This document shows, piece after piece, positions 1 through 64,000 of a stretch of DNA of 64,000 nucleotides. A model generated the notes under the pieces. That model had not been told where the DNA came from. It searched no databases and saw only the letters and a list, made by a program, of their open reading frames with translations. Positions within the stretch are counted from its first letter, which is position 1; every line of letters begins with the position of its first letter. Source of the stretch: an uncultured delta proteobacterium (GTDB taxonomy: Bacteria; Desulfobacterota; GWC2-55-46); contig CAVSHY010000014.1 of the NCBI GenBank assembly GCA_963727865.1, forward strand, positions 38,236 to 102,235, read 5' to 3'. The translations under genes were made by a program, and so were the position numbers.

Positions 1-151
1 AAAAGGGTCTGCCCTTGTCGCCATCGCCGTAAAGGTCGGAAAAGCGACGGCTTATAGACAACCGCTCGCTTAAAGGATAGAACCCATAGGGGTGGAATAA
101 CCATAAACCAATAAAGAATCGGCTACATTAAAATAAGGAGAGCTGGAAGAG

Positions 152-526
152 ATGCAGAGGATGATGTTAAAAGGCAAAATTCACAGGGCCACGATAACGG
201 ACTCTAACCTTGACTATGAAGGCTCTGTTGCCATAGATGAGGCCTTGATGGAGGCCGCCGGCATATACCCTTTTGAGCAGGTTCAGATATACGATATAAA
301 TAACGGCAATCGTCTCACGACTTACGCCATAAAGGCGGAGAGGGGGAGCGGGGTTATCTCCGTCAACGGCGCCGCCGCCCACCTCGCGAAAAAAGGGGAC
401 CTCGTGATCATAGCGAGCTATTCGGTCCTCGAAGAGGAAGAGGCGCGCGCCCACGCCCCTAAACTCGTATATGTCGACGAAAGGAACGCGATCAGGAAAG
501 TATTGGAAGTCGCCGGCTGCGTATGA
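152..526 (+). CDS. panD: aspartate 1-decarboxylase
   Basis: 124 aa; N-terminus [18 protein letters not shown] matches the PanD pyruvoyl-dependent decarboxylase family; ATG preceded by RBS AAGGAG. Confidence 0.9.
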
Positions 527-1164
527 AAAAGGGACTGAAGGGGTACTTCGTAACAGGGCTCCTTGTCGTTGTGCCTCTTTACATAACAATCTATGTCCTC
601 TCGCTTATCGTGAGGTTCATGGATAACATCTTTACGATCCTTCCCGGGTTCCTCCAGCCTGATTCGTACCTTCCATTCCATATCCCGGGGCTCGGGATAT
701 TTTTTACCATAGCCGGGATTTTCATCGTCGGCGTGCTCGCCACGAATATCTTCGGCAAATGGCTTCTTGAGATAACCGAGAGGGTTGTGGCGAAACTTCC
801 GATCCTCCGCGTGGTCTACAACGCCACAAAGCAGTTCCTGGAGACGTTTTTCTCAAAGGAACACGAGGGCCTCAGAAAGGTCGTCCTCGTCGAGTTCCCC
901 AGGAAAGGGGCCTGGTCCGTCGGGTTTCTTACCGGTAAGACCAGGGGCGAGGTAAAGGATAAGACCCCGGAAAATACCGTAAACGTATTCCTTCCAACCA
1001 CGCCTAACCCAACTTCAGGGTTCTATATAATCGTCCATGAAAGCGAGATAATACCCCTCGAAATGAAGGTCGAGGACGCCTTCAAGGTCCTTATGACCGG
1101 CGGTATGGTCGTACCCGGCGGCAAGGCCGGGTTCAAGGTGATAACGCCTCAGAAAGTAAGCTGA
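523..1164 (+). CDS. DUF502-family membrane protein
   Basis: 213 aa; N-terminal TM segment followed by conserved DUF502-like core; overlaps the panD stop (ATGA). Confidence 0.7.
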
Positions 1165-1189
1165 GAGGGCTTTTTTATAAAAAGGCGCC

Positions 1190-1800
1190 GCGCGCGGCAG
1201 TTGTTTAGCGTTGCATGCGGGATCAAACTTCGCTGTGCCGGAATGGACGGCGCAACAACCGCCCGCAGCAGGCGCGCGCAAAAACCTCTTCACGAGGTCG
1301 CCGAAATAAGAGGATTTAAGACGAGATTGCCACGCTCTGCTCGCAATGACAGGCAAAGATGTCTGTATCTTTAAATAAACCCCAGGCGGTGGGTGAACAG
1401 CGCGTAAGGATGGAGGTGCTGCGCACGGCAGTTGATTAGCGTTGCGTGCGGGTTCAAACTCCGCCTTGCCGGAAAGGACGGCTTAACAATCGCCCGCCGC
1501 AGGCGTGCGCGAGCCGGGGCAGAAGGAACGGAGTGACATAAGCGGCGAGCGCAGGGGCTGGAGGCGGTAGCGCAGAGAACCCACCCCGAAAGCGCGCGGG
1601 TGTTGCGCACGGCAGTTGATTAGCGTTGCGTGCGGGTTCAAACTTCGCTGTGCCGGAAAGGACGGCGCAACAACCGCCCACCGCAAGGTGCGCGCAAAAA
1701 CCTCTACAGCACAGGGCGGAAATAAGAGGATTTAAGACAAGCGACGAGATTGCTCTGTCGCAAAAAAACGCTCCTCGCAATGACAATGCGGGGTTTTTCC
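1190..1800. repeat. three tandem ~180-210 bp repeat units (repeat family C) with tRNA T-arm-like hairpin GCGGGTTCAAACTCCGC
   Basis: Units starting ~1194, ~1418 and ~1600 share ACGGCAGTTGATTAGCGTTGCGTGCGGGTTCAAACT; units 1 and 3 also share GGATTTAAGAC..GCAATGACA tails. The middle unit instead carries a GCGAGCCGGGGCAG...GGCTGGAGGCGGTAGCGC segment also seen at 61.7 kb. Confidence 0.6.
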
Positions 1801-1842
1801 GCAGCCTGCTTAACCGTTAAACTTAAGAATGGGATCAAATGG

Positions 1843-3894
1843 ATGGAAAACGTTAAAGCGCTCAACAAGTTCAGCGAGCTTGACGCCCTCTCGATAAATA
1901 CCATAAGGTTTCTCGCGGTCGATTGCGTTGAGGCCGCGAATTCCGGGCACCCGGGGATGCCGATGGGCGATGCTCCCATGGCTTATGCGCTATGGACGCG
2001 ATTCCTCAGGCATAACCCCGGAGACCCGAGGTGGGCCGGCAGGGACCGTTTTATCCTTTCAGCTGGCCACGGTTCCATGCTCCTCTATTCCCTCCTTCAC
2101 CTGACAGGATACAACCTGCCCCTTGATGAGCTCAAGAAATTCAGGCAATGGGGGAGCCACACCCCTGGGCATCCCGAGTATGACCTGAATATCGGGGTGG
2201 AGACCACGACAGGGCCCCTCGGCCAGGGTTTCGCCACGGGCGTCGGCATGGCGATGGCCGAGAAATATCTCGCGGAGCGGTTTAACAGGCCCGGGTTCCC
2301 GGTCTTTGATTACAATATCTACGCCATAACAAGCGACGGCGACATGATGGAGGGGGTCTCGAACGAGGCCGCCTCGATGGCCGGGCACCTTGGGCTCGGC
2401 AAGATCGTCTACCTCTATTCGGATAACAGGATTACCATAGAAGGAAGCACGGACCTCTCGTTTACAGAGGATGTCGCGAAGCGTTTTGAGGGCTTAAAGT
2501 GGCATGTCCAGAAGGTGGGGGGCAATGACCTCCCCTCGATAGCCGCGGCGATACAGGCGGCTAAAGAGGAGACGGCGAGGCCGTCCCTCATTATCGCGCG
2601 GACCAATATCGGCTTCGGCAGCCCCGGAAAGCAGGATACCGCCGAGGTCCACGGCGCTCCCCTTGGGCACGAGGAGGTAAGGGCGACGAAGGAGCGCCTC
2701 GGCTGGCCCCTTGAGCCTGGCTTCCATATCCCCGAAGAGGCGCTTAAGGCCATGAGGCAGGCGGTCCCGAAAGGCGGGGAATTACAGAAGAAATGGAACT
2801 CCATGCTTGAAAAATACTCGAAGGGGTATCCGGAACTCGCGGCTGAATTAAAAAATCTTCTCGCGGGCAGGAAGGATGATTCCTGGATAAAAGAGATGCC
2901 CGCATTTACCGTAAAGGACGGCCCCATAGCCACAAGGAGCGCCTCAGGCAAGGTCCTGAACGCGATAGCTAAGAAAACGCCTTTCCTCATGGGAGGCTCC
3001 GCTGATCTGGCGCCGTCAACGAATACGCTTTTAAAGGGCATGGGGAACTTCCTCCCGGGGAAGGCGGGAAGGAACATCCACTTCGGGGTGCGCGAGCACG
3101 CCATGGGCGCCGTGCTTAACGGGATGGCCTTGAGCAGGATGCTGATCCCCTACGGCGCGACGTTTTTGATTTTTTCGGATTACATGCGCCCCCCGATGCG
3201 TCTCGCGTCCCTCATGGGGCTCCATGTCATATATGTCTTTACCCACGACTCCGTCGGCCTCGGGGAAGACGGCCCGACGCACCAGCCCGTTGAGCATATC
3301 GCCGGCTTAAGGACGGTGCCGCGCATGACAGTAATCCGTCCGGCTGACGCCTCGGAAGTCGTCGAAGCCTGGAAGCTCGCGCTCCTCCATGAAAAAGGCC
3401 CGGTCGCCCTGGTGCTGACGAGGCAGAACCTTCCTGTAATCGACAGAAGCCGGTTCGCCTCCGCCGAGAATCTCTCGCGCGGCGCATATGTCCTTGCCGA
3501 TCCTTTAGAAGGATCCCCGGAGATCATACTTATCGGTACGGGTTCGGAAGTGCATCTCGCGCTGGGCGCGTATGAAGAACTTTCAAAGCGGGGCGTTAAG
3601 GCCAGGGTAGTAAGCATGCCGAGCTGGGAGGTCTTCGAGGCCCAGGAAGCCGATTATAAATCCTCGGTGCTGCCGCCTGAGGTAAAGCTCCGGATTTCGA
3701 TAGAAGCCGCGTCCCCCATGGGCTGGCACCGCTACGTCGGGCCGGAGGGGGACGTGATCGGCCTTGAGAGGTTCGGCGCGTCGGCCCCGGCCGGGACCCT
3801 GTTTGAGAAATTCGGCTTTACGGTTGAAAACGTAAGCAAAAGGGCGATGGATCTCATCAACAGAAAAAAGGGGCTCTTCCTCGACAGGATCTGA
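1843..3894 (+). CDS. tkt: transketolase
   Basis: Motifs GHPG (TPP binding), full N, middle and C-terminal transketolase domains; start taken at [10 protein letters not shown] (ATG 1843). Confidence 0.95.
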
Positions 3895-4228
3895 AAACGG
3901 ACGCGGGGAAACCTGTCTTTCTGAAGATGCATGGCGTTCACCTGCCCGAAGTTTACCGCGGGGAGCTTCAATGATCAGCCCTAAAAAACTTATTTTTAAT
4001 ACCCCGTCTCAAAAAAGACCCGGAAGAGGAACGAGTCTTCCTGAAAACCTGAATTGCCGGCAGGACGCCTTTTTTGCGGGCCGCCGGGACTCTGCTATAC
4101 TTGGTTCATAAATCTCCGTTTTGCGCAATCCGTTTTCAGCCGCACCAGCGAAATCGCATCCGGCGCTCCGTTGTAGATGAAGCCGTGCCTGAAACGTCTT
4201 ATTATTTTCCGTGAGAAGGAGGCATGTC

Positions 4229-7117
4229 TTGAACCCTTTGCTGGAATTGAAAAAACTCGGCCAGAGCGTATGGTTCGATAACCTGAGGAGGGGCCTTGTC
4301 ATATCAGGCGAGCTCAAGCGCATGATGGATGAATACGGGATTACTGGCGTCACGTCGAACCCCACCATATTCGAGAAGGCGATAGCCGGCACAGACGAAT
4401 ACGATGAGGAGATACAAAAGCTCGTAAAAGAGGATCTCGAAGAAGCGGACATAGTCAAAGAGCTCGTGATAGATGACATAAAAGGAGCCGCCGACGTATT
4501 AGCCCCCGTATTTAAAGAGACCGGCGGGAAGGACGGCTTTGTCTCCGTAGAGGCGAGGCCGACCCTGGCGAGGGATACGAAAGCGGCCATTGTTGACGCG
4601 AGGGGTCTTTTTTCACGCATAAACAGGCCGAACGTGATGGTAAAGGTCCCGGCGACCGCGGAAGGCCTTCCCGCGATAGAAGAGCTCACCTTCGAGGGTT
4701 ACAACATAAACGTAACGCTTCTTTTTTCGGTCGACCGGTATGAAGAGGCCGCGTGGAGCTATATAAGAGGCCTTGAGAGAAGGGCGGCCGAAGGCAAGCC
4801 TCTTGATAATATCTTCAGCGTGGCGAGCTTCTTTGTAAGCCGCGTCAACGTGCTCGCCGATAAGATGATAGAGGAAAGGATCGAGAAGGAAACGTCGAAT
4901 GACAGGAAGGCGCGCCTGAGAGACCTCATCGGGAAAGTGTCTATAGCCAACGCGAAACTCGCCTATATAAGATATAATGAAATATTCAACAGCCCCAGGT
5001 TTTTGGCGCTTGAGGAGAAGGGGGCCAAACCGCAAAAACTCCTCTGGGCGTCCACTTCCACAAAGAACCCGAAGTACAACGAACTCATGTATGTGGACGG
5101 GCTCATAGAAAAGGGCACCATAAGCACGATTCCGCTACACACCATGCTCTCTTTCTACAGCCACGGCAAAGTAAGTCCAACGCTCGCCGAGGGGCTCCTT
5201 GAAGCGGCGCGGACAATCGCGGAACTCTCTCTTCTTGGCATAGACTACGCTAAACTCACGGCTCAGCTTGAGGACGAGGGGGTACGGAAGTTTACGGATT
5301 CATACCTCTCCCTTCTTAAGAGCGTGGCTGAAAAGAAGAAAAAGATACTCGGGGAGAAAGTCCGCGCCGTTGAGTTCGCCCTGGACGGGTTTATTGAGAG
5401 CGTCAACAAGGCCGTGGGCGAGATGGAGAGCAGGGGATTCATCCACAAGCTCTGGGCAAAGGACCCGGCTTTATGGAAAAAAACCCCCGGCGATAGAAAG
5501 CTTATAACCGATTCTCTCGGGTGGCTCACGCTCCCCGAGCTGATGGAGGTCCATAAGGATGCCATAAATTCCTTCGCGGTTGACGTCAGGAATTCCGGTT
5601 TCACCGACGTGGTGCTTCTCGGGATGGGCGGGTCGAGCCTCGCCCCCCTTGTCTTAAATACGGCTTTCGGCCGTCAAAAAGGGTACCCTGAACTGACCGT
5701 CCTCGACTCTACGGACACGGACGCTATAAAAGCTGTAAACGATCATATTGACCCTCTAAAAACACTTTTCATAGTATCGAGCAAATCCGGTTCAACGATA
5801 GAGCCGCTCTCTTTTTTCGAGTATTTTTACGACAGGGTTTACAGCTCCGCGGGGGAAGACGCCGGGAGGAACTTTATCGCCATAACCGACCCCGGGACCC
5901 CGCTCGAAGGGTTCGCGAGGAAGTACAGGTTCAGGCGTATATTCCTGAACCCGCATGATATAGGCGGCCGTTACTCGGCCCTTTCGTTCTTCGGCCTTGT
6001 GCCCGCGGCCCTCGCCGGGATAGACATATCAAGGCTCCTCTATTACGCCGGATGCGTTTCTGCCGCCACTCAGCCTTGCGTGCATCCCGCGGAAAACCCG
6101 GCCGTAAGCCTCGGGGTGGCCCTGGGGACGCTTGCCGCTTCCGGGATCGACAAGGTTACATTCCTTCTTTCAAAGGAGGTCTCAAGCTTCGGCCTCTGGG
6201 TCGAGCAGCTTCTCGCGGAAAGCACCGGTAAGGACGGCGTGGGGCTTATCCCTGTCACGAACGAGCCGATTGGGAGCCCTGAAGCTTACGGTGACGACCG
6301 CGTCTTTGTCTATATCGGGATCGGAGAGCCTGATAAGAAGACCTTTAGCCTCATCAAGGCCCTTGAAGCCGACGGACACCCGGTCATCTCCTTCCGCCTT
6401 GAAAACATCCATGAGATCGGAGGAGAGTTCCTCAGGTGGGAGGTCGCAACGGCCGCGGCCGGTTCGGCCATGGGCATAAACCCCTTTGACCAGCCCGACG
6501 TTGAGCTTTCGAAGAAAAATACCGCAGCCCGCTTGGGTAAGATCGGTAAAAAAGGCGGGGGCCTGAAACTCCCCGGTGTCGCGCTCGAAGGGCCGGAATT
6601 CAAGATATCCTTCGGCAAAGCCGCCTTCAAAAAACTCAGGAAAACAGGGTTTAAAGCGGAGCATGGCGTAAAAAAGGCGATGAAGAACTTCATGGGGTTC
6701 ATAACTGAAGGGGACTACATCGGGGTGCTCGCGTACTATAACCCGATGGACGATAAAGTGGAGAAGATATTGGCGGAGCTGAGGGCGCTTCTTCGCGACT
6801 CCACCGGGGCCGCCACGCAGTTCGGCTGGGGCCCGCGTTATCTGCACTCAACAGGCCAGCTCCATAAAGGCGGCCCGGATAAAGGGGTCTTTTTAATATT
6901 AACGCACGGGTCAAAAGAGGAGGCTCGGATCCCGGGCAGTTCCTTCAGCTTCCCGGAACTCGAGCTCTCGCAGGCCTTCGGGGACATGGAGGCGCTTGAT
7001 TCAAAGGGGCGGAGAGTGGCGCTGCTGCATCTCAAGGACTCAACCGCGGAGACTCTTCAAGAGGCCGTGGATTTCATAAAAGGCGCCATACTTCAGGCTA
7101 CTGCCGCTGTTAAATAG
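4229..7117 (+). CDS. bifunctional transaldolase / glucose-6-phosphate isomerase
   Basis: N-terminal ~350 aa transaldolase (NPLLELKKLGQSVWFDNL, TSNPTIF); C-terminal ~600 aa PGI/SIS domain. TTG start at 4229 after RBS AAGGAGG. Confidence 0.85.
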   Translation: MNPLLELKKLGQSVWFDNLRRGLVISGELKRMMDEYGITGVTSNPTIFEKAIAGTDEYDEEIQKLVKEDLEEADIVKELVIDDIKGAADVLAPVFKETGGKDGFVSVEARPTLARDTKAAIVDARGLFSRINRPNVMVKVPATAEGLPAIEELTFEGYNINVTLLFSVDRYEEAAWSYIRGLERRAAEGKPLDNIFSVASFFVSRVNVLADKMIEERIEKETSNDRKARLRDLIGKVSIANAKLAYIRYNEIFNSPRFLALEEKGAKPQKLLWASTSTKNPKYNELMYVDGLIEKGTISTIPLHTMLSFYSHGKVSPTLAEGLLEAARTIAELSLLGIDYAKLTAQLEDEGVRKFTDSYLSLLKSVAEKKKKILGEKVRAVEFALDGFIESVNKAVGEMESRGFIHKLWAKDPALWKKTPGDRKLITDSLGWLTLPELMEVHKDAINSFAVDVRNSGFTDVVLLGMGGSSLAPLVLNTAFGRQKGYPELTVLDSTDTDAIKAVNDHIDPLKTLFIVSSKSGSTIEPLSFFEYFYDRVYSSAGEDAGRNFIAITDPGTPLEGFARKYRFRRIFLNPHDIGGRYSALSFFGLVPAALAGIDISRLLYYAGCVSAATQPCVHPAENPAVSLGVALGTLAASGIDKVTFLLSKEVSSFGLWVEQLLAESTGKDGVGLIPVTNEPIGSPEAYGDDRVFVYIGIGEPDKKTFSLIKALEADGHPVISFRLENIHEIGGEFLRWEVATAAAGSAMGINPFDQPDVELSKKNTAARLGKIGKKGGGLKLPGVALEGPEFKISFGKAAFKKLRKTGFKAEHGVKKAMKNFMGFITEGDYIGVLAYYNPMDDKVEKILAELRALLRDSTGAATQFGWGPRYLHSTGQLHKGGPDKGVFLILTHGSKEEARIPGSSFSFPELELSQAFGDMEALDSKGRRVALLHLKDSTAETLQEAVDFIKGAILQATAAVK

Positions 7118-7198
7118 CAGAGCGTGTTTTCCGGAAAGGAACTTTCCGCCTGAAAGTTTTCAAGAGCGCCCTTTAAAAAACGGAGGGGGGAGGGGAAA

Positions 7199-8107
7199 AT
7201 GCAGATAGGAATGATCGGCCTTGGCCGGATGGGCATGAACATGGCGCGTAGGCTCCTCATAAACGGCCACAGCGTGGCCGCGTATGACAGGTCAGGGGAT
7301 AAGGTCGGGGAGGCCGGGAGGGAAGGCGCCGCCCCGGTTTTTTCATTAAAGGAACTGGCGGATAAACTTTCAAAGCCGAGAGTCCTCTGGATCATGGTCC
7401 CGGCCGGGAAACCGGTCGATGATGCCATAGCGGAATTAAAGCGGCATCTATCCCCCGGGGATATTGTGATAGACGGGGGGAACAGCCGCTATACGGACGA
7501 CATCCGCCGGGAGGATGAGCTTAAGAAGGTAAATATAAATTACATGGATGCCGGGGTTAGCGGCGGCGTGTGGGGGCTTAAGAACGGATACTGCGTCATG
7601 GCCGGCGGCGAGAGGGAGCTTTTCGGGCATATCGAGCCGCTTTTAAAATCTCTCTGCGCGCCAGAGGGTTATCTCTACTGCGGCCCCATAGGCAGCGGGC
7701 ATTTCGTGAAGATGATCCATAACGGGATCGAGTACGGGATGATGCAGGCCTACGGCGAGGGGTTCGAGATCCTTAAAGCGTCGAGGTACGGCGAAGGGCT
7801 CGACTTCGCGGACGTGGCGCGGCTGTGGAACAGGGGAAGCGTAGTCAAGTCGTGGCTCCTCGAACTCCTTGAGAACGCGTTCAGGAAGGACAGGAACCTG
7901 GAGTCGATAAAGGGATACGTAGAGGACTCGGGCGAGGGAAGGTGGACGGCAATGGAGGCGATAGATCTCGCCGTAAGCGCGCCGGTCATAACCGAATCCC
8001 TTTACCGGAGGTTCCGCTCCAGGCAGGAGGAGTCTTTCTCGGAGAAGGTCCTGGCGGCCCTCAGGGCGGAGTTCGGCGGGCACGCTGTCAAACCTGAGCA
8101 TAAATAG
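7199..8107 (+). CDS. gnd: 6-phosphogluconate dehydrogenase (decarboxylating), short NAD-binding form
   Basis: 302 aa; [19 protein letters not shown] Rossmann N-terminus and 6PGD C-terminal domain; RBS GGAGGGGGG. Confidence 0.85.
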
Positions 8108-8130
8108 ATCTTTTAAACGGCGGGGGCTTT

Positions 8131-9720
8131 ATGTCGATAGGGGAAACAAAAATGGAGAAGGGAACGCCCGTAACGGCCGTGAGGGTCGGCGAGCTGGAAC
8201 TGACCGGAGAGCCGTGCGTGGAATTCTGCCCGCCGCCCTGCGGCGTAGTGATATTCGGGGCTTCCGGAGACCTCACCGCGAGGAAGCTCGTGCCTTCTTT
8301 TTATAATCTCACCAGAAACGGCCTCCTTCCGAAAAACTTTTTTATCATGGGCGCTTCCAGGACGAAGATGGATGACGAATCCTTCAGAAACGCCATGGAA
8401 GAGGCCGTAAGGACACACGCCAGGTTCGACGAATCCGTCTGGAAGGACTTCAGGAAGAGGCTTTTCTACAGGCCCGCCTCCGACATCAAATCTTTCGAGA
8501 ATATCAGGGAATCCCTGCTGGAGAAGGAAAAGGAGTTTGATACCCTTGGCAACAGGATATTCTACCTCGCGACCCCGCCCTCGGCCTATTCTGAGATCAT
8601 AGAATACCTGGGCGCCACCGGGATGTCCGAAGAAACAGGAGGCGGCTGGCCGCGCGTAGTAATAGAAAAACCTTACGGGAAGGACTTAAAGAGCGCCCTT
8701 GAACTGAACGAGGTGGTGCTCAGGAGCTTCGGGGAGGAACAGGTCTACAGGATCGACCATTACCTCGGCAAGGACACGGTGCAGAACATCATGATGTTCC
8801 GCTTCGCTAACGCCATATTCGAGCCGATCTGGAACAGGCGCTACATAGACCACGTCCAGATTACCGCCGCCGAGGAGATAGGCATCGAGAAGAGGGCCGG
8901 GTACTACGAGCAGGCCGGGGTGCTCCGCGACATGTTCCAGAACCATATGCTCCTGGTCATGTCTCTTGTCGCCATGGAGCCGCCTTCGGTCTACGAGGCC
9001 GATCTTGTAAGGGACGAAAGGGTCAAGGTCTTCAGGGCGCTAAGGCCCCTGCCGATGGATAACCTTTCAGATTCCCTTGTTACCGGCCAGTACGTGGCAG
9101 GCAAGGTCCGCGGCGGTTTCGTCCCCGGTTACAGGGAGGAAAAGGGTGTCGCGAAGGATTCGTCCGTGCCGACTTTCGCGGCGATGAAGCTTTATATAGA
9201 CAACTGGAGATGGCAGGACGTGCCGTTTTACCTCAGGTCGGGTAAAAGAATGGCGAAGCGGTTCTCCCAGGTTTATATCCAGTTTAAGCATGTGCCGCAC
9301 CTGATGTTCAAGAACACCATTAAAGAAGGGATCACGCCCAACGCCCTTGTTCTCAAGATCCAGCCCGATGAACGGGTACAGCTCAAGTTCCACACGAAAA
9401 ACCCGGGCTCAAGGGTGAGTCTGCGCGATGTGGTCATGGATTTTTCATACACTGAAGGATACAAGGGGATCATACTCGACGCGTACGACAGGATGCTCCT
9501 TGACTGCATGATCGGAGATAAGACCCTTTTTATCAGGAAGGACGGCGTGCGCCTCACGTGGGCGCTCCTGACCCCGGCGCTTGACCTCCTTGAAAAGGGC
9601 GGGCCCGGGGACGCGAGCAAAATTCCTGAACTCGGCATTTACAGGGCCGGGACCCTGGGGCCGGCCGAGGCCGACAGGTTCATCCAGAAGGACGGCAGGC
9701 GGTGGAATAATGACGACTGA
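8131..9720 (+). CDS. zwf: glucose-6-phosphate 1-dehydrogenase
   Basis: 529 aa; [14 protein letters not shown]-binding motif and RIDHYLGKD active-site motif. Confidence 0.95.
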
Positions 9721-10750
9721 GGCAAGGGCCGAAGGAGTTAGGGCGGCAGAGAGCGGCGGGGGCCGCGTTCCAGTCATCCTCTCCGGCGACATCGGGGGAA
9801 CAAAGACCTACCTCGGACTCTTCACGCTCAAAGACGCCCGCCCCGTGCCCTTGAGAGAGGCCTCGTTCACAAACAGCCAATTCCATGGACCCCTTGAAGT
9901 GATAGAGGAGTTCCTTAAGAAAGACAGCGCGCGGAAGATAGATTCCGCCGCCTTCGGCGTCGCGGGACCTGTCGCCGATGGCCGTTCAAAGATGACAAAC
10001 CTCCCATGGGTGGTTGACTCAGCCGAGATAGCCGGGAGGCTCGGAATAAAAAAGGCCGGGGTTATAAACGACCTCGTGGCAACGGCGTGGGGGGTCGATC
10101 TCCTTACGGAGGAGGACATTCTTACCTTGCAGGAAGGAAACCCCGAGCCCGGGAACGCGGCCCTGATCGCCGCTGGCACCGGGCTCGGCGAGGCTCTTCT
10201 TTACTGGGACGGCTCATCGCTCATACCTGTAGCCTCGGAAGCCGGGCACGCCGACTTCGCCCCCCGTGATCCCCTCGAAATTGAACTCCTCCGTTATCTT
10301 ATCGGCCTCTACGGACACGTAAGCTATGAACGGGTCTTGTCCGGGCGCGGGCTTGAGGATATTTATAATTTCTTTAAGGATAAAAGCGGCGGGGCCGAAC
10401 CGGGATATTTAAAAAAAAGGTTTAAGGAAGAAGGCGTGGCGCCTGTCGTCTCCGATGAGGCGATGAACGGCGCCGATAATAACTGCAAGCGGGCCCTTTC
10501 TCTTTTCCTCTCCATCTACGGCGCCGAGGCGGGTAACCTCGCTCTAAGGAGCTTATCCGCCGGCGGGCTTTATGTGGGCGGCGGGATCGCGGTGAGGATA
10601 TTGGAAGCCTTCAAGGAGAAAGACGTTTTCATCGGTTCGTTCCTTAAAAAGGGACGCCTTAAAGATTTTCTCTCCCGCGTACCGGTGCGCGTCATACTTA
10701 ACGATAAGACAGGGCTCCTCGGCGCCGCGCGTTACGCCGCGAGGCTCTGA
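9710..10750 (+). CDS. glk: glucokinase
   Basis: ATG at 9710 overlaps the zwf stop; [10 protein letters not shown] matches the Glk-family ATP-binding motif (E. coli VGDVGGTNAR). Confidence 0.8.
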
Positions 10751-11018
10751 CAGGTTGTTGGAAAAACAGTATTCTGGAGGAAACTTTCTGTAGAAAGGTT
10801 TCCCCCAGACCCCTTTCAAAGATTTTTAGCCGGAACCAAAAGTTTTTGGAGAGAGTTTGAGGTCCGTGCGGACGGCAATTTAACTCTTGGACGCTTACCC
10901 GTCACGTACGTTTTTGCTGAAACCTATGCTAAACAATTAGCCGTGCGCAGCACTTTTTACAAAAAGATTCTCTCAAAACACTTTTTCAACACCTGCCACG
11001 AAGCACGGGACAGGAAAA

Positions 11019-11765
11019 ATGGAAAGATTTATTTACGAAACCCCTGAAGCCCTTGGAAGGGGAGCCGCGGAACTCTTCCGCGCCCTGTCCGAGGAAGTGA
11101 TAAGGAAGAGAGGCCTCTTTACGGCGGTGCTCCCGGGAGGGTCCACGCCTCAGGTATTATTCAAAATCCTTTCATCGGAGTTCAAGGACAAAATTCCGTG
11201 GAACCGGGTCCATTTTTTTTGGGGCGATGAAAGGTGCGTTCCCCCCGAAAGCCCGGAGAGCAATTATAACGGGGCCTGTAAAACTCTCCTTTCGAGGATA
11301 GCAATACCCCCTGAAAACATCCATCGCATAAAAGGGGAACTTGACCCTGTGGAAGGCGCCAGGGCCTACGAGAAAGAGATCAGGGGGTTTTTCGCCGCGC
11401 CCATGAAGGCCCCGGGAGACGTCCCTGTCTTCGACCTCGTCTTACTCGGCATAGGAGAGGACGGGCATACGCTGTCGCTCTTTCCCGGCTCAAAAGCGCT
11501 CGATGAGAAGGAAAGGCTTGTGGCGGAAAATTACGTTCAAGAGCTCAGGGCCTGGCGCATCACCATGACGCTTCCTCTGGTAATTAACGCGTCGAATACC
11601 GTATTTCTCGTCTCCGGGGGAAAAAAGGCAGGCATCCTGAAAGAGGTCTTGAACGATACGGGAGAGGCGCGCTACCCCGCTCAGATGATAAAGCCTGTAA
11701 AAGGGAGGCTTACGCTCCTAACGGACAAGGCGGCCGCCGGGGTTTCAATATTTCCTTCGGGTTGA
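11019..11765 (+). CDS. pgl: 6-phosphogluconolactonase
   Basis: 248 aa; LPGGSTP, GDERCVP and LLGIGEDGHT motifs of the Pgl/NagB fold. Confidence 0.9.
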   Translation: MERFIYETPEALGRGAAELFRALSEEVIRKRGLFTAVLPGGSTPQVLFKILSSEFKDKIPWNRVHFFWGDERCVPPESPESNYNGACKTLLSRIAIPPENIHRIKGELDPVEGARAYEKEIRGFFAAPMKAPGDVPVFDLVLLGIGEDGHTLSLFPGSKALDEKERLVAENYVQELRAWRITMTLPLVINASNTVFLVSGGKKAGILKEVLNDTGEARYPAQMIKPVKGRLTLLTDKAAAGVSIFPSG

Positions 11766-11934
11766 ATTCCCCGCGGCTTGCCGCGTATATAAAAATAGAT
11801 TTCCCTTCGGATACCCCGCAGCTTGCTGTGGGGAGATTCATGGTTAAAGCGTTAAGGGAGACTTTCAGAAGAGGAGAGTATTTTTTCGGGTTAGGCTCAG
11901 AAACCTTAAATTTTAAAACACGCCCGCGGGTCTG

Positions 11935-11972
11935 GAAGGAAAAAGAAAGGGCGGTTTTTATTGAACCGCCCT
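11935..11972 (-). terminator. rho-independent terminator downstream of cytochrome gene
   Basis: On the - strand GGGCGGTTCAATAAAAACCGCCC hairpin (stop codon in loop) followed by TTTCTTTTT. Confidence 0.6.
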
Positions 11973-12299
11973 TACGTTTGTGTGGCAATTGGCGCACATA
12001 TAAAGCGGGAAGGCCTTGGGGCTGTTGTGGCAGTTCGGCGAACCGCAGAACTGCTGTTCCATATTGCGCTTCATTGATATATCGTTCGCCCCGCGCTTGT
12101 CCTTGAATATCTTCGGGTGGCAGTCGCCGCATCTGTAAAGCTTCTCGTGTTTGTCATGCGGGAATATTACCGGCCCCACGCCGGCCTTGTCCATGCTGGC
12201 TATCTTGTCGTCGAGCTTGATATTTCCGATCGCGCCCATCGCAGCCGCGGGCACGGTCAACAAAAGCGCCAGCGCCGCGATGATCTTCCATCTTGCCAT
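11958..12299 (-). CDS. triheme cytochrome c7 (PpcA-like) family periplasmic cytochrome
   Basis: 113 aa, signal peptide, FPHDKHE then three CxxCH (CGDCH, CGSPNCH-like CxxCH, CANCH) with PpcA-like spacing. Confidence 0.8.
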   Translation of the reverse strand: MARWKIIAALALLLTVPAAAMGAIGNIKLDDKIASMDKAGVGPVIFPHDKHEKLYRCGDCHPKIFKDKRGANDISMKRNMEQQFCGSPNCHNSPKAFPLYMCANCHTNVRAVQ

Positions 12300-12323
12300 G
12301 CCTTCTCCTGTTTAAGGTTAAAG

Positions 12324-12980
12324 CTACTTTGCAGCGTTCTTCGGAGAAACATGGCACCGCTTGCAGTCGGCGAGCGGGAAAGCGATCTTGTTATGACACC
12401 TGCCGCACCACTGGCCGTTTACGATCCCCACCATCGACATATTATTCGCCCCCCTCTGCGGGATGAATATGTTGGGATGGCAAACCTCGCACTTGAGCCA
12501 GAATGTGTGCATCTCGTGCGGGTAGATGACGTCATCGACGAAGTCGCCCTTCGCGAGGATAAGGACATCCATCTTAAGCGGAGGCATCTCGTCGTCGTTC
12601 GGGTCAAGCGAGAACTTCGGGGCGATGCGGTTTTCCCTGACTGATTTCGCCCAGTCTACGAGCCCGAACTTGTCCTTCGGGAGGCTTGACACGGTTATAG
12701 CCTGGGGATGCCACCCGTGCCCTTTGGTATACGCGAAGCTCGGCGGTCTGTTCGGGTCGCCGACTCCGGCGGGATGACCGGCGGTATCGAGATAAATGAC
12801 GCTCGATGGGTCTGTCGGGTCGAGTTTAGGCGCTTCCTTCCTGGGGGCTTCTTCTTTGGCCTTCGGCGCCGCTGCGGCAACGGCGGGGTTCATGTATCCC
12901 CCGACGGCAAACCCGAGAAAGCCCAGGAGTACGGAGAAGAAGGCGGCCTTCAAGAGGCTGCGTTTTGAAGATGCTTTCAT
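12324..12980 (-). CDS. cytochrome c7-like triheme cytochrome with long low-complexity N-terminal extension
   Basis: 218 aa; signal peptide, Ala/Pro/Lys-rich linker, then YPHEMH + CEVCH, CGRCH, CKRCH. Confidence 0.8.
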   Translation of the reverse strand: MKASSKRSLLKAAFFSVLLGFLGFAVGGYMNPAVAAAAPKAKEEAPRKEAPKLDPTDPSSVIYLDTAGHPAGVGDPNRPPSFAYTKGHGWHPQAITVSSLPKDKFGLVDWAKSVRENRIAPKFSLDPNDDEMPPLKMDVLILAKGDFVDDVIYPHEMHTFWLKCEVCHPNIFIPQRGANNMSMVGIVNGQWCGRCHNKIAFPLADCKRCHVSPKNAAK

Positions 12981-13016
12981 TATATCCTCCTTTTTTCTAA
13001 ACTGAAATTCGTCTCT

Positions 13017-13391
13017 TTAATTTTGATTGGTTGGAGCATTAGGTTTGTCACCCTTGTATGAATGACACCTTTCGCAGTAGAGCGGTTCCCACGCGATAAG
13101 GCCGTTATGGCATTTCCCGCAATACTCGCCGTTCATGATCTTGGTCATGTTGATGTCGTTGGCGCCTTTCTTAATAATAAAGATGTCCTCGTGGCATACC
13201 TTGCATTTGAACCTGATCCTGTGGAACCAGTGTGGAAAGACGACAGGGTTCACACCGGCCTTTTGCATACTCTCCGACTTGCTGTTAAGGACAATGTCCG
13301 CGTATTCTGCCTGGCTTGTATTTACTGCTATCAAGCCGGCAAGAATACCCATACAAGTCAGGAGGAGAAACCAGAAGCTCGCTTTCTTCAT
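13017..13391 (-). CDS. triheme cytochrome c7 (PpcA-like) family
   Basis: 124 aa; signal peptide; FPHWFH + CKVCH, CGKCH, CERCH. Confidence 0.8.
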   Translation of the reverse strand: MKKASFWFLLLTCMGILAGLIAVNTSQAEYADIVLNSKSESMQKAGVNPVVFPHWFHRIRFKCKVCHEDIFIIKKGANDINMTKIMNGEYCGKCHNGLIAWEPLYCERCHSYKGDKPNAPTNQN

Positions 13392-13687
13392 CGATTTGCC
13401 TCCTTTATTTTTGTTTCCCGACTATTTAATTGTGCGGTGATATTAGTGCCAATTATAGCTCTTTTTACATGGTGACTGTCAAGCTAAAAATTAACTAACA
13501 ATTATTTTTTATAAATAAAAGTCTTTTTGCCGCCCTTTTAAGCCCGGCACGGTAAAATAAACATATGGTGTAATTTTACTTTTTCCGTGTTTTTCTTAAA
13601 TAAGAACCGGGCGCGAGTTCACTCCTTAATTAACGCCAGAAAAATGGAATTGTCCGGTCTTTAACTTTATAGTATTATATATACTTA
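13392..13687. promoter_or_regulatory. AT-rich divergent intergenic region between cytochrome c7 gene (-) and lptF (+)
   Basis: ~300 bp at roughly 30% GC in a 60% GC genome, flanked by divergently oriented genes; no specific promoter boxes asserted. Confidence 0.4.
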
Positions 13688-14881
13688 ATGACAAGAATTT
13701 TAAACAGATATATTTTAAAAGAAACAGCCATCCCATTCCTTCTGAGCATTTCTGTCCTCTCGGTAACCGCGCTCTTGACAAAAATAATAAAGCTCATAGA
13801 GCTCGTCGTGACCAGGGGGGCGGGTCTCGCTTTCGTAGCCTGGTTTATCCTCTCCGTAATGGCGTCGTTCCTCATCTACATTATCCCTATCTCATTTCTC
13901 ATAGGCGTGCTCGCCGCTTTTACGAGATTGAGCTCGGACAGCGAAATAACGGCGATGAAGGCCTCCGGCCTCTCCCTCTTCCGCATCATGAGGCCGATAC
14001 TTTTTTTCGCCGTCTTCGTTTATATGATGAACCTTGCCTTTACCCTCTATATCTTCCCGTGGGGGAACATGAAGATGAAAACCCTTCTCCTCGATACCGC
14101 CAAGACCCGGCTCGTGGCGGGGATAGAGGAGAAGGTTTTTTACGACCGCTTCAAAGGCGCTGTGCTCTATGTGGACCATATTTCAGAGGACGGCGAACTG
14201 GAGGGGATATACATATCCGAGGAAGGCGGGACTGAACCCGGAAAGGAAGGGCATGGGAGCGGCGCGAACATATTTTTCGCCCGCAAAGGGGTCTTCGTGC
14301 CGTCCAATGAGGGATCCGCCGTTTACCTCAAACTCTATGACGGCACTGTCCACAGAAAGGCCGAGGATAAAGACGCGTCCCCGGGAGGCGAGGGGGCCTA
14401 TTATATCGCCCGGTTTTCAACTTATGTGATTGAGATGAGGCTGCCGGGGGTTGATCCCTCAAGCATTATGGGAAAAAGCGACAGGGAGCTTTACATAAAC
14501 GAGCTTCTGGAGAAGATAAAGGCGTTTAAATCGAGGGGTGAAGACGCGCGCCAGCTCTTGATCGAGCTCCACAAGCGGTTTGCCCTTCCGGCCTCTGTCT
14601 TCGTCTTTTTGTTCCTCGGCGTGCCTCTCGGCATACAGAAGGTCCGGGCCCAGAGGCTTACGGGATTCAGCGTCTCCCTCGCGGTTGTTCTTATTTATTA
14701 TGTGTTTTTAACGGCTTTTGAAACGCTCGGTAAAAACGGGGTATTAAGTCCCCCCCTCTCGGCGTGGGGGCCGGATATCTTTCTCGGCGCCGTGGGCCTT
14801 TACATATTTTATATGACCGCGGAGGACGCGCCCATTAACCCGATACCCAGGCTCAGGGGCCTGTTGCGTTACGGCAAATAA
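13688..14881 (+). CDS. lptF: LPS export ABC permease LptF (YjgP/YjgQ family)
   Basis: 397 aa; MTRILNRYILKE N-terminus, six TM segments with periplasmic insert, directly followed by a paralog. Confidence 0.8.
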   Translation: MTRILNRYILKETAIPFLLSISVLSVTALLTKIIKLIELVVTRGAGLAFVAWFILSVMASFLIYIIPISFLIGVLAAFTRLSSDSEITAMKASGLSLFRIMRPILFFAVFVYMMNLAFTLYIFPWGNMKMKTLLLDTAKTRLVAGIEEKVFYDRFKGAVLYVDHISEDGELEGIYISEEGGTEPGKEGHGSGANIFFARKGVFVPSNEGSAVYLKLYDGTVHRKAEDKDASPGGEGAYYIARFSTYVIEMRLPGVDPSSIMGKSDRELYINELLEKIKAFKSRGEDARQLLIELHKRFALPASVFVFLFLGVPLGIQKVRAQRLTGFSVSLAVVLIYYVFLTAFETLGKNGVLSPPLSAWGPDIFLGAVGLYIFYMTAEDAPINPIPRLRGLLRYGK

Positions 14882-15958
14882 ATGAAGATACTTGAGAGAT
14901 ACATACTTGCGGAGTTCCTGAAATTCCTCGCGATAGCGCTCCTCGCGCTTACGCTCGTCTTTATCATAATCGACGTCTTTGAAAACATGGACGGCCTGCT
15001 CCATAACGGCGTGCCGCCTGGCGCGAGCGTCTCTTTTTTCCTGTATAAGATCCCCTCTATCATCGGCCAGATCTCTCCCGTCGCGGTGCTTCTCGCCTCC
15101 ATCCTCTCCTTGAGCATATTTTCCAGGCACGGGGAGATTACCGCCGTCAAGGCTGGCGGGGTATATCTCCTGCGTGTTTTATCCCCCCTTCTCGCAACGG
15201 GGCTCGTAATCAGCGGACTTGTGATCGTCATGAACGAGTACGTAACTCCCGCCGCGCTGAAAAAGGTCGATTCCTTCAAAAGGGAATGGCTCGGCGCCCA
15301 CGGCGGCACGCCCGGCAGGGAAGGGATGTGGTTCCGGACGGATAACGGGATATTCAACATAAGACAGGCTGACCTTAAAAGCAGGAGGCTTCAGGGCCTC
15401 ACGCTCTATGTCATCGAAAAGCCCTTTAACATAAAAAGCCTCGTGCAGTCGAGGCTTGTCGTATGGCGGGACGGGAAGTGGGTCGCCCCCGAGGCGGCGG
15501 TCTGGAATTTCACCCCCGAGGGCGCGGCGCAAAAGTCGGAGGCGAAGAACCTCGCCGTAGAGGGCCTCGTTGAGCCAGAGGACCTCGCGAGCGCCGAGAA
15601 TATCCAGAAGAACATGGGCATCAAGGAACTCTGGACCTATATACGGACCCTTGAGGCCGACCGTTATGACGCCACGAGGTACAGGATTGAGCTTTACGGA
15701 AAGATCTCATTTCCACTTGTCAATTTTATCATGGTCCTCGTCGGAATCCCCTTCGCGCTCCTGCGCTCCGGCAGGCACAGCGGGGTAGCGGTAGGCATCG
15801 GCCTGAGCGTCATCATAGCCTTTTCCTACTGGGTGGTTTTCGCCATGACGCGGGCTCTGGGGCAGAGCGGCCTCATAATGCCCCTTATCGCGGCGGTCTT
15901 CCCGGATATACTTTTTTTCGCGGTCGGAACGCTCCTTATGGGGCACGTGAGACAGTAA
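14882..15958 (+). CDS. lptG: LPS export ABC permease LptG (YjgP/YjgQ family)
   Basis: 358 aa; MKILERYILAEFLK; start abuts the lptF stop. Confidence 0.8.
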   Translation: MKILERYILAEFLKFLAIALLALTLVFIIIDVFENMDGLLHNGVPPGASVSFFLYKIPSIIGQISPVAVLLASILSLSIFSRHGEITAVKAGGVYLLRVLSPLLATGLVISGLVIVMNEYVTPAALKKVDSFKREWLGAHGGTPGREGMWFRTDNGIFNIRQADLKSRRLQGLTLYVIEKPFNIKSLVQSRLVVWRDGKWVAPEAAVWNFTPEGAAQKSEAKNLAVEGLVEPEDLASAENIQKNMGIKELWTYIRTLEADRYDATRYRIELYGKISFPLVNFIMVLVGIPFALLRSGRHSGVAVGIGLSVIIAFSYWVVFAMTRALGQSGLIMPLIAAVFPDILFFAVGTLLMGHVRQ

Positions 15959-16007
15959 TTTTTTAATGAACTGCCAAAAATGGCGGATTTAACGGCCGCG
16001 ACGCGTT

Positions 16008-16125
16008 GAACGGGTGCTCACCGCAATCCCGCCGCTTTAGAGGCGGGATTGCGGCGAGCTATAAAAATGACAATCACCTTACCGTGAAGAATCCCCGTCA
16101 TTTATGGCGGGGTTCTTCAATCCGG
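16008..16125 (+). repeat. repeat family B copy (two hairpins flanking conserved ATAAAAATGACAATCACCTTACCGTGAAG core)
   Basis: Near-identical copies at 34422-34538 and 45712-45815, an inverted diverged copy at 37860-37990, and a degenerate copy at 16245-16378. Confidence 0.75.
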
Positions 16126-16551
16126 TCTTTTGTAAAATGAAAGAGATAAACCCGCGGCGATAGCCCCCTTGCGGATTGATTTTATAACAGGATTCTGATA
16201 AACTCCGGAATCGCGGTAAGGCTGAATGGGTGTGCCAGCCGCTCACCGCCGAAAGGCGAGCGGTTTTTCCATCCCGTCGCTTTAGCGGCGGGTCAAGGCT
16301 GGCAAATATAAATGATTATCCGTACCATCGAAATTCTCAGCCATTTATGGCGGAGGATTTTAATCTTCCCGGCAGCGTCAATGCTTATGTAATCCACAGT
16401 TCTAATCTTCCTTTAATCAACGCCGCGTTATAATGAAATATAAGGGAAAAATGCCTGTTAGACCGTGCCCGCGCGATTTGCGGGACGCGGGGGCGTCTAA
16501 AAGGAGTTGAAAAATGAGCGGAGGCGGCAGCGAGCGCGTTTTAACGGATGT

Positions 16552-17187
16552 ATGGGACAGACAAGGATATTACACTGGATAAACGCGCTCCTTATCATCA
16601 CGCTCGCGCTCTTGATGATCGGTAAGGCAGGGATGGAGTTGCTGGGGGTTGAGAGGAGCTTAAGGCTCCCGGTTAAAAGGCTGCACGCGTATATCGGCTA
16701 CGTATTCGTATTTACCTTTTCTCTGAGGGTTTTCTGGGGCTTCATGGGGAATACTTACGCGAGATGGACGGATATAATACCCCACCGGAAGGAACATCTG
16801 CGGGCGATATGGCTGAATTTAAGGTGGTACCTCAGCGGGTTTAAGGGAAGCCCGGCCAGGGCCGTTGGCCATGACCCCTCCGCGGCCGTATTCTATGCCG
16901 CTCTCTTCCTCATTCTTTTAAGCCAGTCAATAACAGGCCTCATACTTTCAGGCACGGAATTCAAGATGTACCCCGCGTTCTTTTTCATGAAGGGCATGAG
17001 CGTATCCGCGCGCCAGTCCTTCGGAGCTCCGCTCGGAGATGCCCATGAGTTCGGGTTCTGGTTCATCATCCTTTTCCTCGCCGCGCACCTCACCGGGCTC
17101 GTTGTCCACGAGGTAAAGGAGAAGACAGGGTTGCTCTCGTCTATGATACACGGGAAAAAATATTTTCCCAAGGACGGGGGCCGTTAA
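16552..17187 (+). CDS. cytochrome b561 / Ni-Fe-hydrogenase-type b cytochrome family membrane protein
   Basis: Four TM helices with conserved His (ILHWINAL.., RLHAYIGY.., AAHLTGLVVHE); ATG at 16552 chosen (the track ORF starts at an upstream TTG). Confidence 0.7.
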   Translation: MGQTRILHWINALLIITLALLMIGKAGMELLGVERSLRLPVKRLHAYIGYVFVFTFSLRVFWGFMGNTYARWTDIIPHRKEHLRAIWLNLRWYLSGFKGSPARAVGHDPSAAVFYAALFLILLSQSITGLILSGTEFKMYPAFFFMKGMSVSARQSFGAPLGDAHEFGFWFIILFLAAHLTGLVVHEVKEKTGLLSSMIHGKKYFPKDGGR

Positions 17188-17199
17188 AACGGGGAAAAT

Positions 17200-17871
17200 A
17201 TGCGCATACTTCTCGTAGAAGATGAAAAAGACCTCGCCGCGATAATAAAGCAGGGGTTCGAGGAAAAGGGTTACGTGGTGGATGTGGCCCATGACGGGGA
17301 GGAAGGGCTCTATATGGCCGAGAACTTTCCCATCGACGCCATAGTCCTCGACATAATGCTCCCGGTGCTTGACGGCCTCGCGGTATTGAGCAGGTTGAGG
17401 AAAAAGGGGGTCACGACGCCGGTGATACTCCTTACGGCGAGGGACGCGCTCCTTGATAAGATAAAGGGGCTTGACACCGGGGCTGACGATTATCTCACAA
17501 AGCCTTTCATCTTCGAAGAGCTGCTCGCCAGGATAAGGTCGCTGCTCCGCCGGAAAACCGAGGTAAAGCAGGCCGTCATAAAAATAGGAGACCTTGAGAT
17601 AAATACCGCGAGCCATGAGGTGAAGCGGGCCGGAAAACCGGTAATGCTTTCGGCGCGGGAATACGCGCTCCTTGAGTTCATGGCGTACCGCAAGGACTCG
17701 GTCCTATCGAGGACCGACATAGTCGAGCACATATACCACGAAGAGAACGACATGGATTCAAACGTCGTGGACGTGTACATAAACTACCTCAGGAATAAAA
17801 TCGATAAGGACTCCAAGAAGAAGCTCATACACACTGTCCGCGGGGCGGGGTATATGTTGAAGGAAGAGTAG
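17200..17871 (+). CDS. OmpR-family response regulator
   Basis: 223 aa; REC domain (MRILLVEDE.., D at LDIMLP) plus winged-helix C-terminus. Confidence 0.9.
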   Translation: MRILLVEDEKDLAAIIKQGFEEKGYVVDVAHDGEEGLYMAENFPIDAIVLDIMLPVLDGLAVLSRLRKKGVTTPVILLTARDALLDKIKGLDTGADDYLTKPFIFEELLARIRSLLRRKTEVKQAVIKIGDLEINTASHEVKRAGKPVMLSAREYALLEFMAYRKDSVLSRTDIVEHIYHEENDMDSNVVDVYINYLRNKIDKDSKKKLIHTVRGAGYMLKEE

Positions 17872-17883
17872 CAATCGGAAAAA

Positions 17884-19284
17884 ATGCTCAATTCGCTGAA
17901 ATTAAAACTTGTCGTATGGTTCCTCGCGGTATTCCTGCTTTTTTTCGCGGGCCTTGAGATCTTCCTCTATTACAGGCTTGAAGACCTCGCCCAGGACCTC
18001 GAGGACGAGCACCTGAAATCCGAACTCCATACCTTATCCAACCTCATGACGGTCGAGGACCAGCACGGCCAGATCGCTACCGAGCTTATCGAGCTTTCAA
18101 CGGCCGCCTCCGGCGAATACTCGGAGAAGCTCTCAGGCCACTATTACCAGATAGTGGATTCGCAGGGGAAGATACTGATCCTATCGCAGTCTCTATCCCT
18201 CGGCAACGCCTCAATGCCCGTTGTCGTTGTCAAGGGGACTTCGAAACCGGTCTACATGACCGTAAGGGGGCCGGATAACGTCCCCATACGCATGATAAGC
18301 CAGTCTTTTGATTTTTCGATCGGCAAGCTCACTTTCCAGGCGGGAGATACCCTTAGAGACACCTATGAGCTGCTGCGTTCGTTTTACAGCCTTATTCTTA
18401 TCGTATTTCCGATGGTGTTCGTGCTCTGCGGCATCGGCGTCTTCGCCGTGACCGGATGGTCGCTCCGGTCATTAAAGGCTTTTACCTCCAAGATAGGCCA
18501 GATAACGGGAGAGAACCTGAGCGAAAGGATACCCGAGGAGGGGGTCGCCACGGAATTGAGGCCGCTGGCATCGAGCTTCAATACCATGCTCGGCCGCCTC
18601 GAGGAATCTTTCTCGAAACAGCAGCAGTTCCTCTCTGACGCGTCCCACGAACTCCGCACCCCGACGACCATAATAAAGAGTTTCTGCGACATAACTCTCA
18701 GCAAGGAGAGGGGCGCGGACGAGTACAGGGAGGCCCTGAGCAAGGTCGGACAGAGCGTCAACAGGATGTGCGACATAATAAACAGGATACTCGTCGTATC
18801 GCGCCTTGACAGCAAGACCATTCAGCTAAAGCCCGTAAAGGTCGACCTTATGATGATGATGAAGGAGGTCGGGAAGCTCATCGAGATCTCCGCGGCGAAT
18901 AAAGGGATAGCCATAAACCTCGCGGGCGAAAGCGTAACCATAAAAGGGGACCGCGAAGGGCTTACGGAGGTCTTTACAAACCTCGTTGAGAACGCGGTAA
19001 AGTACAACAGGGAGAACGGACGGATCAATATCACCGTCGGCTCCAACGGGAATGCGGCTGTAGTTACTGTCGAGGATACGGGGATAGGCATACCGCGCGG
19101 CGAGACAGAAAAGATCTGGGACAGGTTTTACAGGGTTGACGCGAGCCGCGGGGTTACCGTCGGCAGCGGTCTCGGCCTCTCTATCGTGAAAACGATAGTT
19201 GAAGCGCACGGCGGAAGGGTCGAGGTCAATAGCGAACCGGGGAAAGGGTCCATATTCAAGGTCTATCTGCCTACAAACGGATAA
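17884..19284 (+). CDS. sensor histidine kinase
   Basis: 466 aa; two TM, HAMP, H-box SHELRTPTT, HATPase_c (G-boxes); pairs with the upstream regulator. Confidence 0.9.
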   Translation: MLNSLKLKLVVWFLAVFLLFFAGLEIFLYYRLEDLAQDLEDEHLKSELHTLSNLMTVEDQHGQIATELIELSTAASGEYSEKLSGHYYQIVDSQGKILILSQSLSLGNASMPVVVVKGTSKPVYMTVRGPDNVPIRMISQSFDFSIGKLTFQAGDTLRDTYELLRSFYSLILIVFPMVFVLCGIGVFAVTGWSLRSLKAFTSKIGQITGENLSERIPEEGVATELRPLASSFNTMLGRLEESFSKQQQFLSDASHELRTPTTIIKSFCDITLSKERGADEYREALSKVGQSVNRMCDIINRILVVSRLDSKTIQLKPVKVDLMMMMKEVGKLIEISAANKGIAINLAGESVTIKGDREGLTEVFTNLVENAVKYNRENGRINITVGSNGNAAVVTVEDTGIGIPRGETEKIWDRFYRVDASRGVTVGSGLGLSIVKTIVEAHGGRVEVNSEPGKGSIFKVYLPTNG

Positions 19285-19381
19285 ATCCTTTAAAAAGCCC
19301 TCTTTAAAATGCTCATCTTAAATACATATCATAACCGCTGATAAAGGGCTCTCGCATACGGCGTCTCCATACAGGCCATGT

Positions 19382-19729
19382 TTAAAAAAACCTGCCCAGA
19401 ATGATGCTGAGGATGCTTATGATTATCGACCCTATTATGGCGCTAAAGAACCCGGAGACATGAAAACCGGCGATGAAATGCCCCACGAACCAGAGTAAAA
19501 ACCCGTTTATAACGAGCGTAAAAAGCCCCAGGGTAATCAGGTTTATGGGAAGGGTGAGGAGAATGAGCACAGGCCTTATGGAGATATTCAGAAGCCCTAA
19601 AAAGAGCGCCGCCTTTACGGCCGGCCACCATCCCGCCGCGCTTATGCCGGGCACAAGGTAAGAAGCGAGAGAGATGCCTGCGGCCAGTATGATAAGGCGA
19701 AGAACGATCCTTGACGCGAGGCCGAGCAC
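19382..19729 (-). CDS. phage-holin-4_2 (DUF360) family membrane protein
   Basis: 115 aa, four TM, composition and length typical of YvlD/holin_4_2 family. Confidence 0.6.
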   Translation of the reverse strand: MLGLASRIVLRLIILAAGISLASYLVPGISAAGWWPAVKAALFLGLLNISIRPVLILLTLPINLITLGLFTLVINGFLLWFVGHFIAGFHVSGFFSAIIGSIIISILSIILGRFF

Positions 19730-20544
19730 TATAACCCCCCGGTTTCGGGTTTAATTCCTTGAGAGTTGTCCGGCGACTTTTTCATAAGCACTTCCAACAT
19801 GGCCCCGTGAATGAGCCCGTTCGAGGCGAGGCACTCCGTGCCGTCGACGCGAAATGCGTCTCCCATGAAATCCGTCAGAACCCCCCCCGCTTCCCTTACG
19901 ATCAGCGAGGCCGCGGCAACGTCCCAGGGGTGGAGCTTCATCTCCCAGAACCCGTCAAACCTTCCGCAGGCGGTGTAGCTCAAGTCAAGCGCGGCGGAGC
20001 CGGCCCTCCTTATGGCCTGCGCCCTCACGGCGAATCTCGCGAAGTGGTCGAGGTTATTGGCCCGCGAAGACCTGAGGTCATACGGGAACCCCGTGGCAAG
20101 CAGGCTTGTGTCGAGGGAGTCAATGGAAGACACATGTATCCTTTTATCGTTCAGGTACGCCCCCTTCCCCTTTTCCGCGATAAAGAGCTCATCGAGCATG
20201 GGGTTATATACGACGCCGAGCTTTACGTCCCCCGAATCCTCAAAACCGATCGCCACGCAGAAAAACGGGAACCCGTGGGCGTAGTTGGTCGTGCCGTCAA
20301 GGGGGTCTATGACCCATCTTTTTCCCGAGCCGGTTATGATCTCGGCGCTCTCCTCGGTAAGGATCCCGTGGTCAGGAAATTCATTTTTGATAATGCCTAA
20401 GATAAGGTCCTCGGACCTTCTGTCCATCTCGGTAACTATGTCTACCGAGCCCTTAAAGTCGATCCTCCCGGCTTTCCCGAGGTTGTCCTTTAACAAAAGG
20501 CCCGCATTCATAGCCGCTTTTACGGCCGTACTCTTAATGTCCAT
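19729..20544 (-). CDS. suhB: inositol monophosphatase family protein
   Basis: 271 aa; EESAE, WVIDPLDGTTNY, and GG..D motifs of the IMPase fold. Confidence 0.85.
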   Translation of the reverse strand: MDIKSTAVKAAMNAGLLLKDNLGKAGRIDFKGSVDIVTEMDRRSEDLILGIIKNEFPDHGILTEESAEIITGSGKRWVIDPLDGTTNYAHGFPFFCVAIGFEDSGDVKLGVVYNPMLDELFIAEKGKGAYLNDKRIHVSSIDSLDTSLLATGFPYDLRSSRANNLDHFARFAVRAQAIRRAGSAALDLSYTACGRFDGFWEMKLHPWDVAAASLIVREAGGVLTDFMGDAFRVDGTECLASNGLIHGAMLEVLMKKSPDNSQGIKPETGGL

Positions 20545-20627
20545 TTGTGGTTTTAAGGGTGGTTAAGGTGGTTCATGGTAGTTTTAAAGGTGGTTCATGA
20601 CCAGATTTATTTTTGGAAGAATGAGGA

Positions 20628-20963
20628 TCAGGTTAACGCCGGAGCGGAACCCTTAAAGGGTTCCGCTCCGGTCTTTTTAATAGAATTTATACCGGCAACC
20701 CGGCCAGGGGGATCATTTCGCCGGGCAGCAACCTGAACAATCGGGCTTGCCGGGCTTGCGGGAGTCTCTTTTTTGGCGTCCTTTTTCGCGTAATCGGTCT
20801 GATACCAGCCGCTGCCCTTCAGCACGAAAGAGGACTGGGAGATGAGTTTTTCCACCTTGCCCCCCGCACAGTGTATGCATTTTTTTACGGGCTTATCCGA
20901 AAACTTCTGGATAAGCTCGAATGTCTTCCCGCAGTCATTACATATATATTCGTAAATCGGCAT
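20628..20963 (-). CDS. FmdB-family zinc-ribbon protein
   Basis: [16 protein letters not shown]...CIHCAG CxxC...CxxC signature; the C-terminal tail runs through a perfect 13-bp-stem hairpin (20637-20676). Confidence 0.65.
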
Positions 20964-21107
20964 TTACACCTACCTCCGCTTAAAAACCGTTTCCACATAT
21001 ATTTTAGGGCTATGGGGCCATAATGTCAATTTATTAATTTTTGCCGGATAGAGGACAGGGGGTAAGGGGTCTCGGTGGGGTCAGCGCGTGTAAACGGGCC
21101 TCGTTGC

Positions 21108-21298
21108 AATTATTAATGTCTGTATTCCTAATGTCCTATTGATTAATTACTTTATTGAATGACAAATAGCGGCTCATTTTAATCCCCCCTTGCCCCCCTT
21201 TAAAAAAGGGGGGATTAAAGTCCCCCTTTGGAAAAGGGGGATTGAGGGGGATTTGATGCGATAGATGCTTGGGACATTAATTTTACAGTCTTCAATTA
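21108..21298. mobile_element. 191-bp MITE-like element, copy 1
   Basis: ~95% identical direct copy at 23116-23306. Imperfect terminal inverted repeats (ATTAATGTC / GGACATTAAT). Internal G/C-tract palindromes CCCCCCTTTAAAAAAGGGGGG and CCCCCTTTGGAAAAGGGGG. Confidence 0.6.
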
Positions 21299-21311
21299 AA
21301 ATCCAGAGGAC

Positions 21312-22327
21312 CTACTTTACGAGGTAGGACCCGAGGGTCTCTCTTGTCCCCTCGAAAGTGGCGATAGTCTTCGCGCTCCAATCGGGTTTTACCCTGTATG
21401 CCGAAGGGGCCGCGTAGTAAGAGTCAACCGCCTCCCTCAGGACCCCTGTCATGGCGCTCACGTAACTTTTTGTCCGCTGCCTGCCTTCTATCTTGAAGGC
21501 GGCGGCTCCGGCCTCGATGAGATCGGGCACGATCCTGAGGATATTGAGCGACTCCGGGTCTTCAAGCACATATGAGACAGAGCCGTCGGGTTTGATGTAC
21601 CTTCCCTTGCAGCAGGTGGGGTAGGGCGAGGATTCCGTGGCGGAGAGCCTGTTCAGCAGAACGTTATTCAGCGTTATCGACATGCCGCCGTCCGGGTTAT
21701 TTATGAACCGGACGAAGCGAGAAGGGGAGCACGCCCCCGTGGTATTGGTCGACGCCCCTGTTACGAATGAAGAGAGGTAGCACCTCCCTTCGATGTTTAT
21801 GCAGAGGCCACCCTAGACGCGAAGACCTCTATCTCGACGTCGGTACGCTCCTTGAGTTCCTTTATCTCTTTTACGGTAAGGACGCGGGGGAGCACGACCC
21901 TTTTTATGCCGAAGTGCTTCTTATAGAAATTTATGCTTTCATAGTTGGACGCGCTTGCCTGGGTAGAGAGATGCAGGTTCGCGTCGGGGTATTTCTCCCT
22001 CGCGTATTTGAGTACTCCGAGGTTGGCTATTATGATCGCGTCCGCCTTGAGAGAGGCGGCCCTGTCCACGGCCGTAAACCACCTCGCGCAGGAATCCTCC
22101 TGGGGAAAGGTGTTTATGGCGACAAAGAATTTCCTGTTCTTCGCCCTTACGTATTTGATCCCTTCCTCAAGCTCCTTCGGGGTGAAATTGAGCCCCTCGA
22201 AGTTCCTCGCGTTCGTGTCGTCGTTGAAGCCGAGATATACGGCGTCGGCGCCGCTGTCTATGGCGGCCTTGAGAGAAGCGATATTCCCCGCCGGTGAGAT
22301 TACCTCGACTTTTTTCATGGTTTTCAA
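21312..22327 (-). pseudogene. peptidase U32 family, disrupted (frameshift near 21700-21800)
   Basis: The N-terminal 176 aa (21797-22327) has a U32 fold (..DAVYLGF..; ends EVFASRVASA*). The C-terminal part (21312-21683, ..AFKIEGRQ..) is in a different frame, and the expected HGALC..SGRC region is garbled. Confidence 0.55.
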
Positions 22328-22354
22328 AGGGTCAATTCCGGGTTGTTGATCTTC

Positions 22355-22771
22355 TTAAAACGGCACGTCGTCTATGTCAGACGGCGGGATTTCGCCTGCC
22401 GGAGGCTCAGCAGGCGAAGCGGCGGCGCCGCCTTCTTTCGGGGCGCTCCCTAACATCTGCATGGTGTTGGCGACTATCTCGGTCATGTACTTTTTGTTGC
22501 CGTCCTTGTCGTCCCAGCTCCGGGTCTGGATCTTACCCTCGATATAGACCTGCTTGCCTTTCGCAAGATACTCGCCGCATATCTCGGCGAGTTTTCCGAA
22601 GGTCACGATCTTGTGCCACTCCGTCTTGGTCTCCTTCTGGCCGTCCTTATTTACCCTTGTTTCGCTTGTGGCGAGCCTGAAGTTCGCCACGGCGGTCCCG
22701 CTTGGCGCATAGCGTATCTCAGGGTCCGCCCCGAGATTCCCCACGAGAATAACCTTATTGATCCCGGCCAT
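22355..22771 (-). CDS. ssb: single-stranded DNA-binding protein
   Basis: [18 protein letters not shown].. OB fold, Gly/Pro-rich tail ending DDVPF (short form of the usual DD(I/D)PF acidic tip). Confidence 0.9.
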
Positions 22772-23115
22772 ATTGACTCCTTTTTTATACAGAGTGTCAT
22801 TACTGTGCATACCTTCGTTGTTCCTCAGCTCGTCGCTGTGGCGCACGGTAAAAGTGCGCCACACTCCTCGCCATCGTCACGCCTCGGTCTGCTTTGTTCT
22901 GACGCTCTGTATGCGCAATTATTTATGACGCCGTGTTTAATAATAATTACTTGAGCAACATATTTAAAGTTTAAAGCTTTTTATCTGAAAAACAATTTAC
23001 CACCCAATGAGGCTTTACGCAAGTTTTTTAAACTGAAAGTCTTTGGCCTTACCTTGCTTCAGAAGGGTAAGTAAGAATTATCTTCAATATTTTGTTAACT
23101 TGCCGTATTATAATG

Positions 23116-23306
23116 AATTATTGATGTCTGTATTTCTAATGTCCTATTGATTAATTGCTATTATTGAATGACAAATAGCGGCTCATTTTAATCCCCCCTT
23201 GCCCCCCTTTAAAAAAGGGGGGATTAAAGTCCCCCTTTGGAAAAGGGGGATTGAGGGGGATTTGATGCGATAGATGCATGGGACATTAATTTTACAGTCT
23301 TCAATT
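23116..23306. mobile_element. 191-bp MITE-like element, copy 2
   Basis: See copy 1; same orientation, 2008 bp downstream. Confidence 0.6.
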
Positions 23307-23354
23307 ATTTGATTCCAGTGCCAAAATTTAATTAAAGGGAAACAAAGCAAAACA

Positions 23355-24063
23355 GTGTTCTTAAGGACATTATTCGTATGGGCCGTGGGGCTTCCCGTAA
23401 CGCTTGTCTTATTTCTGGCAGTCCTTCTTTCGCTTGTCATAGATAGAAAAGGCGGCTACATCCACGGAATAGGCTCGCTCTGGTTAAGGATAATACTCAA
23501 GCTTTCGGGCGTCAAAGTGACCGTAAAAGGGGTTGAAAACATCCCGAAGGCTGGCCCGGTGGTCTTCCTTTCGAACCACCAGGGCGCCTTCGATATACCG
23601 GCTTTACAGGGCTATATCCCGAAAAGGTTCAAGTGGGTGGCAAAGAGGTCCCTTTTTAATATCCCGGTAGTCGGCTGGTCGATGAGCCTCGCCGGATATA
23701 TCGCGATAGAAAGGGAGAGCGCCGGGAGCGCGTATAAGAGCATCGAAGCCGCGGCCGGGGAGATAAAAAAAGGGAAGTTCCGTCCTAATATTCCCGGAAG
23801 GCACGAGGAGCGTAACCGGGGAGCTCCTGCCCTTTAAACGCGGGGCCTTTATGCTCGCTTCACGGGGCGGTGCGCCGGTTATCCCCGTTGCCATTACGGG
23901 CACGAAGGATATAATGCAGAAAGGGAGCCTTTTAATAAGGCCTTCCGCCGTGACCATTTTAATAGGAAGCCCCATCCCGACTCAGGGCTTAAGCGAGCCG
24001 GAACTCAGGTCGCGGACTAAGGAGGCTATCGCGCGGCTTTTAAACTCTAAAGAACTTTCTTGA
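23355..24063 (+). CDS. plsC: 1-acyl-sn-glycerol-3-phosphate acyltransferase, with +1 bp insertion in A7 run at 23765-23771
   Basis: NHQGAFD (HX4D) motif in frame 1. After the poly-A run, frame 2 reads SSVLIFPEGTRSVTGELLPFKRGAFMLA (canonical PlsC block III/IV). Removing one A restores ..GEIKKGSSVLIFPEGTRS.. Confidence 0.8.
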
Positions 24064-24118
24064 GGATTATAAAAATTCATCATGGAAAACGGAGACTGAT
24101 TTGGAAAATAACGGAGAG

Positions 24119-25810
24119 ATGACCGGAAAAATGGAAATGACCGGAGGAGCCGGAAAGCCGCCGGTAAAGATAATCCCCCTCGGCGGCCTCGGAGAGATCG
24201 GGATGAACATGATGTGTCTGGAGTGCGGGGACTCGATAATAATAATCGACTGCGGCCTCATGTTCCCGGAAGACTACATGCTCGGGATAGACCTCGTCAT
24301 CCCCGACATAAGCTACCTGAAAAGGGTAAAGGACAAGGTCAAGGCGTTCATAATAACCCACGGCCATGAGGACCACACGGGCGCGCTCCCTTTTATCCTC
24401 AGGGAGATTAACGCCCCCATCTACGGCACGGCCCTTACCCTGGGCCTCATAGAAGAAAAACTCGAGGAGTTCGACCTCGTCAAATCCACCACCTTTGAGA
24501 CCGTAAGGCCGAGGGACAGGATTTCCATCGGCCCTTTTGACATAGAGTTTATCCGCGTAAGCCACTCGATAGTGGACGGCTGCGGGCTTGCCATAACAAC
24601 GCCGCAGGGCATAATCGTGCATACCGGGGACTTCAAGATGGACCAGACCCCGGTCGACGGAGAGGTGATGGACTATGCCCGGTTCGCCGAGTACGGGGAA
24701 AAAGGGGTGCTCGCCTTCATGTCCGACTCCACGAACGTCGAGAAGGAAGGGTATACGCTTTCCGAAAAGGAGATAGGGTACAACTTCGAGGAGATATTCA
24801 GGAGGTGCGAGGGGAGGATAATAGTAGCCGTCTTCTCGTCGAACATACACAGGATCCAGCAGGTCATGGACGCCGCGGACAAGTTCGGGAGAAAGGTCAT
24901 CCTTAACGGCAAGAGCATGGTCGCCAACGCGAAGATAGCGAGGACGCTCGGATACCTCAAGGCCTCCGACGGGCTTGTCATCGACATCAAGGAACTCGAA
25001 TCCTTCCCCCCCCAGCGCGTCGTGCTCCTTACGACAGGGAGCCAGGGCGAGCCGATGAGCGCGCTTACGAGGATGGCGATGGATAACCACAAGCAGTTAA
25101 AGGTCCAGAAGGGCGATACGATAATACTCTCGTCAAAATTCATCCCCGGCCACGAAAAGGCGATCTCTACGATGATGAACCACCTCTATAGAAGAGGCGC
25201 CGACGTAATATACGAAAAGGTCTCGGAGGTGCACGTCTCGGGGCACGCGAGCCAGGAAGAGCTCAAGATAATGCTCAATATCGTAAAGCCCAGGTACTTT
25301 ATACCCGTCCACGGCGAGTACAGGCACCTCGTGCTCCACGGCCGGCTCGCCGAGAGGGTCGGGATCCCCTCCGTGAATGTCATGATAGCCGAGGACGGAG
25401 ACGTCATAGAGTTCACTGAAGCAGGGATGGAGAAAAAAGGCAGGGTAGAATCCGGCAAGGTATTCGTTGACGGCAAAGGCGTAGGGGACGTCGGCGCCAT
25501 GGTCATCAAGGACAGGACACATCTCTCCCAGGACGGCATGGTCCTTGTCGTGATCGCCCTTAACGAAAAGACGGGTGAGATAGTCTACGGCCCGGATATC
25601 GTGACAAGGGGCCTTGTGTTCGAGGAGATCAGCGCGCCTTTGCTCGAGAACGCCAAAGCCATCGTGATGGATACCCTCAATAACATAAACCCCGAGGCGA
25701 AGACAGACCAGTTCGAGGTCAAGGAAGAGATACACAGGGCACTGAGGAGGTTCTTCAACAAGACCCTCGAAAGAAGACCCGTGATACTGCCCGTGATAAT
25801 AGAGATTTAA
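24119..25810 (+). CDS. rnj: ribonuclease J
   Basis: KIIPLGGLGEIGMNM, HGHEDHTGALP metallo-beta-lactamase motif, beta-CASP and RNase J C-terminal domain; start could be 24101 (TTG), 24119 or 24131. Confidence 0.9.
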   Translation: MTGKMEMTGGAGKPPVKIIPLGGLGEIGMNMMCLECGDSIIIIDCGLMFPEDYMLGIDLVIPDISYLKRVKDKVKAFIITHGHEDHTGALPFILREINAPIYGTALTLGLIEEKLEEFDLVKSTTFETVRPRDRISIGPFDIEFIRVSHSIVDGCGLAITTPQGIIVHTGDFKMDQTPVDGEVMDYARFAEYGEKGVLAFMSDSTNVEKEGYTLSEKEIGYNFEEIFRRCEGRIIVAVFSSNIHRIQQVMDAADKFGRKVILNGKSMVANAKIARTLGYLKASDGLVIDIKELESFPPQRVVLLTTGSQGEPMSALTRMAMDNHKQLKVQKGDTIILSSKFIPGHEKAISTMMNHLYRRGADVIYEKVSEVHVSGHASQEELKIMLNIVKPRYFIPVHGEYRHLVLHGRLAERVGIPSVNVMIAEDGDVIEFTEAGMEKKGRVESGKVFVDGKGVGDVGAMVIKDRTHLSQDGMVLVVIALNEKTGEIVYGPDIVTRGLVFEEISAPLLENAKAIVMDTLNNINPEAKTDQFEVKEEIHRALRRFFNKTLERRPVILPVIIEI

Positions 25811-26078
25811 CGGGGATATTTATGGGGGAAACTTTCTGGTTTTTTAAGGATATATTTAATCAAGCGCGGTTACAATCTTATGATTTTTTAAACGATAGGA
25901 GCTTGATTTACACGCGCTGAAAATCTCCCCCCGGACCCCCTTCAAAACATTTGGAAGATTAAGCGCGGCAAGCCGCGGGGAGTCTCAAGAAGTCTGAAAA
26001 GTATTGATAACCCTATGGAGCCGGTGTAGTATAAAAGACCGAAAGGGGATATCTATAGTATTACATGGAGATATTCAG

Positions 26079-27959
26079 ATGGGAGTAAAAAAGATAGGCG
26101 AACTCCTCGTGGAATCGGCTCTTATAACAGAGGAACAGCTCGAAGAGACCCTTAAAGAGAGCAGGCTTAATAAGGGCACGAGGATAGGCGAGATAATCGT
26201 TAAAAAAGGGTATGCCACTGAAATTGATATAGCCCAGACCCTGGCTTTCCAGTTAAAGATACCTTTTCTGGACATGTCCACGGCCACGGTCGACCCGGAG
26301 GCCGTAAACCTCGTAAGCGAAAAACTTGCCAAAAAATACCTTGTGCTCCCCATTTACTTCGATAAAAAGATACTGAAGATAGCGATGGTGGACCCCATGA
26401 ACCTTAACGCCATAGACGATCTCAGGGTGACGACCCGTCTCGACGTCCAGCCTTGCGTCGCCACGCTCTCCGATGTTACCTCGGCGATAAGAAGGCATTA
26501 TCACATCAATGAGCCCCTTGAAGAGCTTATGGTCGACCTTAAAAAGGATAAGCTTATCGAGGTCGTCCGCGATCCGGAAGCGAACCCGGATATTTCGGAC
26601 CATGTAAGAAAAAGCACAACCCCGCCTATAATAAAGATGGTCGACTCCATCATCATTCACGGGGTTGATAACGGGGCGAGCGACATCCACCTTGAGCCGC
26701 AGGAGAGGGCCGTAAAGCTCAGGATCAGGGTCGACGGGATCATGAGGGAGACGATGCAGCTTCCCAAATGGGTACAGGGGCCGGTAACATCGAGGATAAA
26801 GCTCATGACCGGGATGGATATCACCGAAAGAAGGGTATCGCAGGACGGAAGGATGAGGATAAGGATAGGGGATAAGAGCGTCGATATGAGGGTCTCCACG
26901 CTTCCCACCCAGTACGGCGAGAAGATCGTCATAAGGATCCTTGACCCGAAGTCCTCTCTCCTTGACCTTGAGTCAATCGGGCTCTTCAAGGACGACCTCG
27001 ATCTCATCATCGACCTTATAGAAAGGCCCCAGGGCGTTGTCCTTGTCACGGGCCCGACCGGGAGCGGCAAGACCTCGATGCTCTATGCCATGATAAGGCG
27101 GATAAAAAAAGAGGCTATAAACATCGTTACCATAGAAGACCCGATAGAGTATGAGCTGAACGACGTAAGCCAGGTCGCCGTGAACGAAAAGACCGGGCTT
27201 ACATTCTCATACACGCTTCGCTCCGTGCTGCGTCAGGACCCGGATGTCATAATGGTAGGGGAGATGAGGGATACCGAAACCGCCATAATCGCTTATCAGG
27301 CCTCAATGACCGGGCACCTGGTCTTTTCAACCCTTCATACAAACGACGCGGTCTCTTCGGTAATCAGGCTCAAGAATATCGGCATACCGAGTTACATGAT
27401 AGCGAGCGCGCTTAACGGCATCGTAGCCCAGAGGCTTGTAAGAAAGATATGCCCGAACTGCAAGGAAGAATATACGCCCGGGGATTCCGAGCTTAAGAGG
27501 GCGGGGCTCGTCCGGCGGGGGAAAGAGAAATTTTTCCGAGGCACAGGGTGCAAAACCTGCAACAACAGCGGATATTCCGGCCGTTTAGGCGTTTTCGAGG
27601 TCTTAAAGATAAACAGTACGCTAAAAAACCTTATCTCCGCCGACGCGGCGGAAGAGAAGCTTGTAAACGCCGCGAAGGCCTCGGGGATTAGGTCTTTGAA
27701 GGATGACGGATTAAGAAAGGCTGAGGCGGGACTGACTACGATAGAAGAACTCGCGAGGGTAGTTTACCTTTCAAGGGAAGATGACCATAAAGAAGGCGTT
27801 TGTCCGAACTGCATGAAGGCTGTAACAACCGGGGTAGACCAATGCCCGCACTGCGGGCAGTTCATTCTTAAAAACTGCCGGTCCTGCGGTAAAGTAAGGC
27901 ATCCGGATTGGGTGATATGCCCGTTCTGCTCGGCCCGGTTTGATTACGAATTGCCGTAA
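26079..27959 (+). CDS. MshE/GspE-like type II/IV secretion ATPase with extra C-terminal double zinc-ribbon tail
   Basis: N-terminal tandem MshEN-like motifs (IGELLVESALITEEQLEETL, RIGEIIVKKGYATEIDIAQTLAFQ). Walker A GPTGSGKT. The standard tetracysteine site is CPNC..CKTC. An additional ~70-aa tail CPNC-CPHC-CRSC-CPFC follows. No pilus or T2SS partner genes lie nearby. Confidence 0.85.
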   Translation: MGVKKIGELLVESALITEEQLEETLKESRLNKGTRIGEIIVKKGYATEIDIAQTLAFQLKIPFLDMSTATVDPEAVNLVSEKLAKKYLVLPIYFDKKILKIAMVDPMNLNAIDDLRVTTRLDVQPCVATLSDVTSAIRRHYHINEPLEELMVDLKKDKLIEVVRDPEANPDISDHVRKSTTPPIIKMVDSIIIHGVDNGASDIHLEPQERAVKLRIRVDGIMRETMQLPKWVQGPVTSRIKLMTGMDITERRVSQDGRMRIRIGDKSVDMRVSTLPTQYGEKIVIRILDPKSSLLDLESIGLFKDDLDLIIDLIERPQGVVLVTGPTGSGKTSMLYAMIRRIKKEAINIVTIEDPIEYELNDVSQVAVNEKTGLTFSYTLRSVLRQDPDVIMVGEMRDTETAIIAYQASMTGHLVFSTLHTNDAVSSVIRLKNIGIPSYMIASALNGIVAQRLVRKICPNCKEEYTPGDSELKRAGLVRRGKEKFFRGTGCKTCNNSGYSGRLGVFEVLKINSTLKNLISADAAEEKLVNAAKASGIRSLKDDGLRKAEAGLTTIEELARVVYLSREDDHKEGVCPNCMKAVTTGVDQCPHCGQFILKNCRSCGKVRHPDWVICPFCSARFDYELP

Positions 27960-28115
27960 CCACCTAAAATACCTTGGTTTTCCCGCTGACCCGGCTTCCT
28001 GAAGTAAAAAGAATTTACAAAAATCCGGATATCGTGTTATAATTGTTACAATTTGAATCCTGATAGTATTTTTGCGGGCAATTATAATGCTTACCGGAAC
28101 CTGCCTGCCCGTTAT

Positions 28116-28262
28116 GAAAATGCAACGCGAGCGCCCTGCCCGCTGCTTGCAGCGGGGTCAAGCGAGCGGATAGAATTTTTGAAGTCCTACGCGAGACGTC
28201 TCTAATTTTCAGGCGCCCCATGAAGGACTCTGAAAAATCCTTACATTTCGAAGATTCGCTGA
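28116..28262 (+). repeat. repeat family A copy (modular composite element)
   Basis: GAAAATGCAACGCGAGCGCCCTGCCCGCTGC..GCAGCGGGG hairpin module plus the AATAGAATTTTTGAAGTCCTACGCGAGACGTCTCTAATTTTCAGGCGCCCCATGAAGGA module. Copies at 30814-30985, 44285-44520 (inverted), 45368-45600, 58511-58640, 62868-62940 and 63040-63235, with partial copies elsewhere. Confidence 0.8.
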
Positions 28263-28322
28263 CCCCCCTGCGCTCTTTTTTTATAAGGCGGCAAAGAGTC
28301 TCTAAAAAGAACTCCGGCGACG

Positions 28323-28986
28323 ATGAGTAGACCCATTTTAAAATATCTTTTCATCTCTTTGCTCGTGGCCATTCCCTCGGCCTCTTTAGCCGGAATCAAC
28401 CCCGATATGGACCCGGCGCCCGCCGACAGGCCGTCTTATCAATATAAAAGGGAGCCGGGACAGCTGAAGCATAACAAATACGGCATGATCGACCCGTCCC
28501 CCGGACGTTATTTCGCTGCAGTTCCTCCCAAAAGACAAATACGGGTTTGTGGACTGGGTGAAGGCGCTGAATGACGGCGTAATCGCCCCCAGGGATTCAT
28601 ACCCCGGCACTCAGCCCGGAGAAGAACCGAAGGACGTCCCTGACATCCTCATAAAGGCCAAGCAAGACTTCATGCCCGATGTGATCTTCCCTCACTCGGC
28701 GCATTCGAAGTGGCTCAAGTGCGGCAACTGCCATCCTAAGATATTCGCTGAAAAGGCCGGAAAGACCCCGATATCGATGGTAGGCATCTGGAAAGGGCAG
28801 TTCTGCGGGAGGTGCCATGACAGGGTCTCGTTTCCGACCAGGAACTGTTTCAGGTGCCATTCGGCCCCCAAGACGTATAAAAATATAGGCGAAGGCGACG
28901 CGTCAAAGGATACAAAGTGGACTTCGAGGGAAGAAAAATTCTCGCGTTCAGCCCGAAAGCCGGGTAAGAAAGATATTCGGGAATAG
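28323..28986 (+). CDS. cytochrome c7-like triheme cytochrome, frameshifted at C5 run (~28495-28502)
   Basis: Signal peptide and N-terminus are in frame 1. The LQFLPKDKYGFVDWVKAL + FPHSAH + CGNCH, CGRCH, CFRCH module is in frame 2. Paralog of 12324-12980, where LPKDKFGLVDWAKSV aligns. Confidence 0.7.
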
Positions 28987-29101
28987 CGTCCCGGACAAAA
29001 AAATTTGATTTCTCCTGAAAAGGACGCATAAGGCAGGGAGGGGGAGGCATCCCGTGAACTTGAAAAGTCATTTTCAAATTCACAGTCCTTCCTGAATCGG
29101 C

Positions 29102-29803
29102 ATGGCGAAGCTTACGGCGGACAAAGACTCTTTCAGCGAAGACGACGTGAAAAAGCTGAAGGAGAGGTTTAAGACGGGCTCTCTCGCCGGTTTTAAGAGC
29201 GAGGAGATATTGGAGCTCATTCTGACCTACGCCATGCCTAAAAAGGACGTAAAAACCCTTTCCATGGACCTCGTCCACAGGTTTAAGGGCTTAAGGGGGG
29301 CGTTCGACGCCGTGCCTGAAGAGCTTAAGGCGGCCGGCCTGAGCGAGAACACGGCTGTCATGTTGAAGCTCGTGAAAGAAGCGGCCGGGATATATCTAAA
29401 AGAGAGGATAATGGGGCGGGACATTGTCCGCTTCGCCAAGGACGCGCTCGATTACCTGGACCTTATCCTGTCTGGCGAGAGAGTGGAGAAATTCCTTGCC
29501 GTGTACCTCAATGAAAGGAATGAAGTCCTCGCCGTCGAGACGCTCCATGAAGGGACGATAAACCAGACGGTTGTCTACCCGAGAAAGGCGATCGAGAGGG
29601 CGTTCAAACATAACGCGCGCGCCGTAATTTTTGTCCACAACCATCCGAGCGGGGACGCGGCCCCATCCGATGTAGACCGCCAGCTTACGAAGGTCCTCGA
29701 CAGGGCCGCCCTTGCCGTAGGCCTTATCGTCCATGACCATATCATAGTAGGCAGGAACAAACACTTCAGCGCCAGGGAAAACGGCTGGACAACAGGGCTG
29801 TAG
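29102..29803 (+). CDS. radC: RadC-family JAB/MPN domain protein
   Basis: HNHPSGDAAPSDVD JAMM motif at C-terminus, HhH-like N-terminal region. Confidence 0.85.
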   Translation: MAKLTADKDSFSEDDVKKLKERFKTGSLAGFKSEEILELILTYAMPKKDVKTLSMDLVHRFKGLRGAFDAVPEELKAAGLSENTAVMLKLVKEAAGIYLKERIMGRDIVRFAKDALDYLDLILSGERVEKFLAVYLNERNEVLAVETLHEGTINQTVVYPRKAIERAFKHNARAVIFVHNHPSGDAAPSDVDRQLTKVLDRAALAVGLIVHDHIIVGRNKHFSARENGWTTGL

Positions 29804-30093
29804 CCTCACCCCCCCTCACCCGGGCTACGCCGTAGCCTGTTTAACTTTGGAACTTTCACCTTTTCCGGTACATGTAAATATTTTTAGTATTCTTTTATAA
29901 AAAGGCGAGCGTACAATATTATAAAAATTTATTGGAATTTTTAAGGAAAATTTAATCTTTTAAGACGATAATGAAGCAAGTTGACCGCGTTTTTTCCGGG
30001 TGTGATCCCTTCGGGAGGAGGATTTTCAGTGTCCTTCGCGGAGCGCCTGAAAATTAGCGGAGTCCCGCGCAGGACTCCAAAAATATATTATAT

Positions 30094-30816
30094 ATGCGGT
30101 ACTACCCAGTATTCCTTGACATAACCGGCCGGTCCTGCGTCGTGGCGGGCGGCGGAGTTGTAGCGGAAAGAAAGGTTCAGGGGCTTCTCAAGGCCCGCGC
30201 TTCCGTTACCGTTATAAGCCCTCGAGTCACGAAGGTTTTAGAGAAACTCGCCCAAAACGGAACGATCCGCCTCATCAGAAGAAAGTATAAGAAAGGAGAC
30301 CTTCTCGAAGCGGCCGTAGTTATTTCCGCTACCGCCTCAAAGGCCGTAAACAAAGAAATATTTGAAGAGGCCGCCCGCTTAAAGACCCTCGTAAACGTCG
30401 TCGATGACCGCGCGAACTGTAACTTTATCGTCCCTTCGGTTATTGACAGGGGGGGCCTTATAATAGCGATATCCACTTCAGGAAAGGCGCCCGGGCTTGC
30501 CAGGAAGATTCGGGAAGACCTCGAAAGATATATAGGAAGCGAGTATGAAGATTTTACCTCCATCGCAGGGGCCGTAAGGAAGAAGTTGTTGAAAAATGAA
30601 GCAAATCATGATAAAAAGAAAAGAGTTATCGAGGCCTTGGCGGATTCGCCGATCCTTGATTGGCTGAGGCGGGGAGATAGAGAGGTCAGGGAGATAAATT
30701 CTTTTCTTAAAGGGCTTCTCGGAGCCGGGTTTACTCTGTCGAGGCTCGGGGTCAAATTAAAAACCGGCCCTAAAGTGTCTAAAACAACAAAACCTAAAAA
30801 GGGGACAGGGGTCTGA
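30094..30816 (+). CDS. precorrin-2 dehydrogenase / sirohydrochlorin ferrochelatase (SirC/CysG N-terminal-like)
   Basis: MRYYPVFLDITGRSCVVAGGGVVAERKV Rossmann N-terminus typical of siroheme synthase N-domain. Confidence 0.7.
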   Translation: MRYYPVFLDITGRSCVVAGGGVVAERKVQGLLKARASVTVISPRVTKVLEKLAQNGTIRLIRRKYKKGDLLEAAVVISATASKAVNKEIFEEAARLKTLVNVVDDRANCNFIVPSVIDRGGLIIAISTSGKAPGLARKIREDLERYIGSEYEDFTSIAGAVRKKLLKNEANHDKKKRVIEALADSPILDWLRRGDREVREINSFLKGLLGAGFTLSRLGVKLKTGPKVSKTTKPKKGTGV

Positions 30817-31027
30817 AAATGCATGCGAGCGCCCTGCCCGCTGCTTTCAGCGGGGTCAAGCGAGCGAATAGAACTTTTAAAGTCCTACGCGAAACGCCGC
30901 TGATTTTCAGGTTCTCCATAAAGGACTCTGAAAAAACTTACATTTGGAAGATTCCCCGCAGCTTGCCGCGGGGAGCTTCAAATGCCGCGCCTTCGAAATG
31001 TGATCGCGCCGGATTTCTCCGATTATA

Positions 31028-31855
31028 ATGAGTGATTTCTTTCTTTATATAACCGCGCTTGTATACCTGTCGGCGACCGTGGCCTATTCGGCCTATCTCT
31101 TCCTGCGGCGAGACAATCTTATAAAAGCCGCGGAGGGCATTTTTATCGCGGGGTTCGGCTTCCACACCATAACTATCATAAGCGGGTGGGTCGAGGCGGG
31201 CCGTACGCCTGTTACGAGCCTGCATGAGTCCCTGAGCTTTTTCTCGTGGATGACGGCGGCGCTCTATTTCTATGTGCTATTTAAGTACGGGCAAAAGGTC
31301 CTCGGGGCCTTTGTAGCCCCTTTCGCGCTTTTGCTTTTAATAACGGCTTCGCTCATGCCGGGCAAAATTATACCCCTTTCGCCGGTCCTCGAGAGTTACT
31401 GGCTACCGGTCCATGTGATACTCGCGTTCCTGGGGAACGCCTTTTTCGCGCTCGCCTTTTTCCTCGGCATAATGTACATAATCCAGGAGCGTTACCTGAA
31501 GAAGAGGAAATTGAAGGGGCTTTTCTTTATCCTCCCCTCGCTCGAATCGATCGATGAGCTTAATTATAAATGTCTTCAGTACGGGTTCCCGCTCCTTACC
31601 CTTGCCATCATAACGGGGGCGATATGGTCTCAGTACGCCCTCGGGACTTACTGGGACTGGAAGCCGAGGCAGATCTGGTCTCTTATAACATGGTTTCTTT
31701 ACGCCGCGCTCCTTCACGGGAGGCTTACCGCCGGATGGCGCGGGAGGAAGGCGGCGATATTCTCAGGGACCGCTTTCATGGTCCTTCTCGGGTCTTTCAT
31801 AATAATAAATCTGGTTTCAGGCGGCTCGCACGGACTGACCGCCTTTAACAGGTGA
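31028..31855 (+). CDS. CcsA/ResC-family membrane protein (HemX-like) upstream of hemA
   Basis: 275 aa, eight TM, Trp-rich WxxxW segment (GTYWDWKPRQIWSLITW) of the cytochrome c assembly family; the position before hemA matches Bacillus-type hemX. Confidence 0.7.
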   Translation: MSDFFLYITALVYLSATVAYSAYLFLRRDNLIKAAEGIFIAGFGFHTITIISGWVEAGRTPVTSLHESLSFFSWMTAALYFYVLFKYGQKVLGAFVAPFALLLLITASLMPGKIIPLSPVLESYWLPVHVILAFLGNAFFALAFFLGIMYIIQERYLKKRKLKGLFFILPSLESIDELNYKCLQYGFPLLTLAIITGAIWSQYALGTYWDWKPRQIWSLITWFLYAALLHGRLTAGWRGRKAAIFSGTAFMVLLGSFIIINLVSGGSHGLTAFNR

Positions 31856-31859
31856 AGAG

Positions 31860-33167
31860 ATGAACCTCATTATCGTCGGACTCAACCATAAGACCTCGCC
31901 CGTGGAGATAAGGGAAAAGCTTTCTTTCCCGGCCGATACCATAAGCGAGCCCCTGATAAAGCTCACCAACCACTATGGCCTTAACGAGGCCGTGGTGCTC
32001 TCCACCTGTAACAGGGTCGAGGTGCTCGCCATCACGGGCGACATGGAAAAAGGGGTCTGGCAGGTAAAGCGTTTCCTCTCCGATTATCACAATATCCCTC
32101 TTGAAAAGCTCGATGAGCACCTGTACTCGCACTGCGGCGAGGAGGCCGTAAAGCACCTCTTCAGGGTCGCCTCCGGCCTCGATTCGATGGTCATGGGAGA
32201 GCCCCAGATCCTCGGGCAGGTAAAGGACTCGTACGGATACGCGGTACAGCATAATACCGCCGGGGTCGTGGTAAATAAGCTCTACCATAAGGCGTTTCAG
32301 GTCGCGAAGCGCATAAGGACGGAGACAAAGATAGGGGAGTCCGCCGTCTCCATCAGTTTCGCGGCCGTGGAGCTCGCGAGGAAGATATTCGGCAACCTTA
32401 CCGGCCATACCGTAATGCTGCTTGGCGCGGGCGAGATGGCGGAACTCGCGGCCAGGCACCTCATGTCCAACGGCGTACGGGAGATAATGGTCGCGAACAG
32501 GACCTACGAGAAGGCGATAGAGCTTGTAAAGGGGTTCGGCGGGACGGCGATAATGTTCCGCGAGTTCCCCCATTACCTCAAAAACGCGGATATAGTAATC
32601 GCCTCCACCGGGTCCCCGGACTTCATAATAAAACCGGATCAGGTGCGCGAGGTCATGCGGGAGAGGAAGCAGAAACCGATGTTCTTCATAGACATCTCCG
32701 TCCCCCGCAATATCGACCCGCTCGTCAATAATATCGATAACGCCTATGTCTATAACGTCGACGACCTTCAGGGCGTGGTGCAGGCGAACCTTCAGGAAAG
32801 GAGCAAGGAGGCAGGGGCCGCTGAGGGGATAATAGTGGAGGAGATAGAGAAGTTCTACCGCTGGATAAAATCCCTCGACGTCGTCCCCACGATAATCGCC
32901 CTGAGGCAGTGCTGCGACGGGATAAGGAAGGCGGAGCTCAATAAGGCGGTCCAATCACTCGGCAACCTTTCGGAGAAGGACCGGCAGGTGCTCGACGCCA
33001 TGACCTCCGCGATAGTCAATAAGATACTCCACCACCCTGTTACGCACCTTAAAAAAGAGTCCAGCAGGATAGAAGGGGATCTCTACATAGACACCGTCCG
33101 AAGGCTCTTCGACCTCGAAAACTCTCCCGACAACGCCTTGAAAAAGGCCCGCGGCAACGACGATTAA
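31860..33167 (+). CDS. hemA: glutamyl-tRNA reductase
   Basis: 435 aa; MNLIIVGLNHKTSPVEIREKL, catalytic CNRVEV, NADP Rossmann GAGEMA. Confidence 0.9.
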   Translation: MNLIIVGLNHKTSPVEIREKLSFPADTISEPLIKLTNHYGLNEAVVLSTCNRVEVLAITGDMEKGVWQVKRFLSDYHNIPLEKLDEHLYSHCGEEAVKHLFRVASGLDSMVMGEPQILGQVKDSYGYAVQHNTAGVVVNKLYHKAFQVAKRIRTETKIGESAVSISFAAVELARKIFGNLTGHTVMLLGAGEMAELAARHLMSNGVREIMVANRTYEKAIELVKGFGGTAIMFREFPHYLKNADIVIASTGSPDFIIKPDQVREVMRERKQKPMFFIDISVPRNIDPLVNNIDNAYVYNVDDLQGVVQANLQERSKEAGAAEGIIVEEIEKFYRWIKSLDVVPTIIALRQCCDGIRKAELNKAVQSLGNLSEKDRQVLDAMTSAIVNKILHHPVTHLKKESSRIEGDLYIDTVRRLFDLENSPDNALKKARGNDD

Positions 33168-33269
33168 GTCAAAAGGCCGTTTAAGCCACAGCAGGGTTCG
33201 ATTAGTCCCAACGCGTTTCTAAAGGCGGAGCGCACGGGGACGAATTTAAAAAAAGGAAAGGCAAGGATT

Positions 33270-34212
33270 TTGAAAAAGATCACGATCGGAACGCGCGGCA
33301 GCATGCTCGCGCTCTGGCAGGCGAACTGGGTAAAGTCGGAGATAGAAAAAAGAAACCCCGGCCTTGAAGTCGCCCTCGAGAAGATAAAAACCACCGGGGA
33401 TAAGATAACCGATGTCCCGCTCGCGATGGTAGGGGGGAAGGGGCTTTTCGTAAAGGAGATAGAAGAGGCCCTCCTTTCCGGCAAGGCCCAGCTCGCCGTC
33501 CACTCGATGAAGGACGTGCCGACGATATTCCCCGAGGGCCTTCATCTCAAGGCCATAACCGAGAGGGAAGACCCGAGGGACGCTCTTTTCAGCAGAAATG
33601 ATATAAAGCTACTCGACCTCCCGAAAGGGGCGCGGATAGGCACTTCGAGCCTGAGAAGGCAGGCGCAGATACTGAATAAGAGGCCTGATTTTCAGATACT
33701 TCACCTGAGGGGCAACCTCGATACCCGCATGAAGAAGCTCGATGAAGGGCGACTTCGACGCCATAATACTCGCGGGGGCCGGCGTAAAGAGGCTCGGATG
33801 GGCAAGTAGGATCACCGAATTCATCCCGCCGGAAGTCAGCCTTCCGGCGATAGGCCAGGGGGCGCTCGGCATAGAGACCCGCACCGAAGATAAATTCATA
33901 AACGGCCTTGTAGAGTTCTTTAACCATCCTGAGACCTCTGCGGCCGTAAGGGCCGAACGGGCGCTGTTAAAGAGGCTCGAGGGCGGGTGCCAGGTCCCGA
34001 TCGCGGCTTACGGAGAAGTCAAGGGCGAGAGCCTCAGGCTTACGGGCCTTGTCGCGTCCACCGACGGGAAGACCATCGTAAAAGACGTAATCACCGGGGA
34101 TAGGGACGAGGCAGAGGCCATTGGGGTAACTCTCGCCGAAAAGCTCCTCAAGATGGGGGCATGGGATATCTTAAAAGACCTCTACGAAGTAAACCCTCCG
34201 GGCGGGGCGTAA
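33270..34212 (+). CDS. hemC: porphobilinogen deaminase (hydroxymethylbilane synthase), +1 G in GGG run near 33745
   Basis: IGTRGS.LALWQA.. N-terminus. Frame switch between ..[12 protein letters not shown] and [16 protein letters not shown]; removing one G gives the canonical [13 protein letters not shown]. Confidence 0.85.
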
Positions 34213-34421
34213 AGACCTTTAAATTTTTGAGAGGACCGTCCGCCCCCAACCCTATCCACGCAAGGAGCGGGATAAGCGCCAGCCTGTGGAATATCGAAGG
34301 GTCACGGATATCCATGGGGGGGGGCGCCAAAGACAGTACGCAGGATTTTTTTAAACAAACCGGGTTTTTCTTCGGGAACGTTTACGTTCATTTAAACCGC
34401 CTTATTTTTAAAGTGGGCAGT

Positions 34422-34538
34422 TGAACGGGTGCTCGCCGCAATCCCGCCGCTTTAGAGGCGGGTCAAGGCGAGCTATAAAAATGACAATCACCTTACCGTG
34501 AAGAATCCCCGTCATTTATGGCGGGGTTCTTCAATATG
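34422..34538 (+). repeat. repeat family B copy
   Basis: Near-identical to 16008-16125 and 45712-45815. Confidence 0.75.
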
Positions 34539-34784
34539 ATACGCCATTCTACGATCCCTGAGCGTCGTAATCGGTCCCGCCCAGGATCTCTTCCCTGGTA
34601 TTATCCATTATGGCGTGGAGCGTCTCCAGACTGTTTTTGCAGCCGCCCCCGGCCTTCTTCCACTCAAGTTCTTTTTTCGCCCTTTTAAGTTCCGCCATGT
34701 CCCTGACGGGTTTTTCCGGCTCCCCGGACGTTTTTCCCCTGTTCTTTTTCATTACTTTTTCTCCGGCGTCAAAAACCGGCACCG

Positions 34785-36311
34785 CTACGCGAACTGTCTG
34801 TCAAGCGTCCTGTACTGTATCGCCTCTGAAATATGGTGAGGCCTTATCTTATCTTCGGTCTCCAGATCGGCTATCGTCCGTGAGACCTTGAGTATTCTCG
34901 TATACGCCCTCGCCGAAAGCCCGAGCTTATCCACCGCGGTCTCCAGAAGCCTTACGGATGACGCGTCGAGATCGCAGAAATTTTTAATGTGCCTTGAAGG
35001 CAGCCTGCTATTCCAGTAAATCTTCTTCCCTTCGAACCTTTCAGCCTGGATCTTTCTCGCCGCGTCGACCCTTTTTTTGACCTCCCCGGATGTTTCGTTG
35101 ATTTTATCCACGGTGAGTTCCCGGAACCTCACCGCGGGCACGTCGCAGTGTATGTCTATGCGGTCAAGGAGCGGGCCAGAGAGCCTTGACCTGTACTGGA
35201 TGACGCGCATGGGGGTGCATACGCACTCCTTGTTCTGGTCGCCGAGATGTCCGCAGGGGCACGGGTTCATCGCGCCCACGAGCATGAAATCAGCGGGGAA
35301 TGTAAGAGACATCGCCGCTCTCGATATGGTAACCCTGCCGTCCTCCACGGGCTGTCTTAAGACCTCAAGCACGTTCTTCTTGAACTCCGGCATCTCGTCG
35401 AGGAATAAAACCCCGTTATGCGCGAGACTCACTTCGCCGGGCCTGGGCACCTTGCCGCCCCCTATAAGCCCGGCGTCCGATACCGTATGGTGCGGCGCCC
35501 TGAAAGGCCTTTCCGTGATAAGAGGAGAGCCGGGGGAGAGGGCGCCGGCGACGCTATGGATCTTTGTCGTCTCTATGGCTTCGTCAAGCGTCAAGTCCGG
35601 CAGTATCGTCGGAAGGCGTCTGGCGAGCATCGTCTTTCCGGACCCCGGGGGGCCGATCATCAGGACGTTGTGGCCTCCGGCCGCGGCGACCTCAAGCGCC
35701 CTTTTGACATGGCCCTGTCCTTTTACCTCGGAAAAATCGACCTGCAGCGGAGCTTCTCCCCTGAAGTACTCATTAATGTCAAGCCTGAAGGGTTCTATCG
35801 TAAGCTTTCCGTTCAGGAATTCCACGACGTTGGCGAGGTTATTTATGCCGAATACGTCAAGCCCATCCACTAAAGCGGCCTCTCGCCGGTTTTCTACCGG
35901 CACGATCAATTTTTTATTCAATTTTTTCGCCAGGACCGCTATCGAAAGCACCCCGCGGACGGGCTTTATGCCGCCATCCAGGGAAAGCTCTCCGAGTATA
36001 AGATAATCCATGATGCTCTCATCGGTTATGACGCCTTCCGCTTTAAGTATGCCGGCGGCTACCGGCAGGTCAAAAGCCGTGCCCTCTTTTTTTATGTGAG
36101 CGGGCGCAAGGTTTATCGTTATTTTCTTCGCCGGGAAGGTGTAGCCGGAGTTCTTTATCGCGGATTTTACCCTGTCCTTATTCTCTTTTACGGCGCTATC
36201 GGGAAGTCCGACCGTGGAGAAGAACGGCAGTCCCCTGGAGATATCAACCTCGACTTCCACAGGGTAAGCGTCAATACCCAGCGTAGAACCTGTTAAAACC
36301 TTGGCGAGCAT
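34785..36311 (-). CDS. YifB/ComM family Mg-chelatase-like AAA+ ATPase
   Basis: 508 aa; N-terminal Lon-SSD-like domain, Walker A GPPGSGKT, Mg-chelatase ChlI-like core, C-terminal domain. Confidence 0.9.
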
Positions 36312-36543
36312 GAGCTATATATACCCTAACACACACTGTTTAGTTGTCCGATTTGTCAAATAAAAACGTAGGGTTGAATGAAGGCCCTATGTTTGGCCGA
36401 TGGAGGCACGTATAACTAATTTCCAATATCAAAGATACCCCTCTTTGTCAAGAGTTATAAGGACGGCGCCGATGGACTAAGGGCGTATTGAAAATGCAAC
36501 GCGGGCGCATCCCCGGAGTTTGCCGCGTAAACTTCAATCTTAA

Positions 36544-37845
36544 TCAGCGCTTGGGCCCGTTCTCCAAGCTCTCCCTGAAATATACGTTCACATTATCGAG
36601 GGCGCAGAAACTCCCGCACATGGTGCATGTGTCGGGTTCAGCCGGGGCGCGGTTTGCCCTTATCTCGGAAGCTTTTTCGCCGAAAAGGCCAAGCCTCTTC
36701 TGGTCATCCCATCTCAAGTCTCGCCTTGCCTTTGACATCTGCATGTCCCTGGCCGTCATCCCTAACTTGACCATATCCCCGGCGTGCGCCGCGATCCTTG
36801 CGGCGCAGACGCCCTCTATCACGTCCTCTTTTGAGGGGAGGGCGAGGTGTTCCGCGGGCGTAACGTAGCAGATAAGGTCAGCGCCGTACCTGGCCGCTTG
36901 CGCGGCCCCTATCGCGGCTGAAATATGGTCATAACCGGCCGCCACGTCGGTTGTGAGGGGGCCGAGCACGTAAAATGGCGCGTCCCCGCTCATCCTCTTC
37001 TGCAGTTTCACATTCGCTTCGATGTCATCAAGGGGCAGATGCCCCGGCCCCTCGCACATCATCTGACAGCCCATGTCCTGACCTAAATTAGCGAGCTCGC
37101 AGTTTATGAGGAGCTCCTGAACCTGCGCCCGGTCCAGGCTGTCATGGACCGCGCCCGCGCGGAGCCCGTTCCCGAGGCTGAGGACGCAGTCGTATTTCTT
37201 GAGGATCCCGACGACGCGGTCGAACCTCTCGTAAAGCGGGTTCTCCCTGTTATTCTTAAGCATCCACCCGACCATATAAGACCCGCCCCTCGATACCAGC
37301 CCGCCGTACCTGTACCCCTGCCTGTTGAGCCTCTCGATAGTGAGTCTGTTGATGCCGCAGTGCACCGCCATGAAGGATATGCCGTCAGCGCACTGCCTTT
37401 CGATCACATCGAAAAGGAGCTCCTCGGTGAGTTTATTCGGGTCGTGATATTTTTCTATCGCCTCTTTGAAGGCCTGGTAGAGGGGGACGCTTCCGACCGT
37501 CAGGTTCGTGGCCTGAAGGACTTCCTTCCTGATGCCGTCGAGGTCCCCTCCGACAGAGAGTTCCATCAGGGTATCCGCGCCAGCTTTTTCGGCCGCAAGC
37601 GCCTTTTCCACCTCGGCCTTTACGTCGATTATATCCGAAGAGGTGCCGATACTGGCGTTGACCTTTGTCCTCAGGCCCTTTCCTATGCCGACGAGCCTTG
37701 CCTTACGGTTTTTGTTGTTCGGTATGACCGCCTTCCCCTCCGCGATGGTTTCCATCAGGTATTCGGCGGAGACCCCTTCCAGAGCGGCGGCTTCCTTCAT
37801 CTCGCCGGTGATTATGCGTTTTTTCGCGGACTCGATCTGTGTCAT
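36544..37845 (-). CDS. ThiC-family radical SAM enzyme; candidate 5-hydroxybenzimidazole synthase (BzaF) rather than thiamine ThiC
   Basis: 434 aa with the ThiC fold and C-terminal CTMCGSFCALD Fe-S motif. Sits on the same strand immediately after cbiA in a riboswitch-controlled cobOUTSC-cbiA operon. No THI-box (CUGAGA etc.) is present in the 108-bp upstream gap. Confidence 0.6.
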   Translation of the reverse strand: MTQIESAKKRIITGEMKEAAALEGVSAEYLMETIAEGKAVIPNNKNRKARLVGIGKGLRTKVNASIGTSSDIIDVKAEVEKALAAEKAGADTLMELSVGGDLDGIRKEVLQATNLTVGSVPLYQAFKEAIEKYHDPNKLTEELLFDVIERQCADGISFMAVHCGINRLTIERLNRQGYRYGGLVSRGGSYMVGWMLKNNRENPLYERFDRVVGILKKYDCVLSLGNGLRAGAVHDSLDRAQVQELLINCELANLGQDMGCQMMCEGPGHLPLDDIEANVKLQKRMSGDAPFYVLGPLTTDVAAGYDHISAAIGAAQAARYGADLICYVTPAEHLALPSKEDVIEGVCAARIAAHAGDMVKLGMTARDMQMSKARRDLRWDDQKRLGLFGEKASEIRANRAPAEPDTCTMCGSFCALDNVNVYFRESLENGPKR

Positions 37846-37859
37846 CAATAGCTCCTCTG

Positions 37860-37990
37860 ATTTTTGGATTGAAGAACTCCCGCATAAATGCCGGAGTTCC
37901 CGATGGTAAGGTATGTCATTTATATTCGCCGCGCCTTGACCCGCCCGGCCTTTTAAGGGCGGGCAAGGCGGGCGTTCCATTCACCGCACA
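37860..37990 (-). repeat. repeat family B copy (inverted orientation, diverged, compensatory stems) between cbiA and the ThiC-family gene
   Basis: On the - strand the core ATATAAATGACATACCTTACCATCG is flanked by hairpins CGCCTTGCCCGCCC..GGGCGGGTCAAGGCG and GAACTCCGG..CGGGAGTTC. Other copies have GAATCCCCG..CGGGGTTC at the same position. Confidence 0.6.
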
Positions 37991-39369
37991 TCTTTACAAA
38001 ACCGCTCGCGAACGCCGGGTTACTCCCGAAATGGATGTGTATGTAGCTCGCGAGAGTGTTTTTGTAGAGGTAGCCTTCCGAAACCTCTCTCCTCTCCCTG
38101 TTTTTAAAACTGAAAATCCTTTTTATCCTTGAAGGCGGATTTGAGATTTCCGAGTAGTGGTATTCGTGGCCCCTTACTGTGCCGCCGGCGGGGAGTATGG
38201 GAGACGGCTTGATTTGAACCTCCCTGTACCCGAGAGCCTTTCTCCTAAAAAGCATCCGCGATCTCCATGGGAAAACGCCGCACTGGGAATAACTCTTTCC
38301 GCCCGTGTCCACGATAGATTTTCCGAGGTACATAAGCCCGCCGCACTCCGCGTATATCGGCAGCCCCATTTTAGAGAGGCTCTTCAGTTCCTCCCTCATT
38401 GAAAGGTTAGCCTGAAGCTCTTTAGCCCGGAGCTCCGGGTACCCGCCGCCGAGGTAGACCCCGTTTATTCCAGGGGGCAGACCCTTATCTTTAAGGGGGC
38501 TGAAGAAAACAATGCGGGCGCCGAAGCCCCTCAATAGCTCAAGATTTTCTTCGTAATAGAAACAAAACGCCTTATCCCGCGCGACGGCTATACTTACCGC
38601 GGGCTTCCTGCATTGCGCTTCTTCTAAACCCTTTAATCTTACGCGTCCGCTTTGCGGCAATCCTTTCAGAAGGCTTTTTAGATCGATATTTTTTTCAATG
38701 AACGAGGCGGCCTTCCCTATAAACCTTTTCCACGCCTTTCCTTCGAATGTCCGCGGAAGTAACGAGACCGAGGTGGCGTTCCGGCATCGATAAAGACTCG
38801 TCCCTCGGCACGCAGCCGAGCACCCTTGCGTTCGAATCACGCGGCGCCGAGTCCCTTAAGACCTTGCAATGAGCGGGGCTCGCGACCTTATTAAAGACGA
38901 CCCATCTGACATTAACCTGAGGGTCGAAACTCTCAAACCCCTTTATGATCGCCCCGGCGCTTCTCGCTGTTTTTGAAGCGTCAATTACAAGCAGAACCGG
39001 GAGATTTAGGAGCTTTGAAAGCCCTGAGGTCGAGCCCTCGTCGCTCAGGCCGTCTTTGCCGTCAAAAAGGCCCATCACCCCCTCAATGACCCCTATATCC
39101 GCCCCTGTCATATTCCTGAGGAAGGTATCTCTTACTCCACGGTTCCCCATCATCCAGGTATCGAGATTATATGAAGGCCTTTTCAGGAGCGCGCTGTGGT
39201 GGCCGGGGTCTATGTAATCGGGACCGGCCTTAAAGGGCTGGACAATAAGGTTTCTCCGTCTGAGCGATTCCATAATGCCGAGGGTAATTAGGGTCTTGCC
39301 GGAGCCGCTGCTAACGCCCGCAATGATAAAGGCGGAAGGGTCCGTAAAGTTTTTTTTCTTTTTTTCCAT
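37953..39369 (-). CDS. cbiA: cobyrinate a,c-diamide synthase (CbiA/CobB), frameshifted near 38720-38760
   Basis: N-terminal ATPase domain (GVSSGSGKT) in ORF 38695-39369, C-terminal GATase domain (..AECGGLMYL..) in ORF 37953-38840; the frames switch within an AAAGG/AAAAGG-rich stretch. Confidence 0.8.
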
Positions 39370-39414
39370 TAAAGAATACCCGCCGGAAAAGAGAAAGGCG
39401 TTGACAGGCCGCGG

Positions 39415-40050
39415 CTAATAAATTTCCGTTACCTTCATCTCCTGATTAGGCCCGCCGTTTAAGAGTTTAACGACCTTTACGCCGTCCGCGAAGCAATCTA
39501 TGACGTTCAGGCAGCCGTAGTCCTGCTCGATCCTGAAGAAATTCTCGATAGAGAGCCCCATCGCGTCGCAGAGTATCACCCTGTTCACTCCGCCGTGGGC
39601 TACAACGCAGACGGAGCCGTTCCTGTGTTTTTTTGTGATCTCATCGACGGCCGGCAGGACCCTTTCCCTTAAATCAAGGAGGTTTTCTCCGCCCTTGACC
39701 TTGCTCGTCGCGAGGTCCCTGAACCTGAAGCCGGCTTCCTCCGGGAATCTCTCCGCGGCCTCCTCTCTCGTCAGCCCTTCCCACCTGCCGAGGTGGAGTT
39801 CCCTGAGGGCGTGCGCCTTTTCGGGGTTAATCCCCAATCCTTTTCCGATTATGACCGCCCCCTTAAAGGCCCTCTGCAGGTCGCTTGAGTACACCGCCTT
39901 AATGGGAGTCCCGGATAAAAACCCGGAGAGCATTTCCATCTGCTCAACGCCTTTTTCGGTTATATCGATATCAAAGTGCCCGTTATAACGAAGCTCCTGG
40001 TGGTTAACTACCTGGCCGTGGCGTATGAGATAAAGCCTTGTTGCGTCCAT
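39415..40050 (-). CDS. cobC: histidine phosphatase family; likely alpha-ribazole phosphatase
   Basis: LIRHGQ RHG motif, PGM-family fold; context between cobS and cbiA. Confidence 0.7.
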   Translation of the reverse strand: MDATRLYLIRHGQVVNHQELRYNGHFDIDITEKGVEQMEMLSGFLSGTPIKAVYSSDLQRAFKGAVIIGKGLGINPEKAHALRELHLGRWEGLTREEAAERFPEEAGFRFRDLATSKVKGGENLLDLRERVLPAVDEITKKHRNGSVCVVAHGGVNRVILCDAMGLSIENFFRIEQDYGCLNVIDCFADGVKVVKLLNGGPNQEMKVTEIY

Positions 40051-40089
40051 CTTGATCCCCCCTAAAAACGGAACAAAAAGAGTTTCTGT

Positions 40090-40851
40090 TTATATATGCG
40101 GTTGCGCCGCGAGAATCCTCGTGAGCGCCAGAGTTGTTATTAAAAATACCGCCTCCGCGACCTCGCTCTGGAACCCGAAGACATCGCCGGTAACTCCCCC
40201 TATCTTCTTTTTAAAAAAGGCCGAGAACAAATAAATGATAACCCCCAACAGTAACATGAGAAAGAGGGAAAATAGACCGAGGGCCAGGGCGGATAAGACA
40301 GCGGTTAAAACAGTCGCCTTGATAAAAGTAGCCCCCGTGTTGCCCGCGAACGCGGCCCCGAGGCCGCTATCGCTTCTCGCGTATTTTGACCAATACGCCA
40401 TCGGCACCATCGCCCAGCGCCCGATTACCGGGAATATGAACATAACGGGCATCTTCGCTTCCACAGGCATCCCGTCAAGGGCGAGGTACTTTAAGAGTAT
40501 GAGAAGAACCACGAAGGCGACCCCGATGGCCCCCGTTGAGGAATCGCGCATTATCCTGAGCCTTTCTTCCCGGGTGGACCCTCCGGCAAGTCCGTCCACC
40601 GTATCGGCAAACCCGTCGAGATGAAGCCCGCCGTTCGAGAGCACGAGCACAAGGAGCGCTATCCCGGTTACCAGATTACCCGGGAGAAGCCCGGAGAGGA
40701 CATAACTTGAAATAACAAGGAGCCCTCCCTGCAGAGCGCCGACAAGCGGGAAATAGCTCATCGAGGCCGCAAGGTCATCAACGGATATTTCGAGGTCTTT
40801 TTTAACCCGCAATACCGTCAAAAACTGAAGGGCGAGTATAAATCGCTTCAT
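40090..40851 (-). CDS. cobS: adenosylcobinamide-GDP ribazoletransferase (cobalamin synthase)
   Basis: 253 aa polytopic membrane protein with CobS-family N-terminus FLTVLRVK and conserved Asp-rich loop. Confidence 0.85.
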   Translation of the reverse strand: MKRFILALQFLTVLRVKKDLEISVDDLAASMSYFPLVGALQGGLLVISSYVLSGLLPGNLVTGIALLVLVLSNGGLHLDGFADTVDGLAGGSTREERLRIMRDSSTGAIGVAFVVLLILLKYLALDGMPVEAKMPVMFIFPVIGRWAMVPMAYWSKYARSDSGLGAAFAGNTGATFIKATVLTAVLSALALGLFSLFLMLLLGVIIYLFSAFFKKKIGGVTGDVFGFQSEVAEAVFLITTLALTRILAAQPHI

Positions 40852-40884
40852 CCTGAAAATTTCTTTCCACAGATATTACCGTCT

Positions 40885-41940
40885 TTAAACATTCTTTTCA
40901 GAGACCCCCGCGTCCCCGAAGGTCGCCATTTCATTGTATATTTTAACCGCGGCTTCGATCAATGAGATGGCAATGGCAGCCCCCGTGCCTTCGCCGAGGC
41001 GCAGGTCGAGATCGACGAAGGGCTTAAGCCCCATCCTCTCGAGCATCACCCTGTGGCCTCTTTCGACGGAGTTATGGGATGCGAAGAGATAATCTTTTAC
41101 CGCGGGCTTGAGCTCGTAAGCGATAAGCGCCCCCGCCGTTGAGATGAAACCGTCGATGACGACCGGGATACGCCTTGCCGCCGCTCCTATTATAAGCCCC
41201 GTGATCCCGGCTATCTCCGCCCCGCCGACCTTCGAGAGGACGTCTATCGGGTCTGACGGGTCTGGTTTATTTATCCTTAAAGCGTCTTCTATCACTGTTA
41301 CCTTATGCTTGAAGCTCAACTCGTCTATCCCTGTGCCTCTGCCGGTAACGTCTTCTACGCGGGCCCCGGAAATTGCGGCGATAATGGCGCTCGAAGGGGT
41401 GGTATTAGCTATGCCCATCTCGCCCGTGCCGAATACCGCTCCTTCCTCCCCGTATTCCTGAGCCAGGGATAATCCGACCTCTACGCACTTCAAAGCCTCT
41501 TCCCTTGTCATAGCCGGGCCTTTACGCATGTTCCGGGTCCCCCGGACGACTTTTTTCCTTATTAGCCCCTTTGCCTCGCTGAATTCACAGTCAACCCCGA
41601 CATCAACGACCGCGACTTCTGCGCCGGCGTGCCGCGCGAGGACGTTTATCCCGGCGCCGCCCTTCAGAAAATTGTAGACCATCTGGGCCGTAACCTCTTT
41701 TGGGAAGGCGGAAACCCCTTCATCCGCGACGCCGTGGTCCCCCGCGAAAGTGAAAATTATCTTCCTTTTAATCCGGGGTTTCGTGTTCCGCGTTATGGCG
41801 ACATACCTCCTCGCGAACTCCTCAAGACGCCCGAGGCTGTCTTTAGGCTTGGTCAGCATATCAAGCCTTGCCTGCGCCTTATCGAGAAAAGCCGGGTCAA
41901 CCGGGGTTATTGATCCAAGGGTTTCTTCCAGTATTGACAT
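40885..41940 (-). CDS. cobT: nicotinate-nucleotide--dimethylbenzimidazole phosphoribosyltransferase
   Basis: 351 aa; CobT fold with GEMGIANTT-type motif. Confidence 0.9.
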
Positions 41941-41986
41941 CCGCTCCTCCTTATTTTCAGCGTTACAGCCATATCTTCGATTAACT

Positions 41987-42514
41987 CTATTTCATCTTAA
42001 GGGCTATGCCCGCGGCTACAAAAAAAACCTCTTGAGCGGCGTTCGCTATCAATTGGTTTATTGTCCCCGACAGGTCTCTGAATCTCCTCGAAAGAGGGTT
42101 TTCAGGGACGATCCCGAGCCCGAGTTCATTCGATACCGCTATAACGCTTGCTCCCGTACGCTTGCACGAGGCGGCCAATTTTTCAGCCGCTTCTTTAATC
42201 ACGGCGTCGCTCAGGCCCGCTTCAATGAGGTTCGTAAGCCAGAGCGTAAGGCAGTCGATGAGTATTACCCCGCAATCTTTTAAGCCGTCGACCTTTCCCT
42301 CTATATCCTTCGGCTCTTCGACGGTCGTCCAGTCCGCGCCGCGGTCTTTTTTATGGTTATTTATCCTCTCTTCCATCTCGGAATCGAGGGCCTCGGCCGT
42401 CGCTATACAGGCCCTGGGGCCGGGGAGTCCCTCGGCGAGCTTAAGCGCGAACCCGCTCTTGCCGCTTCTCGCACCGCCGAGCACGAAAACGAATTTTTTA
42501 TCAGGGTTCGGCAC
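41987..42514 (-). CDS. cobU: adenosylcobinamide kinase / adenosylcobinamide-phosphate guanylyltransferase
   Basis: 175 aa; Walker A GGARSGKS at N-terminus. Confidence 0.85.
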
Positions 42515-42525
42515 TTTTATTGACC

Positions 42526-43068
42526 TTAATATTCTATCCCTTTCCGGGCGTTTGTCCCGCTGTCGAAGGGGTGTTTTATCTTCAGCATCTCCGTGACGTA
42601 ATCCGATATCCGGACGAGCTCCGCCGGGGCATCCCTGCCCGTAAGGACGACTTCAAGCGAGGCCGGCCTGTTATTAAGGAAATCCATGAGGTCGTTTAAA
42701 CCGATCCAGCCGCCGTTGACCGCCGGCATTATCTCGTCGAGGACAAGCAGATCTATCTCTCCGTCCCTTATCCTCTTTTTCGCGAGTTCGTAAGTATCTG
42801 TTATGGATTTTTTTACGAAAGAACGGTCGGTACTGTCTTTTGTAAAGACAGGATGCCTGCAATTTGACCTTATAAGTTCTATCCCGGATTTAAGGTTTTT
42901 AAAGAATTCCTTTTCCCCTGACGACGCCTTATCCTCCTTGAAGAACTGGACAATAAGGACCTTGAGCCCCTGACCGGCGGCCCGCACGGAAAGCCCGATT
43001 GAAGCGGTCGTCTTACCCTTGCCCTCCCCGGTATATATGTGTATGAGCCCTTTTTTAGACCGTTCCAC
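42526..43068 (-). CDS. cobO: cob(I)yrinic acid a,c-diamide adenosyltransferase (CobO/BtuR type)
   Basis: 180 aa; IHIYTGEGKGKTTASIGL P-loop; GTG start 10 nt after the riboswitch terminator U-tract. Confidence 0.85.
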   Translation of the reverse strand: MERSKKGLIHIYTGEGKGKTTASIGLSVRAAGQGLKVLIVQFFKEDKASSGEKEFFKNLKSGIELIRSNCRHPVFTKDSTDRSFVKKSITDTYELAKKRIRDGEIDLLVLDEIMPAVNGGWIGLNDLMDFLNNRPASLEVVLTGRDAPAELVRISDYVTEMLKIKHPFDSGTNARKGIEY

Positions 43069-43079
43069 GAAAACCTCGC

Positions 43080-43120
43080 TGAAATAAAAAACCCATCCCT
43101 TTGGAAGGATGGGTTTTTCG
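43080..43120 (-). terminator. riboswitch expression-platform intrinsic terminator
   Basis: On the - strand AAAAACCCATCCTTCCAAAGGGATGGGTTTTTTATTTC (8-bp stem + U-run) immediately upstream of the cobO start. Confidence 0.75.
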
Positions 43121-43189
43121 ATTCAGACCTCAAAAAAGGTTACCGCGATTCTAACCGTCGGGGTAGAAATAGCGGTTTAGCCTCTCAAT

Positions 43190-43400
43190 CGACCCTCTCC
43201 CTCGGAAGGCCCTACTCCATACGGTCAGGCAGGTCTCCTGGCTCGCGGGTCATCCTACTCTCTTTTCCTTCCCGGCCCTGTCGGCCAGTGGCAGTTAGAT
43301 AAGATTTCGTCGCCGCTTACAGTTGCGGGGCAGCTCCCGATTCTACGGGATTCCCTTTTGGCCCGGTTGCCGGGCACCTGACAGCGAGTAATCAGATTTA
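43190..43400 (-). ncRNA. cobalamin (AdoCbl) riboswitch aptamer
   Basis: On the - strand AAGGGAATCCCGTAGAATCGGGAGCTGCCCCGCAACTGTAAGCGG ... CTGCCACTGGCCGACAGGGCCGGGAAGG: the conserved GGGAA/UCC, GCCCCGCAACUGUAA and B12-box GCCACUG ... GGGAAGG elements are in canonical order. Confidence 0.8.
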
Positions 43401-43456
43401 TGAATAATAACCTATCAGGTTTTCTTGCGCCGCGTCAAGCCTTCTTTTTATCGCGG

Positions 43457-44254
43457 CTATTTCCCCCGCACACCCTCGTCAAGGAACTTTCTTACGGCCT
43501 CCACGCTCCTCTGGATCATGTTTTCTCCATGAGGCTCCACGGTATATACGGGTTCATTGGGGCAGGCTTTAAGGAACTTGAAAAAAGACCCGAAGTCGAT
43601 CGTGCCTTCCCCGACCGGAAGGTGGTCGTCAAGTTTACCGAAATTATCGTGGAGATGCACTTCCGCTATGAAAGGCCCCAGCTCTTTAAACCATTCCTCG
43701 ATATCCACTTTTGAGAATATCCGCAGGTGCCCGGAATCTATGCAGACCCGAAAGTTCGGGGAATTGATCCTCGCGACGAGCATCTTGAGCGTATCGGGTG
43801 TTTTTTCAAATATGTTCTCGGCGGCTATGACGGCGTCGAGCCTTTCGGCCTCTTTTACGAAGCGGGGCCATGTCTTAAGGCTCTGCTCAAGCCAGAGGCC
43901 GGCGTCTCCGCGGTAACGCCTTTCGTTGTACCCGGCGTGCAACACAACGTTTCGCGGCCTCAGCCAGGAAACGACTTCAAAAACCCTCTTATACCTCTCT
44001 ACCGTGGAAAGCCGTTGATTTTCATCGGCGCTTCCGGGGTTAATATCTATATACGGCCCGTGCATCGTAACCCGCAAAGAGCGCTTCCCGAACTCCTCCC
44101 TTATTTCCATGAGGTCCCCGGGGTCGGCGGTCTCCAGGAACCGGCCGTCGATATACACTTCCGGGTTTATGCCCATGTCAAGGATATCTCCAAGCCTCTC
44201 AAGGAGAAGAGGGTAGGGTATATGAACCTGAATTTTTTTTTCTTCCACTTTCAA
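43457..44254 (-). CDS. sugar phosphate isomerase/epimerase (xylose-isomerase-like TIM barrel, AP endonuclease family 2)
   Basis: 265 aa; TIM-barrel pattern with metal-ligand His/Asp/Glu positions (..VHLHDN.., EPHGE). Confidence 0.65.
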   Translation of the reverse strand: MKVEEKKIQVHIPYPLLLERLGDILDMGINPEVYIDGRFLETADPGDLMEIREEFGKRSLRVTMHGPYIDINPGSADENQRLSTVERYKRVFEVVSWLRPRNVVLHAGYNERRYRGDAGLWLEQSLKTWPRFVKEAERLDAVIAAENIFEKTPDTLKMLVARINSPNFRVCIDSGHLRIFSKVDIEEWFKELGPFIAEVHLHDNFGKLDDHLPVGEGTIDFGSFFKFLKACPNEPVYTVEPHGENMIQRSVEAVRKFLDEGVRGK

Positions 44255-44284
44255 CCGGTTAGGTTTTTGTCGAGTTTTTTGGAG

Positions 44285-44520
44285 TTTGAAGCTCCCCGCA
44301 GCTTGCTGCGCTTAATCTTCCAAATGTAAGTTTTTTCAGAGTCCTTTATGGAGAACCTGAAAATAAGCGGCGTTTCGCGAAGGACGTTAAAAATATCCTT
44401 CATGGGGCGCCTGAAAATGAGAGACGTCTCGCGTAGGACTTTAAAAATTCTATTCGCTCGCTTGACCCTGCTGCAAGCAGCGGGCATGGCGCTCGCGTTG
44501 CATTTTCAATAACGATTAAA
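44285..44520 (-). repeat. repeat family A copy (inverted)
   Basis: Reverse complement of the 45368-45600 arrangement; the six-frame ORF 44251-44487 inside it is judged spurious. Confidence 0.8.
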
Positions 44521-44723
44521 TCGGAAAAACAGATATTCTTCAAGGGAAATATAAGAAGGATTAAAAATTATAGCGATTCATGTGAAATGTTTTTTCTCTG
44601 CTATACTTCTCTATATTAATAAAAGAAGAGAGGACGCGATTATATCCCGAAATGCGGATAATCGCCAGTTCAGTGGAAGCGTCGAAGATAGAAGGAGATA
44701 AAAAAACAGGGAGGAGAAAAGGG

Positions 44724-45308
44724 ATGAAAAAAATACCGGTTTTTATCATTGCGGGAATTTTTTCTTTAAGCCTCGCGGCCAAAACCGAGGCCGCTCAAAG
44801 AGGGATAAAATCGATGTCCAGGGAAAAGCTCATAGCCCTCGCGATGAGCGCGGCCCCGCCGCGGATATCGAAGGACGCGACCATCATGATACCGGGGGCG
44901 GACGGAAAACTTGTCGAGGCCCGGAAGGGGACGAACGGGTTCACCTGCATCCCTGATATCGACGGCCAGGAGGTCCCTGATCCGATATGCGCGGATGAGG
45001 CCGCAACGCAATTCCTTATGGACATGATGAATAAAAAGGAGAAGCCGACCAATACGGCCCCAGGCGTCGCATACATGGCAAAAGGGGGATGGCACTGGGA
45101 AAAGGACGGAAAGGTGGTCATGAATACGGGGGAGGCCGGGGCAAAAAGAGTAAGTGAGCCGCCCCACTGGATGATTTTCTGGTCTTTTGACCCGGGTAAG
45201 ACTATGCTCCCGACCATACCGGGGAAATTCGGGACGTATATCATGTTCGAGAAAACGCCTTATGCCCATTTAATGGTATATCAGGACCCCGGAAAGTTAA
45301 CAAAGTAA
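44724..45308 (+). CDS. secreted hypothetical protein
   Basis: MKKIPVFIIAGIFSLSLAAKTEAA signal peptide; no recognisable domain. Confidence 0.45.
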   Translation: MKKIPVFIIAGIFSLSLAAKTEAAQRGIKSMSREKLIALAMSAAPPRISKDATIMIPGADGKLVEARKGTNGFTCIPDIDGQEVPDPICADEAATQFLMDMMNKKEKPTNTAPGVAYMAKGGWHWEKDGKVVMNTGEAGAKRVSEPPHWMIFWSFDPGKTMLPTIPGKFGTYIMFEKTPYAHLMVYQDPGKLTK

Positions 45309-45367
45309 ATATATCTGACAGGACGCGTAAAGGCCCGTTTTAGGGGAGGCTTTTGTTTTTTTAGCTG

Positions 45368-45600
45368 AAAATGCAACGCGAACGCCCTGCCCGCCGCAAG
45401 CAGCGGGATCAAGCGAGCGAATAGAATTTTTGAAGTCCTACGCGAGACGTCTCTAATTTTCAGGCGCCCCATGAAGGATATTTTTAACGTCCTTTGCGAA
45501 ACGCCGCTTATTGTCAGGTTCTCCATAAAGGACTCTGAAAAAACTTACATTTGGAAGCTTCCCCGCAGCAAGCTGCGGGGAAGCTTCCAAATTTTTGACT
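45368..45600 (+). repeat. repeat family A copy (full modular set)
   Basis: Modules A, B, C and D in order; the best reference copy. Confidence 0.8.
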
Positions 45601-45711
45601 CGATGGCTTTTAAAAGCTTCTGTGTCATTTTAAAACATCGGGTCGCCGGTTAATGTACCGGCTGCAACCGCCGGATCCGGGGGAGGGGGGGAAAAGATGA
45701 GTTATCTCTGA

Positions 45712-45815
45712 GGGTGCGCCGCAACCGCCGCTTTAGAGGCGGGCAAGGCGAGCTATAAAAATGACAATCACCTTACCGTGAAGAATCCCCGTCATTTATG
45801 GCGGGGTTCTCAATT
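45712..45815 (+). repeat. repeat family B copy
   Basis: See 16008-16125. Confidence 0.75.
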
Positions 45816-45949
45816 TCATATTAACGTTTGCTCCCGTTGTATCCGCCATTCAGACCGCCGCGATTCAGCGTGAGAAATAATAAAAAAGGGGCCGCGGCTA
45901 AAGCCGCGGCCCCGTCTGCCTTCCCTGTTTGACTGCGTAACCGATAAAT

Positions 45950-46351
45950 TTATTCTCCGCCCTTGCTGTCGGCCTTTTCTCCCTTCCTCTCAATCCTTTC
46001 GCCCCTTCTCTCCTCTTTCTTACCTTTCCGCTCGACCCTTTTGCCGCGCCTCTCAAGCCTTTTGCCTTTCCTTTCGAGGTGCTTCGCCCTCCTCTCGTCC
46101 CTCGCGGCCTTTTTGTCTTTACCTTCCTTCTCCAGGGTATCGGCCTTTTTTTCGAGCCTGTCGCTACGGTTCTCAAGCCTATCGCCTCTGTTCTCGACCC
46201 TTTCCCCCCGGTTCTCGGTCCTTTCGCCCTTCCTCTCTAAAGCCTGCCCACTTCTTTCGAGGTTATTCCCGGCCCCTTCCTCTGCTTTTACCACAACGGG
46301 AATGGAAAATAAAAACGCCCCTACAGTCAAAACAGCGAGAATCCTTTTCAT
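45950..46351 (-). CDS. secreted highly charged tandem-repeat protein ((L/V)ER(K/R)G(E/K)R octad repeats)
   Basis: Signal peptide, then LERKGERTENRGERVENRGDRLENRSDRLE..; the underlying DNA is a degenerate ~24-bp tandem repeat. Confidence 0.5.
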   Translation of the reverse strand: MKRILAVLTVGAFLFSIPVVVKAEEGAGNNLERSGQALERKGERTENRGERVENRGDRLENRSDRLEKKADTLEKEGKDKKAARDERRAKHLERKGKRLERRGKRVERKGKKEERRGERIERKGEKADSKGGE

Positions 46352-46685
46352 AGATTTAACCTCCTCAGGTTAATTTGCGTTCCTGTGATTTTATAAAAGC
46401 AATTAGAATGCCATGGCGTAACTATTTGATTTCCCTGACTATTTAAAAAGCCATTCTTAATATTATCGACGTTTTGGTGTAAAGACAGCCCTTTTAGTGA
46501 ACCTTTTTTGCGGATAAGGGCGTGTCCGCCGGGTACGGTGTTTAAGCCCACCGGCTCGCGCGGCAGCCAAAAAAGCTAAAGTTTTTTACCAAATTCTCGG
46601 TTATAATCAAAACATTCACGATGGAAAAATAAAAGACCCGCCGATTTTAACCGGCGGGTCTTTTCCATGACGGACCTGAAGACGA

Positions 46686-47153
46686 TTACGTATGGAACCC
46701 GTACCGCATATCCCCTTTCAGCTCCTCCACCATCTCTTTAGAGTCGTTCGGGTCGCCGTTCGGATGGTAATTAACCTCGATGAACCTCCAGTACTGGAGG
46801 GTGTATTCGTGAATGGTCGTCACATAACGGCCGTTACCTTTGCCGTCGGTCTTGAAAAAGTTGGTGTCCAGCCCCAGGGCGTACGCGCCGTCCCTCGGGT
46901 TTTCATTGACAAGCCAGACAGTATAGATGGAGTTCGGCTTGAGGTGCCAGACATTTACGCCGACCATCCTCTGGCCGGGCATGAAACTCTCGGACGGTTC
47001 TATGAGAGCCTCGCCGGACGCCCCCTGGTTAAGGATGTCATGGAGCGGTATGAACCTTTTAACGCCCAGGTAGGCCCCTGCCGAAGAGGCGGAAAATAAA
47101 AGCGCGATAACCGCGAGTATAAGCGCCTTTTTCCCGGAGCCCTTCGCGGCCAT
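46686..47153 (-). CDS. secreted hypothetical protein
   Basis: Signal peptide ALILAVIALLFSASSAGA; no recognisable domain. Confidence 0.45.
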   Translation of the reverse strand: MAAKGSGKKALILAVIALLFSASSAGAYLGVKRFIPLHDILNQGASGEALIEPSESFMPGQRMVGVNVWHLKPNSIYTVWLVNENPRDGAYALGLDTNFFKTDGKGNGRYVTTIHEYTLQYWRFIEVNYHPNGDPNDSKEMVEELKGDMRYGFHT

Positions 47154-47434
47154 TTCGTTTCCCGTTTTTCTTGAAAACATGCCGGGTCTCATTTCAACGC
47201 TTCCTCCCTGTATGCAAGATATTCCCCAAAAGGCGATATTATAACGGTCTAAAATTTCATTATCAACGCCGGAACTGAAAAAAACCGGCGCGCGGGGTAG
47301 ATTAAAAAACGACTCCGCATACGGATGTTATGGCTGATTGGCGTGAAACGGCCATTAAATGTCCGGAGATTTCTCTGTCAGAGTTAAGCCGGAGAACGCG
47401 GCCTTCATGGTTATGGATTCCCTGTAAGCCCTTT

Positions 47435-48184
47435 TTAGTGATCTATAGTCCGCTCCATCTTGACCAGCTCGGCGGCGATGAAGTCGTTCAACGCCTCCTG
47501 GTCATCCTGCTCCACCGAGGTAAACATTATGCCATAACCGCAGAATATTATCTTGCTCAAAAGCTCAAACGGGAACCAGCGCACGATGCCGGTTATCCGT
47601 ACAACCTTTGGTCTTTGGGGAAGGGAGAACATGAGGTGTATTACGGCCCCCTTTATAAGCTCCTCTTTGGTGTGGAGGAAAGCCCCGCCCTCGCTCAGGT
47701 TTATTATGACCCCTGACTTCGTCTCCTCCCCGTACGTGAAGTCCACCGGGATCGAAATCGGGACCCGCTCACTGAGGGTCCTGCTGGCGCGTTTATCGAA
47801 AAAGAGGAGCCTGTTGACGCGGAAGATTATCTGCTCCGGGGAAAGGTCCTTTGACATGAAGCCAGTCGCCCCGAGGTTCTTAAGGCTCTCAAGGACGTGA
47901 TTCGGCTCGTACACCCCGGTTATGGCGAGCACCGGGAACCTGTCACTGAAGCCGTTCTCACCGATCCACTTCAGAACCCCGAAACCGTCGATATGCGGCA
48001 TCTGGAGGTCGAGGATCAGAAGGTCGATTTTTCCCGCGTCCTCTTTTATCCTGGCTATGCAGTCGTCGCCGTCTTTCACGAGCATCACCCCGTGGCCGGC
48101 CTCGGTGAGGATGTCGGAGAGTTTGATCCTGAAAAAGAGGCTGTCGTCCGCGACAACGATATTTTTCGGGTCATTTGTGATCAT
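47435..48184 (-). CDS. response regulator with C-terminal PilZ (c-di-GMP-binding) domain
   Basis: REC domain (VVADD.., ILDLQMPHIDG) plus PilZ motifs RASRTLSER (RxxxR) and NLSEGG (D/NxSxGG). Confidence 0.8.
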   Translation of the reverse strand: MITNDPKNIVVADDSLFFRIKLSDILTEAGHGVMLVKDGDDCIARIKEDAGKIDLLILDLQMPHIDGFGVLKWIGENGFSDRFPVLAITGVYEPNHVLESLKNLGATGFMSKDLSPEQIIFRVNRLLFFDKRASRTLSERVPISIPVDFTYGEETKSGVIINLSEGGAFLHTKEELIKGAVIHLMFSLPQRPKVVRITGIVRWFPFELLSKIIFCGYGIMFTSVEQDDQEALNDFIAAELVKMERTIDH

Positions 48185-48615
48185 GTTCGCCCCTTCCTTT
48201 AAATTGTTGAAACAGCCGGTTATAAATAAAGAACCGCGGGATCGGGGCTGAAGTCTCGGGAAGCCGCTCGAATGCGCCGGGTTACGAATTTACCCGGACT
48301 GCGACTTTCCGGGCCTTATTTAAGGCGATAGACTAAAGATGAGATACGGAGTTTCGAAATTGAACCGGAGAAGCGCGTTGATTTATTGATTAATATCTAC
48401 AACTTTATGACGCTCATGTCAACCGTTAATTTAATCGGGCGCCCGCTACGCGTTTTCAAGAGCCGTTTTTCGCGAAAAACAGTTTTTTTGCCTTATACGC
48501 TCCAGGCCCCGCCTCTCCGTGGAAAATATCTTCGCGCCGTGCGGGGCGAGGGCTTGCAAATTCCTGAAAGTATGATATAAAATGAAATCATACCAACAAG
48601 AGAGCTTCAACTATT

Positions 48616-49056
48616 ATGATGAGGATCGCCGGAAAGAGGGTTCTGGCGGCGGCTGTTATTTTCGCCGCCCTGACGGCCGGTAATGCGGCGGCCGTGTCGC
48701 GTGACCGTGTGATGGACAAGGAATCCGAGGGTTGCGTCTCCTGCCACGAGGGGACCGTTTCCTCGCATCATAAGCTGTCGGTCTGCGACGCCGAGGACTG
48801 CGACCATCCCATCGGAGGGAATTATGAAGATTTATCGGCGGGAGATAACTCTCTAAGGCCGGCCAACGCCTTAAACCCGGCTTTTAAACTTATAGACGGC
48901 AGGATCAGTTGCGTTACCTGCCACGTCCCTTATTCCAACCCGGAGAAGCATAAGGCGCTCGCGGATCTGAGGAAAAGATACCCGATAATCCCCGACCCGA
49001 TGCTTGTCGTGGATAACAGAGGCAGCGGGCTCTGCCTCGCCTGCCACGTCAAATGA
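48616..49056 (+). CDS. periplasmic triheme c-type cytochrome
   Basis: Signal peptide; CVSCHEG, CVTCHVP, CLACHVK. Confidence 0.75.
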   Translation: MMRIAGKRVLAAAVIFAALTAGNAAAVSRDRVMDKESEGCVSCHEGTVSSHHKLSVCDAEDCDHPIGGNYEDLSAGDNSLRPANALNPAFKLIDGRISCVTCHVPYSNPEKHKALADLRKRYPIIPDPMLVVDNRGSGLCLACHVK

Positions 49057-49952
49057 GGATGTTTCAGTTATGTTCTTTTCATCTTCCCGGGAAGGCCCTT
49101 CTCTCATTTCCCGTAGAAGCCCTCTTTTTCTCAAACCTGATTTTCATGCCCGTAAGCCTTATCTCTTCGGCATCATCTTTAAGCCCGCGCCTCCCGCACT
49201 TGAACGCGCAGGCGTAAAATGAAAGTCTCCGTCGTGAAAAGCCTTAGCCCGGAATCGAGGCGGCCGGGGGGCCGCGTCACCTGTCGCCGTAATTCGACTT
49301 CATGGGACCTCTTTAAATCCCGTTAAAAATAAAGAAGGCCCCGGCGCTCTCCGGAGCCTTTCTGGAAAGAGAGAGTGGTTAGAACCCGGCTTTCATTTTT
49401 TTCTGTAATTCCTGTCAAGGTACCTTGCGGCGAAATTTACCGCCACCGGAAAAACGAAAAAAGAAAAGGGCCAGGCGTAATTCGCGAACCTTCTTAAGCC
49501 TGTGTCGTGGGAGCCGAGCGCGAGGACCATGAAATAGAAGAAGAAGATGAGCACCGGGAAGGCGGATACGTTAGCGACGATCCGTAATATTATTGTGATA
49601 GCCCTCATGTCCGCCGTTTATACATTGACCGAGATGGGAATTTTAACCCGCTTCACTTAGCAGGCTGCTGAAAAAGTCCATCTGCCGCGTTGTTTTCGTC
49701 ACTCGTCATTGCGGCGTATATACGGAATACGCCTCATTCCTCGCTCCTCTATTTCAGTGGGGGCCTTGCATCTGGAGCTTTTCGGGGCACCCATCCGAAG
49801 GCTGGGTCGGCCTGAACAAATTTTTAGTTTTTCCGCAACGTGTTAGATTATTTTAACTTATTTTTTTGCGGGAATACAACAGAAAATTGGAAGGCGCCTC
49901 TTTTTAACGGGTTTCCCGCGCCGCCCTCCATAAAAGCCGCCCGGCCCCGATA

Positions 49953-50396
49953 TTACGGATAGTCGAGTTCCTCTATCCTGACGACCGTATCCCCCTCGAA
50001 GGTTACGGCGCGTATGAACTGGTTTGAGCCGAGGTTATAATACCATCTTTCCACGGTTATGACAGCCCCGGTCTGAAGCTCGGTATCGGCCGTCCCGTCC
50101 GGTTTTCTCTTGATTCTCTGTTTCGCCTCAAAGCTCCTTATCCCCACGGTTTCCCTGTAGAAAGGCTCTCCGCAGCGCAGGAGCACTACCGGTTTCGTAT
50201 CCCCGGTTGATACGATGCGCTGGCCGCAGTACATCGAATCCGCCAGTGCCGGGCCCGCGAGGGGTAGGGCGAGGAAGGCGAGGGTTATAATAAGGAGCCT
50301 TTTTTTAATGTTAATCAGGATGCGCTCTCCGTGATTTGGCCTGGTATGCCGTAAATAAAGTCTCAGGCGAACCAGCGCCAGAATATTATTTTTCAT
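49953..50396 (-). CDS. DUF2845-like periplasmic protein
   Basis: CGQRIVSTGDTKPVVLLRCGEP...WYY pattern; start uncertain. Confidence 0.45.
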   Translation of the reverse strand: MKNNILALVRLRLYLRHTRPNHGERILINIKKRLLIITLAFLALPLAGPALADSMYCGQRIVSTGDTKPVVLLRCGEPFYRETVGIRSFEAKQRIKRKPDGTADTELQTGAVITVERWYYNLGSNQFIRAVTFEGDTVVRIEELDYP

Positions 50397-50553
50397 GGAC
50401 GCCCCCTTGACGCTGTCCCCCGGTTCATCCAAGCATTTCAATTCTATCAGGCTATCGGTGAATTGACAACCCGGGGAGGGGGGAGACGGGAGACGGAAGG
50501 TTGCGCGCAGAGGTTGCCACTTAAATAACCTCCGAGTACTTGGCGAGGCCCGG

Positions 50554-50889
50554 TCACCTTTTCTCGTACCCGGCCGGCTGGGTCGTGGCGGCCGATACGA
50601 TGAGGTCTGTGGTCGCCACTATCTTGTGCCATACGCCCTTCGGCGCGATAGTTATTACCCCGGGCTTGAGCTGAACCGACTCCTCCCTGCCGTCGTCGGT
50701 ATAGCAGACCCCTTCGCCCTCGTGCGTGAAAAAGACCTGGTCCCCTTCCGGGTGCCTGTGGTAATCGAGGAGAGTGCCGGGCCTGAAATAATACGTGACC
50801 TGCACGATGCGTTCGGTCTTGAGATTTGTGACCTGGTTTACTTCATTGTCCTTGAATGCTTTTTTCTCAAAGACATTCACGCCCTGCAT
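50554..50889 (-). CDS. cupin domain protein
   Basis: HRHPEGDQVFF ... GVWHKI two-motif cupin signature. Confidence 0.7.
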   Translation of the reverse strand: MQGVNVFEKKAFKDNEVNQVTNLKTERIVQVTYYFRPGTLLDYHRHPEGDQVFFTHEGEGVCYTDDGREESVQLKPGVITIAPKGVWHKIVATTDLIVSAATTQPAGYEKR

Positions 50890-50924
50890 AAAGACCTCCT
50901 TCAAAAGATTTATGGGATAAATCG

Positions 50925-51185
50925 CTACCCCCCGTTATCATCTTCCCTTCCCGCGTTCAGCTTTTTCCTTAGCGCCGATAGTTCCATCCGTGTTTTTATC
51001 CGCCCAGGGAGCGAGGCCAGGAAGGCCGCGACCGCCCCGGCGGCGAAGGCGAGCATCATGACAAGGGCAAGCGACCCCGTAAATGACCATTTGAGGAAGG
51101 TTACATCCACGGGCCTGGCGTTCTCGATCGAAAAGACGGCGACAACGGCGGCCAAAATTATTGAAATGATGAAAGATAGCCTCAT
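50925..51185 (-). CDS. LapA/DUF1049-like small inner-membrane protein
   Basis: 86 aa, two TM, charged C-terminal tail. Confidence 0.45.
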   Translation of the reverse strand: MRLSFIISIILAAVVAVFSIENARPVDVTFLKWSFTGSLALVMMLAFAAGAVAAFLASLPGRIKTRMELSALRKKLNAGREDDNGG

Positions 51186-51439
51186 GTTTTCAGCGCCCCT
51201 CCCGTATTGCCCTGTGAACTTTTATCAAGGCAAGGATACACTGAAAACCATAAATTATCAATACAAAGCGCGGTACCCCCGCTGTCAATCTACCCGCTAC
51301 CCGGCGAAAAAAATGAAGAGAAGAAATCCCGAAGAAGGCCGGGGCGATAGATTGATGGGATGTTTACGGATAGAAAAAAGTTTGAAGGGGGAAAGGGGGA
51401 CGGGAAAGATTTTTGAGAGTATTCGTTAAGGAAAGTATA

Positions 51440-51748
51440 GCCCGCCTTTATGCCGGGGCGATGAAAGATTCAGGGATGTAAATTTACGGAGACGGAGATG
51501 ATAGCCTTTCAGTTGAAAGATTCCCGGTGTTTTAAGATACGGGAATTCGTTCACCGCGCGTGTGCAAAGGGTGATGCCGTCGATCCCCGGCAGCTCGATG
51601 CCGGTTACGACGAGGCCGTAGTTTGAAAGGCGGAGCTTTGAGAGCGCGTCGAGGCCGCCGGGCGAGTTTTCGACCGCGTGAGCGCCACGGCGTAGAGGAG
51701 CCTTATCGGGTCGTTATCGTCCGCCACGAGTATTCTTTTGGCGGACAT
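51440..51748 (-). CDS. stand-alone receiver (CheY-like) domain, frameshifted near 51690
   Basis: MSAKRILVADDNDPIRLL in one frame, then ..GLDALSKLRLSNYGLVVTGIELPGIDGITL.. in the next frame; no ORF appears in the track because each piece is short. Confidence 0.55.
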
Positions 51749-51924
51749 AAAATTCGGTCTATCCTTAGATGGCGTTAGCCATGCCTGATGGCTTGAGTTT
51801 TCAGTAAGAGATAATTATACGGGCAGAGCGTTTACAGATAGGTTACGGATTGAAAATGCGTAGCGAGAGCCCTGCCCGTAGCAAGCCGCGCTTAATCTTC
51901 AAAGGCCAACCCCGGATTCTTTCT

Positions 51925-52242
51925 TTATTCTTCCGCTCCGTCGTCTCCGGCGTCCTTCTTTTCTTTCCCGCTCCTTTTCTCCTTCCAGTCCTTTTTCATC
52001 CCCTCGCGCTCTTCCTTGAACTTCTCCCTGCATTTTTGCAGATCTTCCTTGTCCCTGGCTCCTGAGACGCAGTTCTTAAGGTCCTGGAGCACGCCTATGC
52101 GCCTGTCGATCCATTTAATAGACGCGTCTTTCTTCTGCTCGAAGGTCATCCCCTTCTCCCCGCCGGCCGGCTTCTCGGCGAAAACAGGGGCCGCCGCAAT
52201 AAACGCCAGCGCGGATAAAGCTGCAATCGCTTTTAATTTCAT
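51925..52242 (-). CDS. small secreted Lys/Glu-rich protein
   Basis: Signal peptide MKLKAIAALSALAFIAAAPVFA; low-complexity charged tail. Confidence 0.4.
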   Translation of the reverse strand: MKLKAIAALSALAFIAAAPVFAEKPAGGEKGMTFEQKKDASIKWIDRRIGVLQDLKNCVSGARDKEDLQKCREKFKEEREGMKKDWKEKRSGKEKKDAGDDGAEE

Positions 52243-52365
52243 CGTTCGCACCTCCCGATTTTCCCTAATTTTTATCACCGGCCTTAAAGCCTGTCAAGAG
52301 AAGATGCTCTACGGGAGAGATTTTTGAAGAAAATGTAATAAATTCAATATATAGTGTAATTTATT

Positions 52366-52626
52366 TTGTGTAAATTCTTGAAGGGTGAAAAAAGGGGCAC
52401 ACCTCCTATTAAGATATTTGTTACGTTAATCAGGACAACTTGCGTGATCGAGCGGTTGAATAAGGAGTTTAAGCGCAGGACAAACCCGATGGAGATAGTG
52501 GCCGCTCAAAACGCCTGCTACGGTCTGCTCGCATTCATGGCGCTTCAGATGGAGTTAAGCCGGCGGACAACGCCCGTGGATAAGGCGCGCCCCAATTTGC
52601 CCTTTTATGGAATACGCGGAAAATAG
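52366..52626 (+). mobile_element. IS-transposase C-terminal fragment (IS256/mutator-like)
   Basis: IERLNKEFKRRTNPMEIVAAQNACYGLLAF resembles the conserved C-terminal block of IS256-family transposases; no DDE core is present, so this is a remnant. Confidence 0.45.
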
Positions 52627-52807
52627 TTGACACTGCCAATTCAATATGTTAATAAACAGGCACAGCACTTGATTTTTAATTCAGCGGGGACTTCTCATCT
52701 GTAAAGGCGGGGATGCGAGCTATTTTCTTTGTAACAGGACGAGCGTAGCCCGCAGCCAAAAGTTCCACGGCTGTAAAGCCGTGGGTATCTATTATGTAAT
52801 CTTACAA

Positions 52808-54244
52808 ATGTCAGCTAGGGAGTGCCGGAAGGTGCGTTTACGTAGCCGCTCATCCATCATAAAGGGCTTAAGGATAACCCTCTATCTCTTTTCAGCCCTG
52901 TTCTTATTCTGCTTTTATCCCGGGATGAAAGAGGCGGACGCCGGTTCTCTCGTCTCTGTCGCGCCGGAGGGTGCGTCGCCTTATGTGACCGTTGACATTA
53001 CGGGCACCGGGTTTGACCCGGTCGCGTCAAACAACAAGGTCATTTTCACGGACGCGTCGGGGGTCTCCGCGGCAAATACCCCGAGAACCGTTATTTCCAT
53101 AGACCCCGGGTCCAACTTAAGCCGCCTCGCGGTCCCGGTCCCCGGGAGCCTCCCTTACGGGAGGGCCGCCATAAAGGTCATTAACAATACGACAGGGGAG
53201 GGAATTGACGGACTTTCAATCGACGTCGTAGGCATAACGCTTGAGGAGATGACGCCGGCGGCGAAGGGGACGAACCTCGATGTCCGCATCGCGGGGACCC
53301 CGAACTTAAGGTTTGTGGCCGGAGAGACGGTGGCGTCTTTCGGAGAAGGAGTTAAGATAAATTCAGAAACCGTCGAGTCCCCGACGAGCATCGTGGCGAA
53401 TATTACGGTATCCCCCTCAACCGAAGCCGGAACGAGAAGCATCGGAGTGATGACAAAGGACCAGACGGCGGTCCTTCTCTACGGGTTTACCGTCGAGTCC
53501 AGGGGTCTGCCCGCTTTCGCGACCGCGAGCGCCCCGCTGGAAGTAAACCCGGCGGCGGCTCCGGCTCCGCCAATAGAAATGGACCACGGCGCCGGCGTAA
53601 TCGTCAGGGATTACGGAGATACTTTTTTTTACAGCCAGCTCGGCGCAGAGTCCTGCGAGGCGCCCCCGGCCATGACCATGACGGCGTATAACGCCGGAGT
53701 ACCCGCGTCTTACGCTGAGAATAAGACTCTTGGCGCATCCGGGAAGAACCCTCCGGCGCAACCGAAATCCTCGAGTTCCGATGATAAAGAATTTATCGCC
53801 TTCGCGGAACATAACGGCTCCGCGGGGCGGTCAGCCGATGGCTCGGAGGCCGCGCCTCTCGCGTCTGCCGGAGACAGCGGCGCTAAAAATCCTGTTGTTA
53901 AAGACGCCCCTGTAAGTAGCACGCCCGCCCGTCACGCCGCGGCCGCGCCTCTCGCGTCTGCCGGAGACAGCGGCGCGAAAAATCCTGTTGTTAAAGACGC
54001 CCCTGTAAGTAGCACGCCCGCCCGTTACGCCGCGGCCGAACCTGGCATCAGTCCCGTTGGGGCGGCGATCCCCGCTCAGGCGCTTACGACGGCTGTGAAG
54101 AACCCCGGGGGCCTTGTCGAGTCGATCCTTCCATGGTCGCCCTTCGGGCAGGACGGAGAAGGCGGCGTCATGAGAAGAATGTTACTCGCGTTTCTCGCGC
54201 CCTTCATCCTCATCGGATACCTGATATTCATCTTTTGGAGATAA
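52808..54244 (+). CDS. large secreted protein with two IPT/TIG-like repeats, a 30-aa near-perfect tandem duplication and C-terminal hydrophobic anchor
   Basis: Signal peptide; TVDITGTGFDP..NKVIF-type TIG strands; 90-bp units at 53850-53939 and 53940-54029 differ by 2 nt; C-terminus GEGGVMRRMLLAFLAPFILIGYLIFIFWR. Confidence 0.5.
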   Translation: MSARECRKVRLRSRSSIIKGLRITLYLFSALFLFCFYPGMKEADAGSLVSVAPEGASPYVTVDITGTGFDPVASNNKVIFTDASGVSAANTPRTVISIDPGSNLSRLAVPVPGSLPYGRAAIKVINNTTGEGIDGLSIDVVGITLEEMTPAAKGTNLDVRIAGTPNLRFVAGETVASFGEGVKINSETVESPTSIVANITVSPSTEAGTRSIGVMTKDQTAVLLYGFTVESRGLPAFATASAPLEVNPAAAPAPPIEMDHGAGVIVRDYGDTFFYSQLGAESCEAPPAMTMTAYNAGVPASYAENKTLGASGKNPPAQPKSSSSDDKEFIAFAEHNGSAGRSADGSEAAPLASAGDSGAKNPVVKDAPVSSTPARHAAAAPLASAGDSGAKNPVVKDAPVSSTPARYAAAEPGISPVGAAIPAQALTTAVKNPGGLVESILPWSPFGQDGEGGVMRRMLLAFLAPFILIGYLIFIFWR

Positions 54245-54257
54245 ACGCCGGAACAGT

Positions 54258-54620
54258 TCAGCAGGTCGTGTGGATGAGGGCGTTGACCGCGCGGCCTTCC
54301 CTGATTTTTTCGTTATATATTTCCACAGCCTCCCCGGTGAGGGCGGCTATGACGCGGATATTCCTGTTTTTTGACCTTTTCAGGAGGTCTTTGCCGACTT
54401 CGAGCATCCCTTCCTGGCCCGTGCCGACGACGATAATCGCGGGGGCTCCCTTAAACAGCTCCTTTATCTCCCAGTCCCCGATCTTATGGGAAGTGCCGAA
54501 GCGTTCCACAAGCCTCTGATACTCCCTTTCAGTAACGGTCTCCCCGACGATCATGACCTGCTTAAAGCGCTTGCCGGCAACCGTTATTTCTCCGAACCTT
54601 ATCGCGTCTATGTGCGGCAT
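54258..54620 (-). CDS. Mth938-like domain protein
   Basis: 120 aa; AIIVVGTG ... VIAALTGEAV pattern. Confidence 0.45.
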   Translation of the reverse strand: MPHIDAIRFGEITVAGKRFKQVMIVGETVTEREYQRLVERFGTSHKIGDWEIKELFKGAPAIIVVGTGQEGMLEVGKDLLKRSKNRNIRVIAALTGEAVEIYNEKIREGRAVNALIHTTC

Positions 54621-54644
54621 CGCTGCGCCTCCCGTAAGGCCCTG

Positions 54645-55040
54645 TTAAACGACATGATAGACATCCTTCATGAGATTTACGGCTATGGGGATATCCGCCT
54701 CAAGAAGATCGTATTCTTTTAATTCGCCGGGCGTTATCCACCTGATCTCCTCGTGCTCCCTTGCCGAGAACTCCCCGGAAATGTATGAGACCTTGTAGGC
54801 CAGGAGTTCCACTGTCAAATGGTCATAAGAGTGAACGCTCGACGCGATGAAACCATTGACTCGCACCTCCACGCCGAATTCCTCGAGGAATTCCCTTTTC
54901 AGGCACTCTTCGGGCGTTTCACCCGGCTCAAGTTTGCCGCCCGGAAACTCCCACATCCCGCCATGGGGGGCGCCTTTCCCGCGTCTCGCGATAAGTATTC
55001 TGGAATTTTTTTCGAGCACCCCGGCGGCGACTCTTAGCAT
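54645..55040 (-). CDS. NUDIX hydrolase (MutT-like)
   Basis: Nudix box GGKLEPGETPEECLKREFLEEFG. Confidence 0.8.
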   Translation of the reverse strand: MLRVAAGVLEKNSRILIARRGKGAPHGGMWEFPGGKLEPGETPEECLKREFLEEFGVEVRVNGFIASSVHSYDHLTVELLAYKVSYISGEFSAREHEEIRWITPGELKEYDLLEADIPIAVNLMKDVYHVV

Positions 55041-55523
55041 TATTTTACCTTTGATAATTATTATCCCGGATTTCCACTTATAAAGATATCCTTATTTTCC
55101 TGACATGGCAAACGCGGCTGGATTTGATGAAGGATTTGATGAAGGATAGGATGGAGGGGACACGGCATAAAGGCGTTGCGGGCGTTTGAAGATTTTCGTC
55201 CATTCGCGGCTATCATAAAGCTACATCCGGACTATATCGCCCTAATCCCGACTATTGCCTCGGCCTCATATCCGGAAAGTATTTCCCTGACTTCGTCATC
55301 CGATGGAGAAAGATGGATTGAGAGGGGGAGTGAGATTCAATCTGACCGGCGGACGCTTGAGACTCCGTCTATTACTCTTCAAGGGGACGAGAGGCCGCGG
55401 GCGAGGGAGTAGCTGAAGGCATCGAGCTTCTTCTTGCTTTTAAGGGAATCGAAAACGCCACGCATGGCGGAGCGTTCCCCGCGGGATGCTTATCGATCAC
55501 GCGGAAGACTGTACGGGGGAGCC

Positions 55524-56429
55524 TTATTCCTTCTCGAGGGTTATCTCAAGTTCGGTCAGGGCGCCGGCCCTCACGGCGATCTTTTCCTTTGAGTCCTTGT
55601 AGCCCTGCTTTTTTATCGCGACCTCGTATATGCCCGGTTCCATATCGAGCGTTATGGGGGTAAGGCCCCAGTAGACGTCTTTTATATATACCTTTGACCG
55701 CGCCGGTTCGGTCGTTATCGAAAGCCTCCCGGTTGGCGCCTGTTGCGTTTTCTGAGGCTCCGCCACCGGGGAGAGCACGGGCGCGGAGGAGGTCTCGTGG
55801 GTGAAAGGAGCGGGAATACCCTCGTTCATCTCCGCGATGGCGGCCCTTACGGCCTTCGAGAGGGTCTCTGAAATGTAGTTGGACACGGAGCTTCTCGTGT
55901 CGCCCATGATCCCGGCGAACCGGCTCTCTTTCTCGGTAACGGTATCCGACCATACGACCCTCCCCGACTCCCTTTCCGTCAATTTAGCCGAAATGGAGAG
56001 AGCTATCTCATCCCTCGAGACGATATCCAGCCGGAAGTCCCTGACCTCTCCGGTCAGGATGAAATCCGCCCCTGCTGATACCGCGTCCCCTGTCTTTACG
56101 GTAACGCCGGAGTTCGTCAGCTCCTTTATAAAGGCGTTTGTCGTAATGGCGGAGACGTCTTCCGAAAGGGTGAGGCGCGAGCTCCTCAAGTCAAATACCG
56201 GCACATCGATCTTTCCTATCGTGCGGGGTTCCTTGAAAGGGGTTTTGGAGAGGTCCCTCGCGTCAGTAAAGGGCATGACAAGGATAACGGGATTCCCCCT
56301 GATCTTCACCGGGGGTTTGGCCGGCGGGATGTTGTAGGCGACAAGGAGAGGGCTGGCGCATCCCGTAAGGATAAGGAATAGAGAAAGCGCGGCGCAAAAA
56401 TATACGACGTATTTCTTTTTAAGGTCCAT
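55524..56429 (-). CDS. lipoprotein with C-terminal PEGA domain
   Basis: Lipobox LTGC; C-terminal RLSITTEPARSKVYIKD...GIYEVAIKKQGYKD PEGA-type beta-sandwich. Confidence 0.55.
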   Translation of the reverse strand: MDLKKKYVVYFCAALSLFLILTGCASPLLVAYNIPPAKPPVKIRGNPVILVMPFTDARDLSKTPFKEPRTIGKIDVPVFDLRSSRLTLSEDVSAITTNAFIKELTNSGVTVKTGDAVSAGADFILTGEVRDFRLDIVSRDEIALSISAKLTERESGRVVWSDTVTEKESRFAGIMGDTRSSVSNYISETLSKAVRAAIAEMNEGIPAPFTHETSSAPVLSPVAEPQKTQQAPTGRLSITTEPARSKVYIKDVYWGLTPITLDMEPGIYEVAIKKQGYKDSKEKIAVRAGALTELEITLEKE

Positions 56430-56607
56430 TAAAAAATCGGATATAGCATTAATCTCTCCGGGGTCACCATGATTTTTGCCGCTGAGATTGACTTTATTCC
56501 TTTCATCCGGTTATGTCAACAGTTGTTCCGAAGAAAAAAGGAGGTCAATAAGACCCTTTAAAAAGACCCGCCCAGGTGGTATAAATGGTATACGTGTGGT
56601 ATATATA

Positions 56608-57057
56608 ATGACATATTCGAAACAACGGATGCGAATGCGGGGAAGGGTTCTGAAAACAGTTTTTCCGGACATCAAAGGCTTCACGCGGTCTGAAGCGGGG
56701 AGCCTCAAGAGAACGGTTCTCCTCGCCGCCGCCGTCTTGATATTTTCCGGCTGCGGCGCCACTAACCGCGAAGAATTGCAGCGGTGGCTCGATAGCAGGA
56801 TCGGGCAGATGACGTACGACGACGCCCTGGTGAAATGGGGGGCGCCGAAGTCGGTCGCGCAGGGCGATAAGATATTCGTCGTCAGGTGGGAAAAGAAATA
56901 TACCGAGACGATAAGGGAGCCGTACCCGATGCCGTATCCCTACCCCTGGTACCGCCGCCATTTTATCACAAGGCGGATAGTCCACGGCTGGGAGCTTCAG
57001 CTTTATTTTGACAGGACGTCGAGAAAACTTGAAAATTACAGATATACCGAATGGTAA
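56608..57057 (+). CDS. hypothetical lipoprotein
   Basis: Signal peptide with lipobox FSGC; no recognisable domain. Confidence 0.35.
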   Translation: MTYSKQRMRMRGRVLKTVFPDIKGFTRSEAGSLKRTVLLAAAVLIFSGCGATNREELQRWLDSRIGQMTYDDALVKWGAPKSVAQGDKIFVVRWEKKYTETIREPYPMPYPYPWYRRHFITRRIVHGWELQLYFDRTSRKLENYRYTEW

Positions 57058-57359
57058 CGAAAGGGGGGTTTAAATGCCGTACATACCGGATATTTCCCGG
57101 AAAAGAATTGATGACGCGATAATTGGCCTCGAACTCAGCGCCGGGGAGATGGCTTACCTTTTCACAATGGTTGTACTCAGGTTTACCGAAGGTAAGCAAA
57201 ACTACGCCGCTTACGCGGAGGCCCTCGGGGTTCTTGAGACGACGAAGCTCGAGCTCTATCGCCGGCTCGTGGCCTCTTACGAGGACAGAAAGATGGAGGA
57301 GAACGGGGACGTATTCCCGAAATAACCGCGGCTTAATTCCAAAAAAAAGGAGGTAAAGA

Positions 57360-57819
57360 ATGAAGAAGAGGATATTTATAGCGGCCTTCGCCCTTTTGCT
57401 CGCGATGCCGGTCCTGGGGCAGTGCCGGGGACCCGGCGAACGGGGCGGACGCGGCTAAGGGCGAGGAGGCAAAGGCAGGACTGACCCAGGAGGCTACCGA
57501 AGGGTGGGTCACGGTAAAAATAACATACAAGAACCCCGAGGAGTGGAGGCCTGTCTTCGACGTGACCATGGATTCCAGCTACGGTGACCTCGACAATTAC
57601 AGGTGGAACGAGATCGCTATACTCTACGACGACCTCGGGGGGGTCTACCTGCCGGCCGTCCAGTCGTCGGAAGGTTCAGGCCGGCACAGGATAGCCACGA
57701 TTAAATTCCCTGAGGCGAACGCCACATCGGCGAATTCCTTCGAACTTATGATCAAGGGGGTCTCCGACGTGGGCGCGAGGGTTTTTAAATTCGAGACCAG
57801 AAGGGGCGCGGCGAAGTAG
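57360..57819 (+). CDS. secreted hypothetical protein, frameshifted in GGGG run (~57410-57435)
   Basis: Signal peptide MKKRIFIAAFALLLAMPVLG in frame 1, mature domain (..WVTVKITYKNPEEW..) in frame 2, no ATG in frame 2. Confidence 0.5.
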
Positions 57820-58165
57820 CGGAAGGGATTTCAAAGAAGCGCGGAGCTTAAAAATATCGTAAAGGGACAGGGTCTTTATAGACCCCGTCCCTTTCTTTTT
57901 ATTGATTGAAGGACACTCATCCACGCCTCAATTATCCATATCCTGGATTAAAGCCCGATCCGATTAGAGTCTTAAAACGGGCCAGACCTGCCCAGGGCTA
58001 CGCATAAATGTAAGGAGAATGAAAAAAAGTCATAGCCCCTCCGTAAAAAGCGCAAATAAATCAAGTGGTTAATGTCTGGCACGATGATTGCGTTTCACAT
58101 AAACGGGGCCTGGCGTGGGAGGAATAATTTACACACACGGCTCTTTAACAGGAAAGGAGGCGCGA

Positions 58166-58330
58166 ATGAACCAGGAAGTCTGCAAGAAATGTGACGCCAA
58201 TAATTCTTCTGTCTGCGACCATTGCGAGGCGATATACGCTCTTGAGGACGTTCAAACGGACTTCGACCCTGATGAACCCGATCCTAAGACCCGTTGTAAC
58301 GGCTGCGTCTGCGCCGGGGAGAAAAAATGA
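58166..58330 (+). CDS. small Cys-rich protein (7 Cys in 54 aa)
   Basis: Strong RBS AAAGGAGG; CKKC..CDHC ... CNGCVC; ATGA-coupled to a 46-aa amphipathic peptide gene (58327-58467). Confidence 0.45.
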   Translation: MNQEVCKKCDANNSSVCDHCEAIYALEDVQTDFDPDEPDPKTRCNGCVCAGEKK

Positions 58331-58467
58331 AAAAGATGGAAGAAGAGATAGGAATCTTTGCCGAGAGGTTGCAGTCCGCCGATTTTTTTAAAGCCGCGGC
58401 CACCCTCGCGGCGCTTGCGGCGATGACGGTCTACCAGGCAAAGATTATCGCGGCGATATTCATGTAA
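58327..58467 (+). CDS. small hydrophobic/amphipathic peptide, translationally coupled to upstream Cys-rich gene
   Basis: MKKMEEEIGIFAERLQSADFFKAAATLAALAAMTVYQAKIIAAIFM; start overlaps the upstream stop. Confidence 0.35.
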   Translation: MKKMEEEIGIFAERLQSADFFKAAATLAALAAMTVYQAKIIAAIFM

Positions 58468-58510
58468 AGAGGGAAACCGCAGCGGCATAAGTTAACGCGC
58501 GTTAACAGAT

Positions 58511-58640
58511 CGGGCTGTGAAAATGCAACGCGAGACGCCTCTCCTTTTCTGGCGCCCCATAAAGGACTCTGAAAAAACTTACATTTGGAAGATTCCCGGC
58601 AGCTTTTCTGCGGGGAGCTTCAATCTTTTCCCCGATCTGC
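58511..58640 (+). repeat. repeat family A copy
   Basis: Modules A, C and D. Confidence 0.75.
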
Positions 58641-58683
58641 CGGGACGCTTTATCCCTCTTAACCTTAAACGAAGTCGAGCCAT

Positions 58684-60261
58684 ATGGGCCTCTGGAACGC
58701 TTACTTTCTGGCGAAATTCTACTTTTATTACGAAGGATACATCCGTCTCGACGGGTCTTTGAACCTCGTCTTCGCCGCGTTCCTCATATTACCACTGCCG
58801 GGAAAGTTGAGATCAAGCAGGCCCCTCGCGGCCTTGAAATTCCTTCTCGCCGCGGCCTTCGCCGCCGCCCTCCTGTGGCATGACTCGTGGCTCAGGCCCC
58901 CTCTTGAGTCCTTCTCATTTCTTGAAGAAGAGGGTATGCCTTCAAGGCGGTACATCTACAGCTTTCTTCTCGGGTACTTCAATCTCTGGGACATCATTGT
59001 CCTGGCATTCATCCTCGCCGCGTGCGTGGCGGCAAAAAAGTTCAGGGTGCTCATAGGCCCGTTTGTCGTGATCGCGCTCGTCTTCATCATCCCTTTCAAC
59101 CGGGTAGGGCGGGGAGACGGGGGAAAGATGGACAGGGCGCTCGGCGGCTTTTACGCGAACGAGTCGAAAAGGGCCGTGCGCTTCGAGAGTGTTAATAACC
59201 CCGATTTCGACATCGTGATCCTCCATGTCTGTTCGCTCTCGTGGGACGACCTTAAAGAGTCGGGCGCGCGGAATGAATGGGGGGAGAGTTTCTTCAAGAA
59301 GTTCGATTATCTTTTCACGGCGTTCAATTCCGCGACCACCTACAGCGGCCCAGCGGTTATCCGCCTCATGAGGTCGAACTGCGGGCAGGCCCGGCACGGG
59401 GACCTTTATAACGAGGCCCCGTTGGACTGCTACCTCTTCGACAGCCTCGGTAACGCGGGGTTTGACGTCAACTTCGCCCTGAACCATAACGGCGAGTACG
59501 GGGGCTTCGTGAAGGACGCGAGGCGGCTGGGGCACATGAAGTCCCCTCTCATGAGCCAGGAGGGGCTCACCGCCGGGTATAATATGTTCGACGACTCGCC
59601 GGTCTACGGCGATTACCCGGTGCTTGAGAGATGGTGGAAGGAGAGGGTGGCTAAAGCCGCTTCTCCGGGCGTTAAGCCCGCCGTCCTGTATTATAATACC
59701 GTAACGCTCCATGACGGCACGCACAGGGCCGGGGAAAAGAACTGGTGGAACCGGGACAGGCGCGCGCAATACAGAGAACGCCTCGCGGGGCTCCTGAATG
59801 ACATGACAAGGTTTATCGGGCTGCTTGAATCCTCGGGCAGGAACGTCGTGGTCGTTTTTGTCCCTGAGCACGGGTTCGCCCTCAACGGGAGCAGGATCCA
59901 GGCCCCCGGGCTCCGGGATATACCTTTGCCGGAGATAACGCTTGTCCCCGTGGGGGTCAAGTTCATAGGGAAGAAGTATAACGAAGTTCCGCCGGACCGG
60001 AACGGGGGGGGTGGGCAGGGCGGGCGCTCGCAGAAGGTCATCTCCAGGCCCGCGAGTTATTTCGCCCTCTCATTCATGCTCTCCGAGTTCCTCGCCGAAA
60101 GCCCGTTCCAGGCGCGGGCAAAGAGCGAAGACTTCGTAAAAAGCCTGCCTGAGACCGGGTTCGTCTCCGGGACCCAGGGCGTGGAGATAATCAAAGATGG
60201 AAACGCGTACTATTTATATGGTAAAGATAAGACGTGGATAAAACTCCCGGCAAAGGACTGA
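58684..60261 (+). CDS. bcsG: BcsG-family phosphoethanolamine transferase (cellulose biosynthesis protein G homolog), orphan
   Basis: N-terminus WNAYFLAKF..LNLVFAAFLILPLP, ILHVCSLSWDDL (catalytic Ser block), NSATTYSGPAVIRLMRSNCGQ, VPEHGFALNGSRIQAPGLRDIPLPEITLVPVGVKF. All closely parallel E. coli BcsG. No bcsA/bcsB lie in the window. Confidence 0.8.
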   Translation: MGLWNAYFLAKFYFYYEGYIRLDGSLNLVFAAFLILPLPGKLRSSRPLAALKFLLAAAFAAALLWHDSWLRPPLESFSFLEEEGMPSRRYIYSFLLGYFNLWDIIVLAFILAACVAAKKFRVLIGPFVVIALVFIIPFNRVGRGDGGKMDRALGGFYANESKRAVRFESVNNPDFDIVILHVCSLSWDDLKESGARNEWGESFFKKFDYLFTAFNSATTYSGPAVIRLMRSNCGQARHGDLYNEAPLDCYLFDSLGNAGFDVNFALNHNGEYGGFVKDARRLGHMKSPLMSQEGLTAGYNMFDDSPVYGDYPVLERWWKERVAKAASPGVKPAVLYYNTVTLHDGTHRAGEKNWWNRDRRAQYRERLAGLLNDMTRFIGLLESSGRNVVVVFVPEHGFALNGSRIQAPGLRDIPLPEITLVPVGVKFIGKKYNEVPPDRNGGGGQGGRSQKVISRPASYFALSFMLSEFLAESPFQARAKSEDFVKSLPETGFVSGTQGVEIIKDGNAYYLYGKDKTWIKLPAKD

Positions 60262-60265
60262 AACC

Positions 60266-61081
60266 GTGAAGAACGAACCCCTGACAAAAACAAGAATTTC
60301 CGGTCCTGGGAAGCTGACGCTCCTCTTTCTCGCGGCTTTCGCGTTTTCTTTTTTTGACGCGCGCGCGGGAAGCGCCTTTGAACTCGTGGGCCTGCCCGGC
60401 TCCACCTGGGGCACGGTCACGCATGACGCGGACGGCATAAGCGGCGCCGGGACGATGGGCTTTGTGAACCAGGGCATAGACTGGACGAAACTGCCCGGCG
60501 GCGTCACTCTTAATACCTTCGCGGAATACAGGTGGAGGCTCCGCTCAAAGAACAAGGACTTCTACAATACCGAAGGCCCGGCCCTGGGGGTCGAACTCAG
60601 GAAGTCGTATTTCCGGCTCGGCGTCGACTACTACTGGGAACATTTCACGGAGATCAACGCGACCTCGGAAAACAAGGAAGTCTACCTCGCCTGGTATTAC
60701 GACTGGGACCTGGGCAAGTTTTTCGCTTCGCCTTATTTCATGGGGCTTCCGGGCTCGACCTGGGGCATCCTCACCTATGACATGAACGGCATCAACGGCT
60801 CCGGGGCCCTCGGTTACGTCAATCAGGGGATAGACTGGGTAAAGCTCCCCGGGGACGTCGTCTTCAATACATTCGTGGAGTACAGGCTCCGCGCCCGCGA
60901 GAAGAACACCGCCTTCTACGACGCCGAGGGCCCTGCCGCGGGCATAGAGTTCAGGAAATGGTTCCTGAGGGCAGGGGCCGATTATTACTGGGAACGCTTC
61001 ACCGGGCTCCATAAGGACTCGAACCACATGCAGTACTATGTCAGCTGGTATTACTCGTGGGATCTCTTGAGGCTTAAGTGA
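60266..61081 (+). CDS. secreted protein built from two ~130-aa tandem repeats
   Basis: Signal peptide; each half reads GLPGSTWG..GI.G.G..G.VNQGIDW.KLPG.V..NTF.EYR.R.R.KN..FY..EGPA.G.E.RK...R.G.DYYWE.FT; alternating aromatic pattern suggests beta-rich, possibly outer-membrane. Confidence 0.45.
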   Translation: MKNEPLTKTRISGPGKLTLLFLAAFAFSFFDARAGSAFELVGLPGSTWGTVTHDADGISGAGTMGFVNQGIDWTKLPGGVTLNTFAEYRWRLRSKNKDFYNTEGPALGVELRKSYFRLGVDYYWEHFTEINATSENKEVYLAWYYDWDLGKFFASPYFMGLPGSTWGILTYDMNGINGSGALGYVNQGIDWVKLPGDVVFNTFVEYRLRAREKNTAFYDAEGPAAGIEFRKWFLRAGADYYWERFTGLHKDSNHMQYYVSWYYSWDLLRLK

Positions 61082-61114
61082 GGGGAAGAGTTTTTAAGAT
61101 GAGGAAGTAGAAAA

Positions 61115-61586
61115 TGGAATACCGCGACACTGCGTCATTTGGAAAACGCCAAGAGTTTATCGCTATAGCCGAGTTATTGCGGCAAGGGTTCGACGATATT
61201 TGACCTTGGTGGATGATCAACAAATCGACTGTGTTGTCAGACAGTTGGTAAACAAGCGTCTGGTCTATTTGGACATCCAAATCAAAGCCAGATCATCTAA
61301 AGCAAGACGAAAAAATGCTGGAACATTTGCCGGTATGGAAATTCGAGAGCCCAGAAAAAATTTCTTCTTCATTTTTTATTCAGAGCAGGCTCGTTGCTAC
61401 TGGTCTCGGCCTTCCTCCATCCTGACACTTATAAAAGAGGCTAGTGAAAACAAAGCAGGAAAGAATAAAGGAAAGTACAGCATTGTATTTACCACCTATA
61501 GCCTTAAGACCGGTGAGGTTAGTCCTCGTCCACATTTTTCCAAATACCAAGATAATTTTCAATTACTGAGGGACATTACATTATAA
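61115..61586 (+). pseudogene. low-GC (~42%) foreign gene, frameshifted; PD-(D/E)xK-like nuclease candidate
   Basis: MEYRDTASFGKRQEFIAIAELLRQGFDDI* then the next frame continues LTLVDDQQIDCVV..YLDIQIKARSS..; GC is far below the window average. Confidence 0.4.
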
Positions 61587-61694
61587 AAGCTTAGCAATGG
61601 CACAAAGATACGTCCACCTGATGCCGTCGCATAAAAATACTAGTGGCAGGACGCTCGGGTTAGAGATTTAACGGGGTTGTTTTCAAAAAATCCC

Positions 61695-61895
61695 CATGCG
61701 TATGGTGAACAGCGCGTAAGAATGGAGGAAGGGCGAGCGAGCCGGGGCAGCGCGAGCGAAGCGATCTTAAGCGGCGAGTGAGGAGGGCTGGAGGCAGTAG
61801 CGCCAGAGAATCTCTATCCCGAAGCGCACGGTTAGCGCGCAAAAGGCTCTTAAGCAGGGGGCGGATACATACTGGATTGCGCGTTGTTCACCCTC
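61695..61895. mobile_element. ~200-bp MITE-like element related to repeat family C
   Basis: Terminal inverted repeats TGGTGAACAGCGCG ... CGCGTTGTTCACC; interior GCGAGCCGGGGCAG..GGCTGGAGGCAGTAGCGC matches the middle unit at 1490-1600. Confidence 0.55.
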
Positions 61896-61955
61896 GCCCT
61901 GGGATTAAATAGTCTGGTTTTGAGCCTTGTTCCGCTCAGCCCCCGGGATAATAGC

Positions 61956-62381
61956 TCACTTGCTCTGGTTGCAGAGGTACTCATACAGAAAATAGACTTT
62001 TTCTATCGTGTTCTTCCACCTGGCATTGTCAAAGCGGTTGGCCGTTTTGGAGTTGTCGGTATAATAGAGCGTTGTCTCGGTGACCCTGTATTCCTTTTTC
62101 TCGCATGAGATTTGGTAAAAGCTCAGATACCCGTTGACGGTCTTATCCTTCGATGGAGTGGGAAGGACGTTTATCTCCCCCTTGACCATCGCGCCGACGC
62201 TTTCCGTGGTCCGCTTTATGCTCGCTACGTCGACAAAAACCGTCTGCACGCTGTCTTTATGGATCACCTGATAGTTGGCCGCCAGCGCCGCGCCCCGCGA
62301 TAACACCAAAGCCGGGATCACGAACAGAAAGAGTTTATGCTTTCCGAAAGCCGCGGTAATCTTCCTCACCGTTTTTATCAT
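61956..62381 (-). CDS. secreted hypothetical protein
   Basis: Signal peptide LFLFVIPALVLSRGAALA; no recognisable domain. Confidence 0.45.
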   Translation of the reverse strand: MIKTVRKITAAFGKHKLFLFVIPALVLSRGAALAANYQVIHKDSVQTVFVDVASIKRTTESVGAMVKGEINVLPTPSKDKTVNGYLSFYQISCEKKEYRVTETTLYYTDNSKTANRFDNARWKNTIEKVYFLYEYLCNQSK

Positions 62382-62867
62382 CTTACCCTCCTAAAGCCCG
62401 GTCTTTCATCCGTATCCCGGCGTTCTTTATGTAGACGCGCCCGCGGATAAGGTGTTCGTATTTTAGAAGATTCGCGGCCTTAAAACAAGCGGAACTTCAC
62501 CTCCCGCTCAAACTTTGGTACTAACCGGAGGAAGGCGGGTATTAATCCCCGTAAATCCGAAAATTATCCTTTTGGATAATTGTCAGCGCCTGTTATTAAG
62601 TTATACTGATTGTAACATAAGGCCAGTCACCACAGGACGTTCCAGCGGGTAAGTTTATGCTATGCGTATACCTCAACGAGAGAACCTGGCGTTGCAACTG
62701 CACCGTCAACAGGGACAGCGACAGAGGATAAGGACGAAACTAATCTTCCGCCCCGGGTGTGCACCCTCAAGAACGACGAGTGCGCGTTCCGCCCCGCCGG
62801 CCCCTTCGGGCCATATGACAGGCCCGTAAGATAAATCCCGGCCTGGCGGTCTTTCCTGACAGGATGC

Positions 62868-63235
62868 TGAAAATGCAACGCGAGCGCCCTGCCCGCTGCA
62901 GCGGGGAGCTTCAAAAACCTTTTTTGGGGGGAACTTTCTGTTTTTTTAGCGGATATATGCTGACTCAATAGCTTTTAAATTCCGTGTCATTTATAAACAT
63001 TGGGCCGCCGGTTAATTAACCCGGCTCACGCGAAGGACTCCAAAAAAAAGATGGTTTATGCGCTGAAAAATTTCCCCCAGACCCCCTTCAAAGATTTTTA
63101 AAGTCCTGCGCGAGACCCCGCTCTTTTTCAGGCGCCCCATGAAGGATATTTTTAACGTCCTTCGCAAAACGCCGCTTATTTTCAGGTTCTCCATAAAGGA
63201 CTCTGAAAAAACTTACATTTGGAAGTTTTCCGCGG
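62868..63235 (+). repeat. two adjacent repeat family A copies/modules
   Basis: Module A at 62868-62940; modules E, B and C at 63040-63235; six-frame ORF 63012-63194 judged spurious. Confidence 0.75.
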
Positions 63236-63271
63236 GTGTTTTTTTCCGGCAGGCGTGGGAGAAAAATTTCT

Positions 63272-63640
63272 TCAGTTGCGAAGTATCTCGGAGACCGCGC
63301 TCTTTATGACTTTCATCTGTGAGGGCTTCGGAAGGTATTTGAGATTGTTACTGGTAAAGAAGGAGAGATGCTCATCGGAATGACCTGTGTAGAAGAGGAA
63401 CCTCTTTCTGACGCTCGGGTACTTCTCGACAGCCTTGTTGTAAAAATCTATGCCGTTCATGACAGGCATATCAATGTCGGCTATGATAACGGAGTAGTAG
63501 TTCTCTCCGAGTTTCCTGAGCGCCTCTTCGCCGTTCTCCGCGCTTTCGACGTTGCCGTTTTTAGAGAGAAGTATCTTAAGCACGTTGATTATGATCTTCT
63601 CATCATCCACGATGAGAATTTTTTCAGCCGGTTCCGCCAT
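63272..63640 (-). CDS. stand-alone CheY-like response regulator receiver
   Basis: KILIVDDEK.., ADIDMPVMNG, ..KP.. REC motifs; 122 aa. Confidence 0.85.
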   Translation of the reverse strand: MAEPAEKILIVDDEKIIINVLKILLSKNGNVESAENGEEALRKLGENYYSVIIADIDMPVMNGIDFYNKAVEKYPSVRKRFLFYTGHSDEHLSFFTSNNLKYLPKPSQMKVIKSAVSEILRN

Positions 63641-63852
63641 AAATTTATCCTTAAAAGACCACGTTACAAGGTTAATATACTCCCTTTTTAAGGATTTGTC
63701 AATTTTAAGTTAATATATACAACAAATGTTCAAAATACCCGCCTTTTTTAAGGTGTATCGCGGCCTTACGTTTTGTTATGATAAAGCGGTCAAGTTTAAC
63801 GAAATTTTATGGTTTTCAAGCTTACCCGGTAAAAAATCCGGCTAAAACCGGT

Positions 63853-64000
63853 TAACGCACCGCAAGATGGGACTTATTGCACCACTTGCATGTGATATAG
63901 TCCGGCTGAATTTCTCCTTTGCCGTATTTTATCGCGAGATCAACGGCTGATTCAGGGCTATCGGCGTAGACAAGAACGGATTTTTCATCGTCAGAGTGAC
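63853..64000 (-). CDS. partial CDS (C-terminal 49 aa), unknown function
   Basis: Open frame to the window edge ending ..ITCKWCNKSHLAVR*. Confidence 0.3.

Follow-up and report, generated by a model that had tools for sequence, protein, structure and literature searches.

The segment around position 45366 of the window analyzed here (the whole stretch of DNA, 64,000 nucleotides long) contains a modular, hairpin-rich sequence that recurs along the window, which raises the question of what kind of repeat it represents and how it came to be dispersed. In total, the 64 kb contain about 15 copies of this repeat (family A), whether full, partial or minimal, where none are expected by chance, together with five copies of a sister family (family S) that has the same architecture. 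Matches to TGAAAATGCAACGCGAGCGCC with up to three mismatches numbered six (0.00 expected by chance), those to GCGGGGAGCTTCAA with up to two mismatches 11 (0.89 expected), and those to the core of module B six (0.01 expected). The copies are 47-230 nt long and share 82-96% pairwise identity, and are thus not recent. In an assembly of this species obtained independently (L015), with 98.7% identity over 7.4 kb, the same three copies are in place, and a Logan contig (L016) is broken within the copy at 28143; an assembly artefact can therefore be dismissed as the source of the repeats. No insertion polymorphism was observed between L015 and the window over these 7.4 kb, and there is thus no sign of current activity.

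A complete copy begins with TGAA, about 20 nt, hairpin 1 and TCAAGCGAGCGAATAGAA, and ends with CTTACATTTGGAAGATT, hairpin 2 and AGCT-TCAA. The end patterns are TGAA..hairpin 1..TCAAGCGAGCG on the left and GGAAGATT..hairpin 2..AGCTTCAA on the right, and the conserved right-end block ahead of hairpin 2 reads CTTAC..GGAAGATT. Nearly all complete copies carry the boundary motifs TGAA (variants TGGA, TGTA and TCAA) and TCAA (variant TCAT), and the flanks of at least 15 copies, drawn from five sources, diverge directly 5' of (Y)TGAA and 3' of TCAA. Each end has one subterminal hairpin, in direct orientation; hairpin 1 begins 17-20 nt inside the left boundary and hairpin 2 stops 8 nt before the right boundary. 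The copies have no terminal inverted repeats beyond TGAA/TTCA (4-5 nt; sometimes TTGAA/TTCAA), and no direct repeats of the kind left by target duplication were found in the flanks of about 15 copies. Between the ends lies variable cargo, consisting of zero to two units of a 54-nt B/C module or of unrelated DNA. The alignment distinguishes copies with B only, C only, B and C, no cargo (the phage-like contig L017) and unrelated DNA (L009), and two copies have module E instead of module A, so that the module shuffling proposed in a preliminary description of this DNA is borne out. The B/C unit is probably a small repeat in its own right that is carried inside the element. Terminal-only forms of about 50 nt exist beside the complete copies. 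None of the copies has a conserved open reading frame; the frames that cross them (e.g., 44251-44487 and 45281-45526) are spurious and without family match, as had been suspected.

All main positions and fragments given in the preliminary description hold a copy. The focal full-length copy (45366-45595, plus strand) comprises TGAA (45366-45369), a left segment (45370-45389), hairpin 1 (45390-45407), the conserved TCAAGCGAGCGAATAGAA from 45409, the B core (45435-45478), the C core (45489-45532) and a linker, after which the right-end hairpin (45549-45592) has been converted to a 44-nt perfect palindrome with loss of the TCAA terminus. A full-length copy with left end, B, C and right end is located on the minus strand (44286-44508) and is 93% identical to the focal copy, with which it forms the sole inverted pair, 857 nt apart. 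The left arm of its hairpin 2 is degenerate (AAGCGCAGC), and its right end lies 32 nt upstream of a minus-strand gene for a xylose-isomerase-like TIM-barrel protein (Pfam AP_endonuc_2). The remaining main copies are all on the plus strand. The copy at 30813-30981, between a sirohaem-synthase-like gene and ccsB, is complete with one C unit and the right end GATT-hairpin-AGCT-TCAA. The copy at 28115-28262 consists of the left end, a B unit and a linker with a degenerate right-end hairpin; it is located downstream of a gene for a PilB-like ATPase, a site also occupied in L015. At 58518-58623, 61 nt upstream of bcsG, a hybrid copy was identified in which a 5' TGAAAATGCAACGCGAG is joined directly to a B-type unit via a shared ACGCGAG, followed by a linker and a complete right end. 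In the minimal terminal-only copy (62868-62914, 47 nt), the sequence passes from the left end through the left arm of hairpin 1 into the right-end tail AGCTTCAA, and the copy at 63065-63235 has module E instead of the left end, followed by B, C, a linker and a T-rich stretch in the place of the right-end hairpin. The hybrid and terminal-only copies at 58518 and 62868, as well as the palindrome at 45549-45592, lend indirect support to the earlier suggestion of a recombination hotspot.

The fragments are likewise on the plus strand. Module E was found by itself at 10793-10828, and also in the more distant relative L037. At 25919-25988, upstream of the gene for the PilB-like protein, module E is followed by a linker and the right end GATT-AAGCGCGGCAAGCCGCGGGG-AGTC-TCAA. 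A terminal-only copy (36489-36538) is flanked by two minus-strand genes and is thus antisense to local transcription, and a terminal-only or hybrid copy (51851-51902) joins the left end to the reverse complement of the left flank of the right end. Additional to the preliminary description are a divergent terminal-only copy at 3922-3971 (plus strand; TGAAGATGCATGGCG...CCGCGGGGAGCTTCAA), a lone right-end unit at 11810-11841 (plus strand; GATA-CCCCGCAGCTTGCTGTGGGG-AGAT-TCAT), a divergent right-end-like hairpin ending in AGCCTCAA at 56682-56708 (plus strand), which is an uncertain member, and a lone, inverted B-type unit at 30023-30084 (minus strand) with short inverted ends of its own (ATTTTTGGAGTCCT...AGGACACTGAAAAT) and no left- or right-end modules attached.

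The preliminary description mentioned neither the sharp TGAA...TCAA boundaries, nor the likeness to IS200/IS605 ends, nor the sister family. In family S, the complete copy at 34424-34534 (plus strand) reads TGAA, 17 nt ending in CAAT, hairpin 1, TCAAGGCGAGCTATAAAAAT...GAAT, hairpin 2, TTCT and TCAA; its architecture is that of family A and its inner flanks are homologous to those of family A. A second complete copy is located at 16009-16120 (plus strand) and is followed by a divergent S-type copy at 16271-16363. Just downstream of the focal family A copy, an S copy with a truncated left end (45700-45813, plus strand) has a 1-nt deletion before TCAA. The fifth copy (37866-37985, minus strand) is divergent but complete and immediately follows TGAA at the point where the upstream cobalamin-operon gene, which is homologous to a CbiA-family gene of the relative L039, meets thiC. 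The earlier statement that all copies are intergenic holds for nearly all of them, but in the copy at 30813 the TGA (30814-30816) also terminates the preceding gene, and the cobalamin-operon gene upstream of the S copy at 37866 has had its last codons replaced by the element.

The modules are not confined to the window, and the repeats thus withstand the test set in the preliminary description, where local duplication alone would have counted against them: copies were also identified in one metagenome contig, in two related MAGs and in one phage-like contig (L007, L009, L010 and L017). Scanning of public genome and metagenome contigs with the B/C core gave mostly chance matches, the sole true copy being that in L007, and among the viral collections scanned only L017, a phage-like contig that encodes a Phage_stabilise protein and a pectate-lyase-like protein, contained one copy, the remaining matches being due to chance. 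BLAST searches of the repeats against plasmids and phages gave no match, and a literature search with five module sequences found nothing. No copy of the family was found in about 110 kb of syntenic sequence from more distant relatives, and in syntenic relatives without an element the flanking genes abut. One pair of filled and empty sites could be resolved, in which the complete S-type copy directly after GGTGAA at 37866-37985 corresponds to the empty site at 9930-10030 of L039. Removal of the copy in silico leaves an overlapping stop/start TGATG, like the abutting genes in L039, and no target duplication was seen at this single resolvable pair, from genomes about 87% identical at the protein level. 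The sirohaem-synthase and ccsB genes abut or overlap in five relatives, and in both the window and L009 the spacer between them holds one copy. These two copies differ in position and cargo and thus represent independent insertions.

In both hairpin stems, pairing is preserved through compensatory changes, with 157 of the 180 stem cells Watson-Crick paired. For hairpin 2, compensatory changes were found in five of nine stem pairs, 86% of the cells are paired as compared with 31-56% in slid controls for the whole tested structure, and the observed covariation score was matched by none of 500 shuffles. The four bases 5' of hairpin 2 can pair with the terminal TCAA, and at the three positions that pair in IS608, pairing holds in 37 of 39 cells. 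This pairing survives double changes in GATA/TCAT (the unit at 11810, where both guide and terminus positions are altered with complementarity kept) and AATT/TTAA (16326-16363); a simple extended imperfect palindrome also largely accounts for the right-end complementarity (82% paired). At the left end, all three pairs form in TGAA/CAAT (family S), TGAA/CATT (L010a) and TCAA/GATT (L010b), with the target 17-19 nt from the hairpin foot, and the two partner positions are precisely where L010a and L010b differ. The same rule fails in the family A copies of the window, with one of three pairs (CCTG vs. TGAA; two of three in the copy at 44286), and, again with one of three, in L007, L009, L017 and the S copy at 37866. 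Mismatches of the G.T type at first seemed to outnumber those of the A.C type (16:3), but the difference vanishes when core stem pairs only are counted (5:5), leaving no strand asymmetry. Seventeen of 20 copies are on the plus strand, a departure from an even split (0.5; p = 0.0026) but not a significant one from the 65% of coding sequence that lies on this strand (p = 0.097); the strand bias of the copies is indistinguishable from that of the genes.

The repeats are thus genuine mobile DNA that is non-coding and lineage-specific and has a hairpin close to either end. Building on their directly supported anatomy, sharp ends, missing target duplication, conserved hairpins, independent insertions and restricted phylogenetic range, we lean towards regarding families A and S as lineage-specific non-autonomous PATE-like elements, i.e., gene-less derivatives of IS200/IS605-type transposons. 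This type of genomic parasite is already known. PATEs derive from IS200/IS605-type transposons and were described in Haloquadratum walsbyi (PMC3119063), where repeat-mediated deletions of the core give terminal-only versions of about 50 bp, and PATE-like elements are found in Geobacillus stearothermophilus (PMC10055086). The present elements resemble PATEs in the absence of terminal inverted repeats and target duplication, in the palindrome near each terminus, in being too short for a protein, in the conserved short terminal oligonucleotide with heterogeneous interiors, in the terminal-only versions of about 50 bp arising by deletion between similar near-terminal palindromes, and in having other small repeats inserted within them. 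They differ in that the host belongs to an uncultured Deltaproteobacteria/Thermodesulfobacteriota lineage, in that the cargo includes a 54-nt unit in zero to two tandem copies, in the loss of left-end guide/target complementarity from most family A copies, and in that a parent IS200/IS605 element with TnpA was not found in the window or the loci examined.

IS200/IS605 elements move by a 'peel and paste' mechanism (PMC3201880, PMC5934647, PMC5027513), and in IS608 from Helicobacter pylori the right-end guide and cleavage sequences are GAAT and TCAA (PMC5934647, PMC3201880). The right ends of the present elements show the same order of guide (GAAT in IS608 and family S, GATT in family A), imperfect palindrome and TCAA, and in family A the purines AG stand just 3' of the hairpin foot, before TCAA. 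At the left end, a conserved outside tetranucleotide precedes the hairpin foot by 17-20 nt, as compared with 19 nt in IS608, and insertion occurs 3' of the target tetranucleotide without duplication. In contrast to IS608, TCAA ends 8 rather than 10 nt from the hairpin foot, the target is TGAA rather than TTAC, the hairpins, with stems of 8-9 bp, are GC-rich and lack an obvious extrahelical T, and no gene for a Y1 transposase (tnpA) or TnpB (tnpB) was found in the window or the examined loci of element-bearing genomes (including L009, L010 and L015). We infer a transposase and a single-strand mechanism for both families: with the gene for a Y1 (HUH) transposase located elsewhere in the genome, the enzyme would recognize both top-strand hairpins as single-stranded DNA and locate the cleavage sites through their pairing with the tetranucleotide 5' of each hairpin foot, and the element would be excised as a single-strand circle and re-inserted 3' of TGAA without target duplication. 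Decay would then proceed by recombination between the two similar hairpins, giving terminal-only copies of about 50 nt, and between modules, giving hybrid copies. Effects on adjacent genes, such as supplied stop codons and hairpins in UTRs, would be side effects.

The same Y1 HUH enzymology underlies the rather unlikely alternative that the family consists of REP/BIME repeats kept by a domesticated RAYT, with a basic REP in the form of the palindromic unit TTGAAGCTCCCCGC..GCGGGGAGCTTCAA and long copies as BIME-like mosaics, spread by a single-copy RAYT and possibly acting in mRNA stabilization or nucleoid organization. The preliminary description had compared the repeats to REP/BIME as interspersed, modular, hairpin-rich and non-coding, and this general class stands. 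Like the REP/BIME sequences of enterobacteria and pseudomonads, they combine intergenic, GC-rich palindromic units and short motifs into mosaics at high copy density, with a probable reliance on a Y1 HUH enzyme supplied in trans; lone palindromic units without other modules occur at 11810, 56682 and 12172-12209 of L010, and the four conserved bases 5' of the hairpin foot are analogous to the GTAG that REPs reportedly carry there, ahead of an imperfect palindrome of 20-40 nt that often occurs in inverted pairs (REPIN/BIME). However, no GTAG-type motif was found at this position, which is occupied by GATT, GAAT or CCTG; the left and right ends are asymmetric and in direct orientation, with no inverted REP pairs (REPINs); and the conserved flanking tetranucleotide, the cargo of up to about 150 nt and the copy in a phage contig, which is unusual for host-maintained REPs, also speak against REPs, as does the lack of a RAYT gene in the loci examined. 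A classical MITE mobilized by a DDE transposase (IS256-, IS5- or IS630-type) recognizing TTGAA...TTCAA is highly improbable, and the earlier label MITE is not appropriate. The size and intergenic location are typical of MITEs, the short ends are inverted-identical, and a weak remnant of an IS256/Mutator-family transposase (52366-52626) is located about 460 nt from the copy at 51851. However, the inverted identity of 4-5 nt compares with a criterion of at least about 10 bp, there is no further sequence relationship between the two ends, target duplication is absent both at the resolvable site and in the flanks, and the IS256-like remnant scores below the Pfam cut-off (16.8 vs. 21 bits) and has no matching ends. 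Pneumococcal BOX elements are built as boxA-boxB(n)-boxC, with ends thought to be inverted repeats for a DDE transposase. BOX and the present elements share a three-part layout with fixed terminal modules and a central unit of about 45-54 nt in variable tandem number, as well as intergenic location and extensive predicted secondary structure, but they have no sequence similarity, and the central unit can here be missing or swapped for unrelated DNA.

That the conservation reflects function at the RNA level rather than mobility, the repeats being attenuators, terminators, mRNA stabilizers, protein-binding sites or small RNAs, appears distinctly unlikely. The compensatory changes in the hairpins would fit such a role, as would the co-orientation of most copies with adjacent genes, the better folding of whole copies than of shuffled sequence (z = -4.3 and -5.4), the resemblance of the palindrome at 45549-45592 with its T run to a bidirectional terminator, and a -10-like TAGAAT/TATAAA read from the sequence after hairpin 1. 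On the other hand, both strands of the copies fold equally well, the B/C units fold with -6.9 kcal/mol and without a single compensatory pair, and five copies are antisense to both neighboring genes. Except at 45549-45592, the only terminator-like form, no U/T tract follows hairpins 1 and 2, and the canonical right end is followed by AGCTTCAA and variable sequence, which is not terminator-like. In the Rfam 15 search of the window, the only match at gathering score was a cobalamin riboswitch at 43211-43396, outside the repeats; with E up to 10 the repeats gave generic hairpin matches only, the best in 44200-45900 being a PyrG leader on the palindrome (42.7 bits vs. a cut-off of 65 bits). The attenuator and mRNA-stabilizer roles suggested earlier thus find no support. 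Moreover, orthologous sites of close relatives are filled or empty and the gene contexts are unrelated, which is in keeping with insertion rather than with a locus-specific regulator.

Several narrower candidates were rejected. Sigma-70 and sigma-54 promoters were dismissed, the -35/-24 candidates lying in variable hairpin loops and the scans giving no site within copies. A role of the right-end GGGGAG as a Shine-Dalgarno sequence was dropped because it lies anywhere from 5 to >60 nt from the start codon. A small protein encoded by the frame across B-C was discounted, as this frame has no ribosome-binding site and is kept only through the absence of indels, and the resemblance of the CCCCGC..GCGGGG hairpin to a CRISPR repeat was set aside, as no array was found. 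The 218-aa gene between the inverted pair 44286/45366, considered as part of a composite transposon or as RAYT-like, is not a transposase gene, its product being a secreted protein that has a signal peptide but no family match. Published PATEs 'often encode omega RNAs' (PMC10055086). In a reading that we consider very unlikely, the 60-150 nt conserved ahead of the right terminus (B/C, CTTACATTTGGAAGATT and hairpin 2) would form a guide-RNA (omega/reRNA) scaffold for a TnpB- or IscB-type nuclease of the lineage acting in trans. If true, each copy would be an 'orphan guide' element with its 3' flank as the guide and TGAA as the TAM, dozens of genomic sites would be programmed for homing or regulation, and the modular scaffold with tandem units would be new.

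The repeats, for their part, open no new kind of biology. Metagenome assemblies break at their copies, and in annotation they create false small ORFs. If the PATE-like reading is correct, they represent an expanded family of single-strand-transposon derivatives in an uncultured Deltaproteobacteria/Thermodesulfobacteriota lineage. The host lineage is rich in multihaem cytochromes. Insertion would take place right after TGAA, often including the TGA stop codon of a gene, and the elements could thereby separate translationally coupled genes and alter protein C-termini. They would also serve as a marker linking phage contigs to the host lineage, and their natural guide and cleavage-site variants would be available for the study of target choice by Y1 transposases.

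Repeat searches and sensitive blastn of the focal copy (45366-45595) against the window recovered every family A copy located in the preliminary description, together with several extra ones. When three diagnostic module cores were put against dinucleotide-preserving shuffles of the window, we obtained 6 matches versus 0.00 expected for TGAAAATGCAACGCGAGCGCC, 11 versus 0.89 for GCGGGGAGCTTCAA and 6 versus 0.01 for the B core. The proposed build from shuffled modules is visible in an alignment of nine copies, where module A lies 5', followed by zero, one or two 54-nt units and a linker, with module D closing the 3' side; in two copies module E stands in place of module A. The modules are recurrent pieces as described, except that B and C, presented as separate, are variants of one 54-nt unit. 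L015 (GCA_041643115.1), an independent assembly of this species, is 98.7% identical to the window over 7.4 kb and carries three of the same copies at the same places, and a Logan contig ends inside a copy, at 28143; the copies are thus not assembly artefacts. The modules also recur beyond the window, family A being found in the metagenome contig L007 and the related MAGs L009 and L010. Family A was not found in ~110 kb of syntenic sequence from more distant relatives (L026-L028 and L037-L039), where one occurrence of module E, in L037, was the sole piece present. Neither Rfam nor plasmid or phage sequences, nor the literature that could be searched, gave a match to the family sequence, and family A itself is therefore undescribed; the kind of element to which it belongs is already known.

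Comparison of copies from the window and elsewhere showed sharp borders on both sides, conservation starting at (Y)TGAA on the left and ending exactly after TCAA on the right, with unrelated flanks from the very next base. From the 5' border, a complete copy consists of TGAA, ~20 nt (AATGCAACGCGAGCGCCCTG), hairpin 1 (CCCGCTGC-TT-GCAGCGGG), TCAAGCGAGCGAATAGAA, a cargo, CTTACATTTGGAAGATT, hairpin 2 (CCCCGCAGC-TT-GCYGCGGGG), AGCT and, at the 3' border, TCAA. The cargo is B, C, B+C, unrelated DNA of ~150 nt (L009) or none (the phage-like contig L017). A lone B unit at 30023-30084 has short inverted ends of its own, pointing to B/C as a separate small repeat that is carried inside the element. The sister family S (16009-16120, 34424-34534, 37866-37985, 45700-45813 and a divergent copy at 16271-16363) differs from family A in its hairpins and outer left segment; since the architecture is identical and the inner flanks are homologous (TCAAGGCGAGCTATAAAAAT aligning with TCAAGCGAGCGAATAGAAT, and CTTACCGTGAAGAAT with CTTACATTTGGAAGATT), A and S belong to a single superfamily. 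In their minimal form copies are 47-52 nt long and comprise the left segment, a single hairpin and a AGCTTCAA tail; such copies occur at 3922, 36489, 51851 and 62868 in the window and at 2252-2303 in L010. Frequent recombination among copies is pointed to by hybrids at 58518 (A-left fused to a B unit via a shared ACGCGAG), 62868 (right-end tail fused onto hairpin 1) and 51851 (left end joined to the right-end flank, inverted), and by the copy at 45549-45592, in which conversion has made one arm reverse-complementary to the other.

The most similar full-length pair (44286-44508 and 45366-45595, inverted, 93% identical) brackets a gene at 44652-45308 whose 218-aa product carries a signal peptide, is predicted to be secreted and matches neither Pfam nor NCBIfam; this gene may have entered or left as a block. 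A further module, F (TGACTCRATRGCTTTTAAA..GTGTCATTT..AAACATYGGG.CGCCGGTTAAT), is found at 45596-45663 and 62961-63026 (81% identical). Each of the two follows a family A right end, immediately at 45596 and after ~45 nt at 62961, so the repeat families of the intergenic regions are not limited to A and S. Two direct repeats of 147 nt (21152-21298 and 23161-23307, 99% identical, 2009 nt apart) flank the SSB gene at 22355-22864 and, at 21312-21683, a truncated piece of a Peptidase_U32 gene, and the L015 contig begins within the second of them. In the syntenic L027 an intact U32 gene (336 aa) lies next to ssb, suggesting that the window's lineage has undergone a rearrangement or an insertion. The region 1167-1741, upstream of the transketolase gene, holds three ~104-nt copies (75-85% identical, spacings 231 and 184 nt) with companion repeats of 56 and 47 nt, one recurring at 61682-61728; it had no Rfam match at gathering score and may represent either a tandemly arranged structured leader or one more mobile repeat. 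A tandem duplication of 93 nt (53848-54033, 98% identical) forms an in-frame 31-aa protein repeat within a 487-aa ORF (52781-54244) without a Pfam match.

The closest database relatives of the uncultured bacterium from which the window comes are MAGs labelled Deltaproteobacteria or Thermodesulfobacteriota. The window has a GC content of ~53% and contains genes for c7-type cytochromes, a PilB-like ATPase, haem and cobalamin biosynthesis, ThiC and BcsG, and no tRNA genes. The gene hemC (porphobilinogen deaminase, 33270-34212) is a single gene of 313 aa in relatives; here a frameshift, which is either an assembly error or the mark of a pseudogene, breaks it into an overlapping pair of ORFs (33270-33809 and 33742-34212). 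The sole Rfam match at gathering score in the window is a cobalamin riboswitch (43211-43396, minus strand, 122 bits). It separates the cobalamin salvage operon from a xylose-isomerase-like TIM-barrel gene (AP_endonuc_2 in Pfam) and, ordinary in itself, fixes the transcription direction of its region.

A sirohaem-synthase-like gene and ccsB abut or overlap in five relatives (L010-L014, CcsB 77-84% identical), and their spacer holds one copy in the window and one in L009 (85%). The window copy begins at the stop codon of the upstream gene, 46 nt before the ccsB start, that of L009 ends 5 nt before the start, and the two have different flanks and different cargo; the spacer has been hit by two independent insertions. 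In L039, an empty site (ThiC 87% identical), the CbiA-family gene upstream of thiC stops 3 nt before the thiC start. The window has a complete S-type copy at this junction, bordered by GGTGAA and TCCAAAAATCAGAGGAGCTATTGATG, and this copy replaces the last codons of the upstream cobalamin-operon gene; its removal in silico lets that gene end in frame, with a stop overlapping the thiC start (TGATG), and no duplicated bases were seen in the comparison with L039. The L017 copy is a core without B/C, on a contig that looks like a podovirus-type phage fragment, encoding a Phage_stabilise protein and a pectate-lyase-like protein. In L007 (1440-2040) a full-length copy lies downstream of prfB, with its programmed frameshift site, and between two tRNA genes called by eye; a gap of 3 nt separates its end from the second of them, read as tRNA-Tyr (anticodon GTA). 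Downstream of thiC in L037 (7100-8200), four or five tandem genes for hydrophobic peptides of 32-37 aa, each with a ribosome-binding site and a terminator-like hairpin, look like a small-peptide gene array, which is absent from the window.

In an alignment of 13 right ends, 86% of cells in the 9-bp stem of hairpin 2 are paired, with compensatory double changes at five pairs (e.g., A-U, G-C and C-G at a single position). None of 500 shuffles equalled the observed right-end covariation, and slid controls of the whole tested structure brought the paired share down to 31-56%. By hand count over 22 hairpins from both ends, 157 of 180 cells are Watson-Crick. A G.T/A.C excess in an earlier count (16:3) was traced to one inherited outer position, mismatches in the core stems showing no asymmetry (5:5).

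In IS608, an IS200/IS605-type element of Helicobacter pylori, the imperfect palindromes are subterminal; the left cleavage and target site, TTAC, is external and precedes the left hairpin foot by 19 nt, and the right cleavage site, TCAA, is internal, 10 nt 3' of the right foot. Guides of four bases 5' of each foot (GL AAAG, GR GAAT) pair with the cleavage sites as C1:G2, C2:G1 and C4:G4, and on the 3' side of the right hairpin two purines, AG, form base triples (PMC3201880, PMC5934647). The right end here reads GATT (family A) or GAAT (S), hairpin, AGCT or TTCT, and a terminal TCAA. At the three rule positions 37 of 39 right-end cells are paired, which an extended palindrome also fits, and both partners are altered in step at 11810 (GATA/TCAT) and 16326 (AATT/TTAA). 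At the left end the rule is kept in family S (TGAA, 17 nt, CAAT) and in two copies of L010, L010a (TGAA, 19 nt, CATT) and L010b (TCAA, 19 nt, GATT), which over 23 nt are identical save for exactly the two predicted partner positions; as both positions lie on one side of the hairpin, the palindrome cannot account for this double change. The rule fails in the window's family A copies (would-be guide CCTG, 1 of 3 pairs), in L007, L009 and L017, and in the S copy at 37866. The extended imperfect palindrome TTTGGAAGATT..AGCTTCAAA (82% paired, perfect in the 45549-45592 copy) accounts for most of the right-end complementarity too. Because of these left-end failures, and because the palindrome explains most of the right-end pairing, the sequence evidence for an IS608-type guide rule in the superfamily is rated as suggestive rather than conclusive.

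Palindrome-associated transposable elements (PATEs) are defined as lacking inverted terminal repeats and target duplication, with palindromes near the termini, a conserved terminal oligonucleotide, heterogeneous interiors and a length too short for a transposase; terminal-only versions of ~52 bp result from deletion between two similar palindromes, and other small repeats tend to insert into PATEs (PMC3119063). In Geobacillus, PATE-like elements are mobilised in trans by a single TnpA (PMC10055086). As the features of the family match the published definition, we file it, with a modest preference, as a PATE-like element whose transposase is unobserved; its terminal-only forms and internal small repeats are also alike. 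Its modular cargo resembles the BOX layout. A REP/BIME-RAYT system would involve the same enzymology as a PATE-like element but is improbable, the GTAG motif and the inverted-pair organisation both being absent. The likeness to MITEs noted in the preliminary description is contradicted for DDE-type elements, as inverted repeats and target duplication are both missing. The weak IS256-like remnant at 52366-52626 shows no link to the family; this ORF of 86 aa has a weak, below-cut-off match (E = 0.003) to the C-terminal part of PF00872, the Mutator/IS256-family transposases, and is probably a decayed IS remnant.

A role at the RNA level, also put forward earlier, found no support as the primary function. 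On either strand, entire copies give better folds than shuffled sequence, which says only that they are rich in palindromes; the sole stem of the B/C unit is terminal, 5 bp long and without compensatory change, and five copies (30023, 36489, 51851, 62868 and 63065) are antisense to both neighbour genes. Transcription direction therefore does not dictate copy orientation. Of the 20 copies in the superfamily, 17 are on the + strand (p = 0.0026 versus 0.5; p = 0.097 versus the 65% of coding bases on that strand).

For the PATE-like family, the existence of two sister families with one architecture and of one copy on a phage-like contig is also of note. The TGAA target often overlaps a TGA stop codon, and the elements separate translationally coupled genes and have rewritten the C-terminus of one protein.

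Follow-up and report, generated by a model that had tools for sequence, protein, structure and literature searches.

A full-length bcsG gene paired with a duplicated-repeat predicted outer-membrane beta-barrel gene, with no cellulose synthase gene nearby

Results

The bcsG gene and its product

The window, which is the whole 64-kb stretch of DNA that was analysed, carries a bcsG gene on the forward strand (58684..60261, +), followed directly by a gene for a predicted beta-barrel (60266..61081, +). The bcsG product of 525 aa was assigned as an inner-membrane phosphoethanolamine (pEtN) transferase on the basis of Pfam PF11658, NCBIfam TIGR03368, and the alignment to 9b8v. The match to PF11658 (CBP_BcsG) had an E-value of 3.7e-133 and 445 bits (cut-off 24.8), and the 436 bits obtained with TIGR03368 exceeded its equivalog cut-off of 410.2. 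Two aligned blocks were observed with E. coli BcsG (PDB 9b8v_B, E 6e-81), namely a membrane block, in which residues 3-135 correspond to E. coli residues 23-149, and a catalytic block, in which residues 150-522 correspond to 207-558. The first-pass annotation had described this ORF as a match to BcsG along its whole length, which is borne out by the family score, the two-block alignment, and the recovery of all the motifs that it had quoted.

The protein consists of an N-terminal multi-helix membrane domain with hydrophobic segments at residues ~20-38, 46-66, 91-125, and 112-142, which a very short linker joins to a periplasmic catalytic domain of the alkaline-phosphatase fold. The catalytic set that was tested comprises, in E. 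coli numbering, the Zn ligands Cys243, Glu442, and His443, the nucleophile Ser278, His396, and Arg458, and the full set was found in the window BcsG, so that all the BcsG-specific catalytic residues whose checking had been proposed are present. The motif CSLSWDDL was previously taken for the nucleophile block, but it holds the Zn-ligand Cys (C183, equivalent to E. coli C243); the nucleophile is S221 (S278) in NSATTYSGPA, preceded by Y220. The residues H343 (H396), E395/H396 (E442/H443), and R411 (R458) are conserved, and so are C233/C249, which correspond to E. coli C290/C306. Judged from its sequence, the ORF is a genuine full-length BcsG with every catalytic residue, and the enzyme is apparently active.

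The closest known relative is BcsG (YhjU), the transferase that belongs to the type II Bcs system in E. coli and Salmonella, with the structures PDB 6PCZ, 5OLT, 9B8V, and 9FMV. The window protein has in common with these enterobacterial enzymes the membrane domain joined to a periplasmic domain of the alkaline-phosphatase fold, the Zn ligands, the Ser nucleophile, the His, the Arg, and the disulfide cysteines. However, the enterobacterial BcsG has an unstructured N-linker of roughly 47 aa, and the window BcsG has almost none. Its last membrane helix and the Zn-Cys are 41 aa apart, and the same span in E. coli BcsG is, by our own estimate, roughly 88 aa. Equally short linkers (36-44 aa) were found in free-standing and in operon-embedded BcsG proteins. 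The usual setting of bcsG is a type II or hybrid bcs cluster with bcsA and bcsB, mostly in the form of bcsEFG, and the transfer of pEtN onto cellulose has been demonstrated for E. coli BcsG. Unlike its enterobacterial counterparts, the window bcsG has neither bcsE nor bcsF adjoining it and does not lie next to bcsA, and it is paired with the barrel gene, which is missing in enterobacteria.

The duplicated-repeat protein, a predicted barrel

The barrel gene begins with a GTG codon 4 nt after the bcsG stop, and its AAGGA Shine-Dalgarno sequence lies within the 3' end of bcsG. By the AlphaFold2 model, Foldseek, and the linkage to bcs genes, the product of 271 aa was annotated as a duplicated-repeat predicted 12-stranded outer-membrane beta-barrel. 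Analysis of the N-terminus, which had been suggested before, gave a signal peptide at residues 1-34, ending in ARA followed by G, with a signal helix at residues 16-30. The earlier description of a secreted protein made of two 130-aa repeats is thus correct as to secretion and duplication, but the repeats are of ~115 aa, at residues ~41-154 and ~159-271. Their local self-alignment covered 110 residues with a score of 389 vs 30 ± 5 in shuffles. No sequence match of the protein was found in Pfam, NCBIfam, or, by profile search, PDB.

The AlphaFold2 model (pLDDT 91.3) shows the signal helix and then 12 strands (6+6) with lengths of 11-17 residues. All 50 matches listed by Foldseek were outer-membrane barrels, nearly all with a probability of at least 0.98, and they include 12-stranded barrels (autotransporter, intimin, FapF, LpxR, and KdgM-type porins) as well as PgaA, which exports a polysaccharide. 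These predictions agree with the previous guess that the repeat protein is a beta-barrel. Conserved charged residues alternate in the strands with aromatic or aliphatic ones (e.g., E87/R89/R91/R93 vs F85/Y88/W90/L92), the aromatic clusters WYYDWD and DYYWE lie at strand ends, and strongly conserved residues facing the lumen are Q69/Q187, E87/E205, R89, R93/R207, and R211. The modelled product has the features of an outer-membrane barrel, and closure of the barrel may be assumed from the model. The family comprises 107 clusters at 90% identity and 192 clusters at 50% identity, and single-repeat (half-barrel) genes were also found in it. It looks like a new, undescribed family; the locus itself is ordinary.

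Surroundings of the gene pair

By tblastn of the 64-kb window with BcsA, BcsB, and BcsZ, nothing was found at E<1e-5. The bcs genes are also absent from a 99.3%-identical contig (L005), which reaches ~3 kb beyond the window end. The observation that no cellulose synthase lies nearby therefore stands, and a contiguous bcsAB beyond the window was not found on the visible side, i.e., within these ~3 kb. Pfam scans of the large window ORFs identified pentose-phosphate, lptFG, RNase J, MshE, hemA, thiC, and cob genes.

Two small translationally coupled ORFs just upstream of bcsG, which the first-pass annotation had pointed out, both exist. A Cys-rich ORF of 54 aa (58166..58330, +) with the pattern CxxC-x7-CxxC ... 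CxxCxC and a strong Shine-Dalgarno sequence, AGGAAAGGAGG, heads the apparent transcription unit. Its stop is overlapped (ATGA) by the start of an ORF of 46 aa (58327..58467, +) with a hydrophobic C-terminal half. Both are also called as genes in L005, where they show zero substitutions, although this pair of contigs is too close to inform on selection. Neither ORF has a Pfam or NCBIfam family match or, among 34 loci, a homologue other than in L005, and the two are lineage-specific. They were considered as BcsF- or BcsR-like subunits but left unassigned, because they match no family (including BcsE and BcsF of Pfam) and nothing homologous precedes bcsG or bcsA in the other loci. A copy of a dispersed intergenic repeat (58520..58640, +) takes up most of the space from the 46-aa ORF to bcsG, recognized by alignment and by an exact 30-mer at five window sites. 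Outside the window, the 30-mer was seen only in L005, and the repeat is probably not a functional part of the bcsG-barrel system. A GC-rich hairpin with a 15-bp stem and T-runs on both strands (57861..57894, no strand assigned) is likely the upstream boundary of the transcription unit. Rfam at gathering thresholds found no riboswitch (e.g., for c-di-GMP) upstream of bcsG; the sole Rfam match in the window was a cobalamin riboswitch at 43211-43396.

Linkage of the barrel family to bcs genes

Gene neighbourhoods were compared in 24 GTDB species-representative loci or genomes encoding the barrel, and a bcsA-type synthase was found within 10 kb of the barrel gene in 20 of them. Three of the four remaining loci are broken by contig ends. 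The co-occurrence of the pair, also proposed for checking, was observed in 18 of the 24 representatives from at least four phyla, with bcsG adjoining or near the barrel gene. The typical layouts are bcsA-B-Z-G-barrel, bcsA-G-barrel, and a convergent arrangement of ABZ and G-barrel, and short-linker BcsGs like that of the window occur within bcs operons. Locus L013 has the order A-B-Z-barrel without bcsG, and in L010 (barrel-A-B-Z) no bcsG was seen, the contig stopping after bcsZ. In five bcs operons (L004, L013, L018, L029, and L035), the barrel lies downstream of bcsZ, as a fusion to tetratricopeptide (TPR) repeats in the last two; this is not the arrangement of the window. A membrane protein of the GT-C/PMT_2 type takes the place of BcsG between bcsA and the barrel in L030, and a PMT_2 gene is found near the barrel locus L001. 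In three Nitrospirota operons, the barrel gene is followed by dgkA, which recycles diacylglycerol, the by-product of pEtN transfer.

The barrel is alone in L024, with neither bcsG nor bcsA nearby, and the same holds for L034, a 67%-identical relative that is syntenic with the window. It would mean that the role of the barrel is perhaps not strictly tied to cellulose. The sole other free-standing bcsG-barrel pair on long contigs belongs to the Nitrospinae MAG GCA_016208975.1, in which bcsG-barrel lies on one contig and bcsA-bcsB-GH8 on another; thus, split bcs clusters do occur. Taken together, the free-standing type of BcsG inside bcs operons and the distant bcsABZ in one genome favour split clusters.

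Comparison with BcsC and other porins

In about 18 representative clusters, the barrel forms the C-terminus of proteins of 688-1459 aa, whose long N-terminal region is TPR-rich in 9 of 10 scanned fusions and weakly resembles the TPRs of BcsC. Such fusions are placed as bcsA-B-Z-[TPR::barrel]-bcsG in L029 and bcsZ-[TPR::barrel]-bcsG in L035. In L036, a related bcsABZ operon that lacks the barrel, this slot is filled by a canonical BcsC, and PF05420 (BcsC) is absent from the Pfam-annotated operons that contain the barrel partner (L001-L005, L031, and L033). The BcsC family models are Pfam PF05420 (BCSC_C) and NF008520. None of 49 barrel family members matched PF05420, no PDB chain was matched, and hhalign of the barrel with canonical BcsC gave a probability of 0.3%, so that a diverged BcsC barrel was rejected at the sequence level.

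BcsC is the TPR-containing cellulose exporter of the outer membrane with a 16-stranded beta-barrel (PDB 6TZK; PMC8892547). The barrel protein resembles it in its predicted outer-membrane location, in the operon slot of its relatives after bcsZ and beside bcsG, and, in the fused relatives, in the TPR-then-barrel design. It differs in that its model has 12 strands, which stem from a duplicated 6-strand unit, and in that the window protein has only a signal peptide and a barrel, without a TPR region. The logic of a TPR scaffold plus a barrel is also common to PgaA (PDB 4Y25), which is among the fold matches, and to AlgE/AlgK, whose barrel and scaffold are separate polypeptides, comparable to the stand-alone barrel here. 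The barrels of these systems have 16-18 strands, however, and are unrelated in sequence to the 12-stranded one. To our knowledge, all characterised synthase-dependent exopolysaccharide porins have 16-18 strands and are wider than a 12-stranded barrel. When the fold matches were normalised for size, the KdgM/NanC porins, e.g., VhGalP (PDB 8XUA), came first (TM 0.42/0.50), and 12-stranded porins of this family let linear oligosaccharides through. On the other hand, these are uptake porins without internal sequence duplication or a link to a synthase, and the barrel has no sequence or Pfam match to them, the likeness being one of fold.

Discussion

We hypothesize that the window pair is a detached part of a split bcs system, in which the synthase genes lie elsewhere in the genome, phosphoethanolamine is attached by BcsG, and the barrel stands in for the pore of BcsC, and we consider this reading reasonably likely. 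We infer that bcsA, perhaps accompanied by bcsB and bcsZ, is located at another site in this genome. The inner-membrane BcsG would take phosphoethanolamine from phosphatidylethanolamine onto Ser221 and hand it to the glucan while the chain crosses the periplasm, a transfer suggested by the fully conserved active site and, indirectly, by dgkA in the three related operons. The barrel protein would be exported via its signal peptide and inserted in the outer membrane, where 12 predicted strands from two homologous 6-strand halves may form the exit pore, or the outer-membrane terminus, for the polymer, which is the role of the 16-stranded BcsC barrel in E. coli. The gene neighbourhood, the fusions of TPRs and barrel where bcsC would stand, and the lack of BcsC in these operons point to such a role. 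The smaller width of a 12-stranded barrel speaks against a pore, and so do the conserved Arg and Glu residues of the lumen, which could make a closed salt-bridge network rather than a channel.

The first-pass annotation had proposed that the pair decorates a different glycan, i.e., that it acts independently of BcsA on a non-cellulose acceptor such as another exopolysaccharide, a periplasmic glucan, LPS, or a protein. Li & Romling (bioRxiv 10.64898/2026.09.23.753746) also put forward a different substrate for the free-standing short-linker BcsGs of Elusimicrobiota and 'Nitrospirinae'. In their account, this class is found apart from bcs genes and works poorly on cellulose in Salmonella, where their experiments suggest that very short N-linkers impair the transfer of pEtN to cellulose. 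The 41-aa linker of the window protein and the lack of a bcs synthase in the 64 kb and in the ~3 kb added by the near-identical contig fit this proposal, and the PMT_2-type proteins in L030 and near L001 hint that the modifying enzyme is flexible. The free-standing BcsGs of that preprint represent the same phenomenon, and the phyla in question carry the barrel family too, although the preprint (bioRxiv 10.64898/2026.09.23.753746) makes no mention of a barrel partner. In contrast to their account, the same short-linker BcsG is found here, together with the barrel, inside bcsA(BZ) operons in most barrel genomes, and in one MAG, the testable free-standing case, beside a distant bcsABZ. Moreover, the window BcsG is a TIGR03368 equivalog by score, no alternative synthase or polysaccharide locus lies beside the pair in the window, and the bcsA linkage of the barrel and its TPR fusions in the bcsC slot also oppose the different glycan. 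We therefore regard a non-cellulose acceptor as fairly unlikely, and the split cluster as better supported than a different polysaccharide.

It is also conceivable, but in our opinion quite unlikely, that the pair does belong to a cellulose system and the barrel is not its export channel. The barrel would then be an anchor or receptor for pEtN-cellulose, a lipid enzyme or phospholipid handler serving the phosphatidylethanolamine demand of BcsG, or a dock for a periplasmic scaffold. Such functions are known from the best fold matches, which include 12-stranded enzymes (OmpLA and LpxR) and anchors (the beta domains of autotransporter and intimin); the strong conservation of lumen residues is as expected for a site rather than a passive pore, and bcsG next to the barrel in most loci, with dgkA beside it in three, gives a theme of lipid turnover. 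Against this, L013 has bcsABZ and the barrel in a locus without bcsG, the TPR-barrel fusions after bcsZ mirror the export logic of BcsC, PgaA, and AlgK-AlgE, and these operons encode no other outer-membrane candidate, while diderm cells need an exit route. Chance adjacency of bcsG and the barrel gene without a shared function is very improbable. The barrel does occur alone in L024, and bcsG is missing beside it at the syntenic site of L034, but conservation of the pair in 18 of the 24 representatives across phyla disfavours chance, as does the 4-nt gap in the window with the ribosome-binding site inside bcsG.

If the pair does belong to a split bcs cluster, phosphoethanolamine cellulose is to be expected beyond the enterobacteria in uncultured groups of environmental importance, among them groundwater deltaproteobacteria and Nitrospirota and Nitrospinota, the phyla of nitrite oxidisers. 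The findings bear on the hypothesis of non-cellulose substrates for the free-standing, short-linker BcsG. How cellulose exits Gram-negative bacteria that have no BcsC is an acknowledged open question (PMC8892547), and the barrel family is a concrete candidate for this role, with three informative architectures, the half-barrel, the duplicated barrel, and the TPR-fused barrel. As a wider and more tentative proposal, the 271-aa protein may found a so far undescribed family of pores through which polysaccharides leave across the outer membrane. Its 12-stranded barrel would have originated when a 6-strand half-barrel was duplicated in tandem and, free-standing or fused to BcsC-like TPRs, could have replaced the 16-stranded BcsC barrel in cellulose systems of Nitrospirota, Nitrospinota, Desulfobacterota-like bacteria, Elusimicrobiota, and Bdellovibrionota. 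Together with the linker-less BcsG, and in some Nitrospirota without BcsB, it would make up a minimal machine for phosphoethanolamine cellulose with three tiers, namely synthase, modifier, and pore, and with dgkA in addition, in bacteria far removed from the Enterobacteriaceae. It would also mean that the single-repeat genes of some Nitrospirota need a homodimeric assembly of the barrel.

The BcsG enzyme and its surroundings

The 525-aa product of the gene at 58684-60261 (+) matches the Pfam family CBP_BcsG (PF11658) with an E-value of 3.7e-133 and scores 436 bits with the NCBIfam equivalog model TIGR03368, for which the cut-off is 410.2 bits. In a search of solved structures, it aligned in two blocks (E 6e-81) with E. 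coli BcsG (9b8v_B), residues 3-135 with the membrane domain (23-149) and residues 150-522 with the catalytic domain (207-558). Equivalences counted along this alignment and by motif location pair C183 with the zinc-ligand cysteine C243, Y220/S221 with Y277/S278, C233/C249 with C290/C306, H343 with H396, E395/H396 with E442/H443, and R411 with R458. The BcsG-specific motifs quoted in the first-pass annotation were all found, but its label "nucleophile block" for CSLSW was misplaced, because this motif carries the zinc-ligand cysteine and the nucleophilic serine lies within NSATTYSGPA. Since equivalents of the E. coli catalytic residues are present, the enzyme looks catalytically competent. Homology places it, as a new member whose active site is intact, in the known BcsG family of inner-membrane, Zn-dependent phosphoethanolamine transferases.

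A strong hairpin (57861-57894) separates a DUF6899 gene block from a four-ORF unit, which consists of a Cys-rich 54-aa ORF (58166-58330, +) with a good Shine-Dalgarno sequence, a 46-aa ORF (58327-58467, +) joined to it by an ATGA overlap, bcsG and the gene of the partner protein; both small ORFs had been described at first reading. The other large ORFs of the window are of housekeeping type (transketolase, transaldolase/PGI, 6PGDH, G6PDH, glucokinase, lptF/G, a sensor kinase, RNase J, MshE, hemA, thiC and cobalamin genes). A tblastn search with BcsA, BcsB and BcsZ from a related operon found nothing in the 64 kb. The original observation of a stand-alone BcsG with a repeat partner and no cellulose synthase is confirmed. 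The same arrangement was found in a 99.3%-identical relative (L005, GCA_041643115.1), whose contig extends ~3 kb past the window end and has no bcs gene, bcsAB included, in that stretch. By comparing the two sequences over 5 kb, 23 of the 31 substitutions were located in bcsG and the partner gene (58684-61081), 11 nonsynonymous and 12 synonymous, with 0-1 in each flanking gene. This suggests that the pair evolves locally faster or under relaxed constraint.

The partner is a predicted outer-membrane barrel

The partner gene (60266-61081, +) starts with GTG 4 nt past the bcsG stop codon, and its AAGGA lies within the 3' end of bcsG. The protein has a classical signal peptide (…FFDARA/GS) followed by two homologous units, as had been noted from the sequence, although these measure ~115 aa each and not 130 aa; the self-alignment covers 110 residues with a score of 389, against 30 +/- 5 for shuffled sequence. 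It matched nothing in Pfam or NCBIfam, no Pfam family was matched consistently by 49 aligned family members, and the family profile found no chain in the PDB. Judged by sequence conservation, these proteins are nevertheless a real family, with 107 clusters at 90% identity and, in an exhaustive profile search, 192 representatives at 50% identity (E<=1e-3; 54 of them at E<=1e-30), all from uncultured Nitrospirota, Nitrospinota, 'Deltaproteobacteria'/Thermodesulfobacteriota, Elusimicrobia and Bdellovibrionota.

The AlphaFold2 model built from the family alignment was confident (mean pLDDT 91.3, pTM 0.78) and contains one N-terminal helix, corresponding to the signal peptide, and 12 strands of 11-17 residues arranged 6+6. 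All 50 of the Foldseek PDB matches listed are outer-membrane beta-barrels, including 12-stranded autotransporter, intimin/invasin, FapF and LpxR barrels and the polysaccharide exporter PgaA; the best size-normalised match is VhGalP, a KdgM-type oligogalacturonate porin (TM 0.42/0.50). Conserved charged or polar residues alternate in the strands with aromatic or aliphatic ones, as is expected of lumen-facing and lipid-facing sides. The partner is predicted with high confidence to be a 12-strand beta protein with a signal peptide, of the outer-membrane-barrel type and derived from an internal duplication, in agreement with the barrel suggested at first reading, and from the model we infer that it closes into a 12-stranded barrel.

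Genes for a signal peptide and only one ~115-aa repeat (six predicted strands), complete and single-copy in each locus, also occur (loci L025-L028 and L030, family members P0093-P0107, and many ~120-160-aa matches in the profile search). A closed barrel from such a protein would need homo-oligomerisation; if homo-oligomeric, the single-repeat proteins would be an extant intermediate in the evolution of barrels through duplication.

Barrel and bcs genes in related genomes

By scanning GTDB (one genome per species) with the barrel-family alignment, 24 loci were obtained, on which BcsA, BcsB, BcsZ, BcsG and the barrel were mapped by tblastn. A bcsA-type gene lies within 10 kb of the barrel in 20 of them, and three of the other four end at contig edges. 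In the co-occurrence check, bcsG adjoins or is near the barrel gene in 18/24. The orders include bcsA-bcsB-bcsZ-bcsG-barrel (L004, L018), bcsA-bcsG-barrel lacking bcsB (L003, L009, L011, L012, L015, and with a single-repeat barrel L025-L027), bcsG-barrel convergent with bcsA-B-Z (L008, L014, L017, L019), and the barrel convergent with bcsA-B-Z-cyclase-bcsG (L020-L022). L013 has bcsA-B-Z-barrel and no bcsG, and in L010 (barrel-bcsA-B-Z) bcsG was not seen on a contig that stops after bcsZ.

BcsC (PF05420) is absent from the Pfam-annotated partner-containing operons (L001-L005, L031, L033), and in a related bcsA-B-Z operon without the barrel (L036) exactly this position is taken by a canonical TPR+BCSC_C protein. 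BcsC is defined by a design in which a TPR scaffold leads into a C-terminal outer-membrane barrel and the gene follows bcsZ. In L029, one ORF of 813 aa between bcsZ and bcsG encodes a signal peptide, a TPR region matched by several Pfam TPR families (residues ~57-547) and, at the C-terminus, the barrel. The exhaustive profile search gave ~18 representative clusters (688-1459 aa) with the barrel at the extreme C-terminus; nine of ten scanned fusion proteins were TPR-rich, and none of the same ten matched PF05420. One fusion of 982 aa (P0234) is flanked on its short contig by the end of bcsZ and the start of bcsG. The fusion TPR portion aligned with the L036 BcsC (pairwise E 1e-14) and gave a sub-threshold match to the BcsC model NF008520. 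The fused relatives share with BcsC the order of BcsC-resembling TPRs and a C-terminal barrel and, in L029 and P0234, the position after bcsZ; between the barrel parts, no homology was detected (hhalign probability 0.3%). The window protein is the fusion barrel as a separate polypeptide. Outer-membrane export in BcsC-less systems is described as unresolved in a review (PMC8892547), and full-text literature searches found no description of the barrel family as a Bcs component.

Several other genes accompany these loci. The BcsA-like synthase of the Nitrospirota operons lacking bcsB (L003, L009, L011, L012, L015, L025-L027) has ~760-836 aa with GT2, Cellulose_synt and PilZ domains and only ~31% identity to the A-B-Z-type BcsA; in proteobacteria, BcsB is considered essential to BcsA activity. 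Nine barrel-containing bcs loci (L008, L014, L017-L022, L029; for example L020:11043-11894, -) have, beside bcsG or bcsA, a gene for a ~283-aa protein that combines a class III adenylate/guanylate cyclase domain (PF00211) with a C-terminal membrane helix. It does not occur in the window, no literature description was found, and it could be a regulatory subunit with a BcsE/BcsF-like role. The modifying module itself varies. L030 has a PMT_2 (GT-C-like) membrane protein (8315-9862) in the usual place of bcsG, between bcsA and the single-repeat barrel. A secreted glycerophosphodiester phosphodiesterase-domain protein is encoded between the barrel gene and bcsZ in L017 (10780-12453, -) and L019 (10981-12621, -), in L019 together with an alkaline phosphatase (12759-13856, -).

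Proposed function of the pair

We hypothesize that the locus is best read, with moderate confidence, as a detached module of bcsG and a BcsC-substitute barrel. BcsG would act in the inner membrane as a Zn-dependent phosphoethanolamine transferase, the barrel would form the outer-membrane end of a cellulose secretion system, most likely as the pore through which a pEtN-glucan chain would leave, and the pair would work with a bcsA(B) encoded elsewhere; the latter two points are suggested by the cross-phylum gene neighbourhood, the fusion architecture and the absence of BcsC. The barrel family, which is unannotated, would belong with the outer-membrane components already known from synthase-dependent exopolysaccharide secretion. 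Standard BcsG chemistry in these systems is supported by dgkA (PF01219), which in the bcsA-bcsG-barrel operons of three Nitrospirota MAGs comes immediately after the single-repeat barrel gene (L025:10360-10773; L026:10318-10752; L027:~10372-10812), consistent with recycling of the diacylglycerol freed by BcsG. When phosphoethanolamine is transferred from phosphatidylethanolamine, diacylglycerol arises as a by-product, an aspect unexplored for BcsG according to the same review (PMC8892547).

The first-pass annotation had proposed that the pair may decorate a different exopolysaccharide or glycan, and differing substrates were also proposed for free-standing short-linker BcsGs in a preprint (Li & Romling, bioRxiv 10.64898/2026.09.23.753746), which concedes that bcs clusters may lie elsewhere in incomplete genomes and makes no mention of a barrel partner. 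The window BcsG does lack the segment that in the E. coli enzyme connects the last membrane helix to the helix entering the catalytic domain; its last hydrophobic segment ends 41 residues before the zinc cysteine, compared with ~88 by our own estimate in E. coli. However, this distance, used as a proxy for the linker, measures 36-44 residues in nearly all BcsGs linked to the barrel, the only long linkers being those of L017 and L019. Since the short linker is common to free-standing enzymes (window 41, L001 40) and to those inside bcs operons (L003, L004, L009, L011, L012, L014, L015, L018, L020-L022), it is a lineage trait rather than a sign of a non-cellulose role. Moreover, apart from the window, a free-standing bcsG-barrel pair with long flanks was seen only in L001 (on a 2.2-Mb contig of the Nitrospinae MAG GCA_016208975.1), and in this assembly a BcsA homologue search found bcsA-bcsB-GH8, followed by a transposase gene, on another contig (L031), so split bcs clusters of exactly this kind exist. 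Together with the linkage to bcsA in 20/24 loci, this leaves the different-glycan proposal not supported, though it keeps a small probability for the genome of the window.

Several points limit confidence in the detached cellulose module to a moderate level. In L024, no bcsG or bcsA was mapped near the barrel gene, and in L034 (GCA_975903975.1, 1586-4582) a 67%-identical barrel, syntenic with that of the window, stands in the order PEGA(-) / DUF6899(+) / barrel / response regulator, but bcsG and the small ORFs are both missing, which indicates that the bcsG segment was gained or lost at this site. To our knowledge, the characterised synthase-dependent porins are all wider than a 12-strand barrel, with 16-18 strands. 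Furthermore, the conserved Arg/Glu/Gln residues predicted to face the lumen are also compatible with a binding or enzymatic site.

Other features of the window

Small Cys-rich ORFs with CxxC pairs stand beside both free-standing pairs, upstream in the window (54 aa) and downstream of the pair in the Nitrospinae MAG (L001:10864-11034, -, 56 aa); sequence similarity between them is not evident, and this may be a coincidence. The 793 nt right after the barrel stop codon (61084-61877) correspond to 176 nt in L005, an indel of ~620 nt. This segment, which holds a 128-aa ORF (61200-61586) with no Pfam match and 22-nt inverted-repeat arms (61405-61426 / 61716-61737), may be what remains of a mobile element.

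A cobalamin riboswitch (RF00174, 122 bits, E 4e-30) was found at 43211-43396 (-), near a minus-strand cob/DMB-phosphoribosyltransferase/thiC-family gene block. The window also encodes two c-di-GMP-related proteins, a response-regulator-PilZ protein (47435-48184, -) and an MshE-type ATPase with an MshEN domain (26004-27959, +), which hints that c-di-GMP signalling operates in this organism; c-di-GMP is the usual activator of BcsA.

The exact 30-mer AAGGACTCTGAAAAAACTTACATTTGGAAG has five intergenic copies in the 64 kb, with 0 expected, at 30921-30950 (+), 44317-44346 (-), 45528-45557 (+), 58562-58591 (+) and 63196-63225 (+). Each belongs to an element of ~100-160 nt, in which one or two ~54-nt tandem units precede the 30-mer and a CCCCGCAGC...GCTGCGGGG hairpin follows it. 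The repeat had no match in Rfam and was found only in L005 among 38 loci compared with the window; it looks like a REP/MITE-like element or a small RNA.
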